Origin: Squalus acanthias | Lineage: Eukaryota | Assembly: GCA_030390025.1 (NCBI GenBank) | Contig: CM059431.1 | Span: 117,120,001 to 117,184,000 of the forward strand | Length of the DNA stretch: 64,000 bases | Direction: 5' to 3' | In this document: piece after piece, positions 1 to 64,000 of the stretch | Numbering within the stretch: the first letter of the stretch is position 1 | Layout: each line of letters opens with the position of its first letter | Translations under genes and position numbers: made by a program | Notes under the pieces: model-generated | The model's database searches: none | What the model was told of the DNA's origin: nothing | What the model saw: the letters and a program-made list of their open reading frames with translations, nothing else

Positions 1-918
1 CTTGATGACGTTCCTTGTGCCAGCATGGCTCTCATTATGTGAGTGATGGCCACAAGCGGTGGGGTTGTGGAGGGGGTCATCAGCCAGGTGTAGAGCAGAT
101 AGCCCTTGCCACCGAGCAGTCACCCTCGGGTTCGACATGGTGGCTGAAAGATTGCTGGTACTGGAGCAGCATGAACGCATCATGCTTGCTGTCATGATAG
201 TGGACATTCACCAGCATGATGTGCTTGGCATGGCCACACACCAACTGCACATTAAGTGGGTGGAACTCTTTACGGTTACACAACATCTCACCATTGAGAT
301 GCGGCACCTGCAAAGCCACGTGTGTGCAGTTGAATGTGCACTGCACCATGGGGAAGCCCGATATCCTGGCAAAGCCATTCCTGATTCTCTCTGTTTATAG
401 AGAAGACAATGAAGTCCCCTCTCCTAGCATACAGAGCCTCTGTGACCTCTAGGATGCAGCGATATACGGTGAACAGCAAAATGTTTGCTATGTCGCTCAT
501 TCCAGCCGGGAAGGATCTGCTGGCAAAAGAATTCAGGGCCACAATCACCTTGAGGGCCACAGGCAGCGCCCTGGTCACCCTGCTCTGAGGCTGCAGGTCT
601 GGTTCCAAGAGGTGGCAGAGTTCTCTGACCATCCACTTGGTGAAGCGGAGGCGCCGAACACATTGCTCCTGGCTTAGGTGTGGGTAGGAGAAGTGCTCCC
701 TGAAGACCCGAGGTGGGCAAGAAAATGGCACGTGTGCGTCAAATCAGCATTACACACTGACTGACGTCATGCCTACCCTGCATACTACTGGCTGTGCTCT
801 CGCTGTCACCAAGATGACGAACAGGGCGGGCCGCGTGGAAGTGGGCGGAAGCGAGGAGGACGGCATTTTTTTTTAAACGGCTAAAACTACCGGTGCTACA
901 AGGGTGAAATTCACAGCC
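1..918 (-). mobile_element. PIF/Harbinger transposon end with decayed HARBI1-like DDE transposase (runs off window start)
   Basis: ORFs 288..731 and 80..349 read RLRFTK..LPVALKV..CTHVAL..NRKEFHPLNVQLVC..HDAF and are frameshifted. The terminus GAAATTCACAGCC ends at 918. Region 730-775 matches 11371-11420 in reverse complement. Confidence 0.85.
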
Positions 919-1049
919 ATAATACATGTGGAGAATGGTATCTTTTCTCAGCCAAGTATCCAGTATCTAGAAAACGAAGCAAAGGCAACAACGCCTGTAT
1001 CCTCTAGATGGAGCTACTTGTGACTCAGATGAAGGTTGTATTCTCTGGC

Positions 1050-1852
1050 TTTTTTAAATTCGTTTATGGGATGTGGGCGTCGCTGGCAAGGCCAGCATTT
1101 ATTGCCCATCCCTAATTGCCCTTGAGAAGGTGGTGGTGAGCCTCCTTCTTGAACCGCTGCAGTCAGTGTGGTGAAGGTACTCCCACAGTGCTGTTAGGGA
1201 GGGAGTTCCAGGATTTTGACCCAACGCCAATGAAGGATCGGTGATATACTTCTAAGTCAGGATGATGTGTGACTTGGATGGGAACTTGGAGGTGGTGGTG
1301 TTCCCATGCACCTACTGCCCTTGTCCTTCTAGGTGGTAGAGGTTGCGAGTTTGGGAGGTGCTGCCGAAGAAGCCTTGGCGAGTTGCTGCAGTGCATCTTG
1401 TAGATGGTATGCACTGCAGCCATGGTACGCCGGTGGTGGAGGGATGGAATATTTAAGGTGGTGGATGGGGCGCCAATCAAGCGGGCTACTTTGTCCTGGA
1501 TGGTGTTGAGCTTCTTGAGTGTTGTTGGAGCTGCACTCATCCAGGCAAGTGGAGAGTATTCCATCACACTCCTTACTTGTGCCTTGTAGATGGTGGAAAG
1601 GCTTTGGGGAGTCAGGAGGTGAGACACTCACTGCAGAATACCTAGCCTCTGACCTGCTCTTGTTGCCACAGTATTTATGTGGCTGGTCCAGTTAAGTTTC
1701 TGGTCAATGGTGACCCCCAGGATGTTGATGGTGGGGGATTTAGCGATGGTAATGCCGCTGAATGTCAAAGGGCAGTGGTTAGACTCTTGCTTGTTGGAGA
1801 TAGTCATTGCCTGGCATTTGTGTGGCGCGGATGTTACCTGCCACTTATCAGC
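1050..1852 (-). mobile_element. CR1/L2-group LINE 3' fragment (RT C-terminus and tail)
   Basis: Peptides DKWQVTSAPHKCQAM, LGVTIDQKLNWTSHI and IYKAQVRSVMEYSPLAW. A T-run marks the tail near 1050. Confidence 0.8.
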
Positions 1853-1859
1853 AGTTGGA

Positions 1860-2970
1860 TCACGCAAAGGCTAATATGGAAACAAATGAAATGCCAACTT
1901 GTTCAAACAATAAGCAAATCAGGTTACATCTAAACTTTGGAACTACCCAAGAATGAATACTACAGACTTCACTACTCATGTTCAACAAAACAAAATTGAA
2001 GCCATTGGAGAAAAGGAAAATACGTGTTTGAAAACCCTAAGAAAAATAAGAAGTACAGTGTTATGTGTCAAATAATGCCAAGTGAATGTTGACACGTTCT
2101 AGATGCAAGAGTCATTCAACATGTGCGACTGTGTCTGTTGTTGTTGTTTCATATGATGGCAAAAGCTTATAATGGGATGTCTAGTTTGGCTATCCGTTCG
2201 ATGGCCTCCTGAGATGCGGAGTGGAGAATTGAGGTGCCTCCCACAACAGATCTTAGTGGGCAGGTTGATGTGCTGTGTTCCATGGTCTGGGACTCATGGC
2301 CACAGTCGCACTTCGGGTCGTCCCTCATCTTCCACATGTGGAGCAGGTGGCCGCCTCGTCCATGTCCGGTGCAGATTCGGTTGCGCGCTGTCCACTGTCT
2401 TCGGGGGAGCTGATGACAACATACACGTGGTCTCCCTGCGCGTGCTAGTTCACCGAGAACTTGCTAGCTAATGTCATCAAGAAGACGACCGAATGCCCGA
2501 AAGTGAACCCGGTCTGAAAAGCATAAGAGCATCGACCTGTGTCTGTGAAACATAAGAATATTTTTTTTTTAATGATAGATGTTTCAGTAAAACTTACAAA
2601 ACAAGATATAATGGCCAAGTACCAGGATGTCTTCAAAGGAAATGAGAAGCTAGAAAACCCCATGCACCTTCAAGTTAATTATATGGTCCCATCTACTCGG
2701 TTGCCCGCCAGAAAACTACCTCTACCTGCTAAAGAACTTGCCAAAGAGCACATTAATTAACTTCTTGACAGGAAAGTTCTTGCATCAGTTAGCACTCCGA
2801 CTCACTGGATCTCTTCAGTGCTGATGCTGATGAAAGAGAATGACGCAGTTTGCCTGTGAATCAATCCAAAATCAGTGAATAAAACCCTCAAATATAATCA
2901 CTACCCACTTTGAACCATCAACTGTGTTCTACCTGAACTAGTGAAAGCAGAACTATTGACTGTTGTTGAA
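1860..2970 (+). pseudogene. Decayed Ty3/Gypsy pol remnant (protease-RT junction and RT N-terminus)
   Basis: From about 2610 the frame reads YQDVFKG..LPARKLPLP..STPTHWISS..KTLKYNHYPL..VLPEL with several stops. The left boundary is approximate. Confidence 0.55.
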
Positions 2971-2979
2971 TGGAACTAT

Positions 2980-3960
2980 TCACTGTTGATAACACTCAAG
3001 GTATCTGACTAGTGCACTTTTTATGGTCATGACCTCCTCTGATTTGTATTCAACTGATTTGGTTATATAGTATAACATTTTATTGGTGCAGAAATTCCGA
3101 TCCCTACGGGTGTGTACGCGCTGTATACTGACCCATAGGGACATCGGAAATGCCGGTTTCAGCCATGCACTGCACATGCGCTGGAAACCGGCATTTCTGA
3201 TCTGTCAAGAAAGCTCTTGACAGATCCTCCGGCTGCCCGAGAGAAGGGCCTCTGCGGGCGGAGAGTTCTGCTTTTTGGAGACCCTCCACCCGCAGAAAAC
3301 ACTTACAATTCTTGTGCCTGGTAAAAGCAAGCGTAAGGCCGGGTTTTACCAGGATAAGAGTTGAAAAAAGTTTTTTTTTAAATTTCCACTGATTTATCAT
3401 TTAAAAATACTTTAAAGAAAGGTAAGTTTATTTTTAGCCCCGTTAAAAACTTTAATTATTTTTTTCAAAAAAGAAAATTTTTGTTTAAAATCCTTAATTT
3501 ATTGTAATTTAAAGTCATTTTAAAAATGTGATTTAAAAAAAATATTTAAAGTTTTACTATGTTTTGGGGGTGATCTCCATTCATATATTTGACAGGCCTT
3601 CCTGTCAAATGTATGAAGGGAGATTCCCTTCTCTGATTGGCTCCCCATGGCCCACGTGATCCCAAGGACGCTGTGAACTGCCTGCTCCTCTGGGATACGT
3701 GGGCCCTGCGCACCGGCAGTTTGGAGAGGCCCAGCAGCGGAACTCTGCGTCTCCCGGGAGTCCTCCGGTCTTGGCGCAGATTTTTCCAGATCGCAGCCCT
3801 CCGCCCACGGGAGGCCTGCGATCGGAATATCTGGGCCATTGGCTTTGTTGATTCCTACTCCACATTGGCTGAACATATTGATCATTGGGTATAATAAGAC
3901 CCCTAGGTCTCTCTCAACTTTATCCTTTGCTATTTGAACACCATTCATGTGTTACGTGTG
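2980..3960 (-). mobile_element. Old CR1 RT fragment split by a MITE
   Basis: ERDLGVLL..SQC..INKAN (3838-3948) continues as NKMLYYITKSVEYKSEEVM (2980-3084) on the other side of the insertion. Confidence 0.75.
3085..3837 (+). mobile_element. Harbinger-type non-autonomous element, family A
   Basis: TIRs GGTGCAGAAATTCCGATC / GATCGGAATATCTGGGCC with 3-bp TSD ATT. Homologous to 14174-14915 and 27629-28392. Confidence 0.85.
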
Positions 3961-4918
3961 TCACCTATTTTTCTTTCTAATTTTCATATCGGTTCCAAAA
4001 ATCAACTGTTCTGGGATGCTCCCATTTGGAACTTCAGCGTTTAATCCACCGGAACGGCCAGAAACTAGGCCAGCTGAAGTCTTTGTTGGTTTTTAACTGT
4101 CTAAATTTAATAACAAGTGCAATAGTTATAAGGGGATTGGCATAGGAAATTGAAAATCTCAAGGGAGGAGAAGAGAATGTTTTCCTGAAGATGGGATTAA
4201 GACAGATTGTTGAGGCAGAGCATAGGGTCCTTTACTTTGAATCTGATCCTATTATGTGTGACCTTGGAATGCCTGTTGCAGGCAATTGATGCCAGAAAAA
4301 AAAATGTTCCATTTCTCTGTACTGTTTTCTCTCACCTTGACTAAAACAGTAAATTCAGAAAATAAAATGAAGGGGCCAGAATATGCAGCAAAGTTGCACG
4401 AATACCAACCATTCTGGCATGCAATAGTGGGTTATTAGTTTGTACCTGTGATTTCCTGCACAGTTCTGACTTGTCCATTTCAGAGAAAGAGCTGAGCGAA
4501 GGCCAGCATTTTTCTAGTTAGAAAGCAGAATTGGAGAGTGCCAGAGATCAATATTAGCTGCTTGAATTGCATTGATTGCCATAATGATTATTTTACACAA
4601 CATATATCAGAAGGAGAGAGATCCGGCTCTAATTTGAGCAAGGCAGTTAAGGAGAAGGAATCTTTTAAAAATTATTCTTTGTGCTTTAGCAGAACGTTGA
4701 GCCTCCTTAGTGAAAATAGTTCTGTTATTTGACTACACAACATTGTTTAGCATTGGAGATGTGCCGATATAATCCCCTCTTCATAATATTTTCTTCAATT
4801 CATTTTTCTTCTTTTTACTTGGTTCTTAGTCTTGCCGGAAGATTCATGAAGAGTGAATGAGTGGCAACTTGCTTCCAGGCCTTCATCGATGCTGCCTTGA
4901 ACCGGTCGATAGATAATG

Positions 4919-5023
4919 CTACAGATAAGCCCAGTGATAGCTCTGCCACTGATTTCTCCAGTAACCACTTTGTGGTTGGAACATAAGCAAATTACATGAG
5001 AGACCCGGCAGTTTACTGAAGCA
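4919..5023 (-). other. Candidate terminal coding exon of an unidentified gene
   Basis: Acceptor CTTTTCTTTATTGTAG, then a phase-0 reading CFSKLPGLSCNLLMFQPQSGYWRNQWQSYHWAYL*. Confidence 0.3.
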
Positions 5024-5271
5024 CTACAATAAAGAAAAGTAGTGGAAAGATTCTGTTCTTTTTATCTGGTTCACTTCAAATAAGATGCACCGTACACATA
5101 ACGGACTGAATATTGGGCTGGCTGCATTCTTTTCCTCTGCACTCCAGCTGGGCATTGCTTTAAACACAAGTGTTAGAGAGGAAAATCTGCATCATGTCCC
5201 GTAATACACTAATAGTATTAATAGTATTTTAACCTCAGTTTGCATTTGGCACGATTTAAATGCAGCGCAAA

Positions 5272-8200
5272 TGTAAAGTTTCCAAAATTTGCAGATCCCC
5301 AAAAATCTAAGCAAAAGGGACTTTGGAACTACCTCAGAGTGATAAAAATGCATTTGGGCCTAACATAAGAAATTTAAGACCAAAACCAAGCTTTGGCATT
5401 TTAAAAGGACATATCTGAAATTCAAGCCCCAGCAAACATTAACATTTAGACAATAGGCCCTGGGAGAAGGCCGCCCCACCAAAACACAGGAACCAGTAAA
5501 ACCTATCACAGAACCCATTAAAGAGACGCATAAAGATAGGAGTGCTAGGCCCAGCAAGAAACCCAAAACATGAGGACAATGCAAACTCCGATTAAACAAC
5601 AGATCAACAGGACGCAAGCCATTTGACACTCAGTAAAATCATTACTGTTGACGAGGTCTTACAATGACCAGGATTTGATTTGGTTCTGACAAGGCCACTT
5701 CAATTTAGCATAATTGAAGGCCCATCAAGCAGTTACAACAGTTCAGTAAGAAGAGAGTTCAGGACAATTTAACACCAAGTTAAACCCATCAAAACTTAAC
5801 AAGCCCGCAAAACCAAGACAATGGAATGAACAGGCCTCAACTGAAACCTCAGAAACATGGCTGCAGGGTGACAATGCCTGGGAATTAAACATACCAGGTT
5901 ATTTAACGATCAGGAAGGACAGGCAGGAAGGAAGGGGAGGTGGGGTGGCTATGTTAATAAAGGAAGGAATCACTGTAATACAGAGTAATGATATTGGGTC
6001 AAAAAATCATGATAATGAAACAGTTTTAGTGGAGATAAGGAATAATAAGGGGGAAAAAACACTAGTGGGCGTAGTCTATAGGCCTCCGAACAGTTGCAAC
6101 TCTGTTGGACGGAGTATCAATCAGGAAATAGTTGAGGCATGTAATAAGGGAACATCTATAATTATGGGGGATTTTAACTATCATATTAATTGGACAAATC
6201 AAATGGGGCAGGGCTGCCTTGAGGATGAGTTCATTGAGTGTATTAGGGATGGGTTTCTTGAGCAGTATGTAACTGAACCGACCAGGGGGCAAGCAACCTT
6301 AGATCTGGTCCTGTGTAACGAGACAGGATTAATTAAAAATGTCCTAGTAAAGGATCCCCTTGGAATGAGTGACCATAACATGGTTGAATTCCATATTCAA
6401 TTAGAGGGTGAGAAGGTTGGATCTCAAACAAGCGTGCTAAGCTTGAATAAAGGAGACTATGAAGGTATGCGAGCGGAATTGAGTAGAGTGGATTGGGAAA
6501 ATAGATTAAAGGGTAAGACGACACATGATCAGTGGTGTACATTCAAGGAGTTATTTTACAACTTCCAAAAAATATATATTCCACTGAAAAGAAAAGGGTG
6601 TAAAAGAAAGGACAGTCATCCGTGGCTAAGTAAAGAAATTAAGGATAGTATTCGACTAAAAACAAGGGCATATAAGGTAGCGAAATCTAGTGGGAGGACA
6701 GAGGATTGGGAAAAATTTAAAAGGCAGCAAAAAATAACAAAAAGATTGATTAAGAAAGGGAAGATAGATTATGAAAGTAAATTAGCAAAAAATATAAAAA
6801 CAGATAGTAAGAGTTTTTATAGTTATATAAAAAGAAAAAGGGTGGCTAAAGTAAATGTTGGTCCCTTAGAGGATGAGACCGGGAAATTAATGGTGGGAAA
6901 TATGGAGATGGCAAAAACACTGAATGAATAATTTGTATCAGTCTTTACAGTAGAGGACACTAAGAATATCCCAACACTGGACAAACAGGGGGCTATAGGG
7001 GGAGAGGAGCTAAACACAATCAAAATCACTAAGGAAGTGGTACTCGGTAGAATAATGGGACTCAAGGCGGATAAATCACCTGGACCTGATGGCTTACATC
7101 CTAGAGTCTTGAAGGAAGTGGCGGTAGGGATTGTAGATGCATTGGTAATAATTTTTCAAAACTCCCTGGATTCCGCTAAGGTCCCGGCAGACTGGAAAAC
7201 TGCTAATGTAACACCCTTATTTAAAAAGGGCAGTAGACAGAAGGCTGGTAACTATAGACCGGTTAGCCTAACATCTGTGGTAGGTGAAATTTTGGAGTCC
7301 ATTATTAAGGAAACAGTAACAGGACATTTGGATAATCATAATTTAATAGGACAAAGTCAGCATGGTTTTACGAAGGGGAAGTCATGTTTGACAAATTTGC
7401 TGGAGTTCTTTGAGGAAGTAACATATAGAGTGGATAAAGGGGAACCAGTGGACGTAGTGTATTTAGACTTCCAAAAGGCATTTGACAAGGTGCCACACAA
7501 AAGATTATTGCTTAAGGTAAAAAATCACGGGATTGGGGGTAATATTCTGGCATGGATAGAGGATTGGCTATCTAACAGAAAGCAAAGAGTTGGGATAAAT
7601 GGTTCATTCTCAGACTGGCAATCAGTAACTAGTGGTGTTCCACAGGGGTCAGTGCTGGGTCCCCAACTCTTTACAATCTATATTAACGATTTGGAGGAAG
7701 GGACCAAGCGTAACATATCAAAATTTGCAGATGATACAAAGATGGGAGGGAAAGTAGTGAGTGAGGAGGACATAAAAAACCTGCAAGGGGACATAGACAG
7801 GCTAAGTAAGTGGGCAGAGATTTGGCAGATGGAATACAACACTGGAAAGTGTGAGGTGATGCACTTTGGCAGGAAAAATCCTAGAGCAATTTATTATCTT
7901 AATGGCAAGAAACTGGAAAGTACTGAAGTGCAAAGGGATCTGGGGGTCCTGGTGCACGAAACTCAAAAGGTTAGTATGCAGGTGCAGCAAGTGATTAAGA
8001 AGGCAAATGGAATGTTGGCTTTCATTGCTAGGGGGATAGAATATAAAAATAGGGAGGTATTGCTTCAGTTGTACAAGGTATTGGTGAGACCGCACCTGGA
8101 ATACTGCATACAGTTTTGGTGTCCTTACTTAAGGAAAGACATCCTTGCTCTCGAGGCAGTGCAAAAAAGGTTCACTCGGTTAATCCCGGGGATGAGGGGG

Positions 8201-9364
8201 TGGTCATATGAGGAGAGGTTGGGTAGATTGGGACTCTACTCATTGGAGTTCAGAAGAATGAGAGGCGATCTTATTGAAACATATAAGATTGTGAAGGGGT
8301 TGGATCGGGTGGATGCGGGGAGGATGTTCCCGATGACGGGTGAGACTAGAACTAGGGGACATAGTCTTAGAATAAGGGGCTGTTCTTTCAAAACTGAGAT
8401 GAGGAGGAACTACTTCACTCAGAGGGTGGTAGGTCCATGGAATATGCTGCCACAAAAAGCTGTAGAAGCTACATCATTAAATAAATTTAAAACAGAAATA
8501 GACAGTTTCCTAGAAGTAAAGGGCATTAAGGGTTACGGGGAGCGGGCAGGAATTTGGACATGAGTCTAGGTTCGGATCCGGTCATGGCCCTGTGGGTAGT
8601 GGAGCGGGCCCAGGGACCGTGTAGCCTGATTCTGCTCCTATTTCGTGTGTGCAATTCTGTTAGATGCAGGAGATGGTTCTGTGATAGATAGTAGATTGGC
8701 GGTTAGGATCAGATCAGCCATGATCTTATTGAATGGCGGAGCAGGCTCGATGGGCCGATTGGCCTACTCCTGCTCCTATTTCTTATGTTCTTATGTTCTT
8801 ATTAACACAAAAACATTTTAGTAAGGGGTTTTGGGCGCGAAAAGGACAAAGGGGCTAAACAAGTATAATTGGGGGCCTAAGCCCCCAAGACTCTCTCTCT
8901 CTCTGGACTCTCTGACAGCGCTCACACAGCTCTCTCTCGGCTCTGTTCCAGAAGCAGCACGTTCCAGCAAGACACTCGACGACCAGACCACCATCGCAAT
9001 CAACTTACCTGGCTGGATTTCGCACTGTTAAAACCTCTGTTTGGTGAGCATTATCCCTGATCTCCTGAAACCAAAACCTAGCTAGATAGTGGGATTTTTG
9101 GGAGGGATAAGGGTTTTTGTATATTGTCATTCTCCCTCGCCTGTACCGTGTGTTCCCCAACCTGTTTAAGTGTTAAGTGTGTTTTAAGTTTGTTACCTTT
9201 TTCTTTTAATAAAAGTCAAAATTCTTTCATTGGAACCTGTTGTCTACTGCATCTTTATTCACAACCCCTAAATAAGTCCAAGGTCTGAACCAGGGGCGTG
9301 GGAGCGATTCGAACCGCTCACTGAGTCAGGGGTAAGGCTGACCCCTACCACACCACCCCCTACA
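5272..9364 (+). mobile_element. Solo LTR (about 1.14 kb) interrupted by a CR1
   Basis: TGTA...TACA ends, 4-bp TSD CAAA, TATA-like GTATAA near 8863 and AATAAA near 9208. Confidence 0.8.
5850..8802 (+). mobile_element. 5'-truncated young CR1 LINE (ORF2 APE+RT with one premature stop at 6929-6931)
   Basis: ORFs 5945..6931 and 7037..8563 are nearly identical to 40493..43444. FADD motif and (TTCTTATG)n tail. Confidence 0.95.
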
Positions 9365-9721
9365 CAAACTGAATGTAATCAAATTAATTGCATGGAGCTA
9401 TAAACAGGAAATTCTGAGGATAGGGCCTATAGAATAAGATGCTGAAAGAAGAACATTGCAGAAGACAATAACAACTCTAGCATTAATATAATTTGACCCT
9501 CAATTTTGAGGAAGGGTCGATTTAATGAATGCCAACTAGAATTCCTCTTTATTGATGTAATGCTTAGGAGGTATCTGGAAGGTGTTGTAAACATGAAAGG
9601 TCAATACATTGGTCACCTTCATTTGTATGGCCTGGGCATAACTAATATGAACCTCACATTCTAAATGATCTTTTTGAAACCTAGAGTCAGCAGTTATTTC
9701 ATTGTGCGAGACATTGCTTAC

Positions 9722-9886
9722 CCCACTGCAGAATGGGGTAAAGTCTGTTGCACAAATCTTAACCTTTAAACCTGTTTTATGTGAACAAGAGCAGCCTCCT
9801 CTGGAATGCGTAACTTGCATAGCTACAAACTGCATTGACACAAGATCCATTTCAACAGTACAACTTGTGTCGATAATAAAATCCAC
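9722..9886 (-). other. Candidate internal coding exon (165 nt, phase 0-0)
   Basis: Acceptor CACTAAACTTTAACAG| and donor GGG|GTAAGC. Only one open frame: VDFIIDTSC...DFTPFCSG. Confidence 0.45.
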
Positions 9887-11701
9887 CTGTTAAAGTTTAG
9901 TGTCTAACAGCTCTAATCCACAGAGATGGTTATAAAAGTTAGAGAGAATCAGACTTATCAGTTTCAGCTGCAGTATAAATATATTGGTCAGATGTTGGAT
10001 GATTTGTGACACATGGATGCCTTCGCATCTGTTGACTGGTTTCCAAAGTTATTATTCTTCTGCTAACGTTTGAATAGGAAGCTTGAATCAATTTTCAAAT
10101 GTCTGTAGAATGTGCTTGACTTCAATGGAAAAGAAAATTGGGAGAGATGTGTAACGAGCGGCTGAATTGATATTGCACGGTTTACATTATCACCCAAAGA
10201 CTAAATTACCCCCAGGTGGGAATGATCAAAATCTACCCCAATGTTCAAACCTGAAGGTTAATCCATTTCAGTCCTGGATTACAAACATCTATATAACACA
10301 TTTGCACACATCCTATAAAGACATTTCAGATAGAAAGGTGGGGGGAGATAATTGATAAACAAATCAAATGTAGAGAGGATAAAATACTTGGTATGGATGG
10401 ATTGCATCCGCGCATATTAAAAAAAGTTAGGGAAGAGATAGCAGAGGCACTATTACATATATATTAAACAAGTCATTAGAAAACGGAATAGTATCAGACA
10501 GCTAATGTGATTCCTTTATTTAAAAAGGGAGATAGAACAAGTCCAGGGAATAATAGACCAATTAGCTTAATGTTAGTGGTAGGAAAGATAAAGGAATCCT
10601 TACTCAAAAGACGTAACAGAAAAACATCTAGAAGCTGAAATATAATAAAGAGTAGTCAGCACGTATTTCTAAAGGGAAGATCATGCTTGAGCAACCTTAT
10701 TGAATTCTTTGAAGAAGTAACAGAAAGGGTAGACACGGGTAATATAGTAGATGTAATATATTTAGATTTCCAACAGGCCTTCGACAAGATACCCCATAGT
10801 AGACTCATGACTAAGGTCAGAACATGTTGAGTCAGGAGACAAGTAGCAGATTGGATAGAAAGCTAGCTACAAAACAGAAAACAGGGAGTAGGGGGTTAAA
10901 GGTAATTATTCAGACTGGTAAAAGGTGGGAAGTGGTGTTCCACAAGGATTGGTGCTGGAATCACTGCTGTTCACCATTTACATAAATGAATTGGACTTGT
11001 GAATTGGAAGTACAATTTCAACATTTGCGGACAACACCAACTTAAGGGGTATAGTTAATACAGAGGCGGACCATGACAAAATAAAGGAAGACATTAATAA
11101 ACTTGCAGAATGGGCATGTAATTGGCAAATTAACTTCAATATAGATAAGTGTGAGGTGGTACATTTTGGTAGGAAGAATAAAGAGACTGCATACTCCTTG
11201 GAAAATAAGGTCACAAGATTCGGAGGTTTAGTGCCGGCCGTTAAGGTCGGTTTTGCTGAAAAAATGCCGGCTGCCTCACTTCCGGCGGGTCCCACGGCAG
11301 CCGCCATTTTGAGGAGGTCAGTAGCGCTGCCGTTGCCTGCGCTCCCTCCAGATATTTAGATGAGGTAGATCATGACGTCAGTGAGTGTGCAACGCTGATT
11401 TGATACACGATCTGCCATTTTCAACATCGCCATTTCATTTAACACCCTCTCCTAATCACAACCAGCTGACCATGCGTTCAGTGGCAGAAAGGATCTCCCA
11501 GCAGCACTATTTAAAGGAATCATCAACAACTTGCAGCTGACTAGCTTTTTGATTTCTTCCGGCTCTTTCTAAGTTTGTGCAGCTGTTTGGAGCTTTCTAT
11601 AGTTATTTAAAGTTGCTGAGGTAACAGGGAGTGTTGCTACAAGTGGAGAATGCCTTTGTTTCTCATATAAAGGGTTCTGCTCAGACTACTTGCTCACAGC
11701 C

Positions 11702-12832
11702 ATGGGGGCGCTACTTGCAGTCCCCCTCACGCTCGAGTGTGACAGGGAGATGGAGCGGAGGCAGCGAAGAAGAGGATAAGATGCTTGCAGAGGGAAGAGG
11801 AGAAGGGGCAGGAGGGCTCTCAGCAGGAGGCCTTACCCACCTAGGATCTTCAGGGAGCATTTCTCCAACTTACACCTTAGCCAGGAGCAGTGTATTAGGA
11901 GGCTCTGCTTCACCAAGGAGGTGGTCACAGAGCTCTGCCACATCCAGCCTCAGAGCAGGGTGATGACAGCTCTCCCAGTGGTTCTCAAGGACACCTTGGC
12001 AATCAATTTTTTCACCAACGGCTCCTTCCAGTCTGGAGCAGTCTCCCAGTTTGCCATCCATCGCTGCATTCAGGAGGTCAAAGAGGCTCTCTACTCCAGG
12101 AGAAGGGACTTCATTGTCTTCTCTCTGAACAGAGAGAAGCAGGACGAGCGCGCACGTGGTTTTGCCAGGATAGCAGGCTTCCCCATGGTGCAGGGTGCCA
12201 TCGAATGCACACACGTGGCTATGCGAGCACCGTATATCAATCCTGATATGTTCCATAACCTCAAAGGTTACCATTCACTTAATGTGCAGTTGTTGTGCGA
12301 CCATGATGGTGAAAGCCCGCTATCCTGGCAGTCATGATGCATTCATACTGCACCTGTCTGGTCTGCCAGCAATCTTCCAGCCACCATGTCAAAGCCGAGA
12401 GTGCTTGGAGACACGGTTTGCCACTCTGCACCTGGCTGATGACTCCACTCCGTAACCCCACCATTCGTGGCCAGTACTCGTGTAATGACAGGCATGCTGC
12501 CACGAGGAACATCATCGAGCAGATCATCAGGGTGCTAAAGCAACGGTTCCGCTGCCTTGACCGCTCGGAAGGAGTCCTCCAGTACACGCTGGAGTGGGTG
12601 TCACATTTCGTGGTGGTCTGCTACATGATCCACAACTTAGCCATCATGAATTGGCAGAACTAGCCACAATGGGTTCCGGGACCACCTCAGGAGGAGGAGG
12701 TGGAAGAGGAAGAAGTTGAGGAAGTGTTAGAAGAGGAAGAGGAGGAGATGAAGGAAGGGAGGAGGAGGCAGGTAGCACACCCTGTCCCTGAAGGGCTGTC
12801 CGTGAGCACCTCATCAGACTTTGGTTCCAATG
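11702..12832 (+). pseudogene. Harbinger DDE transposase (HARBI1-like), frameshifted
   Basis: FARIAGFPMVQGAIECTHV..KGYHSLNVQ, ARYPGSHDAFIL and HAATRNIIEQIIRVLKQRFRCLD, followed by an acidic tail and AATAAA. Confidence 0.9.
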
Positions 12833-14173
12833 AATAAAACCCCAGATCCCCACTGCTCATCACTTCCCCATCTTACCATCCCTCTATCATGGAACATCAC
12901 AGCATCCTCCTGGGCACAAAGCTGAAATGAGAGCCACGACAAAACACACATTCCAAACATAATTTATAAATGAATCAAATTTAAATCAAAAGAACAAAGC
13001 CAACTAATCACCATTGTGAATTCCGTTAGTGTCTGTCTTTCGTGTGCCTTTTCCTGCTCTCGTGCTCCTACAAAGTACTCCCCCACTGGCTCCAGTATAG
13101 CTCCAAGCTCTGCGCAAATCCCCGTGCAATGTCGGAGCCGGACTCCTCCATGCTCCTTGACATGGACAAGAGGCTCTCTGACAGGCTTGCCATTGCACCA
13201 GGCATTTCTGTGTATGGCCTTCTTCTAAAGATTGTTCCATCAAGCTCATCATCTGAGTCCTGTGCAGCAGAACTGGTGTGCGAACTCACCCTCCTGGGAG
13301 TTGGCACCTGAGCTACACTTTCCCCTGGCCTGGCTGCAGCCCACTCGTGCTCAGTGACTCACTGCGTGCAGATCCCGCCTCTATACGCGCAGTGCCATTT
13401 TCTGAGCTGGTGTCTGCGAGTGTCAGATGCAGTGCCGCTGTGTCTTCTTCTCCTCCATCACTCTCCTCAAGAACTTCAGGGACAGGCTGGCCAGGTTGGA
13501 GTTCTTGGATATCTGAAAGGAGAAAGGCACAAGAGTCAGGTTGTGGTGAGGGGAGGGGTGGGACGGGGGGCGGCGTGGGGTTAGGGAAAGCAAGATACCC
13601 ATGCATACACCATCAGGAGCAAGAATTAAGGATGGGCAATAAACGCTGACCTTGCCAATGATGCCCACATCTCGGAACAAATTTTTAAAAAAGAAGAGAT
13701 TGTGGGATGACAGGGAAGTGAGATTTGAGAAAAAGGTATGAGCATAAGATCATCATCAGCAATGCTTTCCACTTTTCCGTTTGCCACAGACTCTGTGCCT
13801 CTAATTATTTCCAGCCCTGCTTTCTCCAGGTCCATCAGATTCTCAATTCTTGCTTGGCCTTCACCTGTCAAAGACAAAATTAAAGGCGCTTTATCTGAAT
13901 ACACGCAGCATTCGTAACAAGATAAATGAGTTGATGGCACAATTAGAAATAAATGGGTATGATCTGATAGCCATTACAGAGACGTGGTTGCAAGGTGACC
14001 AAGGCTGGGAACTGAATATTCAGGGGTATTTGACATTTCGGAAGGAAAGGCAGAAAGGAAAAGGAGGTGTGGTAGCTTTGTTAATAAAGGATGAGATCAG
14101 TGCAGTAGTGAGAAATTATATTGGCTCAGAAGATCAAGATGTAGAATCAGTTTGGGTGAAGATAAGAAATAAT

Positions 14174-14915
14174 GGCCCAAAAATTAGTGCCGCTACGCGA
14201 GAGTACGCACTGCGTACTCTCGCATATTCTGTCTCCAATTGCCGGTTTTCTGCATGCACTGCGCATGCGCTGAAAACCGGCACTTGGTGAATGGAAAAGG
14301 GGGCGGGTCCTAGGTGAACCGCGTGCGTGCTACAGGCTGCGCGCACGCTGTGCACTTAGTGGTTTCAACGCGCAGGTAAGTACGGAAGATTCTACACATA
14401 AAAAAAGGAGGAGTAAGACCCACTTTTAACAAGGTAAGTAGTGAATTAAGTATTATTTTGAATTTTTTTTAACAGGTATATCTTTTTTAGAGACTTTAAA
14501 GACAGGTAAGTTTATTTTTATAACTTTTTAAAAGATTTTAAATTTTTTCAAAAATTAAATTTTTTATTTAAAATGGTTAATTTATTTAACTATACTTATT
14601 TTATTAATGTGATGGTTTTTTTTAAATTTAATTGAGGTTTAGCGGTTCTTTTGGGGGGCTATAGTATTCATAGCTTTCACAGCACTTATGTGAAAGTTAT
14701 GAATGGAAGATGGTGTGCTACCATTGGCTCTAACTGAGTCACGTGATCCCACAGCTCGCACGAATTAACTGCGCCGGTGGGATACGCAAGCCCAGCACAC
14801 CAGCTGTCCAGAACATCAAGTTCGTGCGAGCTGGAACTGAAAAAGCCAACGCGCAGTGAGAGATCGCGGGGAGGCCTTACCCTCGCACGAAGGCTCACTC
14901 ACGAATTTTTGGGCC
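14174..14915 (+). mobile_element. Harbinger-type MITE, family A
   Basis: TIRs GGCCCAAAAATTAGTG / CACGAATTTTTGGGCC, TSD AAT. It interrupts the CR1 reading IRNN|KGKKS. Confidence 0.9.
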
Positions 14916-16431
14916 AATAAAGGAAAAAAGTCACTGGTGGAATAGCCTATAGGCCCCCTAACAGTAGCTACACTGTAGGACAGAGTGTAAATCAAGAAAT
15001 AATGGAGACTTGTAAGAAAGGTAATGCAATAATCATGGGCGATTTTAATCTTCATATAGATTGGACAAATCAAATTGACAAAGGTAGCCTTGAGGAAGAG
15101 TCCATAGAGTGTATTCGGGATGGTTTCTTAGAACAATACATTGTGGAACCAACCAGGGTGCAGGCTATTTTAGATCTGGTAATGTGTAATGAGATAGGAT
15201 TAATTAATGATCTCATAGTAATGGATCCTCTAGGGAAGAGTGATCATAGCATGTTAGAATTTCAAATTCAGTTTGAGGGTGAGAAACGTGGGTCTCAAAT
15301 TAGTGTCCTGATCTTATATAAAGGCAATTACAAAGGTATGAAGACAGAGTTGGCTAAAGTGGACTGGGAAAATAGATCAAAGGGTAAGACGGTAGATAAG
15401 CAGTAGCAGACATTTAAGGAAATATTTCATAACTCTCAGCAAAGATATATTCCAGTGAGAAAGAAAGACTCTAAGAGAAGAATGAACCATCCGTGGCTAA
15501 CTAAGGAAGTTAAGGATGGTATCAAATTGAAAACAAAGGCATACAATGATGCGAAGATCAGTGGTAGGCCAGAGGATTGGGAAATTTTTAGAAACCAGCA
15601 AAGGATGACTAAAAAATTAATGAGAGAGAAGATAGATTATGAAAGTAAGCTAGCAAGAAATATAAAAACAGACATTAAGAGCTTCTACAGGTATATAAAA
15701 AGGAAGAGAGTAACTAAAGTAAATGTTGGTCCCTTAGAGGATGGAACTGGGGAATTAATAATGGGAAACAGGGAAATGGCAGAGATTTTGAACAAATATT
15801 TTGTATCAGTCATCACAGTAGAAGACACTAAAAACATTCCAGTAATAATAGATAATCAAGGGGCTTAAAACAATCACCACCACTAAAGAAAAAGTACTAG
15901 GCAAACTTATGGGACTAAAGGTGGACAAGTCTCTTGATGGCCTGCATCTTAGGGTCTTAAAAGAAGTGGCTGCAGAGATAGTGGATGCATTGGTTGTAAT
16001 CTACCAAAATTCCCTGGATTCTGGAGATGTCCCAGCAGATTGGAAAAGCGCAAATGTAACACCCCTATTCAAGAAAGGAGGGAGACAGAAAGCAGGAATC
16101 TATAGACCAGTTAGTCTAACATCTGCCATTGGGAAAATGCTGGAGTCCATTATTAAGGAAGTAGTAGCAGGACATTTAGAAAATCATAATACAGTCAAGC
16201 AGAGTCAGCATGGTTTTATGAAAGGGAAATCATGTTTGACAAATTTGCTAGAGTTCTTTGAGGATGTAACGAGCAGGGTGATAAAGGGGAACTAGTAGAT
16301 GTAGTGTATTTGGATTTCCAGAAGGCATTTGAAAGGTACCACATAAAAGGTTACTGCACAAGATAAGAGCTCATGGGGTTGAGTTAATATATTAGCATGG
16401 CTAGAGGATTGGCTAACTAACAGGAAACAGA

Positions 16432-17265
16432 GGGCTGGATTTTGTGAATGGAGACGAGATGGAGGTGGGACTGCTGCTTGTCGTGTCAATGTCCCGCCTC
16501 CATTCTCGTCTGACCAACCAGAGGGATTTTCCCCTGATTGACCTTGTGAAGCCCACCCTGCGGGCTCAGCAGGACAATTAGGGAGGAAGTCACTGACAGA
16601 GCACGTCAACGTCAGATGTGCTATCTGTCAAGACTTCTTGAAAGAAGAAATGTCAGCGTTTGACAGCTCTGTGAAGGTGTCAAACATTGACATTCTCTGT
16701 AGTTTGATGAGTTCTTGTGCTCAGGACTCATCAAACCTTTCAACTTCGTAAATTTCACATGGCTGTTGGATCGGAGGATCCAACAGTCAGTCTGTGAAAA
16801 TGACAAGGAGGATGTCGGGTCTCCCGATCCAGCATGGCTGAAGGCTGTAGGAAGAAAACAAGATAAGTGAACAATTTTTAAAACTTATCACTCACCTTAC
16901 ATACTTACCACTCCACATTTGCGCCCATCACTCACCTCTACATCTTACATCCAGGTGCCTCCGACCGCCACAGACCTCCTCCACGTCTCCTCCAACCCAG
17001 CGGGGTTCTCTGAGGTCGGGAAGCCTTCACCTGTGAAGGTAAAATGGCTCTAATCCTTTTTTCTGCCTGTTAACTACCTGTTAACAGGCATTTAAAAGGA
17101 TTAAATGCCTTTCCCGCCTCCAGGAGACAGGATCCAAAGCAACACATCTTCCCGCCACCTGGCAAAAGGGCACGGGGGCGGGTTTGCCATCCGCCCCCAC
17201 TTTCTGCTGCTTTACCAGCAGTTCCACCTCCATGTCCGCCCCCTCGGGGTTAGAAAATCCAGCCC
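16432..17265. mobile_element. Harbinger-type MITE (GGGCTGGATTTT termini)
   Basis: TIRs GGGCTGGATTTT / AAAATCCAGCCC, TSD AGA. Confidence 0.9.
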
Positions 17266-17458
17266 AGAGAGTCAGGATAAATGGATCATTTTCAGGTTGG
17301 CAAACTGTAACTAGTGGGGTGCCACAGGGATCAATGCTGGGGCCTCAGCTGTTTACAATCTATATTAATGACTTGGATGAAGGGACCAAGTGTAATGTAG
17401 CCAAATTTGCTGAAGATACAAAGATAGGTGGGAAAGCAAGTTGTGAGGAGGACACAAA

Positions 17459-18277
17459 GGCCGGAATTTTGCTGGCGCTCAGGGGTTGGGTTTGGAGGCG
17501 GGACATCCGGCAAAATTGCAAAGATTGACAGTGGGTCGGAAACCTGCTGTCAACCCGCCTCCAAAACAATCTTCCCAGCTGTCGGGTCCCTGATTTGTGC
17601 ATGGACCCGACACCTAGCGGCGGAAGAAGATTATAGGCACTTAACTGCTTGTTAACAGGCAGTTAAGAGGCTTTTTGCAATTTTGACAGGTTTACTGTGG
17701 CTTCCCGACATCCGGACACCATGCCAGGTAAATGTGGCATGCTGTGGGTCTACTGTAATGTTTCTGCATTGATGACAGCTGCAGAAGTGGTGTGAAGGGT
17801 CCAATGGTACACTGGTGACTTTTAGAGCTAAGAAAATGTTGGGAAATGATCTTTAAGGTACTTAGACTTTTCTGTAGGGGAGAAGTTTTGAATTGTTTGT
17901 GGCAGAACCTCTCTCACCAGTGACAGATCGCTTCTGTAACCTCACCTGCTGCTGCCTAAGGAGGGAGTCACTGGAGAGTCTGGGTGCAAGGGCTCATCTT
18001 TGTAGAGTGATTATCAGTGTTTGCAGCACCTCAATACTGTCAAACACTGAAAAATCAGCTGTCAAAAAAATTGTGCGTGGCCCCTTTAAGAAAACCAGCA
18101 GATGACGTTATCTGACACCAGCTTTCTCTTAATTGGCTGGCAAGCCTGCAGGGCGGGCTTAACAAGGCCAATTGACGCAAAATCGCGTCTGTGCGTCGGA
18201 TGTCACTGGGGGCGGGATTGGAACCCGGAAGGCAGCTGTCCCGCCCCCAAGCCGCATCGAGAGGAAAAATCGCAGCC
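17459..18277. mobile_element. Harbinger-type non-autonomous element related to 59677-61433
   Basis: TIRs GGCCGGAATTTT / AAAATCGCAGCC, TSD AAA. Shares internal blocks such as TCAGTGTTTGCAGCACCTCAAT with 59677-61433. Confidence 0.85.
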
Positions 18278-21200
18278 AAAGAATCTGCAAAGGGATATAG
18301 ATAGGTTAAGTGAGTGGGCAAAAAATTGGCAGATGGTGTATAATGTGGGAAAATGTGAGGTTATCCACTTAGGTAGGAAAAATAAAAAAATAAATTATTA
18401 TTTAAATTGGAGGGAGACTACAAAATGCTGCAGTACAGAGGGATCTGGGGGTCCTTGTACATGAAACACAAAAAGTTAGCATGCAGGTACAGCAAGTAAT
18501 TAGGAAGGCAAATGGAATGTTGGCCTTTATTGCAAGGGGGAATGGAGTATAAAAGTAGGGAAGTCTTGCTACAACTGTACAGGGCATTGGTGAGACCACA
18601 ACTGGAGTCCTGCATATAGTTTTGGTCTCCTTATTTAAGGAGGGATATACTTGCATTGGAGGCAGTTCAGAGAAGGTTCACTCGGTTATTTCCTGAGATG
18701 AAGGTGTTGTTTTATGAAGAAAGATTGAGCAGGTTGGGCCTATACTTAGACGAATGAGAGGTGATCTTATTGCAACATAGAAGATTCTGAGGGGGCTTGA
18801 CAGGGTAGATGCAGAGAGAATGATTCCCCTCATGGGGGAATCTAGAATTAGGGGGCATAATTTCAGAATAAGGGGTCGCCCATTGAAAATGGAGATGAGG
18901 AGGAATTACTCCTCTCAGAGAGTCGTGAATCTTTGGTATTCTCTACCTCAGAGAGTTGTGGAGGCTGGGTCATTGAATATATTTAAGGTGGAGATAGACA
19001 GATTTTGAATGATAAGGGAGTGAAGGGTTTTGGGGAGCGAACAGAAAAGTGGAGTTGATGCCAAGGCCAGATCAGCCATGATCTTATTGAATGGCGGAGC
19101 AGGCTCGAGGGGCCAAATGGCCTACTCCTGCTCCTATTTCTTATGTTCTTATGTCTGCTGGAGCTCCTGTAGATTGTGCGCCACCTTTGCCTGCAAGAGA
19201 AAGGAAGGTGTGTCAGTGAGTGTGGTGCAATGTGTTTGGGTGATGTGCCACCCATGAGTGAATAGTTAGCAGTGTGTGCAAGGTGTGAGATGTGGGTGTG
19301 AATGTTACAGCAGTGGTAAATGGGTGAGAATGAAGTGAAGCTATGATTGTGAGGTATGAGCGATGATAGCTCAAGATTGTTGGTAGGTGAGTGATGGGGG
19401 TGTGGTGCATTGAGCAGTGTGTGAGGCTTGTTGTGCAAATGGTGGGATAAGGCATTTGTTGATGCAATCACTCACCTTGACCACTCGGGTGAGGTCATTA
19501 AACTTTTTTGCGACACTGGATCCAGGTCTAGGACGACACCCTTCGCAGTGAAGACTTGCGTGATCTCCTCCCAGATCCTACTTGTGGTCATCCTTGAAGG
19601 CTTCCTGCACCCCTGTGGGTAGGGGACATCACAGTGTCTTTGGACCCCAGGACCAAGGCCTCCAGTGCTGCATCAGAAAATCATCTAGCCCTTTCCTGTG
19701 GCTGTTGGGCCATAGTTTCTTTCGACTGACAACAAGGTGCCTCTGCAACAAAGCACCTCCCTTTTAAGTAGTGGTGAGAGCCTAGGCAATACGTCATTGT
19801 CCAGTAGACTGCACCCAATGTTGCCCCCCCAAACCCTGTTGAGCACTAAGCCAATCAGCAGCACCTTTAGTGCTGAGATCAGCGCTGCAATCATGTAAAT
19901 GAGCAGGTAGCACAAATTTTGCATGCTTCCTGCACCACTTTGAATGGGCGCAGGAAAATAGCGCTGGACAACGCCCCCGCCCATTTTTGGGCCTTATACA
20001 ATTTCTAGGCCTAAGTTTCTAAATGGGAGAGAGGAGCAGGGGGATTGGGGATACAGTTACATAGATCACTAAAAATAGCGATGCAGGTTAATAAGGCAAT
20101 AAAAAAAGCAAACAAAGCACTTGGGTTCATTTTTAGAGGGATAGAATTGAAAAGCAGAAAAGCTATGTTAAACTTGTATATACCCTTTGTTAGACCACAC
20201 TTGGAGTACTGTGAACAGTTCTGGTCTCCATATTTTAAAAATGGGTATAGAGACACTGGAGCAGGTTCAAAAATATTTACTAGAATGATACCAAAACTCA
20301 GAGGTTATACCTACCAGGAAAGATTGAATGTACGGGGGCTCTTTTCTCTAGAAACGAGCCTCCGCATGTTCAATCAGTACGCCAAGTGTGATCTAACAAA
20401 GGGTCTATACAAGTTTAACATGACGTTTCTGCTTTTCTAGATCAGTATGTTGAGGAACCAACAAGGGAATTGGCTATTTTAGCTCTAGTATTGTGCAATG
20501 AGAAAGGGTTAATTAATAACCTTGTATTAAATGTGCCTTTAGGGAAGAGTGACCATAATATGATAGAATTCTACATTGAGTTTGAAAGTGATTTAGTTAA
20601 GTCCGAAACTAGGGTCTTAAATCTAAACAAAGCAAGCTATGTAGGTATGAGGGGACGAGTTGGCTAAGGTAGATTGGGAAACTACATTAAAAGGTATGAC
20701 AACAGACAAGCAATGGCTAGCATTTAAAGAATGAATACATAATTTACAACAAATATATATTCCTTTAAGGCACAAAAATCCCACAGGAAAAGTGGTCCTA
20801 CCGTGGCTAACAAGAGAAGCTAAAGATAGTATTAGATCAAAGGAAGAGGCTTATAATGTTGCCAAAAAGTGTAGCAAGCCTGAGGATTGGGAGGATTTTA
20901 GAATTCAGCAAAGGAGGACCAAGAAATTGATAAGGAATGAGAAAAAAGAATATGAGAATAAGTTAGCAAGAGACATAAAAACAGTTTTTAAAGGTTTCTA
21001 TAGATATGTAAATAGGAAGAGATTAGTGAAAGTAAACGTGGGCCAATTAGAGTCAGAGACAGGAGAAATTATAATGGACAATAAGGAAATGGCAGACACA
21101 TTAAACAAATACTTTGTATCTGTCTTCACGGTAGAAGACACAAAAACATTCCGGAAATAATGGGGAACCAAGGGTCTAGAGAGAATGAGGAACTTAAAGA

Positions 21201-21768
21201 AATCAGTATAAGTAAAGACATAGTACTGGATTAATTAATGGGACTAAGTGGCGACAAATCCCCAGGACCTGACGACCTGCATCCTAGGGTTTTAAAAGAG
21301 GTAGCTGCTGAGACAGTGGATGCACTGATATTAATCTTCCAGAATTCCCTACATTCTAGAACAGTCCCCAAAGATTGGAAGGTAGCAAACATAATCCCGC
21401 TATTTTCGAAAGGAGGAAGAGAAAAAACGGGGAACTACAGATCAGTTAGCCTGACATCAGTAGTAGGTAAAATGCTAGAATCTATTATTAGGGACGTGGT
21501 AACAGGGCACTTAGAAAATCATAATATGATTAGGCAGAGTCAACATGACTTTATAAAAGAGAAATCATGTTTGACAAATCAGTTAGAGTTTTTTGAAGAT
21601 GTAACTAGTAGAATGGATAAGTGGGAACCAGTGGATGTAGTGTATTTGGATTTTCAAAAAGCATGTGATAAGGTGCCACATAAGAGGTGATTACACAAAA
21701 TTAGGATCATGGGATTGGGGGTAATATATTAGCATGGATTGAGGATTGATTGATGGTCAGAAAACATT

Positions 21769-22707
21769 GGGGGAGAAATTCATTATAGCCCAGGAATGGG
21801 CGGTAACTTCTGAAAAGTTTGAGAATTAGCGCCAGGCGCTAATGCTTCAGACTGCACACAACATTAAGAATTATTGCACAAAGAAAGGATTGGAGCGCTA
21901 AATCAAGCACTAATGGCCTAGCTCAGTGGTGTTAAACTCGAAGCGCTGACCAATATCAGGTGCAGTCTAATCACAAGTCATTGCCACAGGCTCTTTCCAG
22001 TTCTTCGAGGTTCATTGATGCTGCAGAACCTCATTCTCATCATTGGTGGCTGTGCAGCCATCTCAGCCAGCAGCAGCAGGTGAAGGAGACAGATGACTCA
22101 AGCAGCCCTCATGGCCCTTCTCCTCCCTCTGGCCACATGTTCCAATCTTTCTCGCTGCCTCCACTCCCTCTGCAATAGATCCTGGAGGACAAGGTCGACT
22201 GCCAGTACAGCCTCCATTAATGTAACCAAGTGTAGCACTTTGATATGCTGTGAGAATAAATGTAACTAATTGTTAGTAGCCACAACACTCCTGATAATAA
22301 ACAACCTTTAAATGATTGAATTAAACTATTGCACAATGTCAAACTGACAAGGAAGCAATGAAACAGCACTAACCTGAGAGCAGCAACTCATTACTCATGA
22401 TGCTTTTAAGTAGCGCCCCTAGAGTGGGCATCTGCCTGCTTGATGCCTCCTCTCCCTGTCGCTGTCGGGGCGATGTGCTAAGTTAGGGGATGACAATGAA
22501 TTTTGAAGATCGGGTGCCCGCTCACTGACATCACAATCTGCCTGGCGTTGAAGGTTCCGGCGGTAACTGTTAATGGCAGCACTACAGGGGGGCCGGATTT
22601 GCCATGCGGCACTGGATTCACCTCACTCCAGTGCTACTGCATCAGTGTCCCATTAGCGCCCCTGCCAGGTGCTAACGGGAGGCATTAACCAAATGAATTT
22701 ATCCCCC
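21769..22707. mobile_element. Harbinger-type MITE (GGGGGAGAAATTCA family)
   Basis: TIRs GGGGGAGAAATTCAT / ATGAATTTATCCCCC. Related to 38275-39166. The flanks ATT and AGA do not match. Confidence 0.8.
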
Positions 22708-22947
22708 AGAGAGTAGGAATCAACGGGACTTTTTCAGGTTGGCAGGCTGTAAGTAGTGGGGTACTACAAGGATCAGTGCTTGGGCCTCAGCTATTTCTTT
22801 CTTCTTAGGCAGTCCCTCGGAACTGAGGATGACTTGCTTCCATATTAAAAATGAGTTCTCAGGTGACTGATGAATCCAATGCAGGACCTACAGTCTCTGT
22901 CACAGGTGGGGCAGACGGTGGTTGAAGGGACGGGTGGGTAGGGTGCT

Positions 22948-25152
22948 TGAAGGGATAATTACTACCCCAGATCAGGCGTATTCCCCAGACGTTCACCTTC
23001 AACTAAAGTCAGAGGTAGCCGAATTCTATAAGACGCTTAAATGGGTCTTAAGTTCCAGACTATCTCTCCCTAAAGGAAAGGAACGACGTGAAGATGTTAC
23101 CGTCCTCCAGATAGCACTTTTAATAAGTTTAACTAGACTGTAACCTTCCGGATATTATGAGGGTCCGGAATACCCCCCAGAATTCTGCAACTCCTCACAA
23201 AAGAGTATACAGAGATTGAGTTTGCGAGCTTGATACAGAAATACTAATTGAGACAATTCTAAAAATATATAAATTTATTAAAGAACCGACATTCAGTTAA
23301 CAGCTGATAAATCAATCGCGACTTTAACAGTTCAAAATACAAATAGCTTACATCTTCTTATTCTCAGAGATCCTTATTCTCAAATCTTAAACTTCATACA
23401 TTTTTACATTTCTTATTCTTAATCCAGAATATCCACCAAAATCAAAAAAGAGTACCTTGATCCCCGAGACTCAAAAAGCTAAAAACTTACAGAGTGTGCC
23501 CCTAAAGTTGAGAATCGCTTGCCCGTTTCCAGCGACTTCTCCCTTTCCATCTGAAAAGCTCTATTTTTATACCTTTTTTTAGTGGTTTATCCTTTGAAGT
23601 TTTCTGCTGATGTAAGCTAATTATCTCTAGTCATCTTTGTTGAATCCTTTCTATTCTTACTGTCATTTCAGCTGCCAACTCTCAGACTTCTATCTGTTGT
23701 TTAGGTGTTCAAAACGTATCATAAAATGGCTATAACTTATGTATCTATTTGATGTCATTTTTATCGAAGGTGTTCCATTCAATTCTAAAATGACCTAGCT
23801 GTTTGAAAACAGACGTCGTGTCTACTAACTATTCCATTTTCAATACAAAAACCATGGGCTGGATTTTCAATGACCTGTGGAGTCGGGTTTGGAGGTGTGT
23901 GGGGGGTTAAAATAGCGAAAAGTGGCGGGCGGACCAGATCCCGACTCCATTCCGCCTCCAAGCAACTTTGACAAAATCGGTCATGGGTTTCCCGACTCCG
24001 TCCTGCCTCCAAGAGGCGGGAGAGGCCATTAAAGCCCTTAACAAGCCCTAAATTGGCTCTGTAATGCCATTTTGAAACATTTTAGCTAGTTTAACCCTTT
24101 TACGACGTGAAGCACGCCTGATGTGAAACACGCCAGTGAAACCTGGCGGGAGCACAAGTGGATAGCTGACTATCAGCTGCAGGTCCACTATTACAACGGA
24201 GATGTGATGAAGGTAGTAGTAGTATTAGGTCTGAAAGTCGCCTCTGATGCTGCTGCATTGAATGTCTTCAGAAACTGCCTGGGAGGACTTGGTTGCAAAA
24301 AACATTCTTTCACTCTCTCTCTCTCCCTCTCTCTCTGTGAGATGCTGCTCATTTTGCATCCAGGTCCTCTCACAGCAAAGGCCAGGCAGTGTCTGAGACC
24401 AGGCAGTGTCTGAAAGCCTTCAATGCAGCAGCAATGATTACATCATCAGAGGCGACTTTCAGACTGAAACCACTAATTGGTTCATGGGTTCCCATATGCT
24501 GGAACTCAATTACCCAATTAGGTGAAAATTGCATCAATCTCCCACATCCAATTGCAGTCGGGTGGATAACACAAAATGCGGATGACACGACCCCAACCCG
24601 CCCCAGTATCAAAATCCAGCCCCATGTGATTGCTTAGTGTCATCTATTGAAGTCATATTTTCAAAGTGTTCTGTAGGTATCTTTTACAACATATAAATCA
24701 AAAACACTTCAACTGAGTATTTACTTGTTTTCTAGCTATCTCAGTTGGTTGTACCACAGACGTCGTGTCTGCTTGCTTCATTTGATGTGATATTATGAAG
24801 GCATATGGTTTTTTAATGTTCTAAGTTTCTGTTTCCCTGAGTGTTAGTTTATAACACTTTAAACTGGGTGATGTATTGTGTTTCTTCCAAAGCTTAGACT
24901 TTCTGGAAGCACCAATGGTTTGCTTCAATAGGGCCATTGTTTCTTGGTCAATATCCTATTCCCATTTCAAAAGCTTGTATGGTGTTTTACAGCTTTTGTT
25001 AACAACTGACCTTTATCTCAGAAGCCTGTATTGACACAGCCTGTGTTGCCGAGACTTTCCAGACTTTTAAACCCAGTATGTCATGTATTAATAATATCAG
25101 AAATCTGTTCATACGATGGTGTATCTCTTCGAATATGGCTATTTCCTTTACA
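22948..25152 (-). mobile_element. Solo LTR with a nested MITE
   Basis: TG...CA ends with GCT(T) flanking duplication. Minus-strand TATA near 23570 and AATAAA near 23275. Homologous to 57272-58486. Confidence 0.75.
23856..24622. mobile_element. Harbinger-type MITE
   Basis: TIRs GGGCTGGATTTT / AAAATCCAGCCC, TSD CAT. Internal inverted repeat 24230-24249 / 24444-24463. Confidence 0.9.
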
Positions 25153-27628
25153 GCTTGGGTTGACGTGCGCTCCTTGCGCTTGGCTTCCGCTTGCTCCCGG
25201 CGAAGAGACTCGAGGTGTTCGGTGCCTTCCCGGATGCTTCTCCTTCACTTTGTACGGTCTTTGGCCAGGGATTCCCAGGTGTCGGTGGGGATATTGCACT
25301 TTCTCAAGGAGGCTTTGAGGGTGTCCTTGAAGCGTTTCCTCTGCCCACCTGGGGCTCTCTTGCCGTGTCGGAGCTCCAAGTAGCAATTGTTTTGGGTATC
25401 TCATATCGGGCATGCAGATGATGTGACCCGTCCATCGGAGCTGATCGAGCGTGGTCAAAGTTTCGCTGCTGGGGATGTTGGCCTGAGCGAGAACACTGAC
25501 GTTGGTGCTCCTATCCTGCCAATGGATTTTCAGATTTTGCGGAGGCAGCGTTGGTGGTACCTCTCCAGTGCTTTGAGGTGCCTGCTGTACATGGTCCATG
25601 TCTCTGAAGCATACAGCAGGGCGGGTATCACTGCTGCTCTGTAGACCATGAGCTTGGTGCCGGGTTTGAGGTCCTGGTCTTCAAACACTCTCTTCCTCAG
25701 GCGACCGAAGGCTGCACTGGCACACTGAAGGCGGTGTTGGACTTCGTCATCGACGTCTGCCCTTGTTGACAGTAGGCTCCCGAGGTATGGAAAGTGGTCC
25801 ACGTTGTCCAAGGCCTTGTGGTGGACTTTGATAATCGGGGGGCAGTACTGTGACAATACTCAGCTATTTACAATCTATATTAATGACTGAGTGTAATGTA
25901 TCCAAGGTTGCTCATAATACAAAGTTAGGTGGGAAAGTAAGCTGTGAGGAGGATGCAAAGAGGCTGCAGAGAGATTTAGACAGGTTGACTGAGTGGGCAA
26001 GAACATGGCAAATGGAAAACAATGTGGGGAAGTGTGAAGTTATCCACTTTGGTAGGAAAAACAAAAAGGCGGAATCTTTATTGAATGGTGAGAGATTGGG
26101 AAATGTTTGCATTCAGAGGGACCTGAGTTTCCTTGTACATTAATCGCAGAGAGTTAACATGTAGGTATTGCATGTAGGAAAGCAAATAGTATGTTAGCTT
26201 TTGTTTCAAAGGGATTAGAGTATAAGAGTAAAGAAATCTTACTACAATTACACAGGGCATTGGTGAGGCCACACCTGGAGTACTGTGTACAGTTCTGGTC
26301 TCCTTACCGAAGGAAAGACATATTTGCCTTAGAGGGAGTGCAACAAAGGTTCACTAGACTGGTTCCTGCGATGAGGGGATTGCCCTATGAGGAGAGATTG
26401 AGTAGAATAGGCCTATATTTCCTTGAGTTTAGAAGAATAAGAGGTGATCTAATTGAAACATATACAATTCTTAAGGGGCTTGACAGGGTTAATGCTGAGA
26501 AAATGTTTCCCCTGGCTGGGGAATCTAGAACACGGGATCACAGTCTCAGAATAAAGGTCGGCCATTTAGACTGAGATGAGGAGAAATTTCTTCACTCAAA
26601 GGGTTGTGAATCTTTGGAATTCTCTACCCCAGAGAGCTGTGGATGCTCAGTCATTGAGTATATTCAAGACAGAGGTCGATAAATTTTTAGGAACGAAGGG
26701 AATCAAGGGATATGGTGATAGTGCGGGAAGGTGGAGTTGAGGTAGAAGATCAGCCATGATCTTGCTCGACGGGCCAAATGGCCTACTCCAGCTCCTATTT
26801 CTTATGTTCTAAAAGAGTAGATTGAGGGGTGAACTTATAGAGGTCTGTAAGATTATGAAAGGGTTTGATAGGGTAAACGTAGAGAAGATGTTTCCACTGG
26901 GGGAGACCAGAACTAGGGGCCATCAGTATAAGATATAATAAATCCAATAGGGAATTCAGGAGAAACTTCTTTACCCAGTGGTAAGAATATGGAACTCGCT
27001 ACCACAAGGAATAGTTGGGGCGACGAGCATTTAAGGGGAAGCTAGATAAACCTATGAGGAAGAATGGAATAGCGTGATATGTTGATGGAGTTAGATGAAG
27101 AAGGGTGGGAGGAGGCTCGTGTGGAACATAAACACCGGCATGGACCTGTTGGGCCAAATGGCCTGTTTCTGTGCTGTAAATACTACGTAACACTATTTAA
27201 GACAATGTGAGACAGAATCAAGGAGAGACGTGCACAAAGAGAGAGAGTATCAGAGACAAACCAAATTTTAATCAGCAGCTTTTTTTAAACTGGCTGTGCT
27301 CTGCTTCTTTCAGCCTGTGTAACATTGAAGGAGGTTTCTAGTTGGTTGCTACAACAGCTGATTGTAGTGAGTGAGTGCTCACGGGCATGTTTTAATTTGA
27401 GAGCTTGGATTAAATTGCTAGCAAATTAAGAGTGTACTGATTGCATGTGTGGCTGTTATAATAACTAATGGGAAACTTCTTAGATGGGTTGAGAGAGGCA
27501 GAAACTAGCAACTTGCTAATTACGGTTAAAGTTTCATAGCTGAATGCTCCTGTCATTATAAGAGCATATCCTCTTACTTACCATGAGCAATGCTATGCCA
27601 TATCTGCGAGTAATATTGTAAAAATACT

Positions 27629-28392
27629 GGGCCAAAAATTCGGCACTTGCCGGGTGAGTATTCGTTGTGTACTCACCCATAAGGCCTCCTGAAGTGCCGG
27701 TTTTCTGCATGTACTGCACATGCGCGGGAAACCGGAACTTCCGGTCTGGTGAAGGGAGCGGTTCAGAGGTGAACCGTGTGCGCGGTAGAGGCTGCGCGCA
27801 CGCAGCAAACTTAGGGTTTTTTTCAGGTTTCTCCGGGAGGGTAAGTATTGAAGAAGCTGCACTTTTAAAAAGGAGGTGCAAGACCCGTTTTCAACAAGGT
27901 AAGTGGTTAATTAATTACAATTTAAATTTTTTTCAACAGGTTTATATTTTTAGATACTTTAAAGAAAGGTAAGTTTATTTTTAGCACTGTTAAAAAGTAT
28001 TTTAATTTTTTCAAAAATTTTAATTTTTGTTTAAAGTAGTTAATTTATTTAACTATAGTTATTTTAAAACTGTGATGGTTTTTAAAACAAATTATTTGAA
28101 GTTTAGGTGTTGTTTTGGGGCTGATTTCAATTCATAGATTTGACAGGTCTTCCTGTCAAATCTATGAATGAAAGATGGTCTGCTGCCATTGGCTCTGCAT
28201 GGCCCACGTGATCCCAGGGGACGCATCGCACTAACTACGCCCCTGGGATACACAAGCACTGCGCGCCGGCAGTAGGGGGAGGCCCAGGAGCTGAAGTCCC
28301 CGTGGGCCCAGAGGTCAACGGCAGGCGCGGTAGGTAGGTGCGCGCGGGATCCTTGCACCCGCAGGAAGCCAGGGAGCCTAATTTCTAGGGCC
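27629..28392 (+). mobile_element. Harbinger-type MITE, family A
   Basis: TIRs GGGCCAAAAATT / AATTTCTAGGGCC, TSD ACT. Confidence 0.85.
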
Positions 28393-28571
28393 ACTATGTT
28401 TAGCACACAATTATTATCACCCTTCCCTGTCACACCTTGGCATCGCACTTTTATAAACAAAATTCTTGTTCAAATTCTTGCAGTTGCAAATTTCTTGTAT
28501 CCAAATTTCTTGTATCCAAATTTCTTGCAGTTGATTGGCTATTATGTAAATTCATTCATTGTAATTGGGCC

Positions 28572-29256
28572 ATATAGAATCATAGAATGGTTACAGTTCA
28601 GAAAGAGGCCATTCGGCCCATCAATCGTGCCAGCCCTCTGCAAGAGCACTTCAGCTAGTCCCACTCTCCAGCCCTTTTCCCTTGGCCGTGCAAATTTTTT
28701 TCCTTCAGGTACTTATCCAATTCCCTTTTGAAAGCCATGATTGAGTCTGCCTTCTCCACCCTTTCAGGCAGTGCATTCCAGATCATAACCACTCGCTGCG
28801 TAGAAAAGTTTTTCCTCATGCCGCCTTTGATTCTTCTGCCAATCACCTTAAATCTGTGTCCTCTGGTTCTCAACCCTTCCGCTAATGAGAACAGTTTCTC
28901 TCTCTACTCTGTCTAGACTCCTCATGATTTTGAACACCTCTATCAAATCTCCTCTCAACCTTCTCTGCACTAAGGAAAACAACCCCAGCTTCTCCAGTCT
29001 ATCCACGTAACTGAAGTCCCTCATCCCTGCACCCTCTCTAAGGCCTTCACATCCTTCCTAAAGTGCGGTGCCCAGAATTGGACACAATACTCCAGTTGAG
29101 GCCGAACCAGTGTTTTATACAGGTTCATCATAACTTCCTTGCTTTTGTACTATGTGCCTCTATTTATGAAGCCCAGGATCCCGTATGCTTCTTTAACTGC
29201 TTTCTCAACCTGCCCTGCCACCTTCAACGATTTGTGCACAAATACCCCCAAAATTA
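28572..29256 (-). mobile_element. CR1 3' fragment with (ATTCTATG)n tail
   Basis: RTRGHRFKV..FSTQRVVMIWNALP. Confidence 0.9.
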
Positions 29257-29463
29257 TATAAAAATTGCCTGTAAAGTGAAAGCAAATCAATCAAATTATT
29301 CAAAACTTCAATGATTTTTATATCTTCAGCCTCTCCCAAGAGCCCAGCCTTGAAGTTGATAGGGAGATGATGCTGTTTGAGCATGTGCAAGATTTTCTAT
29401 CAAACATCAGTAGGCTTCTATAAGTGAGTGGCAGACTGTGTCACAACAGGAAAGGGTATATTT

Positions 29464-30170
29464 CAACAACAACAACAACTTGTATTTATATAGCGCTTTT
29501 AATGTAGTAAAACAGGAGTATTATAAGACAAAAGAAAATTTGACACCGAGCCACATAAGGGGATACTGGGGCAGATGACCAAAAGCTTGGTCAAAGAGGT
29601 AGGTTTTAAGGAGCGTCTTAAAGGAGGAAAGAGAGGTAGCGAGGCGGAGAGGTTTAGGGAGGAAATTCCAGAGCTTAGGGCCTTGGCAGCAGAAGGTACG
29701 GCCACCAATGGTTGAGCGATTATAATCAGGGATGCTCAGGAGAGCAGAATTAGAGGAGCGCAGATATCTCGGGGGGTTGTGGGGCTGGAGGAGATTACAG
29801 AGATAGGGAGGGGCGAGGCCATAGAGGGATTTGAAAAGAAGGATGAGAATTTTGAAATCAAGGCGTTGCTTAACCGGGAGCCAATGTAGGTCAGCGAGCA
29901 CAGGGGTGATGGGTGAAGGGACTTGGTGCGAGTTAGGAAATGGGCAGCCGAGTTATGGATGACCCCAAGTTTACGTAGGGTAGAACATGGGAGGCCAGCC
30001 AGGAGTGTGTTGGAATAATCAAGTCTAGAGGTAACAAAGGCATGGATGAGGGTTTCAGCAGTGGATGAGCTGAGGCGAGGGCGGAGGCGGGCAATGTTAC
30101 AGAGGTGGAAATAGGCAGTCTTAGTTATGCTGCGGATATGTGGTTGGAACTCATTTCAGGGTCAAATATG
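29464..30170 (-). mobile_element. L2-clade LINE 3' fragment
   Basis: LADLHWLPVKQRLDFKIL..APPYL..PKLWNFLP..FKTLLKTYLF and a (TTG)n tail. Confidence 0.9.
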
Positions 30171-30178
30171 CCTAATGG

Positions 30179-31971
30179 TGTAAAAAATTGTGTTTTTCTA
30201 GGGGACTTAAAAACAAGTTCCAGGTTGAATTGTACAGGTACTGTAGAGTTTCGCAATTATCGCGATTCTAATAATATGAGAGAAGCAGGTTCAATTGAAC
30301 ATTTTTATTGAACGGAATGCTGTCTTGAAAATAAAGGGTACAGAAGCCTGTAAAATGGCCGCCGCGCATCGTGGCAGAAGTTTTACATGAGACACAGCGG
30401 GCAGACAAGATGGCGTCGAATATTCATTCAGTATGAGATCATACCTGGTACAAATTGAAAAGGCAGGATACAACCCGTTTGCATTTTGGACAATAGCAAT
30501 GATATAAGTGCTTGAATCGTTTCATACGCACAGTAAGAATCATTCAACTGGGCCATCGAAAGCCCATCCAGACACATCAATACACAAATACCCCCCCGGC
30601 TCAACAATGAGAGAGACATTGGCGGGTGATTAAGCCAGTATTCGGGGGGCCCCAAAACCAGTCGAGGAGACGATTCATACACATCCTGGCTGGCTCAACA
30701 ATGAAGAAGGCATTAACGGATAGTTGGCCAGTTTCAGGTGATACCGAAACCCGTTAAGAAGATAATCGCCCCATGCTGGGAGTTTTGGGCGCCAAAATCA
30801 CACAAAGGATAACATTTAGATTTGAGCGGGAGATAAGGCCGACAAAACAGTATAACTATAGAGGACAAATGTTCATCGGGAGTGAGTTTTGAAACAGACA
30901 CAGACACAGTTACGAGTAGGAGATGAAGCAGTTACAGTGACGAGTTATGGTCAGTTACGGAGAAAAGAGGAATCGGTCTCTTGGCTCTTTTTCGCTTCTT
31001 CGCTCTCTTGTTCCTTCAGCGGGTCTGTGCTGGTTGGTTATTCGAGTGTTGGGTGGAGTTCAATCAGAACGAGCCACCTCGACACGGCAGGCAGCAGGGT
31101 ACACCATCCCGATCGTCGGTAAACGGTGTCCGGACCCATCAGGGCAACACAGCGGTGTGTTCCCGAGCGAGGCCCGAGTGACGAGAAGAAAGACGAGAAG
31201 AAAGACGAGAAGAAATTCCACGTGCTGCCACGGTCAGTAAACCCCGACCGCGCCCGAAGATAAACGGCAGAGTCCACCAGTTCGAATTCTACAGACTACT
31301 TCATGACCCGGTTTGAATTCCACAAACTACTTCATGACATCAGGGAGTCTGGCTTACCCTCCGGCTCTTTGAGCGGGTAGCCCGAGCCATCCGCGATGAA
31401 CTTTACCAGGGCCGTCTCAAGTGGACCCATTCGCGGCAGCGAGAGTAAACAAGTCGGGGGCAGAAACCCTTACAGCCACGTGACAGCCAGGCGCTGCAGC
31501 GAAACGAGCTGAGAGCCTCATTTTAAATTTCCGAAGTGAGCCGAGTGGTGAGCATGTTTTCCGATCCTACAAATCCAGACGTAGTTTAAGTATATTAAGG
31601 GAGGGTGGTTTCTAAGGTTAATGTATAATGTGTTCCCCCTTTTACGATGTGTCGTGTGTTCCCCATTTCCATAGACCAAGTTTAATGAACGTGTGCAAAC
31701 TGGTACTCTCTTTGATCTGCGCCTATGACATGTATTTCATGATTTTAGACGCCATGCAATAAAGACATTCATTTCGTACTATTCAACCAGGTCTATTCGA
31801 GTCTTTTCTCTGCATTACTGCTCCTTGCATCTAAGTCCAGGTGTCAGAACCGTAAGGGCGAGTGGGTCGAACCACTCACAGGTGCTTATTGCAAAAGTCT
31901 GGCCGGAGACCAGAGCCAGCAATAGTGTAGGCAACGAAAGCCTCACCTCGCACCAGTCCGTGACCCTTACA
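30179..31971 (+). mobile_element. Solo LTR-like element (1.8 kb)
   Basis: TGTAA...TTACA ends, TATA-like motif near 30850, AATAAA at 31759, YY1-like AAAATGGC and internal tandem repeats. The U5 motif is shared with 9274-9364. No matching TSD is seen. Confidence 0.7.
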
Positions 31972-32631
31972 GTAAGCTCGTACATTATTAACTGTTTAAT
32001 TCACAGAAACAGCACAAGTTGTTTTCCAAGAGATATTGTCTGCAATTCACAGGATGATGGAGTCTGAGCATCTCCAGTCTCAAGCATTTCTTAGGATGTG
32101 TCAACATGATTCTCTGGGGGAGTATTGAATTCAGGTGATAGAGTAAAACTGCCAATATCTGATCAGCTGCCCGTTATACATGTCAACTGATTTTCATTTC
32201 CATTGAAGCCATGGTGAACAATTATTAGGCACCTTTACACTTTCAAATAGATGCTTACTAAAATAACTTTCTGATGTAGCATGCATGTTCGAGTTTAAGT
32301 TGTGTATAACTCTATCAATTACATACCTTACATAAAGCAACTGGAAGTTTAGTGAAGTTTGAAGCTTAGCTCAGGGACAAGCAGAAAAGCACAACTGCAT
32401 ACTGGTGGGTTCAGCCTGAGAGAGCAGCCAGGAACGGGGCAGAATTAAAGGCTTGGGCTTTTTCCAGTGTGGGCCAAATATTTTGTCTTGCCAATGTTAA
32501 GCTAGAGAAAGCTCTGCCTCATCTACAACAGATTTACAGTCCGATACAGATAAAATGATGGGCCCCAAAATTTCAATGAATTGGTAGGGTGAAAACCAGA
32601 TGTATCGGGGGAGGGAGTTGTAATTTAGTAA

Positions 32632-32895
32632 GAGAAGAAGTTGCATTTACAAACTTTGGTGAAGACACAGAGAAAGATTCCCTGCTCTTCTAGTGCCATG
32701 AATCTTGCACGTCCACCTGAACAGGCAGGCAGGACATCGGTGTAATTACTTATCCGAAAGACGGCACCTCCGACAGTGCAGCACCCTTCAGTACAGCAAT
32801 GGAGTGTCAGCCTAGGTTTTGTGCTCAAGTGCCTGGAGTCGGACCTGAGCCCATGATCTCCTGGCTCAGAAGCAAAAATTCGGCAATTGAACCAA
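32632..32895 (-). mobile_element. Decayed Deu-domain (SacSINE1-like) SINE
   Basis: Reverse-complement similarity to 55810-56040. Confidence 0.75.
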
Positions 32896-33588
32896 ATTAA
32901 GGAAAGAGGATCTACTAGTTTTCCACCCCATTTAAGTTCCACCCTAAATTCTGGCAAAAGTGAGGGACAGTGTAAGAAGTGCCCACTCCATTACGAGCGC
33001 AGGCACAGAAATTATGGGTTTAGGCCAAGATGACATTATCCATCCCAAATACTGTCATTTCCAGCCTAGGATCCGCCATCTTATTTTCCAGGCCTCCCAG
33101 ATGCAGAGCACCAATTGCTGGCTGCACACATGCCTTTCCCCGCCCACCAATATTCTAATGAGCTGACCCCCCCCCCCCAACCCATTTCTGGCAGGGTCAG
33201 CATTAGGACGATAGGTCAGGCCGAAATCCAGCTTGCCGCATTTCATGGTGGTGGATCGCGGAACTCAGAATTTCCGGGCCATGGAGTCAAGGTGGCAGAG
33301 AGATAAACTTTAGTCCTGTCGACATACATGTCGAAGCTGATGCCGTACTCACGGATGAAGTTGCTGAGAAAGGTGGAGCTGTAGGACTGGCAGAGAAGCG
33401 CCAGCACAGACTGTGAGCACTTCCTATCTATATTCCACCACCTTTTACTTCTGTCTACTGTCTGACTAAAATTAGTAAGGGCAGGAATTCCCGCCTCATA
33501 GTATCTGACAGGGGTAATGAATTGAACTGCCGCGGAAAGGGCGAATGAGGAATTGGAATTTATCATCACTGAAGTTTTAAAGTATTAC

Positions 33589-33743
33589 TTTGAAATCGGA
33601 GATAGCACCTTCACAGAAATCTGGTGGGTGATCATCAAGTTGCTGACACAGAACAAGAGAACATTGAATATCCAGCGTGGATGGGAAGATAAGGTTATTT
33701 ATCTTGCTGACCCCAGCACATCTAAGAATACTTTCAAATTGTT
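33589..33743 (-). other. Candidate internal coding exon (155 nt, phase 1-0)
   Basis: Acceptor TCTTTGCATCAACAG|, open frame QFESILRC..AISDFK, donor |GTAATA. Confidence 0.35.
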
Positions 33744-33929
33744 CTGTTGATGCAAAGATGAATGAGTTTGTTGTTTAGTAAACCCTCACAGAGAATGCAA
33801 CTTGCAATGACTATTCCTTATTTATAGCTGGTACAAGGGGTGAATGAACAAAGTTTGAACATAAAAATCCAACTTTGTTTTGCACACCATTTAGTAATCA
33901 GAAGTGGTATGAAGAAATGAATCTCTTAC

Positions 33930-33978
33930 TACCGAAACTAAACAGCATTAATATGCCACCAAACCAAATTATAATTGT
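33930..33978 (-). other. Candidate short coding exon (49 nt, phase 0-1)
   Basis: TTTTGGTGTTCAG|TIIIWFGGILMLFSFG|GTAAGA. Confidence 0.3.
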
Positions 33979-34907
33979 CTGAACACCAAAATGTGATGAG
34001 TAGTAATGAATACATTAAGATTAAGAAATAGCAATAGAAATAAATCCAGAATGTTCTGTCACTGACAGTCCTAAATCTTCGACTAGCGAAATAATAATGG
34101 CACAAAGCAATGACAAAAAGAAAATGTATAGAGAATCTAACGTTACCCACTCAACTGTCTTCTGACACCTACACATTAGTGAAGGAGGTGTAACTATATA
34201 TGTCTATCTGTCACCGATAATGCAGCCTACAGTTATACAGTAAAATGGAAGCATATGCTACCTTTCATCTGAAGATCATAGTATCATTAAATATAACTTT
34301 CTAAGAGAAGAAAATCACCTCCAAATATTTAAAGCAATAGGAAAGGACTGCAGCAAAAAAAAATTGCATCCTATTAAAAATTCAGCAATGGATTATCATT
34401 AATAGATTATCACTATCCACACAAAAATTAAATACAGCAACAGTTTTTCAAAACAGAGCCTTTATGAGAATGTTTGTTTGTATGTAGGACCCTACAGTGT
34501 AAAATGCAACCTTACAGCCTGAAAATTGTTGTAGCTGAAAACTGAACATTTTTGTGTGTATAATCCCTGCTCATTAACTCCCAGTGTACATGTGTTAATC
34601 GTGCATCAATTTAAGCAGAGCAACACTTAATTTACTCTTTTAAACCACTGACCTGATACAGGAAAGAGTGGGTCAGGTGTTAGACGTGGAAATTTCTAGC
34701 AGATCGAGGCTTCTAGGCCAAGAATGGAGAATTCATCACTTGAATGATGCTGAACTAGAGCTGCCAATACAACAAGTGTGGGAAAGGACTATATTGTCTA
34801 GCACTGAAAGGCAAACTCCTCAAAGGTGGCTGATACAGTAAGCATGGCAACAGATAGTGAACAGAATCCATGCTGCCTGTATGGCCTTGATTATTAGTCC
34901 ACTCCAA

Positions 34908-35641
34908 AGGGCAGGAAAGAATCTGGCGAGGGGTTAAAATCTTCAAATTCGAGATCCTGCCCCCCAACCCGCCATCTTACCGGCCGCCAGAATATTAACG
35001 GTGATGATTCAGGCCCTGGGCAAGGCTCCCGCTAAAAGCAGGCGGGAACCTAATTAAGAGGCAGAAGTTGCAGCCCGATGGTGACATTGGCACTGCAACG
35101 TAACATTAACATCAAGGCAGGGGAAGTCCTGAACTGTCTGTTGCCCAGCAACAGAAACAAGGCTGGAGAAGCCGCCTGGCCAGAAGAGACCCAGGTAAGT
35201 TTTAAAAACTTCCTTCACTTTGAACTGCTTGTGGGACAGGCAGAGCAGGAGTTCTTCTCAAACCAAAACCCCTCCCCAAGCCCCTCAAGGAGTCCTTGGG
35301 CCTTCACAGCCCCGGCCTCCCCCTGATTGTGCAACGCAAAGTAATCCCCAGCCCTCCCCAATCCCACCATATTGTGAGGGAACCCCTCCACCCAGTAACT
35401 GCCAGAAACCGTTCCTACAGGTCCCCAGCTGCTGCTTCCTGTGGTCAAATTCACACTCCCACTCGCCTGCCAGGTAGTTAATCTGGCCAATTGTCGGGCG
35501 GGAGTACGGGTAATTTTATTTAACTGAGGTCCTGCTGTTCCGATCGGCAGGGCTTCCACGTCCTTGACCTGTTCGGGTGCATCGCCCGCTACTGGGCTCC
35601 CCCGCACCCTTCTCAATTCCCCCTCGTAAACAATCAAGGCC
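34908..35641. mobile_element. Probable decayed Harbinger-type MITE
   Basis: GC-rich block starting GGGC and ending GGCC. It shares GGGGTTAAAAT with 23856-24622. The TIRs are degenerate. Confidence 0.4.
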
Positions 35642-37474
35642 TGTGTCCCAGTGGACTTGGATCCAGGTGAGGAAAAAGATGGCTGACTTGAAGAAAACTG
35701 CTAAGCTAAGGCTACTGAACAACTTTGAATGCTAAGTGCCTGCTCCTAGTATAGTTGACACAAAGTATTCCTCACAACTTGTAACTCATATTCTACCGCT
35801 GCATCCTAATCATTCATACAAGCTTATCCTCTACATGTAAAATATTGCCCACTGAAAGCATGGCCATGTTGCAGCCCAACATAAATATAAACAGCAACGT
35901 AGAACAGAAACTGCTGTTGGATCGATATCTTCGAGGCTGCATGTAAAAAATTCTTCTAGCTACACATTGCATATTCTATCTGTCTGTCTCTCTCCCTATT
36001 ATTTTTAATAGATAACACTGTAGGGCCTGGTACTCAGTCCTCCCACTGCTATGTCATGCGTCATCCAGTTAATTTTTTCTTCTGACATGAAGGTGAATTC
36101 GATTTTTAACAAAATCTGTTTCTTAACTCACTTTGTTTTAATTATTTGCCTTTATGTTTGCTGCCAACTTGAGCCTTTTTCCAGTGGTGGGACCTCCTCC
36201 AGTGACCCCGCTCAGCTGCTGGCATCTCTCAACATCTCCCTGAGGTGTTTCCCTATCTTTCCAGCCTTAGCTTCTGCACTGAACAATTCCTCACCCTTAG
36301 TGATTTTAATCTCTATCTCAATTCCCATTGCCTTTATTTCTCCAAAATCACTGCCCTCCTGTCCTCTCCAAGTCATTCCCTCCATAGAAACTCTCCCAAA
36401 CATATTAGCGGCCACGCCTCTAACATTGCCATCTCTCATGGTATCTTTCCTCCCATGGTCTCAATCACTGAAAAGACCATCTCTGACCACTTCTTTGTAA
36501 CCCTTACCATCCACGTCCCCTACTCTTCTTTAACCCCATTCCCCCCCACCTCCCCCCCCCCACCATGTTACTTATTACTGCACACACTCCCAGCTATCTA
36601 GTCTTTGGTTCTCCATTTACTACGATACAACTGCAGCTATTGATTTGCTCAACTATTCTCTCATCGCCACTTTTGATGCAAAACCTTCACTGTCTCCCAT
36701 TCAAGGGCTGCAAACTTGAGGATATCTGATGTGCAATTGGCTTAGCCATCCATTACCAGATCTGACTCAATCAGATTAAACTCAACTGGACCTTGCTCTC
36801 CTCTGCCAAAGTATCCACTACTCTTAGAAAGTAAAGGTAATCCCAGGCTTCTTCTCTCGACTACCAACTGCCTCCTAAAACCTTCTCCCCTGTCCTTTTC
36901 TCCCTCATTTCTGATAAGTATGAGGAACTCATGGATTTCTTAATCACCATGAAAGAGGACCTCCATGCAGCTGCCTCTGCTGCTTCTCCCGTCCCTTTTC
37001 CCACCTGAACCAGAACCCCTCTTTCTCTCTCTGTAGTTTCTCTCTATCTCTTCCCATGCTCGCTCCAGTCTCATCCATGAGACCTACTTCCTGTTCCTTT
37101 GACCCCATTTCCACTAAACTCCTGACCACTTCCAGGTTTCCACGTCAACTGACATTGTAAATAGTTCCCTCGCCCCAGGAACTGCCTACCTGTCTTTCAA
37201 AACTACTATCATTAGCCCCCTCCTCAAAAAAACTTATCCTTGACCCCATTAACTACAGCCCATCACCAACTTCCTTTTACTCTCTAAATGCATTATTTCT
37301 CCTCATCCTCCTTGACCGTTGTGCAGCCTTGAACAGCCAATCACATTACCTTGCTCCAATGCCTCTTCCCTATTATTCAGCTTGGTCGGGCTGCCCTCAC
37401 TTGATTCTATTCTTATCTATTTGATGTGAGAAGTCGCACAACACCAGGTTATAGTCCAACAGCTTTATTTGAAA

Positions 37475-37511
37475 TCACAAGCTTTCGGAGCGCTGCTCCT
37501 TCGTCAGGTGA
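37475..37511 (-). ncRNA. Minimal type I hammerhead ribozyme motif
   Basis: UCAC-CUGACGA-A-GGAGC(AGC)GCUCC-GAAA-GCUU-GUGA, giving the core, stem II and a 4-bp stem I. Confidence 0.75.
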
Positions 37512-37516
37512 AGACT

Positions 37517-37553
37517 TGACCTGACGAAGGAGCAATGCTCCGAAAGCTTGTGA
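37517..37553 (+). ncRNA. Minimal hammerhead ribozyme motif (stem I mismatch)
   Basis: UGAC-CUGACGA-A-GGAGC(AAU)GCUCC-GAAA-GCUU-GUGA. Confidence 0.65.
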
Positions 37554-38274
37554 TTTCAAATAAAGCTGTTGGACTATAACCTGGTGTTGTGCGACTTTTC
37601 ACATTTGTCCACCCCAGTCCAACAGCGACATCTCCACATCATATCTATTTGATGATAGCCAGAGCTTTTCTACCAATGACTTCTTTACCCACCCCCACAC
37701 CATCATCTCAGGAGTCCCCCAAGAATCCATCCTTGCTAAATGCTGCTCCTTGGCAACATCATTGGTAGACATGAGGTCAGCTTTCACATGTATGATGTGA
37801 CCTCTTCACCACTTTTGATTTTTCTCCTCCCGCTTCGAACTGCCTATATGCCATTAGACTGCTTGTATGGTATCAAGTCTTGAATGAGCTGTAATTTCCT
37901 CCAGTTAAGCACTTAGATCACAGCCATCATCTTTGGACCTTGCCACAAATGTTGTGTGTGTCTGTGTCCTATCCTGCACCAAACCCTGCTCGTCCATTAC
38001 CATTGTCCTTGCAAACCTACATTGGCTCCTGTTACCCCATGCCTCAAATTGAAAATGTCCATCCTTGTGTTTAAATCCCTCCATGGCTTCATCCTCTCAT
38101 TATCTCTGTAAACTTCTCCTGTCCAATAACCCCTATCCCCTCCCACCCTCTCCCGAACTTTCCACTCTCTAAATATGGACTCTTGTGAATCCCCTCACCC
38201 TTCATTCCACATTTGGCAGCCATGCCTTCAGCTGCTTAGCCCCTGTACTTTGGAATTCCCTCCCTAAACCCATA

Positions 38275-39166
38275 GGGGGAGAAATTCAGTATTGCCCCAT
38301 TTGGGGCGCAATTATCGGCCGGGCGCAAAGATTAGCGCCTGGCGCTAATTATCGCCACCGACTGCAAACTTGACTTTTATCGCTCCTGGAGGTGATTGGA
38401 GCGCTAAATCAGGCACTTCACACCTGTCTTAAGGCGTAAAGGCCGAGGAGCAAGGCGCTACCTCAGAGCGCTGGCGAAGCTCATGTGATGTCAGTCAGCA
38501 ATGGAACACACACACAATGGCACCGGCCAGTTCTTAAAGGGGATGGTTGATCTTGCTTTCCATCCACATCCTGCTCATTGCAGCCTTGAATCTCTGCCTG
38601 GAGTGACCTGCACATCAAATCTGCTGCAAAGAACAATGGAGAGTACCAGGGAAAGAGCTTAGAGTGCAGCCCCCACAGTCTCTTCTAAATCGATACAAGG
38701 AAGGGCAAATCAAAATGAACCTGCAAAGTGCTGCTCAGTACCCAAAACTCCTTAACACAGCGTTGAATCTCTCCAGAAGTCTCTCTCTCTCTCTCTCAGA
38801 ATGCGTGGTTCAAAAATGGCACCAACGATAAAAGGCAGGAAGCGGTCGCCTTTAAATAGCGCTCCCCCAGTCCCTTCATGACTGCAATTCGCTCCCCTCA
38901 ACCTGTCGTTGCTAGCGTCAGGCAGTAAGGCAGGGGGCGCCACTCAATATCTGCTCCGGGGCGATACTGGGGCGTTGCGCACTCGACTGACGTCACGGTC
39001 TGCCGGCGCAGGAGATCGTGGTGGTAGTGTTTAGCGCCGCCGAAAAATGTCTAGTTAATTTTGCGAGCGGTGCAAACATCGCCGCGCCTGGGCGCTAGAA
39101 GCTTTGCGCCCCATTAGCGCCCTCTTAAGGTGCTAACGGGAGGCGCAACCAACTGAATTTACCCCC
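38275..39166. mobile_element. Harbinger-type MITE (GGGGGAGAAATTCA family)
   Basis: TIRs GGGGGAGAAATTCAG / CTGAATTTACCCCC. It interrupts the L2 tail. Confidence 0.8.
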
Positions 39167-39497
39167 TTCCACTTTTCCACCTCCCTTTCCTCCTTTATTA
39201 TCCTTCTTAAAGCCTACCTCTTTGGACCAAGCTTTGGTCACACATCCTAATCTTTCTTTCTTTGGCTTGGTGTCAGTTTTTCTTTATGTCTCTGAGGTGT
39301 CTTGGATGTTTTTCAAGAGTAAGGGAGTAGGCGTAGGAGTAGGAGTAGTATCATACCAATGACACCTGGTGAGTATTTCTCTTTTTTTTGATACAAAACT
39401 TCAATTTTATTGTTTCTCGGGTATCTGTGGTGTAGCAGAGACTGCTGGCATAAATTAACTGAAGGGTAAATAATACATTTTTAATTAATTACATAGA

Positions 39498-40454
39498 ATG
39501 GGAGAGCAGGTGATGTGTTACTGCTGCAATATGTGGGAGCTGGTGGACACCATTGATGTTCACGGTGAACACATTTGCAGTAAGTGTTGGCTGCTCGAGG
39601 AACTCCGGCTCCGTGTTGATGAGCTGGAGTCCGAGCTTCAAACACTGCGACACATCAGGGAGGGGGAGAGTTACCTGGACTCCGTGTTTCAGGAGGTAGT
39701 CACACCAATTAGAGTAACTAATTCAGAAGTAGCCCGTGGTCAGGGACAGGAAGGTGTGACTACGAGTGAGGCAGGTACAGGGATCCAGGAGGTAGTGTTG
39801 GAGGAGCCGCAGCCCTTGCTCTTGTCCAACAGGTTCGAGGCTCTTACTCCCTGTGTGGATAGGAGCGGGGACTGCAGGGAGGATGAGCAACCTGGCCACA
39901 GCACCGTGGTAAGGGGGGCCATTCAAGTGGGGGGAGTAAAAAGAAATGTTGTAGTGGTAGGGGATAGTATCATTAGGGGGATAGATAGGGTTCTTTGCAG
40001 CCAAGAGCGAGAGTCCCGAAGGCTGTGTTGCCTGCCCGGTGCCAGGGTTAAGGACATCTCCTCTGGGCTGGAGAGAAACTTGGAGTGGGAGGGGGAGGAT
40101 CCAGTTGTCGTGGTCCATGTTGGTACCAATGACATAGATAGGACAAGGAAAGAGGTTCTGCTGAGGGAGTTTGAGCAGCTAGGGGCCAAATTAAAAAGCA
40201 GAACCTCGAGGGTAATAATCTCTGGATTACTACCTGAGCCACGAGCAAATTTGGCTAGGGTAAATAAAATCAGGGAGTTGAATGCGTGGCTCAAAGACTG
40301 GTGTGGGAAAAATGGGTTTTGCTTCTTGGGACACTGGCACCAGTACTGGGGCAGGAGAGAGCTGTTCCGTTGGGACGGACTTCACTTGGCCAGTGCTGGG
40401 ACTAGTGTCCTGGCGAATCGAATAACTAGGGCTGTGGAGAGGGCTTTAAACTAA
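39498..40454 (+). CDS. CR1 ORF1p: zinc finger/leucine zipper plus SGNH esterase
   Basis: CxxC..CxxC, a heptad LEELRLRVDELESEL, and the motifs VVGDSII, HVGTND and DGLHL. Confidence 0.93.
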   Translation: MGEQVMCYCCNMWELVDTIDVHGEHICSKCWLLEELRLRVDELESELQTLRHIREGESYLDSVFQEVVTPIRVTNSEVARGQGQEGVTTSEAGTGIQEVVLEEPQPLLLSNRFEALTPCVDRSGDCREDEQPGHSTVVRGAIQVGGVKRNVVVVGDSIIRGIDRVLCSQERESRRLCCLPGARVKDISSGLERNLEWEGEDPVVVVHVGTNDIDRTRKEVLLREFEQLGAKLKSRTSRVIISGLLPEPRANLARVNKIRELNAWLKDWCGKNGFCFLGHWHQYWGRRELFRWDGLHLASAGTSVLANRITRAVERALN

Positions 40455-40492
40455 TTAGTGGGGGGGAGGTTTCAAGAGAGCAAAAAATAAAA

Positions 40493-43444
40493 ATGACAAC
40501 AGAGAGGGTCATAGACATAGGTAGCAGTAGGGGAATCACAAATCAGAGCGTGGCAGGAAGGGACAGAGTGTGTGGAGTAAAAGGTAAACTGGTAAAAAGT
40601 GAAAAAGCAGGAACTAAGTGCCACAAAGCATATTTGAAAGTTCTCTATCTGAATGCACGTAGCATTCGTAACAAAATAGACGAGTTAATGGCACAAATAA
40701 CTACATATGGTTATGATATTGTGGCCATTACAGAAACATGGCTGCAGGGTGACAATGCCTGGGAATTAAACATACCAGGTTATTTAACGATCAGGAAGGA
40801 CAGGCAGGAAGGAAGGGGAGGTGGGGTGGCTATGTTAATAAAGGAAGGAATCACTGTAATACAGAGTAATGATATTGGGTCAAAAAATCATGATAATGAA
40901 ACAGTTTGGGTGGAGATAAGGAATAATAAGGGGAAAAAAACATTAGTGGGCGTAGTCTATAGGCCTCCGAACAGTTGCAACTCTATTGGACGGAGTATCA
41001 ATCAGGAAATAGTTGAGGCATGTAATAAGGGAACATCTATAATTATGGGGGATTTTAACTATCATATTAATTGGACAAATCAAATGGGGCAGGGCTGCCT
41101 TGAGGATGAGTTCATTGAGTGTATTAGGGATGGGTTTCTTGAGCAGTATGTAACTGAACCGACCAGGGGGCAAGCAACCTTAGATCTGGTCCTGTGTAAC
41201 GAGACAGGATTAATTAAAAATGTCCTAGTAAAGGATCCCCTTGGAATGAGTGACCATAACATGGTTGAATTCCATATTCAATTAGAGGGTGAGAAGGTTG
41301 GATCTCAAACAAGCGTGCTAAGCTTGAATAAAGGAGACTATGAAGGTATGCGAGCGGAATTGAGTAGAGTGGATTGGGAAAATAGATTAAAGGGTAAGAC
41401 GACACATGATCAGTGGTGTACATTCAAGGAGTTATTTTACAACTTCCAAAAAATATATATTCCACTGAAAAGAAAAGGGTGTAAAAGAAAGGACAGTCAT
41501 CCGTGGCTAAGTAAAGAAATTAAGGATAGTATTCGACTAAAAACAAGGGCATATAAGGTAGCGAAATCTAGTGGGAGGACAGAGGATTGGGAAAACTTTA
41601 AAAGGCAGCAAAAAATAACAAAAAGATTGATTAAGAAAGGGAAGATAGATTATGAAAGTAAATTAGCAAAAAATATAAAAACAGATAGTAAGAGTTTTTA
41701 TAGTTATATAAAAAGAAAAAGGGTGGCTAAAGTAAATGTTGGTCCCTTAGAGGATGAGACCGGGAAATTAATGGTGGGAAATATGGAGATGGCAAAAACA
41801 CTGAATGAATATTTTGTATCAGTCTTTACAGTAGAGGACACTAAGAATATCCCAACACTGGACAAACAGGGGGCTATAGGGGGAGAGGAGCTAAACACGA
41901 TCAAAATCACTAAGGAAGTGGTACTCGGTAAAATAATGGGACTCAAGGCGGATAAATCACCTGGACCTGATGGCTTACATCCTAGAGTCTTGAAGGAAGT
42001 GGCGGTAGGGATTGTAGATGCATTGGTAATAATTTTTCAAAACTCCCTGGATTCCGCTAAGGTCCCGGCAGACTGGAAAACTGCTAATGTAACACCCTTA
42101 TTTAAAAAGGGCAGTAGACAGAAGGCTGGTAACTATAGACCGGTTAGCCTAACATCTGTGGTAGGTAAAATTTTGGAGTCCATTATTAAGGAAACAGTAA
42201 CAGGACATTTGGATAATCATAATTTAATAGGACAAAGTCAGCATGGTTTTACGAAGGGGAAGTCATGTTTGACAAATTTGCTGGAGTTCTTTGAGGAAGT
42301 AACATATAGAGTGGATAAAGGGGAACCAGTGGACGTAGTGTATTTAGACTTCCAAAAGGCATTTGACAAGGTGCCACACAAAAGATTATTGCTTAAGGTA
42401 AAAAATCACGGGATTGGGGGTAATATTCTGGCATGGATAGAGGATTGGCTATCTAACAGAAAGCAAAGAGTTGGGATAAATGGTTCATTCTCAGACTGGC
42501 AATCAGTAACTAGTGGTGTTCCACAGGGGTCAGTGCTGGGTCCCCAACTCTTCACAATCTATATTAACGATTTGGAGGAAGGGACCAAGTGTAACATATC
42601 AAAATTTGCAGATGATACAAAGATGGGAGGGAAAGTAGTGAGTGAGGAGGACATAAAAAACCTGCAAGGGGACATAGACAGGCTAAGTAAGTGGGCAGAG
42701 ATTTGGCAGATGGAATACAACACTGGAAAGTGTGAGGTGATGCACTTTGGCAGGAAAAATCCTAGAGCAATTTATTATCTTAATGGCAAGAAACTGGAGA
42801 GTACTGAAGTGCAAAGGGATCTGGGGGTCCTGGTGCACGAAACTCAAAAGGTTAGTATGCAGGTGCAGCAAGTGATTAAGAAGGCAAATGGAATGTTGGC
42901 TTTCATTGCTAGGGGGATAGAATATAAAAATAGGGAGGTATTGCTTCAGTTGTACAAGGTATTGGTGAGACCGCACCTGGAATACTGCATACAGTTTTGG
43001 TGTCCTTACTTAAGGAAAGACATCCTTGCTCTCGAGGCAGTGCAAAAAAGGTTCACTCGGTTAATCCCGGGGATGAGGGGGTGGTCATATGAGGAGAGGT
43101 TGGGTAGATTGGGACTCTACTCATTGGAGTTCAGAAGAATGAGAGGCGATCTTATTGAAACATATAAGATTGTGAAGGGGTTGGATCGGGTGGATGCGGG
43201 GAGGATGTTCCCGATGACGGGTGAGACGAGAACTAGGGGACATAGTCTTAGAATAAGGGGCTGCTCTTTCAAAACTGAGATGAGGAGGAACTACTTCACT
43301 CAGAGGGTGGTAGGTCCATGGAATATGCTGCCACAAAAAGCTGTAGAAGCTACAACATTAATTAAATTTAAAACAGAAATAGACAGTTTCCTAGAAGTAA
43401 AGGGCATTAAGGGTTACGGGGAGCGGGCAGGAATTTGGACATGA
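40493..43444 (+). CDS. CR1 ORF2p: APE endonuclease plus reverse transcriptase (983 aa)
   Basis: LNARS, ITETW, YRPP, GDFN, SDH; then YRPVSL, LDFQKAFDKV, GVPQGSVLGP and FADD. Confidence 0.97.
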   Translation: MTTERVIDIGSSRGITNQSVAGRDRVCGVKGKLVKSEKAGTKCHKAYLKVLYLNARSIRNKIDELMAQITTYGYDIVAITETWLQGDNAWELNIPGYLTIRKDRQEGRGGGVAMLIKEGITVIQSNDIGSKNHDNETVWVEIRNNKGKKTLVGVVYRPPNSCNSIGRSINQEIVEACNKGTSIIMGDFNYHINWTNQMGQGCLEDEFIECIRDGFLEQYVTEPTRGQATLDLVLCNETGLIKNVLVKDPLGMSDHNMVEFHIQLEGEKVGSQTSVLSLNKGDYEGMRAELSRVDWENRLKGKTTHDQWCTFKELFYNFQKIYIPLKRKGCKRKDSHPWLSKEIKDSIRLKTRAYKVAKSSGRTEDWENFKRQQKITKRLIKKGKIDYESKLAKNIKTDSKSFYSYIKRKRVAKVNVGPLEDETGKLMVGNMEMAKTLNEYFVSVFTVEDTKNIPTLDKQGAIGGEELNTIKITKEVVLGKIMGLKADKSPGPDGLHPRVLKEVAVGIVDALVIIFQNSLDSAKVPADWKTANVTPLFKKGSRQKAGNYRPVSLTSVVGKILESIIKETVTGHLDNHNLIGQSQHGFTKGKSCLTNLLEFFEEVTYRVDKGEPVDVVYLDFQKAFDKVPHKRLLLKVKNHGIGGNILAWIEDWLSNRKQRVGINGSFSDWQSVTSGVPQGSVLGPQLFTIYINDLEEGTKCNISKFADDTKMGGKVVSEEDIKNLQGDIDRLSKWAEIWQMEYNTGKCEVMHFGRKNPRAIYYLNGKKLESTEVQRDLGVLVHETQKVSMQVQQVIKKANGMLAFIARGIEYKNREVLLQLYKVLVRPHLEYCIQFWCPYLRKDILALEAVQKRFTRLIPGMRGWSYEERLGRLGLYSLEFRRMRGDLIETYKIVKGLDRVDAGRMFPMTGETRTRGHSLRIRGCSFKTEMRRNYFTQRVVGPWNMLPQKAVEATTLIKFKTEIDSFLEVKGIKGYGERAGIWT

Positions 43445-44041
43445 GTCTAGGTTCGGATCGGTCATGGCCCTGTGGGTAGTGGAGCGGGCCCAGGGACTGT
43501 GTAGCCTGATTCTGCTCCTATTTCGTGTGTGCAATTCTGTTAGATGCAGGAGATGGTTCTGTGATAGATAGTAGATTGGCGATTAGGATCAGATCAGCCA
43601 TGATCTTATTGAATGGCGGAGCAGGCTCGAGGGGCCGATTGGCCTACTCCTGCTCCTATTTCTTATGTTCTTATGTTCTTATGACACCGTATCTTCATCA
43701 GTTTTGTTGTCTATTCTCAGCCTCATCCCCAATCCACACTAAGTTCTCTTTGCCAGTACCTGTCACTACAGTGGGAACAAGTAAATTATTACATCATGCT
43801 ACCTCCACTCTCTCCCACCTCAAATGAAAGAAGAAAACAAATCAAAAACCGGACAAGCAGAAGAGAACGAAAACAAAGTGGTAGAGAGGGGGAGACCAAC
43901 TTAAAGAGAGAGGAAAAAAACAGAAGACAGCAGAGATAAAGTTGCAACCAAAACAACTAGACTAAGGCAACAAATGTAGGTCATGTAGACTTTCCAGGAG
44001 TAATACTATAGGAGGCCCACTAATAATATATTAAAATCATT

Positions 44042-44191
44042 GGGGTAGATTTGTGCAATAGTGTAAAGTGGGTGCTAACGAATCGGCAGCCCGTTTTACA
44101 TCTCTCCTGATTGTAGTCAATGGAAAATCGTGAGAGATTTATAATGGGCGGCTGATCCGATATCACTTGTTTTGCACTAACGTTCGACCCC
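44042..44191. mobile_element. Short palindromic MITE
   Basis: GGGGT...ACCCC ends, TSD ATT and an imperfect internal palindrome. A partial relative lies near 32117-32205. Confidence 0.6.
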
Positions 44192-44749
44192 ATTGAGTTG
44201 GTAATGTTTTAATGCCTTTGTTATTTATTGAAATAATGGGTAATGCTGTAATGGTAACTGCCTGTTACCTTTTTCTTGCACTGTAACCTGTTTCCTCCAA
44301 CTAACTGTAAACAATTGAACAGGGAATTTACCTGTACCAATAGTAATACGATAGTGAGGAAAATAAACCTTCCCTGTTGACTTCTGTGATTTAGAGGCTG
44401 AAAATCTGCCATTCTGCTCTGCACCATAACAGTGGTGGAGCAGGAAGCCCTTGACCTCTGACATTTATGCTCCTGGCACCATTGGAATTCCCGGTATCAG
44501 GCTCTTTAAATAAAGCAAGACGGATAACCTCACCAGTCTGGACACAGCTGGGGGTACCTGCCGGGTGAGGAGGGGTGGAAACTGTGGCATTGCCCAGCCA
44601 CTGGAAAGTGCCAGCAGTCCAAGCCTATGACTTATAACGGGTAATTTTGTACGGTGAGGCTCTTGCGATGGAGCCTCACTGAATGAGTGTGGTAGTCACA
44701 GAATCAACCCTACAGTAAGCTTGAGCTCATCTAAAACTCTGCTGTCCAC

Positions 44750-47692
44750 CGGAGAAGGCCCAGAACACAGCACGGACCTGAACGGGAGCGGCAGCAGCGG
44801 GAGCGGCGGCTTAAAGGGAGCACCGGAAAAGGGCCAGGACACAGCACTGATCCGAGCGGGAGCGGCGGCTTAAAAAAACAAGGAGTGACATCACAGGACA
44901 GCAGGAGGCGGGGTATAAATCTAGTGGGAGGCCCAGAGAGAGCGCAGACCGGAGCAGCGGTGGTAGCGAGGAGGCAGAGGACCACCAGCAAAAATATCAA
45001 CAACAAAAGCAACAATTGCAAAACAGCTAAAGTGACATCACAACCAGGGAACGAGCAGATTGGTGAGTAGCTGGTAAGTGCTTCTAGTTAATACTCTATT
45101 AAGTAAAGGCATGGCAGGGCAGCTCAGTCCCGTAGAATGCACATCCTGTGCCATGTGGGGATTCCAGGACGCTTCCCGTGTCATAGACAATCACATGTGC
45201 AGGAAGTGTCGTCAGCTGGAGGAGCTCGAGCTCCGGGTTTTGGAGCTTGAGCAGCAGCTGGCGTCACTGCGGTGCATCCGCGAGGCTGAGAGCTTCGTGG
45301 ATAGCACGTTTCAGGAGGTGGTCACCCCGCACATAAAAAGTGTGCAGGCAGAAAGGGAATGGGTGACCACCAGACAGAAGAGGAGGACCAGGCAGGTAGT
45401 GCAGGAGTCCCCTGAGTGCATCTCGCTCTCCAACCAGTATTCGGTTCTGAGTACTGGTGAGGGCGATGGTTCCTCTGGGGAGTATAGACAGAGCTAAGTC
45501 TGTGGCACCACGGGTGGCTCAGCTGTACAGGGGGAGAGGAAGAAGAGTGGGAAAACAATAGTGGTTGGGAATTTGATAGTTAGGGGAGCAGACAGGCATT
45601 TCTGCAGCCGCAGACGTGACTCCAGGATGGTATGTTGCCTCCTTGGTGCCAGGGTCAAGGATGTCACCAAGCGGCTGCAGAACATTCTGAGGCGGGAGGG
45701 GGAGCAGCCAGAAGTCGTGGTCCATATCGGTACCAATGACATAGGTAGAAAGAGGGATGAGGTCCTGCAGGCAGATTTCAGGGAGCTGGGAAAGAGATTA
45801 AAAAGCAGGACCTCAAAAGGTAGTAATCTCCGGATTACTCCTGGTGCCACGAGCTAGTGAGTATAGAAATAGGAGGATAGAGCAGATGAATGCGTGGCTG
45901 GAGTGATGATGCAGGAGGGAAGGCTTTAGATTCCTGGGGCATTGGGACCTGGTTCTGGGGGTGGTGGGACCTGTACAGGCCGGACAGGTTGCACCTCAAC
46001 AGGGTCAGAATCAATATCTTCGCGGGGAGGTTTGCTAGTGCTGTTGGGGAGGGTTTAAACTAATTTGGCAGGGGGATGGGCACCAGGATGTAACATTAGA
46101 AAGGGGGAATAAAGTGCTGAAAGGATTGTGAGTGACAGAGAGCACTAAAGTAAGAAATAGTAAGGTATTATGTGGGGTCAAACTAAGACAGAATATAGGA
46201 TGGTCTAAGATGGGTTTACAGTGTATGTATGTGAACGCACAAAGCATAGTAAACAAGGTAAGTGAGCTACAGGCACAAATAGCCACATGGGAATATGATG
46301 TTTTGGCAATAACTGAGACCTGGTTCAAAAAAGGGCAGGATTGGGTTTTAAATATTCCTGGTTATAAAGTGTTCAGGAAAGATAGGGAAGGAAAGACAGG
46401 AGGTGGTGTGGCAGTATTGGTCAAAGAGAATGTTACAGTGCTGGAGAGGGAGGATGTCCTGGAGGGGTCAAGGACAGAATCTATATGGCTAGAGTTAAGA
46501 AATAATAGAGGTGCCATTACACTACTAGGTGTATTCTATAGATCACCAAATAGTGGGAAAGATATGGAGGAGCAAATTTGCAGAGAAATTACAGAGAGGT
46601 GCAAGAACTATAGATTAGTAATAATGGGGGACTTCAACTATCCTAATATAGACTGGGATTGTAATAGTGTTCGTAATATTGTTAAGGGCAGAGAAGGGGA
46701 AGAATTTCTGAAGTGTATTCAGGAGAACTTTATTGATCAGTATGTTTCCGGCCCGACGAGGGAGGAGGCATTGCTGGATCTGGTTCTGGGGAATGAGGTA
46801 GGTCAAGTGGAGCAAGTGTGAGTAGGTGAACATTTAGGGAACAGTGATCATAATATCATAAGGTTTAGATTAGCTATAGAAAAGGACAGGGAGCAATCTA
46901 GAGTAAAAATGTTTAACTGGGGGAAGGCCAATTTAAGAACATAAGAGCATAAGAAATAGGAGCAGGAGTAGGCCAATCGGCCCCTCGAGCCTGCTCCGCC
47001 ATTCAATAAGATCATGGCTGATCTGATCCTAACCTCAAATCTAAAGAACACAAGAAGTAGGAGCAGGACCCGGTCACTCAGCCCCTGGGCCCGCTCCGTC
47101 AGTTGGATGAGAACGGATCTGGCCTGGGTAAACTGGAATCAAAGATTGGCAGGCAAAACTGTAATGGAACAATGGGCTGCCTTTAAAGAGGAAATAGTTC
47201 AGGTGCAGTTGAGGTACATTCGCACTAGGGGGAAAGGCAGGGCAACTAAAGTCAGGGCTCCCTGGATGGCGAAAGAGATAGAGAATATGATGAAGCAGAA
47301 AAAGAGCACGTATGACAGATGTCAGGTTGGAAGTACATCTGAGAATCAAGCTAGATATAGAAAGGTCAGAGGAAAAGTGAAAAAGAAAATAAGAGGGGCA
47401 ATGAGAGGGTATGAGAATAGAATGGCAGCCAACATAAAGGGTAATCCAAATTTCTTCTATAGACGCAGCGAGTGGTTAAGTTCTGGAATGCACTGCCTGA
47501 ATGGGTGGTGGAGGCAGATTAAATTGCAGTTTTCAAAAGGGAGTTGGATAAGTAGCTGAAGGAAAGAAATTTGCAGGGCTACGGGGAAAGGGCGGGGGAG
47601 TGGGACTAGCTGAAGTGCTCTTGCAGAGAGCCAGCACGGGCTCGACGGGCCAAATGGCCTTTTTCCGTGCTGTAACCATTCTATGATTCTAT
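44750..47692 (+). mobile_element. Second CR1 family: 5'UTR, decayed ORF1, APE, internal deletion of RT, 3' tail
   Basis: ORF1 VECTSCAMW..HIGTND with stops and APE 46132..46821. The sequence jumps at about 47460 to the 3' end with an ATTCTATG tail. Confidence 0.85.
46934..47099 (-). mobile_element. Short CR1 3'-tail insertion (two tandem tail units)
   Basis: Reverse complement of the 43583-43683 tail, preceded by a second degenerate tail. Confidence 0.85.
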
Positions 47693-48168
47693 GCCCGTAT
47701 CCTAACTTGAACCAAGTCCCGTTCACCCATTATCTGTGCTCGCAGGCCTACATTGGGTCCCGTTCCAGCAACGCCTCAATTTTAAAATTCTCATCATTGT
47801 TTTCAAATCCCTCCATGAGCTCCTTCTTCCCTATTACTGTAACCTCCTCCAGTCCTACAACCCTCCAAGATTTCTGCATTCCTCCAATTCTGGCCTATTG
47901 AGCATCCCTAATTTTCATCACTCCACCATTGATGGCAGTGCCTTCAGCTGCCTAGGCCCATAGCTCTGGAACTACCTCCCTAAACCTCTCTGCCTCTCTA
48001 CCTCTCTCTGCTCCTTTAAGATGCTCCTTGAAAGCTATGTCTTTCACATGTCCTAACATCTCCTTATGTGGCTCGGTGTCAAACTTTGTTTTATAACACT
48101 CCTGTGAAGCGTCTTTGGACATCTTCCTGCTTTAAAGACGCTATATAAATGCAAGTTGTAGTTGTTGT
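47693..48168 (+). mobile_element. L2-clade LINE 3' fragment
   Basis: LAGLHWVPFQQRLNFKIL and the tail GCTATATAAATGCAAGTTG. Confidence 0.85.
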
Positions 48169-48276
48169 ACAGTATTGGCCCTATCAACAACCTGTGCTCC
48201 TGGTTAGTCAGGCACCATGTCTGAACATGAACCTAATAAAATTATCCTTATAGAGTGATTTGATATCTCATCTTAC

Positions 48277-48432
48277 CATATCTGCTGCTGTGCCATTAAT
48301 TTTTACAGAATTTGTTTTCCGTATGTGCCAATAATGATAAATGAATTGAATTACTAGAGTTGCAGTATCTAATTTGCTGACCTTTAATCCTCTTTGACTC
48401 CTCCACAAAGAAGAGTCATGATACCTTCTCAG
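48277..48432 (-). other. Candidate internal coding exon (156 nt, phase 0-0)
   Basis: TCTTTGACTACAG|LRRYHDSS...GTAADM|GTAAGA with an open frame. Confidence 0.35.
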
Positions 48433-48451
48433 CTGTAGTCAAAGATCTTTT

Positions 48452-48793
48452 TAAGAACATAACATAAGAACATAAGAATTAGGAGCATGTATAGGCCATA
48501 CGGCCCTTTGAGCTTGCTCTGTCATTCAAGAAGATCATGGCTGATTTTTGACCTCAACTCCACTTTCCCGCCCGATCCCCATATCCCTTGATTTCCCCTA
48601 GAGTCCAAAAATCTATCTATCTTAGGCTTAAATCTGCGCAACAAATCAGCATCCACAGTCATTGGGGTAGAGAATTTCAAAGATTCACAACCCTCTGAGT
48701 GAAGAAATTCCTCCTCCTCTCAGTCTCAGGATAAGGGGTTGACCATTTAAGACTATGACCCTAATTCTAGACCCTCCAGCCAGAAGAAACAAT
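48452..48793 (-). mobile_element. CR1 3' fragment
   Basis: Tail (AAGAACAT)n and FFTQRVV coding on the minus strand. Confidence 0.8.
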
Positions 48794-51700
48794 GGGGGGA
48801 TTTTTTCGGGGGGTCAGCGGGCGCGTTTGGTGGCGGGTGGGGGTGGGAAAACAATTTATTTTACAGCGGGCCAAGTACCCGTTGTCAAGCCGCTGCCATG
48901 CGACTTTCCCAGATGTCGGGTCTGTCAACGTTGAACAGACCTGACACACAGCGGCAGGGGAGGCAATTGTTAAGAGCCACTTAAAAAGTATTTTGAGCTC
49001 ACCTTTAAATTTTACGAAGTCGCCCATGGGGTCCATGCTGCTCGGGGATCATGTCAGGTAAGGAGGTCAGGAGTTGTGTTAACATCTCTTTACTTGACAG
49101 CTGCAAATGAGTTATAAAAGCTCCCATCTCAGAGCTGTTCACTTTCCAAGCTCAGAAGCTGTTGCTTACCGCATTTAGAAACATAGAAACATAGAAACAT
49201 AGAAAATAGGTACAGGAGTAGACCATTCAGTCCTTCGAGCCTGCACCGCCATTCAATGCGTTCATGGCTGAACATGCTACCTCAGTACCCCATTCCTGCT
49301 TTCTCGCCATACCCCTTGATCCCCCTAGTTGTGAGTGTTATATCTAACTCCCTTTTGAATATATTTAGCGAACTGGCCTCAACAACCTTCTGTGGAAGAG
49401 AATTCCATAGATTCACCACTCTCTGGGTGAAGAAGTTCCTCCTCAGCTCAGTCCTAAATGGCTTCCCCTTAATCCTTAGACTGTGACCCCTGGTTCTAGT
49501 TTTCCCTACCATTGGGAACATTCTGCCCGCATCTAATTTGTCTAAACCAGTCAGGATTTTAAATGTCTCTATAAGATCCCCCCTCATTCTTCTGAACTCC
49601 AGAGGATACAAGTTCAGTTGACCCAATCTTTCTTGATATGTCAGTCCGGCCATCCCAGGAATCAATCTAGTGAACCTTCGCTGCACTCCCTCAATAGCAA
49701 GAATGTCCTTCCTTAAGTTAGGAGACCAAAACTGCGCACAATACTCCAGGTGTGGCCTCACCAAGGCCCTGTACAACTGCAGCATCACCTCCCTACTCCT
49801 GTACTCAAATCCCCTTACTATGAAGGCCATCATTCCGTTTGCTTTCTTGACTGCCTGCTGCACTTGCATTCCCACCTTCAATGACTGATGTACCATGATG
49901 CCCAGGTCTCGTTGCACCTCCCCTTTCCCTAATCTGCCACCATTCAGGTAATAGTCCGCCTCTCTATTTTTACCACCAAAGTGGATAACCTCACATTTAT
50001 CCACATTGTACTTCATCTGCCATACATTTGCCCATTCACCCAACCTGTCCAAGTCACTCTGTAGCCTCCTAGCATCCTCCTCATTGTTCACACTGCCTCC
50101 CAATTTAGTGTCATCCGCAAATTTGGAGATATTACATTTAATCCCTTCGTCCAAATCATTAATATATAATGTAAACAGCTGGGGCCCCAGCACCGAACCC
50201 TGCGGTACCCCGCTGGTCACTGCCTGCCATTCTGAAAAGTACCCATTTACTCCAACTCTTTGTTTCCTGTGTGCCAACCAGTTCTCAATCCACGTCAACA
50301 CATTACCCCCAATCCCATGTGCTTTAACTTTGCTCACCAATCTCTTGTGTGGAACCTTGTCGAAGGCCTTCTGAAAGTCCAAATACACCACATCTACTGG
50401 TTCCCCCCTGTCCACCCTATTGGAAACATCCTCAAAAAATTCCAGAAGATTTGTCAATCATGATTTCCCTTTCACAAATCCATGCTGACTTGGACCTATC
50501 ATGTCGCCACTTTCCAAATGGTCTGTTATGACATCTTTAATAATTGCTTCCATCATTTTACCCACAACCGATGTCAGGCTGACCGGTCTATAATTCCCTG
50601 CTTTCTCCCTCCCTCCTTTTTTAAAAAGAGGGGTTACATTGGCCACCCTCCACTCCATCGGAACTGATCCAGAGTCTAAGGAATGTTGGAAAATGATCGT
50701 CAATGCATCCACTATTTCCAAGGCCACCTCCTTAAGTACTCTGGGATGCAGACCATCAGGCCCCGGGGATTTTTCAGCCTTCAGTCCCATCAATTTTCCC
50801 AATACCTTTTCCCGACTAATAAGGATTTCCCTCAGCTCCTCCCTCTTACCAGATCCTCTGACCCCTTTTATTTCCGGCAGGTTGTGTGTGTCCTCCACAG
50901 TAAACACCGAACCAAAGTACTTGTTCAATTGATCTGCCCATTCCTTGTTCCCCATTACGACTTCCCCTGTTTCCGACTGCAGGGGACCTACGTTTGTTTT
51001 TACTAACCTCTTTCTTTTTACATATTTATAGAAGCTTTTGCTGTCCATTTTAATGTTCTCTGCAAGCTTCCTTTCATATTTTATTTTCCCTGCCCTAATC
51101 AAACCCTTCGTCCTCCTCTGCTGAGTTTTGAAGTTCTCCCAGTCCCCGGGTTTGCTGCTACTTCTGGCCAATTTGTATGCAACTTCCTTGGTTTTAATAC
51201 TATCCCTGATTTCCCTTGTTAGCCATGGTTGAGCCACCTTCCCTTTTTTATTTTTTAGCCAGACCGTGATGTACAATTGTTGTAGTTCATCCATGCGATC
51301 TCTAAATGTCTGCCATTGCCCTTCCACTGATAGCCCCTTAAATATCGCTTGCCAATTTAACCTCGCCAATTCACGCCTCATACCCTCAAAGTTGCCCTTA
51401 TTTAAGTTCTGGACCATGGTCTCTGACTTAACTGTTTCCTTCTCCATCCTAATGTAGAACTCCACCATACTATGGTCACTCTTCCCCAGGGGGCCTCGTA
51501 CCACAAGATTGCTGATTAGTCCTTCCTCATTACACAACACCCAGTCCAGGATGGCCTCCCCTCGAGTTGGTTCCTCAACATATTGGTTTAGGAAACCATC
51601 CCTTAAACACTCCAGGAAATCCTCCTCCACCGTATTGCTTCCAGTTTGAGTAGCCCAATCTATATGCATATTAAAGTCACCCATGATAACTGCCTTGCCT

Positions 51701-52300
51701 TTTTTGCACGCACCTCTGATTTCCTGTTTCATACCCTCCCCCACCTCACTACTGCTGTTTGGAGGTCTGTACACAACTCCCACTAACGTTTTCAGCCCTT
51801 TGGTGTTCTGCAGCTCAACCCATATTGATTCCACATCCTCCAAGCTGATGTCCTTCCTAGCTATTGCATTAATCTCCTCTTTAACCAGCAATGCTACCCC
51901 ACCCCCTTTTCCTTTTATTCTATCCTTTCTGAATGTTGAATACCCCTGGATGTTCAGTTCCCAGCCTTGATTGTTCTGGAGCCACGTCTCTGTAATCCCA
52001 ATCACATCGTATCCGTTAACATCTATTTGCACAGTCAATTCATCCACCTTATTACGGATACTCCTTGCATTAAGACACAGAGCCTTTAGGCTTGTTTTAT
52101 TAACATCCTTTGTCCTTTTAGACTTATGATTTAGTATGGCCCTTTGTGTTTCTTGAAAGACAGATTGAGCTTTATGCAGGTTGCAAGTGTTTGGAGTAAA
52201 TTCTGTATCCAGTGTCACCTCATTGGAACAACCTCTCTCACCATTGAAAGATCGCTTCTGTCATCTCAAGGTCACCTGCCATCTATTACATCAGTCCGAG
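48794..52300. mobile_element. Partial Harbinger-type element related to 59677-61433, split by a CR1
   Basis: 49050-49175 plus 52156-52290 are collinear with 59940-60215. The right end was not found. Confidence 0.65.
49176..52154 (-). mobile_element. Young CR1 ORF2 (APE+RT) with a single in-frame stop
   Basis: ORFs 50458..52218 and 49282..50457 are in frame, with TGA at the GKS(C)LTN position. (TTTCTATG)n tail. Confidence 0.95.
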
Positions 52301-53772
52301 CAGCATAGCGTGTTCACAGTACGAGGACATTTTTTTCAAACTGCTGCTTGATATTTTAGATCCTCAGCCCCAAGTGAGATCAGCTCCTAATTCTCAAAGA
52401 TTACGGCAAATTTTGCACGGGTCTGCTCCCAGATTAACTAACACAAGATTAATTTTGCTGACCCGAAATTATAGAGCGCTGACATCCATATCTAATTCTC
52501 TCATCTGCTTGCCCGTCGAGGAAGCCATGATTTTCGCTGCTGTTTTCCACCGACATTTTGTTCCCCTATCTAGTAGTAGAAACACCTTGTGTTGTTGAGT
52601 TCTGCTTCAGCGAGTACTCTCCAGATATGTGGAACTTTCCATCCAGTCCACTCTGCCTTACCACCTCTCCTCCTGTTGCTTTCAAAACCTTTCTCTTCCA
52701 CCGTGGCTTTAATTCCCCACACCAGCTTCTCACTTTCCCTCCGCTTTCCCCATGCAGGGTGTCCAGCAATATCCCTTTCCTCCTTAGCCCAAAGGGGCTC
52801 TGAGACATCTCCGTGCAAATGAGGAGCACTGTGTCAAGGCATGGCTGTTCTAATTTGATTGGGTGTGTGGTACATTTCAGCAGCCATTCAGGAAAATACA
52901 GCTGCCATCCACCAGATTAAATGGCTGAATTATCGCCGCAAACTACATTTGCTGCCTGCCACTGAACATCATCCAGCCGTGATATTTCTAAACTGTTACC
53001 GACACTACTAACAAGTAGGAAAGAGTAATTGAGACAGCTGGTGACTTGTCTCATCAATCAACACCTTGTGTGGGTAAATGTTGTTAAGTGTAGTCTACCT
53101 GGCTGCTCCATTCATCTTGCTAATCACCATTTTGTTCTTATCACTAACATAAAAAAAACTCCTTCCAGAACAAAGACTGCGGCACATTTAAAAAATGTTT
53201 TTACATCTTCAGCCTGAGTTTAAATTATTTACAAAATTGTAATTTGCTACACCACTTCAATACAAATGACTATATTGTGGCCATTTTCAGCAACGACACC
53301 AACTATTGCAGTCAAAGTGGTGGGAATTTAGCTGTGGGATGGAATACTTTTAATATAAAGTACTTCTTCAGCTGAATAAATGGTGGGAGGGTGAAATAAT
53401 CATTGTTAAAACTTGTATCTGAATGGAGATATTCCAGTTTTCTAAAATCTTATTCCCCCCACTGACATCTTGTGATATCAAACAAGCTTTTTGGAAAAAC
53501 TAAACCCAAATTTTACTCTTCTCTATCATTACCACAAGACACGGGCTGAGGCTGTTGATGATGATCATGGGAATGCTTTGTGTTTTGGAAGGGGGTAGAA
53601 GACACTTAATACAACCTTATTATATTGTATATTATTACTGATGTGCTTTCATGCACTGCTCAGGGGACCAAAAATCATACATTTGGAATCTGATGGTCAG
53701 GTCTTTCTCCTCCCTGTCCTATCCACCCCCATCTCCAATACTCATTGTGTCAGCTGTGGCTCAGTGGGTAGC

Positions 53773-55801
53773 GCTCACTCGGTGGGAGGGGCTAGGGGTG
53801 AGCAGGTGCTGCTCGGTGCTATTTACTGCAGGGTGTTGGAGTGAGTTTGTAAAAAGTTAGTGGTGTTTTTTTTCAGGTTTTAGGGCCTTTTTGGTCCTTA
53901 AACAACTGCCAGATGGCTGCTGAGGGACTCGGAGTGCCAGGCCACTGAGGACAATGTTCCCAGGATGAATTTAATCAGGGGAGAAAATGTTGGGAGAAGG
54001 GAGAAAAAAAGACCCAAAGATTTGATCCCGGATCACAGGAGGGTTGGAAAAGGAAACACGGTGGTGGTTCAGTGCGAGGATAAGGAGATACGAGCTTGGG
54101 ATATTATCCAGGCGGTACATGAGGACTGCGGCGAGGGAAGCTGCTTTTCCTGCCTGCCAAAGCCGAATGTTGGGTTCGAGGTGATGGTCAGTGGCTGAGA
54201 GGAGGTGGAAAGACTTTACTGAGTTTGAAGGTTGGAGATAAGTTCTTGGAGGTATCTCTGCTATATTCTGAAGAGGTGGTGGTCTCATTCTTAAACCTGC
54301 CGGTTTATATTGAGGATGATATGCTAATAAAAAAGTTGGAGTCATGGGACATTAAAATTTGTTCGACAATAAAGAGGACACAATATTCAGGAACGCGGGT
54401 AGCAGATGGAACGCTTTATGTAAAGGTGGTTCCCAGAGGGGTGAAGTCATTGTCGTATAGCATGAAATTTGAGACAATGGAAGGAGTGCAGTACTTCCGG
54501 GTACTGCATGATAACCAGGTGAAGGTTTGTTGTTATTGTCTTGGACACTACCATCTTGTAAGAAGCTGTCCAGAATTGTACTGTTATAACTGTGGCATGT
54601 CTGGACACATCGCTCGGAGCTGCATGGTGGAGAGCTGTGGGGTGTGTCACAAAGGCCCTACCCACTGTGAGTGTGAGGCAGAAGGAAGCCCCTTGAGTGA
54701 CGAGGGGATGGGAGAAGGAACAGGAGGTGTGAGTAGAGTGGCTGGAGGAGCGGAGCAGGCGGAGGACACAGCTAGTGAATGAAAAGAGCACAGGAAGAGG
54801 CAGAAAATTGTGGAGCAGAGCAGAGAACAGGGTGGAGATGGTGGAAAACTCACCAAGTACTGTGGAAACGGTCAAAGACCGTAGCGGGCAGTACGGGTCG
54901 AGGGCAGAGTCGAGCCATAATAAGGCTCGGTTCTCCCTAAAGAATCTGGTGTCCACGTGGGAAGAGGAGGCGGGAGTGGGGTGCAGGGTAAGTGTAAGTA
55001 TCCAAAGAAAGATGGGGAGTTGGACATCTCAGGGAGCAGGAGGGGGCAAGACAAGTAGAGGGTGCAAGAGGCAGGAGCCTTAAACGGCTAGCAGGACGGG
55101 AGCGGGGAGACAAAGATGCCAGAAGGGAGCAAGATAGGTGCAGATGCGCCATTGTCCCAGAGAGAGAAAAAACGGGGAGCAAGGGTCAGCGGTGGAGATC
55201 AGGCCAAAGGGAGTGGCACTGTTGGAGAAACCGTGATAGCAGGAAGACTCTCTAAGGGAGATTATGTATCTGACGGGAGCAGGGACGGGAGGTTACAGAA
55301 GAGCTCGAGAGTGAGGAGTCAGAGAGGGACAGAGACATGGAAGTAGGGGATGGATTGGCATCGTGTGAAAAGGGAAAGGTTAGTGAGGGGCAGAAGGAGG
55401 GAGAAGGGGCAGCTCCTTGGCCCAAACCTAATGTAAGGAAAGGCTGAAACTGCAGGGAGTGTTCAAACAGGAGGTGAAAAAGAGCCGGAGGCTGCAGGAG
55501 AAAGCAACAGCTGTCCGAAAAGTTGGGAAGGAGCATGAGAGGAGGGAAGGACCGGAGATTAAATGATGGGGGATTATCAGGCACACTTCCCTTATTCGGA
55601 ACCATGATTACGGGTCAATTTTTAAAGTACAATAGATTAGTATATGTTATGGGAGACAAATTAAACTTCATGTCTTGATGTTAGTATGTGGTGGAGGAAT
55701 GGCTGTGCAGAGCGGCGGAATGGATTTGTATGATACAATGGAATGATCACAATGTTGTAAATGTGTTTAATGTTCAATAAATAATATATATAAAAAAAAG
55801 A
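53773..55801 (+). mobile_element. Tx1/L1-clade non-LTR element with ORF1 only, polyadenylated
   Basis: TSD GGGTAGC, AATAAA plus A-tail at 55776-55801, and no EN or RT coding. Confidence 0.8.
53913..55565 (+). pseudogene. Gag-like ORF1 with CCHC zinc knuckles (Tx1/ZCCHC3-like), frameshifted
   Basis: VSFLNLPVYIEDD..DGTLYVKV..FRVLHDNQVKVCCYCLGHYHLVRSCP..CYNCGMSGHIARSC. Outer limits are approximate. Confidence 0.8.
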
Positions 55802-57271
55802 GGGTAGCACGCTCGCCTCTGAATCAGAAGATTGTGTGTTCAAGTCCCACTCCAGGGACTTGAGCACATAAATCTAGGCTGACACTCCAGTGCAGTACTG
55901 AGGGAGTGCTGCACTGTCAGAGGTGCCGTCTTTCGGATGAGACGTTAAACTGAGGCCCCGTCTGCTCTCTCAGGTGAACGTAAAAGATCCTATGGCACTA
56001 TTTTGAAGAAGAGCAGGGCAGTTATCCCCAGTGTCCTGGCCAATATTTATCCCTCAATCAACATAACAAACACAGATTATCTGATCATTATCACATTGCT
56101 CTTTGTGGGAGCTTGCTGTGAGCAGATTGGCTGCTGCGTTTCCCACATTACAACAGTGACTACACTCCAAAAGTACTTAATTGGCTGTAAAGCGCTTTGA
56201 GACATCTGGTGGTCGTGAAAGGCGCTAAATAAATGCAAGTCTTTCTTTATTATCTATGCTGAGGCAGGAATGTTCCCCTTCTGACTGTTTGGACTGCCTG
56301 GAACCATATTTAAACTTCATGAACGTTACTGGAAAGAAATAAATTGCCATTCATAACTGTTACCTTTGTTCATGTTACCCAAAGACAATCAATTGGAAAA
56401 TCTGCTCCTGAATGTCAGTCCGGCATCAGTTGTAGTCCAGAGATTCTTATGGTCAGTCTAGGGCTGGAGCTGTAGCGCTTTGCAAAGTATTTGATCATCT
56501 ATGCCTTATAAACCTTCAATCAGGTATTTACTCCATTACTTTTTAAAAGGCATCAATCAACAGTGTTAAGTGGAATAAAATCTTCAAAGTTATCTACAAT
56601 TCTGGGGGGGGAAATGCTAATCACTTGTCTTGTTTGAGGCTTGCCAATTTTATATTCACGTCCTCAAATCCAGCGATAACATTTTAAGTAAAATCTGCTT
56701 AGTGATATTATCCACGCTTTCAAAAAATTAAAGAGCCAAATCCTTTCTCTTCTCAATTCTTCAAGTAGTTTGGGTTCAATTCTCTCAGCTTTTCTTTTAT
56801 CATGAATTAGCAATTTTAAGTCTTATCTACTGTGCCAGTCTTCTGTGAACCCTTTCCGGCACATCAATGAAGATTAACTCCACATGCTTTCACACAATAT
56901 TTTAAAGGTGGCTTTATGACTGAATTGTTAAGTGTTAGAATAAACTACTTTTATTTGTAATTCATTTCTTAAGATTGATCTTCAACGACTTCCATGAAGA
57001 AGGATTCAGATAAGTCATAGCTCTCGATTGGATTGTGAGAGATCTGAAGGGTCTGTGTCTTTAATAAATGACAAAATATTTCAATTCCCCATTGAAGGGC
57101 AAGGAGGAGTTTGAGATTTTGTGATGCAACCTGTGATGCATAGCAAGAGTTCTGTAGGTTGAGTAGTGTGGCTAGAGAGGCTCAAATATTGAAATGAGGC
57201 CCATCAGTTAAAAGCAGCTGGGCCTCGCTCCATTCCCCTCTTCTGAGTGTGCCACCCTTTTCAGACTCCCC

Positions 57272-58486
57272 TGAAAGGATATTTACTAGTCCTAGCCCCT
57301 TTGAGGCTATCCTGGATCAGGCGTATTTCTCAGATGTTCACCTTCAACTAAAGGTTGAGGTAGCCGAATCCTAAAGACGCTTAACTGGGTCTAAAGGTCC
57401 GGGCTATCTCTCCCTAAAGGAAAGGAACAACCCGAGAATATTACCTACCATCCTCCAGATAGCACTTTTAATAAGTTTAGCTAGACAGTAAAGTCCCGGA
57501 TATTATGAAGGTCTGGAGACTTCCTTCAGAAATTGTAACTCTTCACCAAAGAGTGTACAAAGATTGGGTTTGCGAGTTATTGATACAGAAGACTTATATG
57601 AGACAATTCTTAAAATATACAGAGATTTATTTAAAAAAACCGAAATGCAATTTACAGTTGGTGAATCAGTCAATCGCAACGCTAACAGTTTTAAAAAGAG
57701 AAAAAATACAATCTTATTCTTAACAGAGAATCCTACTTATAAATCTTAACTATGCCACAGTATTACCGTTCTTAAACTTGTCTATTACAGGATATCCATC
57801 AATTATCAAGGTAGCAGTTATCTTCAATCCCCGAGGTACAAAAGAGTGAAGAACTACAGAGCCGCCCCTGTAGTCGAGAATCGCTTTGCCCGATTAAAGC
57901 GAGTCTGATTATCTCATTCGAGACTCCAATATTTATACCCCTTTTTCAGTTGTTTTTCATAAGGTTTCTGTTAATCCAAGTTAATTATCACTAATCATCT
58001 TTTAGCTGACCTACTGAAACTCTTACTGCCACATCATCAATAGCTATTGGGAGTTTACCATATGTGGGCAAAGGGCAGATGTACCTTGCATCATGTCATT
58101 CTCAAGAGGTTTTAATCAAGATCATTCATCCAGGGCTGACCATTGTCTTATTTTAATAAGGTTACCCATTCGGGGCCACCCATTCTTCTGTTTCAATAAG
58201 GTTACTTATTCAGGGTCAATAACTTGTCCTATTTCAATAGCCAGAATTCTTTCATAGCCATTTCATAGTTAGGTTTCTAAATTTCCAAACCCAGTTTGTC
58301 ATGTTCCAAAGAATTTATAAGGTAGAGTTCCTTATAAGGTACTCTTCAGGGTTAACCACTGTCTTATCTCAATGAGGCCAGAATTATTTCAGAAGGTAGG
58401 ATTTCCAAATCCAGCTTGCCATGCCTTCCTTTAAAAAAGTTATACAGTATATTTTTCTAAAAAGGTTATATAGTAGAATTCCTTCA
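57272..58486 (-). mobile_element. Solo LTR related to 22948-25152
   Basis: TGAA...TTCA ends and flanks CCCC/CACC. Minus-strand TATA near 57935 and AATAAA near 57628. Confidence 0.75.
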
Positions 58487-58489
58487 CAC

Positions 58490-58710
58490 CCCCAAGTGCC
58501 AATCCTGCCCTGATTTAAAACAGAACCCTATATGTTGTGGATTTAGTTCCCTGTGATCTAGATTTAACTTAATAGCGACATCTTCATATAAATTACCCCA
58601 AATTTCTTCGAGCTTGAATAATGAAAAATCCTGAAATGTGACAGCCATATCAGCAGACAAACAATTATTTGAAATTCCTCTCTCTGCTATTTTGGTACCT
58701 GAGTCTAATC
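58490..58710 (-). other. Candidate coding exon (221 nt, phase 1-0)
   Basis: TTCTTTTGTCTGCTATTTGCACTCAG| followed by 73 open codons ending QDWHLG|GT. Confidence 0.35.
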
Positions 58711-59061
58711 CTGAGTGCAAATAGCAGACAAAAGAATGTTCCTAGGAAGACGCTAAACCTTCATCTGCTAATATCAAGAGTAATTTGTGGCTTACACTCT
58801 TCCAAAAAAATTAGAAATATCCAGATGATTATTTTTACACAGAGTATCCAGAAAGAGTTTTTTTTAATTCATTCTCCAGATGTCGGCATCACTAACATTT
58901 ATTACCCATCCCTAGTTGCCCTGAGAAGGTGATGGTGGACTGCCTTCTGGAAGAATTAGCACTTTGATACAGCTGAGTGGCTTACTACACCACTTCAAAG
59001 GGCAGTTAAGACTTAACTTCATTGGTGTGGGACTGGAGTCACATTAAGGCAAGCAAATTTC

Positions 59062-62000
59062 ATAGAATAGAATCATAGAATCATAAAATGGTTACAGCAC
59101 AGAAGGAGGCCTTTCAGCCCGTCGAGCCTGTGCCGGCTCTCTGCAAGAGCACTTCAGCTAGTCCCAATCCCCCGACCTTTCCCCGTAGCCCTGCAAATTT
59201 TTTTCCTTCAGGTACTTATCTTTTGAAAGCCACGATTGAATCTGCCTCCACCACCCTTTCAGGCAGTGCATTCCAGATCTTAACCACTCGCTGCGTAAAA
59301 AAGTTTTCCTCATGTCGCCTTTGGTTCTTTTGTCAATCACCTTAAACCTGTGTCCTCTGTTTCTCGACCCTTCCGCCAATGGGAACACTTTCTCTCTATC
59401 TACTCTGTCTAGACCCCTCATGATTTTGAACACCTCTATCAAATCTAATCTCGAACATCTCTACTCTAAGGATAACAACCCCAGCTTCTCCAGTATATCC
59501 ACGTAACTGAAGTCCCTCATCCCTGGAACCATTCTTGTAAATCTTTTCTGCACCCTCTCTAAGGCCTTCACATTCCACCTAAAGTGCGGTGCCCAGAATT
59601 GGACACAATACTCCAGTTGAGGCCGAACCAGTGTTTTATAAAGGTTCATCATAACTTCCTTGCTTTTGTACTCTATGGCCGGAATCTTGCTGGCAGTCAG
59701 AGGGTGGGTTCGGAGGTGGGTCCGCTGACAAAAATTAAAAGATTGACAGCGGGTCGGGAGCCCGCTGTGAACCCGCCTCCATGTCAATTTCCCAAATGCC
59801 GGGTCTGCCTGCGCTTTACAGACCCGACTCTAAGCCAATTGAAATACTTAAGAGGTTGTGAAAAGGTACTTAAATAGCATTTTACCATCTAATTACCATT
59901 TTTCCAGCTTTTTAACGAGTTTCACAGCACTCGGGAATCATGTCAGGTAAGTAGGTTGGGTTTTCAATGACTCTCCATTGCTCTGAATAGGTGACAGCTG
60001 CAAAAGTGGTATAACAACTACCATTTCACAGCTGTTCACTTTCCAACATTAGAAGCTGGAGCCTTCAGGATTTGGAACACACATTTGAGCTTTATGGAGG
60101 TTGCAAGTGTTTGGAGTAAACTCTCTATCCACTGTCACCTCCTTGGAACAACCTATCTCACAACTGACAGATCGCTTCTGTCATCTGAACTTCAGCTGAC
60201 ATCTATTCCATCAGCATCAGTGCCCTTAAAAAAATTTCACCTTGTTCCTCAGAATCCCACCATGATCAGCCTCAGCCCCAACACCAACATCACCAGGCAC
60301 ACCAGCAGCACCAACAACAACACCTACCTTCTCCGCAATCACCTGATGCTGGACAGGACACAGGACATCAGCATCTGACCACATTGCTGCCTGGGAGATC
60401 AGGGATGGCCTCACCATGGCCAGATGTACTTCACTTGATGCTGTACACGCTGGCTGCTACATAATGTGCCAGGTTGGCACCACCCCACACCAGCACCATA
60501 AAGCATCCCTGCAATGCCCAAGCCATTTGTTTCACACTCATCACCATTGCGGGGTGGGGCGGGGGGGGGGGGGGGTGCCCTTATGTCTCACCATTCACTA
60601 CAACTCATTAAGCCACTTTCAAAAGTGCACACAAATCTGACCAAGAAGGCAAAGTGTTCAAAATAAAGATTTTAATGTTAGACAACACATTAGCAGAAAC
60701 TCTACATGAACATTGCATAAAACACCCAAGTGCCTACCCTTGTGTGTTGTTAGTTGGTATGATTGGACAAGGATGAGGGTGAGTGTGAGGGGTGGCTAGT
60801 GAGATGGGGAAGTGATAATGTAGATAGAGAGGGATGGGTGGAGGTGCAAGGTAAGTTGGTGTGAGTAAAGATGCGCAGGAGTAGGGTAGGGAAGGCAGAT
60901 TGATGGGGATGTGATGAGTGGCACAGCAGAATGAGGTTGAGTGTGGCTTTGCAGTAACGTTTCGTGATCTACTGAGATCATTGAAAGGTTTGCGCCACTG
61001 CAGCCTGGTCCTCCTGACGACATCCCTGCTTGTGTCTTCTTGTGCAATGTGCAACCAGGCTGTGTTGGTATCCTGGGGAGGTCTCTTCTGCCAATTGAAA
61101 GGGAAGAGAACCTCCCTGCGTGCTGTGACTCTCTTCATAAGTATATGGAGGGAGTTATAGGAGAGCCTGGGTGCAGCCGTGCACCTTTGTGCAGTGATTG
61201 TCAGTGTTTGCAGCACCTCAATGTTGTAGAACACTGACAACACAACTGTCAAACTGAAAACGCGTCATCAGACCCGCTTCCTTTTAATTGGCCGGAAACC
61301 CCACAGGTCAGGGTTAACAAGTCCAATCAGGGCAAAATCTCTTCAACAGAGCACGATAAAACCGGGAGCAGGGTCGTAGTCCGCCACCTACCTCGGCCGC
61401 ACTTAGCCCGCCTCGGTAGGTGAAATTGCGGACTATACCTCTATATATGAAGCCCAGGACCCCGTATGCTCTTTTAACTGCTTTCTCAACCTGTACATAT
61501 ACCCCCAGGTCTCTCTGTTCATGCACCCCCTTTAGAATTGTATCCTTTAGTTTATATTGCCTCTTCTTGTTCTTCCTACCAAAATGTATCACTTCGCACT
61601 TTGTGTTGAATTTCATCTGCCACGTGTCCGCCCATTCCACCAGCCTGTCTATGTCCTCTTGAAGTTTATCACTATCCTTCTTACTGTTCACTATACTTCC
61701 AAGTTTTGTGTCATCTGCAGATTTTGAAATTGTGCCCTGTACAACCAAGTCCAAGTCATTAATATATATCAAGAAAAGCAGTGGTCCTAATACCTACCCC
61801 TGGGGAACACCACTGTGTACCTTCCTCCAGTCCGATAAACAACCGTTCACCACTACTTTCTGTTTCTTGTCACTTAGCCAATTTTGTATCCATGCTGCCA
61901 CTGTCCCTTTTATTCTATGGGCTTCAATTTTGCTGGCAAGCCTGTTGTGTGGCACTTTATCAAACGCCATTTGGAAATCCATGTACACACATCAACCGCA

Positions 62001-62620
62001 TTGCCGTCATCAACCTTCTCTGTTACCTCATCAAAAAACTCAACCACATTAGTTAAACTTGATTTGCCTTTAACAAATCCATGCTGGCTTTCCTTAATTA
62101 TTCCACATTTGTCTAAATTACTCATAATTTTGTCCCGGATTATCATTTCTAAAATCATCTCCACTACTGAGGTTAAACTGACTGGCCTGTAGTTGCTGGG
62201 TTTATCCTTACACCATATTTTTGAACAAGGGTGTAACATTTGTAATTCTCCAGTCCTCTGGTACCACCCCCGTATCCAAGGAAGATTGCAAGATTATGGC
62301 CAGTACCTCTGCAATTTCCACCTTTACTTCCCTCAGCATCCTAGGATGCAACACCTTGTGACTTACCTACTTTAAGTACAGCCAGCCTTTCTAGTACCTC
62401 CTCTTTATCAATTTTTCTCCCATCCAGTATCTCAACTACCTCCTCTTTCACTATGAGTTTGGCAGCATCTTCTTCCTTGGTAAAGACAGATGTAAAGTAC
62501 TCATTTAGTACCTCAGCCATGCCCTCTGCCTGCATGCGTAGGTCTCCATTTTGGTCCCTAATCGGCCCACCCCTCCTCTTACTACCCGTTTACTATTTAT
62601 ATGCCTATAAAAGACTTTTG
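59062..62620 (-). mobile_element. Decayed 5'-truncated CR1 ORF2
   Basis: NYRPVSL, MDFQMAFDKVPH, GVPQG and SADDTKLG, with an ATTCTATG tail. Confidence 0.9.
59677..61433 (-). mobile_element. Harbinger deletion derivative retaining a Myb/SANT exon
   Basis: TSD TAT and TIRs GGCCGGAATCTT / GAAATTGCGGAC. Peptide APRLSYNSL..ARREVLFP..AWLHIA..RTRLQWRKPFNDL. Confidence 0.85.
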
Positions 62621-64000
62621 GAATCCATCCCTAAAGGACATTAGTGAACCATTTGGGTTTTTATCACAATTTGAGAGCTTCATGATCTCTTCTGCTGATA
62701 CCAGCTTTTTAAAATTTATTATTAAACAGAATTCAAATTCTCAAACTGCCATTGTGGGATTTGAACTAATGCGTTCTGGATTTTTGTTAGGGGCTCTGGA
62801 TTACTCGTCTAGTAACATAACCACTCCATTATTACACCCATGATGCAGTAGATCCCATTAAAATTTTGAAAGCTTTGTGTACAGAAATTCATTACAGATC
62901 CAAGTAATTATTCATTATTGTCATTACACTTGAAAATGCATATATCTCAAGTTTATAATACTGATGTAAGCAATGTACTGTCTTAATCAAAGTACAGGTT
63001 TGGGAAAGATAGAAAGTGTGGGAATGGTTATTTATAATGGTGACCTGTTTAGAGTTTTATATTGTTCCAAGTAGAACCAGAAATGTAAATTGCTCAAGTG
63101 GATTTTAAAAGCCAAGTTGAAAGTAAATGCTTTTCCAGTTGTTTTGTCCTAACTCAGCTTGAGGTAATTATTTTCATTAATACATTTAAATACTGCGTTA
63201 TATACTAGAAATCTTGGTGAGGATTCAGCAGAATGTTTGCTTCCCAACTCCAAGGCTTTAGGTTTGTATCCTCAGGCTGTGTGACATTTAAAGCTGCCAG
63301 CCTTAATTCAATATACACGTACATATTTCCAAGTGAGAATAAAAATGAAAATATAATAAAACATTTTAGTTTCATTCAGGTACAAAATCTTGCCACTCTC
63401 TACGCCTACATTTAAATAAATTAATCCTACACTTTCCTTTTCTTCCAAATAAACTGTAGCGTTAATGTGCCTTCATAATTTTTGGACTATCATGGATTTC
63501 TGAGATTTTAAATAAAAAGGAATTTACAATCGAGCTTTTCCGTCTCTACACCCGTAACTACCACATTTCATAGCAACAAGTCCGACTCCTTTACGTGACC
63601 TCAGTTCTCTCTAGATAATTACATTAAGCTCTATTTCATTTGGTGCAGAGAATTTTTTTTTTAGTACACAATCACCTGCACAAATCAAGTCTCATGCAAA
63701 TATACTCGGGAGGTTCTTATTAGTTTACGTTTTATCACAAAAAACACCACCAGAAAATCCTTTAGGAATTCCTTTAATTATTTCAGAACTTCGGGCTATA
63801 ATTAATTCAAGTATTGTGCAAAGGGAAATGACTTACTACAGTAATTCCTACTATTTGAATAAATATTCTCCACAAAGATTTCTCCCCACATAGCACATGT
63901 ATTATTGGAAAGGGCAATTTGGGATTAAAACCCTAAGGTCTATATTTCCTTCTCTTAGTGGATTACTGGTTAATAGGGTTTATCACAGAATTTAATGGAG

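What the first reader, a model, noticed from the sequence alone, without database searches (positions are those of the whole stretch)
9273..9364. Covarying structured RNA motif at the U5 end of two otherwise dissimilar LTRs (copy 1)
Seen: TAAGTCCA..GAACC is followed by a closing stem (AGGGGcGTGG / CCACCCCCT) that sequesters the LTR terminus. Inside it are hairpin GAGCG-ATTCGAAC-CGCTC and hairpin AGGGG/CCCCT. The LTR at 30179-31971 has the same order with different stem sequences, including a compensatory C-G to T-A change. The loop resembles a tRNA T-loop. Inference: a conserved, possibly undescribed cis-acting RNA next to the PBS, with a role in primer capture, packaging, translation or self-cleavage.
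Basis: partly seen in the sequence, partly recalled or inferred. Interest (0 to 1): 0.75.

Follow-up and report, generated by a model that had tools for sequence, protein, structure and literature searches.

The report
Primer-tRNA docking structure in shark retrovirus
This folded RNA at the end of a very abundant retrovirus-derived repeat is most likely half of the structure that positions the host arginine tRNA that starts reverse transcription, a design already proposed for avian retroviruses and HIV and here supported by matching base changes across many repeat families in one cartilaginous-fish genome.

Summary
Both copies are solo LTRs of two related endogenous retrovirus families (gag 37-49% identical), primed by tRNA-Arg(UCG). 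The motif occurs at least 16,636 times in the genome.

In provirus-type copies the 5' part of the motif pairs with the last PBS bases and the leader, forming a long U5-leader stem. Across 15 families its pairs covary: 4.27 of 5 paired with the own leader, 2.66 with others, 0 of 50,000 permutations. Next comes an unpaired GAAC(C), complementary to tRNA nt 52-56, then a stem that closes on the LTR end. This is the layout proposed for the avian sarcoma virus U5-TpsiC contact and the HIV primer activation signal.

The 'T-loop-like' loop is better read as the complement of the T arm; it occurs in only three lineages. There is no Rfam match and no sign of a ribozyme. tRNA pairing is inferred, not shown. 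In these two families an in-frame gag AUG overlaps the PBS (71 of 73 loci).

The scan noted a similar reading on other DNA of this genome (e1-7805577). New member of a known kind.

The parts
5272..5849 (+). 5' part (U3) of solo LTR copy 1, family F1; starts TGTA, preceded by target-site duplication CAAA
5850..8803 (+). LINE inserted into LTR copy 1; ends in a CTTATGTT repeat tail (CR1/L2-type label is recalled, not from a call)
8804..9364 (+). 3' part of solo LTR copy 1 (rest of U3, R, U5); ends TACA, followed by CAAA
9208..9213 (+). AATAAA poly(A) signal; places the motif in U5 (inferred)
   Evidence: sequence
9241..9267 (+). distal U5 strands of the U5-leader stem (two 10-bp helices, 9241-9250 and 9258-9267, with the leader of PBS-bearing F1 copies)
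9273..9277 (+). TAA-containing internal-loop strand; TAA is seen here in families F1-F9; unexplained
9278..9285 (+). U5 strand of the PBS-proximal U5-leader helix; pairs with PBS nt 16-18 and the first 5 leader bases; covaries across families
9287..9291 (+). GAACC, predicted unpaired, complementary to primer tRNA nt 52-56 (PAS-like element, inferred)
9292..9301 (+). 5' strand of the closing (U5-IR-like) stem
9302..9319 (+). hairpin with 8-nt loop; 9306-9315 is complementary to tRNA-Arg nt 52-61 with one G-U pair
9325..9346 (+). second, family-1-specific hairpin (conserved register GTCAG/CTGAC)
9353..9364 (+). 3' strand of the closing stem and the LTR end (terminal CA); in provirus-type copies the PBS follows after 3-4 nt
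30242..31971 (+). solo LTR copy 2, family F2; flanks GTAC/GTAA (4-bp duplication with one mismatch)
31837..31851 (+). copy 2: U5 strand of the proximal U5-leader helix and GAACC
31852..31971 (+). copy 2: closing stem (31852-31858/31964-31970) enclosing the hairpin 31860-31877 and a family-specific inserted domain

Best explanation
The motif is the U5 half of the reverse-transcription initiation domain of a tRNA-Arg-primed endogenous retrovirus. SHOWN by sequence comparison: the element is a retrovirus with a tRNA-Arg(UCG) PBS 3-5 nt after the LTR; U5 pairs with the leader across the PBS; a stem closes on the LTR end; GAAC sits right after the U5-leader helix. INFERRED: when the tRNA's 3' 18 nt anneal to the PBS, its T arm opens. 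The U5-leader helix holds GAAC(C) beside the 3' end of the PBS, so tRNA nt 52/53-56 cross over and pair with it, forming a three-strand junction that activates or positions the primer. The U5 bases GTC(C), identical to tRNA nt 59-62, compete for the PBS end and may gate annealing. In three lineages a hairpin loop offers a second, longer complement to the same T arm, probably an extra docking or hand-over site (least certain step). In the two solo LTRs of the window the structure is a remnant without PBS or leader.
For: PBS: 260 family-1 LTR-PBS junctions, 3,397 exact Arg PBS sites, matching tRNA-Arg(TCG) genes L076 and L177. Element: protease, RT, two RNase H-type domains, integrase; nearest solved RTs are foamy virus (E 1e-53) and MLV (4e-47), Ty3 8e-33. 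U5-leader stem: with the U5 anchor chosen without looking at the leader, 15 of 19 families had the anchor. Mean pairs were 4.27 of 5 with the own leader and 2.66 with other families' leaders, 0 of 50,000 permutations; with 11 lineage representatives, 4.27 vs 2.54, again 0 of 50,000. Each of the five columns shows 3-4 standard pair types. Long duplex: own U5 ranked first in 10 of 19 and first or second in 16 of 19. The helix had probability 0.79 or more in 13 of 19 whole-region folds. GAAC began 0-5 nt after the helix in 14 of 19 families (read) against 223 of 3,610 background positions, 6.2%, and was mostly unpaired (0.58-0.98). A closing stem on the LTR end was found in 12 of 12 families tested, -7.8 to -18.4 kcal/mol, without a shuffle control. 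The hairpin loop varies only opposite tRNA nt 59-60, which the PBS takes, and is constant opposite nt 52-58. Precedent: PMC3185550, PMC11181671, PMC1865047 (passages).
Against: No experiment shows tRNA pairing. GAAC(C) gives only 5 bp (about -7.5 to -8 kcal/mol as a free duplex), and GGUUC is nearly universal in tRNAs (recalled), so covariation with the primer could not be tested. The short-duplex test alone ranked own U5 first in only 6 of 19 families. The helix was improbable (0.25 or less) in 6 of 19 folds, including the F2b copy closest to window copy 2. Five of 19 families lack an exact GAAC (three have GAATC or GATCC; F15 and F16 have nothing clear). The hairpin is missing from F4-F16, so it is not generally needed. 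Families are not independent, and only F1 and F2 were shown to be retroviral. The PAS model itself is contested in HIV (PMC3185550, passage).
Confidence: 0.7

Rival explanations
1. The stems are real, but GAAC and the hairpin are protein-binding or translation/packaging signals (Gag, RT or a host factor), not tRNA partners. The long U5-leader stem acts like the HIV U5:AUG switch.
For: The stem is much longer than priming needs (three helices, -41 to -43 kcal/mol for copy 1). It encloses the AUG at the PBS in F1/F2 and, by eye, a leader AUG in F3. An unexplained TAA is kept in the internal loop of F1-F9.
Against: It does not explain why the conserved unpaired bases are exactly the complement of tRNA nt 53-56 and sit exactly where the tRNA strand leaves the PBS. 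It is not exclusive of the best explanation.
Confidence: 0.12
2. The hairpin loop is a kissing-loop dimer initiation site.
For: The commoner loop holds a 6-nt palindrome in an 8-nt loop (34 of 60 PBS loci); its arms covary in three lineages.
Against: A successful subfamily breaks the palindrome to 4 nt (17 of 60 loci). Self-duplexes are weak (-5.1 and -3.7 kcal/mol) against -8.7 to -14.8 for pairing of the loop region with the T arm, before the cost of opening the stem. The hairpin is absent from most families.
Confidence: 0.09
3. The loop is a DNA B-box on the minus strand (TFIIIC site or Pol III promoter).
For: Both loop variants read GGTTCGANNC on the minus strand, which fits the B-box consensus (consensus recalled); the variable positions are the same NN.
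Against: A B-box is the T-arm sequence, so the match is expected under the tRNA-pairing model too. A DNA site needs no hairpin, yet the arms show two compensatory changes. The distance to the LTR end varies widely between families, and I saw no conserved A-box by eye. ARAGORN finds no tRNA in the window.
Confidence: 0.06
4. It is a self-cleaving ribozyme or another stand-alone catalytic RNA.
For: Multi-stem junction with invariant unpaired bases.
Against: No Rfam match in the window at gathering score or in 11 family loci at E up to 5. The invariant bases are accounted for by the leader and the tRNA. The enclosed domain varies from 33 to 156 nt. Cleavage in U5 would cut the minus strong-stop template (inference).
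Confidence: 0.02

Closest known systems
Avian sarcoma/leukosis virus U5 structure: U5-leader stem, U5-TpsiC interaction, U5-IR stem
   Same: U5 pairs with the leader across the PBS; a short U5 tract is complementary to the primer's TpsiC region; a stem closes on the LTR end. The U5-TpsiC proposal is mentioned in passages of PMC3185550 and U5-IR in PMC3601003. The order of the three parts in ASLV is recalled; the primary papers were not held.
   Different: Primer is tRNA-Arg(UCG), not tRNA-Trp. The closing stem carries a multi-branch insert of 33-156 nt. Three lineages have a second anti-T-arm sequence in a hairpin loop. F1/F2 have an in-frame gag AUG overlapping PBS nt 1-2.
HIV-1 primer activation signal (PAS/anti-PAS)
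   Same: Upstream U5 element complementary to the TpsiC arm, tied to a U5-leader stem; said to occur in all retroviral genomes (PMC11181671, passage).
   Different: The HIV PAS is 8 nt and masked inside the stem (PMC1865047). Here it is 4-5 nt and predicted unpaired just after the stem.
Snakehead-retrovirus-related ERVs (clade Huo, PMC6001957; elephant shark CmiERV lineage I, PMC4422223)
   Same: Basal fish retrovirus in a cartilaginous fish. An Arg-tRNA PBS and a coiled-coil Gag are features I recall for snakehead retrovirus; that paper was not held.
   Different: No snakehead retrovirus sequence was available, so placement in this clade is untested. The RT groups with coelacanth and frog elements (support 89, quick tree).
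Lokiretroviruses (PMC7947760)
   Same: gag, pol with tether plus RNase H, and env with a basic cleavage site.
   Different: The RT motif is LPQGFHNSP, not the PFGYANSP type. The two eel rows with that motif fall far from this RT. The paper's supplement lists 0 of 3 Orectolobiformes genomes positive.

Membership tests
Retroviral U5 initiation structure (ASLV/HIV type) | 18-nt PBS for a host tRNA directly after U5 | tested here: met
Retroviral U5 initiation structure (ASLV/HIV type) | U5-leader stem spanning the PBS | tested here: met
   covariation and permutation; duplex ranks; folds 13 of 19
Retroviral U5 initiation structure (ASLV/HIV type) | U5 tract complementary to the primer TpsiC arm | tested here: met
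   GAAC 0-5 nt after the helix in 14 of 19 families vs 6.2% background; only 4-5 nt long
Retroviral U5 initiation structure (ASLV/HIV type) | stem that sequesters the LTR end next to the PBS (U5-IR) | tested here: met
   12 of 12 families, no shuffle control
Retroviral U5 initiation structure (ASLV/HIV type) | the tract physically pairs with the primer and promotes initiation | not testable with these tools
   needs probing and primer-extension assays
Retroviridae (ERV) | gag, PR-RT-tether-RNase H-IN, env between LTRs; RT on the retrovirus side of the tree | tested here: met
   F2. F1: gag homology only
Lokiretrovirus | RT in the Loki lineage | tested here: not met
   motif and quick tree; the Loki label of the eel rows rests on a motif read by eye from the supplement
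Lokiretrovirus | env similar to paramyxovirus F | tested here: inconclusive
   no Pfam or PDB sequence match; not folded
Foamy viruses | Gag without a Cys-His box | tested here: not met
   a CX2CX4HX4C box is in the gag frame of L062; criterion from PMC5210030
Snakehead-related clade Huo | RT groups with snakehead retrovirus | not tested
   no named reference among the homologs
Known ribozymes and other Rfam families | covariance-model match | tested here: not met
Kissing-loop dimer initiation site | conserved self-complementary loop | tested here: inconclusive
   6-nt palindrome in 34 of 60 loci, 4-nt in 17 of 60

The most novel reading that the evidence does not exclude
In families F1 and F2 the leader is a primer-sensing switch. 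The gag start codon is formed by the base before the PBS plus its first two bases, in strong Kozak context and in frame with gag. A dedicated hairpin loop captures the opened T arm of tRNA-Arg. Primer annealing would then physically cover the start codon and turn the RNA from messenger into template, and the PBS itself would encode the first residues of Gag.
Probability: 0.2. Interest if true: 0.62.

Novelty: new member of a known kind. Interest (0 to 1): 0.33.

Why it matters
The contact between U5 and the primer's T arm has been argued over in HIV because mutations also disturb the RNA fold. Here evolution supplies the compensatory series: the U5-leader helix changes sequence from family to family while a GAAC stays fixed at its end. 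That is independent comparative support that the design is old and shared by basal fish retroviruses. It is not a new principle. The second anti-T-arm hairpin and the AUG inside the PBS are the parts that could surprise a specialist, and both can be tested on short RNAs.

Tried and rejected
Rfam: nothing in the window or in 11 family loci at E up to 5. ARAGORN: no tRNA in the window. Lokiretrovirus identity: considered from the gene layout, rejected on RT motif and tree; two look-ups in that paper's supplement (cut when stored) showed no Arg PBS among the places displayed, and not all places were viewed. Relatives in other collections: none in viral contigs; one 15-residue match in metagenomes, not used. 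Sequencing runs: no RNA holder listed. Contigs of 4 of the 10 listed runs (two coded organisms, three studies) cover the U5-PBS region of L064 but cannot show expression, ends or strand. Test with another primer: a pattern for an initiator-Met PBS found 0 sites, and a loose LTR-end pattern was mostly noise (436,994 matches vs 342,954 in the control), so covariation with the tRNA could not be tested. Anticodon-arm complementarity (8-9 nt runs) appears in single copies but is not the same in both copies; rejected. Sense-strand T-loop mimic: closing pair wrong. Env: no PDB sequence match; only two homologs, from a skate and a sawshark. Literature: searches listed no paper on this structure in fish or shark ERVs; (start codon overlapping a PBS, four terms) gave 0 papers, a narrow search. 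Five papers asked for were not held. The careful RT tree did not finish; only the quick tree is cited, with 9 redundant bird rows and hits under 230 residues left out.

Full report
What is in the window. The pattern TAAGTCCA..GAACC occurs twice, at 9273 and 31832, with 0.01 expected by chance. Both sites lie at the 3' end of solo LTRs, 60-70 nt after an AATAAA. Copy 1 runs 5272-5849 and 8804-9364, split by a LINE of about 2.95 kb, with a CAAA target-site duplication. Copy 2 runs 30242-31971, with flanks GTAC/GTAA. The fold is weak against shuffles for copy 1 (18 of 200) and strong for copy 2 (0 of 200). The second hairpin is family-specific, and its conserved register is GTCAG/CTGAC. Rfam and ARAGORN find nothing.

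The element. The host genome is 3.7 Gb. The only env homologs are from a skate and a sawshark, so a cartilaginous fish is inferred. The two LTR ends have 2,345 and 1,547 candidate matches, and the GAACC-plus-hairpin pattern occurs 16,636 times against 26 for the control. Provirus-type F2 copies carry gag with a Cys-His box, an in-frame stop before pol, PR-RT-two RNase H-type domains-IN, and env. Of the two examined, L061 lacks most of pol and L062 has a LINE in gag and a broken pol frame. F1 gag is 37-49% identical to F2 gag in the longest match of each of the 11 of 12 loci that matched, so the families are related. The RT is closest to foamy-virus and MLV enzymes among solved structures. In a quick tree of 70 rows it groups with coelacanth and frog elements (support 89), away from gypsy rows and from two eel rows with a Loki-type motif. 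It is therefore not a lokiretrovirus and, having a Cys-His box, not a foamy virus. A link to snakehead retrovirus is suspected from recalled features and was not tested.

The primer. The PBS starts 3-5 nt after the LTR end in F1-F8 and matches the 3' end of two tRNA-Arg(TCG) genes of this genome, L076 and L177. There are 260 F1 junctions and 3,397 exact sites of this PBS type.

The missing half. I fetched 60 of the first 68 listed PBS sites and 40 of 99 sites chosen only for a different leader start. They fall into clusters, from which I took one natural copy for each of 19 families or subfamilies. Left out were L158 (a tRNA retrocopy) and L095 (close to F1a); L146 and L149, whose leaders are not their family's, were not used as representatives. 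The representatives were picked by eye. In most families, the U5 bases just 5' of GAAC are the reverse complement of PBS nt 16-18 plus the first leader bases.

Tests of the U5-leader stem. (a) Free duplex search: with 30 leader bases the own U5 ranked first in 10 of 19 and first or second in 16 of 19; with 8 leader bases it ranked first in only 6 of 19. (b) Anchor fixed from U5 alone (GTY, then GAAC within 6 nt; present in 15 of 19): 4.27 of 5 columns paired with the own leader and 2.66 with other families' leaders, and 0 of 50,000 permutations reached the observed total. Restricting to 11 lineage representatives gave 4.27 vs 2.54, again 0 of 50,000. Each column shows 3-4 standard pair types. 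(c) Whole-region folds gave the helix a probability of 0.79 or more in 13 of 19, and 0.25 or less in 6, among them F2b, F3 and F1c. For the window copies, the U5 pairs with the leader of the three most similar PBS-bearing copies at -41 to -43 (copy 1) and -27 to -32 kcal/mol (copy 2), in several helices. A solo LTR cannot show this, which is why the 5' part looked like a conserved single strand.

The tRNA contact. GAAC starts 0-5 nt after the end of the best duplex in 14 of 19 families (read). Three more have GAATC or GATCC, and two have nothing clear. The background is 223 of 3,610 positions. GAAC(C) is the complement of tRNA nt 52/53-56, which are freed when nt 59-76 pair with the PBS. The helix places it exactly where the tRNA strand leaves the PBS, giving a three-strand junction (inference). 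A stem then closes on the LTR end in 12 of 12 families tested, around an insert of 33-156 nt (no shuffle control). Passages read describe the same kind of contact for HIV (PAS) and mention it for Rous/avian sarcoma virus, and note that the HIV model was challenged (PMC1865047, PMC11181671, PMC3185550). U5-IR is mentioned in PMC3601003. The primary avian papers were not held, so the detailed order of parts there is recalled.

The hairpin. It is found in F1, F2 and F3 only, with arms GAGCG/CGCTC, GAGTG/CACTC and GGTG/CACC: two compensatory changes. Among 60 PBS loci the loop is ATTCGAAC in 34, GGTCGAAC in 17, a single-base variant in 2, and absent in 7. In copy 1, 9306-9315 is the longest complement to either tRNA gene outside the PBS-bound part (10 nt, nt 52-61, one G-U). 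In copy 2 the match is 7 nt and other runs of 7-9 nt are as long or longer. The two loop types differ only opposite nt 59-60. This fits a second docking site for the T arm. It fits a minus-strand B-box equally at the sequence level, though a B-box needs no covarying arms. A kissing loop fits less well, since one subfamily breaks the palindrome. The role of this hairpin is the least certain part.

A start codon in the PBS. In F1/F2 the base before the PBS is A in 71 of 73 loci, against 7 of 41 in other families. This makes an ATG in strong context, in frame with gag. In 9 of the 10 copies translated, the next Met follows exactly 24 codons later, in both families; the tenth is frameshifted. There is no ATG in 9148-9364 of copy 1, but there are 8 in the comparable stretch of copy 2, which weakens a simple scanning model; the transcription start was not determined. 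This is the basis of the novel case.

Earlier notes. An AI note on another solo LTR of this genome (e1-7805577) reached a similar reading: a primer-docking hairpin with ASLV as closest known. From the lines shown, it does not mention the U5-leader covariation. Note e1-7789869 calls a provirus of this genome Loki-like; for F2 the RT does not support that label, and it may be another element.

Papers seen. PMC7947760: first quarter of the text, passages and two supplement look-ups. PMC4422223: first of two parts. PMC1865047, PMC11181671, PMC3185550, PMC12193657, PMC5210030, PMC3601003, PMC3592414, PMC6001957: passages only. Supplements of the other papers were not read and could hold LTR annotations of related ERVs.

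Verdict. A real, covarying structure and a new member of a known kind: the U5 half of a retroviral primer-initiation domain. The U5-leader stem is well supported, the tRNA contact is likely but unproven, and the hairpin and the PBS AUG are open. Interest 0.33.

Noticed in passing
L047, L061, L064-L075 (PBS of F1/F2 provirus-type copies): The A before the PBS forms an ATG in frame with gag in 71 of 73 F1/F2 loci; the next Met is 24 codons on in both families.
   Followed up: partly
window 9273-9275 and equivalent places in families F1-F9: A TAA is kept in the internal loop 2-4 nt before the proximal U5-leader helix in all nine families whose LTRs end in TACA or TTAC; unexplained.
   Followed up: no
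L159, L161, L163, L164, L166-L168, L171, L173, L175 (family F5): U5 holds a decayed earlier LTR end plus PBS-like sequence 60-70 nt upstream of the present PBS, as if the LTR grew by capturing a duplicated PBS region.
   Followed up: no
L158 (G000:C28:10783432): PBS-like 18-mer continued by the complement of the T loop with a mismatch opposite nt 58 and no LTR upstream: probably a tRNA-Arg retrocopy that records misreading of the modified A58.
   Followed up: no
L062:5415-5421: gag and pol are in one frame, separated by TGA followed by CTAG, a context recalled as a readthrough signal.
   Followed up: no
G000:C26, 38.99-42.2 Mb: Large tandem arrays of tRNA-Arg(TCG) 3' ends with a period of about 1,623 bases; 429 matches in the genome.
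   Followed up: no
L149 (G000:C8:91669736): The PBS is followed by an inverted copy of the LTR end instead of the leader.
   Followed up: no
window 5750-8800 and 40430-43680: Two nearly identical (97-100%) copies of the same LINE; the second has a 1004-aa open frame.
   Followed up: no
window 37424-37604: A 90-nt inverted repeat, 96% complementary, with 1 nt between the arms.
   Followed up: no
L061:5872-8241: Env frame of 789 aa with an RQRR site and no Pfam or PDB sequence match; homologs only in a skate and a sawshark.
   Followed up: partly
G000:C6, 46.81-47.17 Mb and C1, 6.95-7.16 Mb: Clusters of PBS-bearing copies in the same orientation at spacings of tens of kb, suggesting segmental tandem duplication.
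   Followed up: no

Follow-up and report, generated by a model that had tools for sequence, protein, structure and literature searches.

Two solo LTRs in a repeat-rich shark window

The window, by which we mean the whole stretch of 64,000 nucleotides of Squalus acanthias DNA that was analysed, is repeat-rich animal DNA made up mostly of CR1-type LINEs, whose 3′ tail resembles that of the shark HER1 LINE. Embedded in it are two solo LTRs with the following features.

5272..9364, plus strand: solo LTR 1, about 1040 bp without its insert, target site duplication (TSD) CAAA/CAAA
30238..30241: left TSD of LTR 2, GTAC, three of its four letters the same as in the right copy
30242..31971, plus strand: solo LTR 2, 1730 bp, beginning TGTAGAGTTTC and terminating TACA
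30782, plus strand: island GTTTTGGGCGC, common to both LTRs, upstream of the TATA-like box
30851..30855, plus strand: TATA-like box in the putative U3/R region, function putative
31546..31555, plus strand: splice-donor-like island TGGTGAGCAT, with the same letters at 9042 in LTR 1, function putative
31758..31763 (LTR 2) and 9208-9213 (LTR 1), plus strand: AATAAA poly(A) signal
31972..31975: right TSD of LTR 2, GTAA

Both elements have the termini TGTA...TACA and 4-bp TSDs, with one mismatch in that of LTR 2, and their first 11 bases agree at 10 positions. LTR 1 is split by a CR1-type LINE at about 5750-8802. The sequence after 31975 holds no primer-binding site (PBS) directly 3′ of LTR 2, and none was seen for either LTR family, both window copies being solo. 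The two LTRs are not joined by blastn below E 0.5. Three local alignments between them reach scores of 43, 58 and 46, where the best shuffles reach 32, 37 and 36, and a collinear series of islands runs through both: GTTTTGGGCGC, the TATA-like box, TGGTGAGCAT, CGTGTGTTCCCCA, AATAAA and the motif described below.

AATAAA lies about 70 bases upstream of the motif start, which places the motif in U5: positions 31832-31971 are the U5 end of a solo LTR. Judging from the 4-bp TSD and the splice-donor-like island, the element is likely an endogenous retrovirus (ERV) rather than a Gypsy element; the TSD length fits group I ERVs in the table of PMC11905727, yet fits other elements too.

Several further observations concern the LTRs and their surroundings. 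The splice-donor-like 10-mer (9042-9051 and 31546-31555) sits in R, 165-210 bases 5′ of AATAAA in both LTRs, and may have a part in splicing or in the control of the 5′ poly(A) site. The 13-nt island CGTGTGTTCCCCA is identical at 9147-9159 and 31653-31665, with a near repeat at 31629; secondary peaks of contig depth occur at 31624-31655 and 31720-31751. As delimited by the TATA-like box and AATAAA, the putative R of LTR 2 spans about 900 bases (30880-31790 in the window), against about 340 in LTR 1, and contains tandem repeats, namely a 12-mer in three copies at 31180-31215 and a 31-mer in two copies at 31280-31338, the latter carrying a sense-strand GTTCGAAT word. The LINE inside LTR 1 belongs to a young family: it shares 98-100% identity with a longer copy at 40430-43682, which has an open ORF2 of 1004 aa and an ORF1 upstream at 39489-40454. 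Elsewhere, a 90-bp inverted repeat with a 1-nt spacer and 96% complementarity lies at 37424-37604, and 140-nt windows at 3133, 28053 and 55773 fold far more strongly than the motif (z -7.4 to -7.9, 20 shuffles each); these are probably palindromic or inverted-repeat elements.

Anatomy of the U5 fold

The end of LTR 2 was described in a preliminary account as an expanded, multibranch version of a U5 RNA motif, of which LTR 1 carries a shorter copy. We refer to the LTR 1 version as copy 1 and to the LTR 2 version as copy 2.

31832..31851, plus strand: conserved 5′ blocks TAAGTCCA (31832-39) and GAACC (31847-51)
31852..31858 / 31964..31970, plus strand: closing stem GTAAGGG/CCCTTAC, pair probability 0.99, its 3′ strand at the LTR terminus 31971
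31860..31877, plus strand: conserved hairpin GAGTG-GGTCGAAC-CACTC, its loop containing TCGAAC
31881..31885 / 31950..31954, plus strand: stem GGTGC/GCACC closing the added domain, pair probability 0.99 on both strands
31887..31924, plus strand: added arm A, with TATTGC (31887-92)/GCAATA (31919-24), an internal loop and an apical hairpin
31898-31914, plus strand: apical hairpin of arm A, CTGG 31899-902/CCAG 31910-13, loop CCGGAGA
31929..31943, plus strand: added arm B, AGGC/GCCT, 7-nt loop AACGAAA
9273..9364, plus strand: short version of the motif (copy 1), in which a single variable hairpin replaces the added domain
9292-96/9357-61 plus 9298-301/9353-56, plus strand: copy 1 closing stem, different letters in an equivalent place; predicted pair probability 0.96-0.99 over the closing stems of the two copies

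A coordinate check found every segment named in the preliminary description where it had been placed, and, the enclosing stem apart, the stems it named in copy 2 reach mean pair probabilities between 0.95 and 1.00 when the plus strand is folded. Its statement that most bases fit a helix holds, in that 74 of the 119 bases of 31852-31970 are paired in the predicted fold. The shared blocks, closing stem and hairpin are found in both copies, as expected from the claimed match of frame with a larger variable arm, and support the view that 31832-31971 is the fold of 9273-9364 in enlarged form. The enclosing stem had been given as AGGTG/CACCT; this pairing is possible, but the model prefers the register GGTGC/GCACC and pairs CAC at 31944-46 with GTG at 31925-27. 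One contig from run X17 keeps GCACC while the first letter of CACCT is changed. Position 31927 is A in nearly all other copies, so the short GTG/CAC helix is lost there and the AGGTG/CACCT register may be open to them.

The core common to both copies comprises TAAGTCCA, six to seven variable bases, GAACC, the closing stem and the hairpin GAGYG-NNTCGAAC-CRCTC. Between the copies this hairpin shows one two-sided change, T-A to C-G, and in copy 2 a sixth pair, G31865-C31872, closes its stem. AAGTCC is predicted to be unpaired in both copies (unpaired probability 0.78-0.99), as is the TCGAA of the conserved hairpin loop on the plus strand. The TCGAAC of this loop is the complement of tRNA G53-A58 and includes the palindrome TCGA. 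The loop of arm B, predicted to be fully unpaired, contains the Arg codon CGA, then A, then a purine.

Within the window, the pattern TAAGTCC-N6-14-GAACC occurs twice against 0.09 expected, and none of 100 shuffles reaches two, a contrast that is post hoc, as the pattern was derived from the two copies themselves. Among the 12 TCGAAC sites on both strands of the window, the two that are flanked by a stem of at least four pairs are the two motif copies. As a side observation, the 5′ strand of the copy 1 closing stem (9292-9296, partner 9357-9361) has an alternative partner at 9265-9269, upstream of TAAGTCCA; this alternative pairing would be a possible switch, with a probability of 0.20 on the minus strand and at most 0.15 on the plus strand.

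Folding stability tells little about the motif. The comparison with shuffled sequences that had been proposed for copy 2 gives z -3.1 on the plus strand, so that the fold is indeed more stable than its shuffles, but such stability is unremarkable: 17 of 228 sampled 140-nt windows attain z ≤ -3 on the plus strand. On the minus strand copy 2 reaches z = -3.9, and the values for copy 1 are -1.55 and -0.99. Stability therefore proves little, and the evidence for the fold is its conservation. Rfam returned no match at the gathering threshold in the window, with the best local hits at E 5.3-9.2, and twister, hammerhead and HDV-like folds were rejected as unsupported when judged by eye against consensus structures.

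Conservation across contigs

The stretch is present in sequencing runs from seven coded organisms (20 runs), in one of them only as a small share, and four of the 20 runs, from four coded organisms (X5, X11, X17 and X20), were aligned to 31560-32010. LTR 2 is multi-copy and interspersed, with 648, 49, 14 and 184 contigs aligned in the four runs and many letter variants among them. In all four, the deepest bin lies within 31848-31879; in X11 its depth is 136,452, whereas no upstream bin exceeds 11,578, depth being no measure of copy number. That the hairpin core is deepest in every run suggests that it is common to more LTR families than the remainder of the stretch. RNA-type runs with the stretch are absent from the record, which says nothing about expression.

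Listed substitutions are sparser in the motif than upstream. Among 40 of 54 listed rows (38 places), 34 of 272 positions upstream carry a substitution, whereas the motif has 4 in its 140 positions (Fisher p 0.001), a contrast that would vanish if all of the other 14 rows fell in the motif (p 1.0). Three of the four motif places (31845, 31917 and 31928) are unpaired, and the fourth, 31927, belongs to a marginal three-pair helix. None of these four thus falls in the six main stems, again among 40 of the 54 rows; an accumulation of pair-breaking changes at a neutral rate, which the preliminary description had named as the outcome that would speak against the fold, is not what the listed changes show. 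Cover of the last 40 bases comes mostly from one run, contigs too divergent to align are uncounted, and LTR-end bins without cover in three runs were not counted as absence. Contig cover thins before the LTR terminus, and no loose end lies there among 24 of the 93 listed.

Parts of the added domain vary. Among the same 24 of 93 loose ends, some subfamilies have other sequence in place of the arm A linker and outer stem, with the outer stem replaced in X17 and X20, and the apical hairpin is retained in X5, X11 and X17, X20 being mixed. One X17 contig keeps the stem and loop of arm B, the final loop letter being G, and the pairs at the base of this arm are different ones.

Searches outside these runs retrieved the following. 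The viral_contigs scans gave one locus, inside a phage ORF, and three loci in a second scan; metagenome_contigs gave at least 120 of an estimated 230 or so loci, and genome_contigs three. No homologs were found in these database scans: none of 121 loci has a stem of at least four pairs around the loop. Of the other six, L124 has a hairpin that is nearly forced by the search pattern and comes without the AAGTCC block, and L125-127 are haloarchaeal. A sigma-70/terminator scan was empty and is irrelevant here.

A proposed docking site for the tRNA primer

We propose that the motif is a U5 fold beside the primer site whose exposed loops pair with the host tRNA primer and so set up reverse transcription, a reading to which we give a probability of about 0.55. 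In the genomic RNA, U5 would be confined to the 5′ end, where it would adjoin the PBS. The closing stem holds the last bases of the LTR, so reverse transcriptase would presumably have to open it in its first steps; the inverted-repeat stem of avian retroviruses is a comparable stem at the end of U5.

A PBS covering tRNA bases 59-76 leaves bases 49-58 of the tRNA free. If the PBS took up bases 59-76, the T arm would melt, and the loop TCGAAC(C) could then pair with the next bases, 52/53-58. The conserved letters of the loop cover tRNA positions 52-58, and the two letters of the loop in which copy 1 and copy 2 disagree would face positions 59-60, already bound by the PBS. The length assumed for this PBS is 18 nt (PMC12789967). 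Arm B could add a second contact. Its CGAA(A/G), ending in A in LTR 2 and in G in one X17 contig, is the complement of Y32-U33-U34-C35-G36 in tRNA-Arg(UCG), whose anticodon loop must, by a general rule, read Y-U-U-C-G; it would thereby add an anticodon contact like that of the A-rich loop of HIV-1. For the GGAG loop of arm A, nucleocapsid binding or packaging seems the more likely role. A58 and G37 of tRNAs are usually methylated and would not pair, so the proposed helices would be shortened accordingly.

The frame is kept between LTRs that blastn does not join, the letters of the closing stem differ, and the hairpin carries a two-sided change, all of which supports the docking reading. Published probes point the same way for the loop: its sequence TCGAACC, the complement of the general tRNA T loop, also forms the end of an anti-tRNA probe (PMC10791582). 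The human Arg-UCU-4 probe from the same source contains both AAGTCCAG and GAACC (PMC10791582), where the chance of a given 7-mer within 76 nt is 0.004. This match is to Arg(UCU) and not to the Arg(UCG) isoacceptor, and the two blocks stand in reverse order relative to a plain antisense copy, so that it serves as a lead only. For arm B, the rough chance that either of two 7-nt loops would hold CGAA(A/G) is about 1/80, a five-letter match recognised post hoc, and the variable arm of copy 1 has no CGAA loop. UUCG occurs both in the T loop and in the anticodon loop of Arg(UCG), so the core hairpin could serve either.

More tentatively, we speculate that the motif is a modular tRNA-gripping U5 RNA, in which a fixed core would grip the melted T arm of any primer and a swappable codon-loop domain, here for Arg(UCG), would specify which; this extension we regard as possible but improbable. 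If true, it would amount to a T-box-like primer selector built by added arms, and primer choice could be read from U5 and compared across families.

Extended contacts of this kind have precedents. An interaction of U5 with the T-psi-C loop was proposed for avian sarcoma virus (PMC3185550). The motif resembles the avian sarcoma/leukosis viruses in its stem at the very end of U5 by the primer site and in a U5 stretch complementary to the T loop; here, by contrast, the complement sits in a hairpin loop, the fold around it is multibranched, measures 70-120 nt and has a domain that can be exchanged, and the host, judging by its LINE content, is a cartilaginous fish. In HIV-1 and HIV-2, contacts were described between an A-rich apical U5 loop and the anticodon, together with a stretch directed at the T arm (PAS), and results on their importance conflict (PMC3185550); the pairing of primer and loop in HIV-1 was shown in vitro (PMC3185550). 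The likeness lies in an apical U5 loop set against the anticodon loop and a second U5 stretch set against the T arm. Unlike in HIV, the candidate loop CGAA(A/G) would address Arg(UCG), and it lies on an added arm that is absent from LTR 1.

Among sharks, endogenous retroviruses with LTRs are known from the elephant shark as CmiERV (Han 2015, PMC4422223). In the parts of that source at hand, the motif is absent from two CmiERV U5 ends, TCGAACC and AAGTCCA do not occur in the supplement text, where line breaks may hide words, and TAAGTCC and TCGAAC occur once each, in internal sequence (PMC4422223). As far as these passages go, the motif is not general to shark ERVs. Separately, CmiERV scaffold 324 has a T-loop-like word, GGTTCGA, in the sense orientation a few bases before an apparent primer site, which is the opposite orientation to that seen here (PMC4422223).

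Alternative explanations

Foremost among the alternatives, and in our view unlikely, is that the fold serves mainly as a signal for dimerisation and packaging, its loop palindrome kissing that of a second genome and its GGAG arms binding nucleocapsid. The conserved loop is palindromic in both copies (TTCGAA in copy 1, TCGA in copy 2), predicted self-duplexes amount to -5.1 and -3.7 kcal/mol for these loops and -7.1 for the loop of arm A, and a place in U5, which genomic RNA has at its 5′ end alone, would suit packaging. The dimerisation initiation site (DIS) of HIV-1 has a 6-nt palindromic loop, and nucleocapsid binds a GGAG loop (PMC7599994). The likeness to the HIV-1 DIS and psi thus consists of a palindromic loop and a GGAG apical loop; the differences are that the structures here lie in U5, 5′ of the PBS, that the palindrome of copy 2 measures 4 nt, and that the GGAG is in a 7-nt loop and not a tetraloop. 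Known DIS loops lie mostly downstream of the PBS. Conservation of the loop is, moreover, lopsided in a way that dimerisation would not predict, the 3′ AC(C) being kept while the 5′ palindrome partner changes, and in several loose ends (24 of 93 listed) a C of the CCGG of arm A is T, which removes the arm A palindrome.

Whether the plus strand is the working strand bears on the next alternative, and the strand tests are mixed: they lean to plus and do not decide. The polymerase II signals, TATA and AATAAA, are on the plus strand, where the unpaired bases number 18 A to 6 U and 8 A to 3 U. A-rich unpaired bases are usual in structured RNA. A hairpin with G.U pairs that forms only on the plus strand exposes AAGTCC in copy 2 (probability 0.94), copy 1 having no clear equivalent, and in one X11 loose end a U.G pair of this hairpin becomes C-G. 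A minus-only GGTTC/GGACT hairpin was discarded as an effect of cutting the sequence at 31832, its probability being at most 0.19 once flanks are included.

If the minus strand is the one that works, strong-stop DNA or an antisense RNA could act as a tRNA mimic, or GGTTCGANNC could be a polymerase III B box of the Helenus kind; we consider this quite unlikely. The mimic in its specific form, given the same low standing, would stack the closing stem on a GTTCGA T-loop hairpin and add a YTTCG anticodon-like loop. The minus folds are indeed lower in energy (-56.1 vs -49.9 and -37.2 vs -33.9), and the fold is also obtained with DNA parameters. On the minus strand 6 of 69 predicted pairs are G.U, compared with 0 of 61 on the plus strand, and only there does the G-C pair that closes the conserved loop in copy 2 correspond to a G.U in copy 1, the plus strand of which has A.C. 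Both copies also match G53-T54-T55-C56-G57-A58-N-Y-C. Yet ARAGORN predicts no tRNA gene in the window and Rfam no tRNA at E ≤ 10, the stem register is one position off a true T arm, no clean A box is seen by eye, and the minus loops are U-rich. The stack from T loop to LTR end measures about 15 positions in one copy and 19 in the other, which argues against an RNase P ruler.

The comparison with Helenus fares no better. In Helenus/TRIMp3 (Kojima 2024, PMC10886601), animal members have 4-bp TSDs and keep promoter motifs rather than tRNA structure. The elements are alike in a tRNA-like word within the LTR and in their 4-bp TSDs. They differ in that the LTRs here are far longer, at 1.0-1.7 kb against at most 323 bp in Helenus (PMC10886601), in their polymerase II signals, in a B-box-like word that is antisense only, and in a strong conserved fold. 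A short TRIM or Helenus element (below 1 kb, with A and B boxes) was accordingly rejected as an identity for LTR 2, the LTR alone being 1730 bp with an antisense B-box-like word only and no clean A box by eye.

A more improbable proposal is that the role of the fold is to pause reverse transcriptase or to regulate the poly(A) site, which lies some 70 bases upstream; the letters of its loops would then matter little, and the added domain would be a tolerated insertion, constrained only in having to remain folded. Such tolerance would agree with a variable domain that is wholly different between LTR 1 and LTR 2 and with the replacement of the outer stem of arm A in the loose ends noted above, and the conserved upstream splice-donor-like island suggests that poly(A) control matters in LTR 2. 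However, the predicted fold excludes AATAAA, and AAGTCC, GAACC and TCGAAC are kept in sequence, which shape alone would not need. Chance pairing as the source of the added stems, the LTR end being GC-rich, is very improbable: the 17 of 228 windows that fold equally well would allow it, but changes in the motif are few among the 40 of 54 listed rows, with none in the main stems, and in the X17 contig the base of arm B is still closed, though by different letters.

Meaning for retroelement biology

We return to primer docking as the preferred reading. Among the titles and abstract openings listed from the open literature, none describes this U5 motif, most subscription journals and Repbase lying outside the scope of the search. 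The enlarged domain and its candidate codon loop are new here. Most likely the fold varies on U5 primer-docking structures that are already known, and the finding gives no indication of a new RNA class.

A few viruses of birds and primates are known to make extended contacts between U5 and primer, and debate over these contacts continues (PMC3185550). Shark LTR families that have diverged deeply and yet retain one U5 fold would offer a natural experiment, showing which of these contacts are preserved in evolution. Further, the combination of a conserved core with an exchangeable domain would provide a marker for classifying solo LTRs.

What the first reader, a model, noticed from the sequence alone, without database searches (positions are those of the whole stretch)
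53766..55808. ORF1-only Tx1/L1 element inserted precisely in a tRNA-SINE A-box
Seen: a 2.0-kb polyadenylated unit with a 7-bp TSD, a zinc-knuckle ORF1 and no EN or RT. A short frame FLKYNRLVYVMGDKLNFMS* (about 55620-55677) may be the residual ORF2 C-terminus. It splits TGGCTCAGT-GGGTAGC. Known: HAL1 elements are ORF1-only L1 derivatives, and several Tx1-clade families are specific for multicopy RNA genes or repeats. Inference: a non-autonomous family whose helper endonuclease may target tRNA or SINE heads.
Basis: partly seen in the sequence, partly recalled or inferred. Interest (0 to 1): 0.7.

Follow-up and report, generated by a model that had tools for sequence, protein, structure and literature searches.

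The report
Half-size LINE family splitting SINE heads
This is a decayed copy of an abundant 2-kb jumping gene that has lost its own copying enzymes but kept its RNA-packaging gene, and it probably lands at one fixed spot in the tRNA-like start of another repeat, a new mix of two known habits.

Summary
Confirmed: a 2,029-bp polyadenylated element (53773-55801) with a 7-bp TSD splits one tRNA-derived SINE head. It is not a one-off deletion: contigs from three organisms cover all 23 element bins, about 2,700- and 6,700-fold above the unique flank where that was covered, flat across the ORF1-to-tail junction. Family indels link the ORF1 pieces into one frame of about 554 codons. The short tail frame ranks first in blind window-wide scans with a Tx1 ORF2 C-terminus profile. 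Targeting is likely but not counted: each of the three runs has at least one other-allele contig with the same SINE-head junction, and an autonomous relative sits 1-2 nt from the equivalent site in tRNA-Ser. No helper was found. It works like HAL1 but comes from Tx1. The scan noted SINE-targeting Tx1-like LINEs on other DNA, but I saw no note on this ORF1-only family. Verdict: new variant of a known kind.

The parts
53746..53765 (+). 5' end of the tRNA-derived SINE, with most of the A box (A box TGGCTCAGTGG 53757-53767)
   Evidence: Matches the loose-end consensus of empty SINE heads (156 and 145 contigs, table 7); A-to-B spacing is 45 nt at the empty site
53766..53772 (+). left target-site duplication GGGTAGC
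53773..53912 (+). 5' UTR of the element, complete (depth at 53780 is about the family median)
   Evidence: table 3: depth 119,719 / 13,213 / 341 at 53780 against medians of 82,819 / 12,863 / 446
53913..55566 (+). Tx1-type ORF1 (RRM-like part, CCHC knuckles, acidic linker, basic C-terminus); broken in this copy, one frame of about 554 codons in the family
   Evidence: zf-CCHC; 37-46% identity to teleost CCHC proteins; 801 relatives at E<=0.001; family indels connect the pieces. RRM label recalled
55563..55609 (+). ORF1 stop overlapped by an ATG (ATGA), and the spacer that holds the ORF2 deletion junction; exact breakpoint not placed
   Evidence: context; junction bin depth 69,652 / 10,628 / 257; an ORF2 N-terminus profile found nothing here
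55610..55678 (+). residual last ~22 codons of ORF2 with its stop
   Evidence: Best of 2,619 window peptides by HMM (E=0.11) and best of 1,589 by stop-anchored matrix; 2 of 5,000 shuffles reach its score against the L010 C-terminus
55679..55801 (+). 3' UTR, AATAAA and A-rich tail
55802..55808 (+). right target-site duplication GGGTAGC
55809..56250 (+). rest of the SINE: B box (55838-55847), body and tail; SacSINE1/Deu-SINE likeness is recalled, not tested, and the 3' end is approximate
   Evidence: a second copy at 32680-32873 (-) is 78% identical; contigs that skip about 2,036 letters join the two halves (table 5)

Best explanation
A decayed copy of an abundant, internally deleted (bipartite) Tx1-clade LINE family that kept its 5' UTR, a full ORF1 and the last ~22 codons plus 3' UTR of ORF2. 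Shown: the structure, the shared deletion, high copy number in three organisms, mostly complete 5' ends, and an ORF1 frame that family variants make continuous. Inferred mechanism: a Pol II transcript is polyadenylated, makes its own ORF1p, and borrows ORF2p (APE endonuclease and RT) from an autonomous Tx1 partner. That endonuclease prefers the D-arm/A-box sequence of tRNA-derived heads. It nicks the bottom strand inside the A box, primes on the poly(A), and cuts the top strand 7 nt further on, giving the 7-bp TSD and separating the A box from the B box. The very numerous SINE heads act as a harmless landing field.
For:: all 23 element bins are covered in X1, X8 and X13 (medians 82,819, 12,863, 446; unique flank 12.3 and 4.74, not covered in X13; ratios about 6,700 and 2,700; the tool warns that summed contig depth is not a copy number). 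The junction bin is 69,652 / 10,628 / 257, and contigs are laid up to 45/32/31 letters on both sides of 55612. Nine of the 12 indel rows shown carry the frame from the ATG at 53913 to the stop at 55564, and near-fixed family letters fall on two of the three internal stops. The ORF2 remnant ranks first in two blind scans. 5' junction: contigs with the family letter at 53780 (not this copy's letter) reach 34, 34 and 35 letters from their ends, back to the SINE start at about 53746; X13 record 9 spans 53746-53888 with 15 differences and 3 gaps. Relatives: 7 of 11 metagenome loci show a 5S rDNA flank in the printed ends (Rfam confirms 2). One (L010) starts right after positions 1-26 of tRNA-Ser, in the same sense and 1-2 nt from the equivalent site, and has the best C-terminal match to the remnant among 7 loci.
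Against: No flank count was possible: only 18 of 846 loose-end rows and 24 of 18,714 pieces were shown, and no other copy's 3' junction was seen. No autonomous partner turned up; the best ORF1 relatives are about 54% identical or less. The remnant's blind HMM E-value is only 0.11, a first 130-residue profile missed it, and a direct protein search found nothing. The ORF1 trees put the window and L010 on one side of a split from five 5S loci (SH 96 FastTree; SH-aLRT 87 IQ-TREE), but on long branches and not as sisters; by plain identity the ORF1 core is closer to the other loci (39-46%) than to L010 (36%). The frame link at 54780-54813 rests on a minority row (164 of 634 depth in X13, 63 of 17,034 in X1, 0 in X8). 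The stop at 54196 is not covered by any row shown.
Confidence: 0.66

Rival explanations
1. The ORF1-only family is real but inserts with little or no site preference. This copy and the few junction contigs hit SINE heads because these SINEs are very abundant, or because targeting is weak.
For: Flanks were not counted. Related SINEs reach more than 200,000 copies in elephant shark (PMC5499810, results read). The ORF1 tree does not make the tRNA-inserted L010 a sister.
Against: The same nucleotide junction appears with a different allele in three organisms. No loose-end row at 53773 is among the 18 best-supported shown, while empty SINEs gave rows of 156 and 145 contigs. 8 of 11 related loci sit in multicopy RNA genes.
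Confidence: 0.2
2. One insertion into a SINE happened once. The whole SINE-plus-insert unit, or an element carrying the SINE's first ~27 nt, was then amplified by the SINE's partner LINE or by read-through, so the shared junction is inherited and not re-made.
For: It explains why junction contigs start at the SINE 5' boundary. The SINE tail looks intact in the window.
Against: Depth is flat to the 5' end, not 3'-biased, in X1 and X8. AATAAA and poly(A) lie before the SINE remainder. If only the head were carried, this copy's in-register 3' flank and TSD would still need a targeted insertion unless it is the founder.
Confidence: 0.09
3. Single-copy post-insertion deletion of an ordinary autonomous Tx1 element.
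For: In X13 depth drops about threefold after 55277, so one organism may hold ORF1 relatives with other 3' parts.
Against: Junction and tail bins have family-level depth in X1 and X8, and contigs bridge 55567-55657 in X1.
Confidence: 0.05

Closest known systems
HAL1 (half-L1) and the other ORF1-present bipartite non-autonomous LINEs, HeT-A (Jockey) and Ag-Sponge (CR1), as listed in Kojima 2018 (PMC5786205, passages read); HAL1 also in PMC5753468 and PMC8535693 (passages)
   Same: Internally deleted LINE that keeps the 5' end, ORF1 and the 3' tail, is multicopy, and must borrow ORF2p. It mostly keeps its 5' end, as said of rat HAL1 in PMC8535693.
   Different: Its ORF1 is the zinc-knuckle Tx1 type, and the passage lists only L1, Jockey and CR1 sources. 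It keeps ~22 ORF2 codons and probably has a target site. The HAL1 primary paper (Bao and Jurka 2010) was not held.
Target-specific Tx1-clade LINEs: Tx1L (Tx1D), Keno (U2), Kibi/Koshi (microsatellites), Tx1-Mar (Mariner-N4) in PMC4494074 (passages and section 15); Mutsu (5S rRNA) and Dewa (tRNA-Leu spacer) in PMC3706591 (passages)
   Same: Same ORF1 family as 5S-inserted full-length elements; poly(A) tail; short TSD; landing in a multicopy RNA-derived or mobile sequence.
   Different: No EN or RT. The target is the D-arm/A-box of a tRNA-derived SINE head, not 5S, U2, a tRNA spacer or a DNA transposon; none of the passages read names such a Tx1 target.
SINEU with Tx1-Mar (crocodilians, PMC4494074)
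   Same: A non-autonomous passenger that shows the target preference of its Tx1 helper.
   Different: SINEU is short, non-coding and snRNA-headed; this passenger is a 2-kb ORF1-coding derivative of the LINE itself.
Dada DNA transposons (PMC3706591, PMC8869645, passages)
   Same: Insert in the A box of tRNA genes.
   Different: DDE DNA transposons with TSDs at tRNA positions 8-13; here a poly(A) retroelement with a TSD at about positions 17-25.

Membership tests
Tx1 clade (autonomous element) | ORF1 with CCHC zinc knuckles, related to ORF1s of Tx1-type elements | tested here: met
   relatives lie in full-length ORF1+ORF2 elements
Tx1 clade (autonomous element) | ORF2 with APE endonuclease and RT | tested here: not met
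   No hit inside the element with an ORF2 profile; only the C-terminal remnant
Tx1 clade (autonomous element) | Placement in the Tx1 clade by RT phylogeny | not testable with these tools
   No RT in the element and no helper found; assignment rests on ORF1 kinship with 5S-inserted elements and on the ORF2 tail
Tx1 clade (autonomous element) | Poly(A) tail and short TSD | tested here: met
ORF1-present bipartite non-autonomous LINE | 5' part with ORF1 joined to the 3' end of the parent LINE, ORF2 deleted | tested here: met
ORF1-present bipartite non-autonomous LINE | Amplified as a family after the deletion | tested here: met
   Family-level depth across the junction in 3 of 3 contig runs
ORF1-present bipartite non-autonomous LINE | ORF1 kept under purifying selection | tested here: inconclusive
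   Family variants give a continuous frame, but no dN/dS was computed, one link is weak, and one stop is not covered by shown rows
HAL1 | Derived from the L1 clade, with an L1-type ORF1 | tested here: not met
   Pfam finds zf-CCHC only; relatives are Tx1-type elements
Mutsu | Insertion in 5S rRNA genes | tested here: not met
   Flank is a tRNA-derived head; no 5S match in the window
Target-specific Tx1 family (criterion in PMC4494074) | More than 20% of flanks share one sequence type | tested here: inconclusive
   At least one further junction contig in each of 3 runs, but no count; no genome held
SacSINE1 / Deu-SINE (the target) | tRNA-related head with A and B boxes | tested here: met
SacSINE1 / Deu-SINE (the target) | Deu domain and L2-type tail | not tested

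The most novel reading that the evidence does not exclude
Sharks hold a very successful ORF1-only Tx1 family, thousands of copies shared across species, that lands almost only at one nucleotide of tRNA-derived SINE heads. It descends from a tRNA-D-arm-targeting Tx1 lineage (like L010) that moved onto SINE heads, and it keeps ORF1 and an in-frame fused ORF2 start/end mini-frame under selection. Each insertion separates a SINE's A box from its B box, so one parasite would be disabling another at scale.
Probability: 0.4. Interest if true: 0.72.

Novelty: new variant of a known kind. Interest (0 to 1): 0.55.

Why it matters
ORF1-only LINEs are reported from three clades in the review passage I read, and target-specific Tx1 elements are known, but I found no description of the two combined or of a Tx1 target in a tRNA-SINE A box (searches; Repbase and subscription papers could not be searched). 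Thousands of 5'-complete copies would give a large natural data set for the target rule of a Tx1 endonuclease, for whether making ORF1p in cis helps a passenger capture ORF2p, and for whether such insertions curb SINE activity. An APE endonuclease that reads a tRNA D-arm sequence is also of interest for site-specific integration work.

Tried and rejected
No other copy of the element lies in the window. No whole genome is held, so copies and flanks could not be counted. No RNA holder was listed, which says nothing on expression. X21 (raw reads, organism G) gave only 10 reads and was not used. The 20 holder rows (8 studies, shares 0.10-0.33) were laid for 3 runs only; the others are not counted as evidence. 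A direct protein search with the remnant found nothing at E<=10. A 130-residue C-terminal profile aligned badly and missed the remnant; the 36-column profile was built afterwards from ORF2 columns alone, using 94 of 120 rows (26 dropped for more than 6 gaps). An ORF2 N-terminus profile found nothing at the junction. Against L001, L002, L003 and L008 C-termini the remnant scored no better than shuffles; L007 and L011 were marginal (221 and 172 of 5,000). Viral contigs gave no ORF1, ORF2 or junction relative. L012 and L013 from genome contigs gave no clear target. Rfam found nothing at the SINE. Sequence look-ups in earlier findings were empty. PMC13343379 was seen as abstract and outline only and covers CR1-group elements, so it was not used. 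Rejected: Pol III transcription of the element from the upstream A box (B box 2 kb away, a run of 8 or more T near 53866-53874). Rejected: an orthologous single locus as the source of the depth (flank depth 5-12 against thousands on the element).

Full report
Observation. The element runs from 53773 to 55801 on the + strand, between two copies of GGGTAGC (53766-53772, 55802-55808). This is the only direct repeat of 6 or more letters between the 5' region and the poly(A) end. AATAAA and an A-rich tail precede the right copy. With the element removed, the flanks form one tRNA-like head: the A and B boxes are 45 nt apart, as in tRNA, and ARAGORN calls a tRNA at relaxed scores only. Public contigs of empty SINEs show the same head (156 and 145 contigs) and joints that skip about 2,036 letters. 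The TSD begins inside the A box and the element lies just after it. The window is rich in CR1-type LINEs. That the host is a shark rests on the recalled SINE likeness and on earlier notes, not on a tool result.

ORF1. Pfam finds a zinc knuckle. The core is 37-46% identical to teleost CCHC proteins and has 801 relatives at E<=0.001, none of the 150 listed above about 54%. In this copy ORF1 is in pieces, with three internal stops. A profile of 120 related ORF2s hits the window's CR1 elements but nothing inside this element.

It is a family. Twenty runs from six organisms hold 0.10-0.33 of its words, none half. I laid three contig runs and one raw run. X8 matches the unique left flank with 0 differences in 323 letters, X1 with 25 in 335, and X13 does not cover it. 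All 23 bins inside the element are covered in the three contig runs. Median depths are 82,819, 12,863 and 446, against 12.3 and 4.74 on the flank. The tool warns that these sums are no copy number, so I read them only as a thousandfold order. The bin with the ORF1-to-tail junction has depth 69,652, 10,628 and 257, and contigs bridge it, so the ORF2 deletion is shared. Depth 8 letters into the element is about the family median, so most copies have complete 5' ends. Nine of the 12 indel rows shown (6 more hidden) carry the frame from the ATG at 53913 to the stop at 55564, about 554 codons, and near-fixed family letters fall on two of the three internal stops. The link at 54780-54813 rests on a minority row, and the stop at 54196 is not covered by the rows shown. 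In X13 depth falls about threefold after 55277, which I cannot explain. The raw run gave 10 reads.

ORF2 remnant. Eleven metagenome loci encode ORF1 relatives, most as full ORF1+ORF2 elements. Of 7 ORF2 C-termini tested, L010 matched the remnant without gaps over 24 residues (2 of 5,000 shuffles reach the score); four did no better than chance and two were marginal. A profile of the last 36 well-filled columns of 94 of 120 related ORF2s ranked the remnant first of 2,619 window peptides (E=0.11). A stop-anchored matrix ranked it first of 1,589 (8.4; mean -28.5, sd 8.4; runner-up 0.75). An earlier, longer profile missed it and a direct database search found nothing. Given its position just before the 3' UTR, I put the remnant reading at about 85%. 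An ATG overlaps the ORF1 stop. In copies with the one-letter insertion seen at 55567 (234 of 302 depth in X13, 3,335 of 9,793 in X8, 1,594 of 75,863 in X1) it would run in frame into the remnant as a 38-codon mini-frame. This may be ORF2's start fused to its end, but an N-terminus profile did not support that.

Target. At 53780 nearly all depth carries a letter other than this copy's. Such contigs are laid up to 34, 34 and 35 letters from their ends, so at least one per run reaches the SINE start at about 53746. X13 record 9 shows this directly (53746-53888, 15 differences, 3 gaps). Because X8's flank is identical to the window's and the allele differs, these are probably other loci. No loose-end row at the element start is among the 18 of 846 shown; this is weak. 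No other copy's 3' junction was seen. Among relatives, 7 of 11 loci show a 5S rDNA flank in the printed ends (Rfam confirms L002 and L003), as for Mutsu (name from PMC3706591; membership inferred). Three loci were undetermined. L010 begins right after a 26-letter stretch that is positions 1-26 of a tRNA-Ser elsewhere, in the same sense and 1-2 nt from the equivalent window site. ORF1 trees place the window and L010 apart from five 5S loci (SH 96; SH-aLRT 87), but on long branches and not as sisters. Plain identity of the core favours the other loci, while the N-terminal piece matches L010 best (E=0.019). I put targeting at about 70%.

Mechanism. Shown: bipartite structure, shared deletion, amplification, TSD, poly(A). 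Inferred from established LINE biology: trans-mobilisation by a Tx1 ORF2p through target-primed reverse transcription, with the site set by the helper's endonuclease (PMC4494074 states that target choice is mainly set by the endonuclease). Kojima 2018 (PMC5786205, passages) suggests that the ORF1p of such elements multimerises with the helper's proteins; that is untested here. The helper was not found.

Comparison. It works like HAL1 but is not one, since its ORF1 is Tx1-type. It is not Mutsu, since the target differs. PMC5786205 lists ORF1-present bipartite LINEs from L1, Jockey and CR1 only. PMC4494074 and PMC3706591 list Tx1 targets without a tRNA-SINE A box. I read passages or sections of these papers, not whole texts. 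Paper searches found no description of this family. Repbase entries, Kojima and Fujiwara 2004 and Bao and Jurka 2010 could not be read and may hold similar cases, and the SacSINE1 supplement was not held. Earlier scan notes report SINE-targeting Tx1-like LINEs in other genomes and a Penelope-targeting Tx1 in this one; these are unchecked leads.

Verdict. A real, high-copy, ORF1-only Tx1-derived family with probable targeting of tRNA-SINE heads: a new variant of a known kind, interest 0.55.

Noticed in passing
window 5850-8802 and 40731-43682: Two CR1-type LINE copies 99.3% identical over 2,953 letters; the second has an open 321-aa ORF1 (39489-40454) overlapping an open 1,004-aa ORF2 (40430-43444), so it is a very young element.
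   Followed up: no
window 55563-55678: An ATG overlaps the ORF1 stop; in copies with a one-letter insertion at 55567 it is in frame with the ORF2 remnant (38 codons).
   Followed up: partly
window 55277 onward, run X13: Depth falls about threefold and a loose end appears in this organism only; it may be a subfamily with another 3' part or the helper's lineage.
   Followed up: no
window 53773-53778 versus 55809-55814: The element's first letters resemble the target sequence just downstream of the cut; a contig at depth 93.6 in X1 goes back from 53813 to 53763, suggesting a variant with a repeated 5' end (table 5c).
   Followed up: no
L010 1-56: A full-length Tx1-type element placed right after position 26 of tRNA-Ser; a tRNA-internal Tx1 target that I did not find in the passages read.
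   Followed up: partly
window 32680-32873 (-): Second, headless fragment of the same SINE, 78% identical.
   Followed up: partly
window 37418-37610: Long inverted repeat giving sub-threshold Rfam miRNA matches; probably a small DNA transposon.
   Followed up: no
window 1-721 and 11780-12519: Two related fragments (71% identical) whose frames resemble Harbinger-type transposase (recalled, not tested).
   Followed up: no
L012 and L013: Tx1-type LINE contigs inside bacterial MAG records, most likely animal DNA contamination.
   Followed up: partly
L007 1-492 and L011 1761-2983: Head-to-tail neighbours of related elements, suggesting repeated insertion at one site.
   Followed up: no
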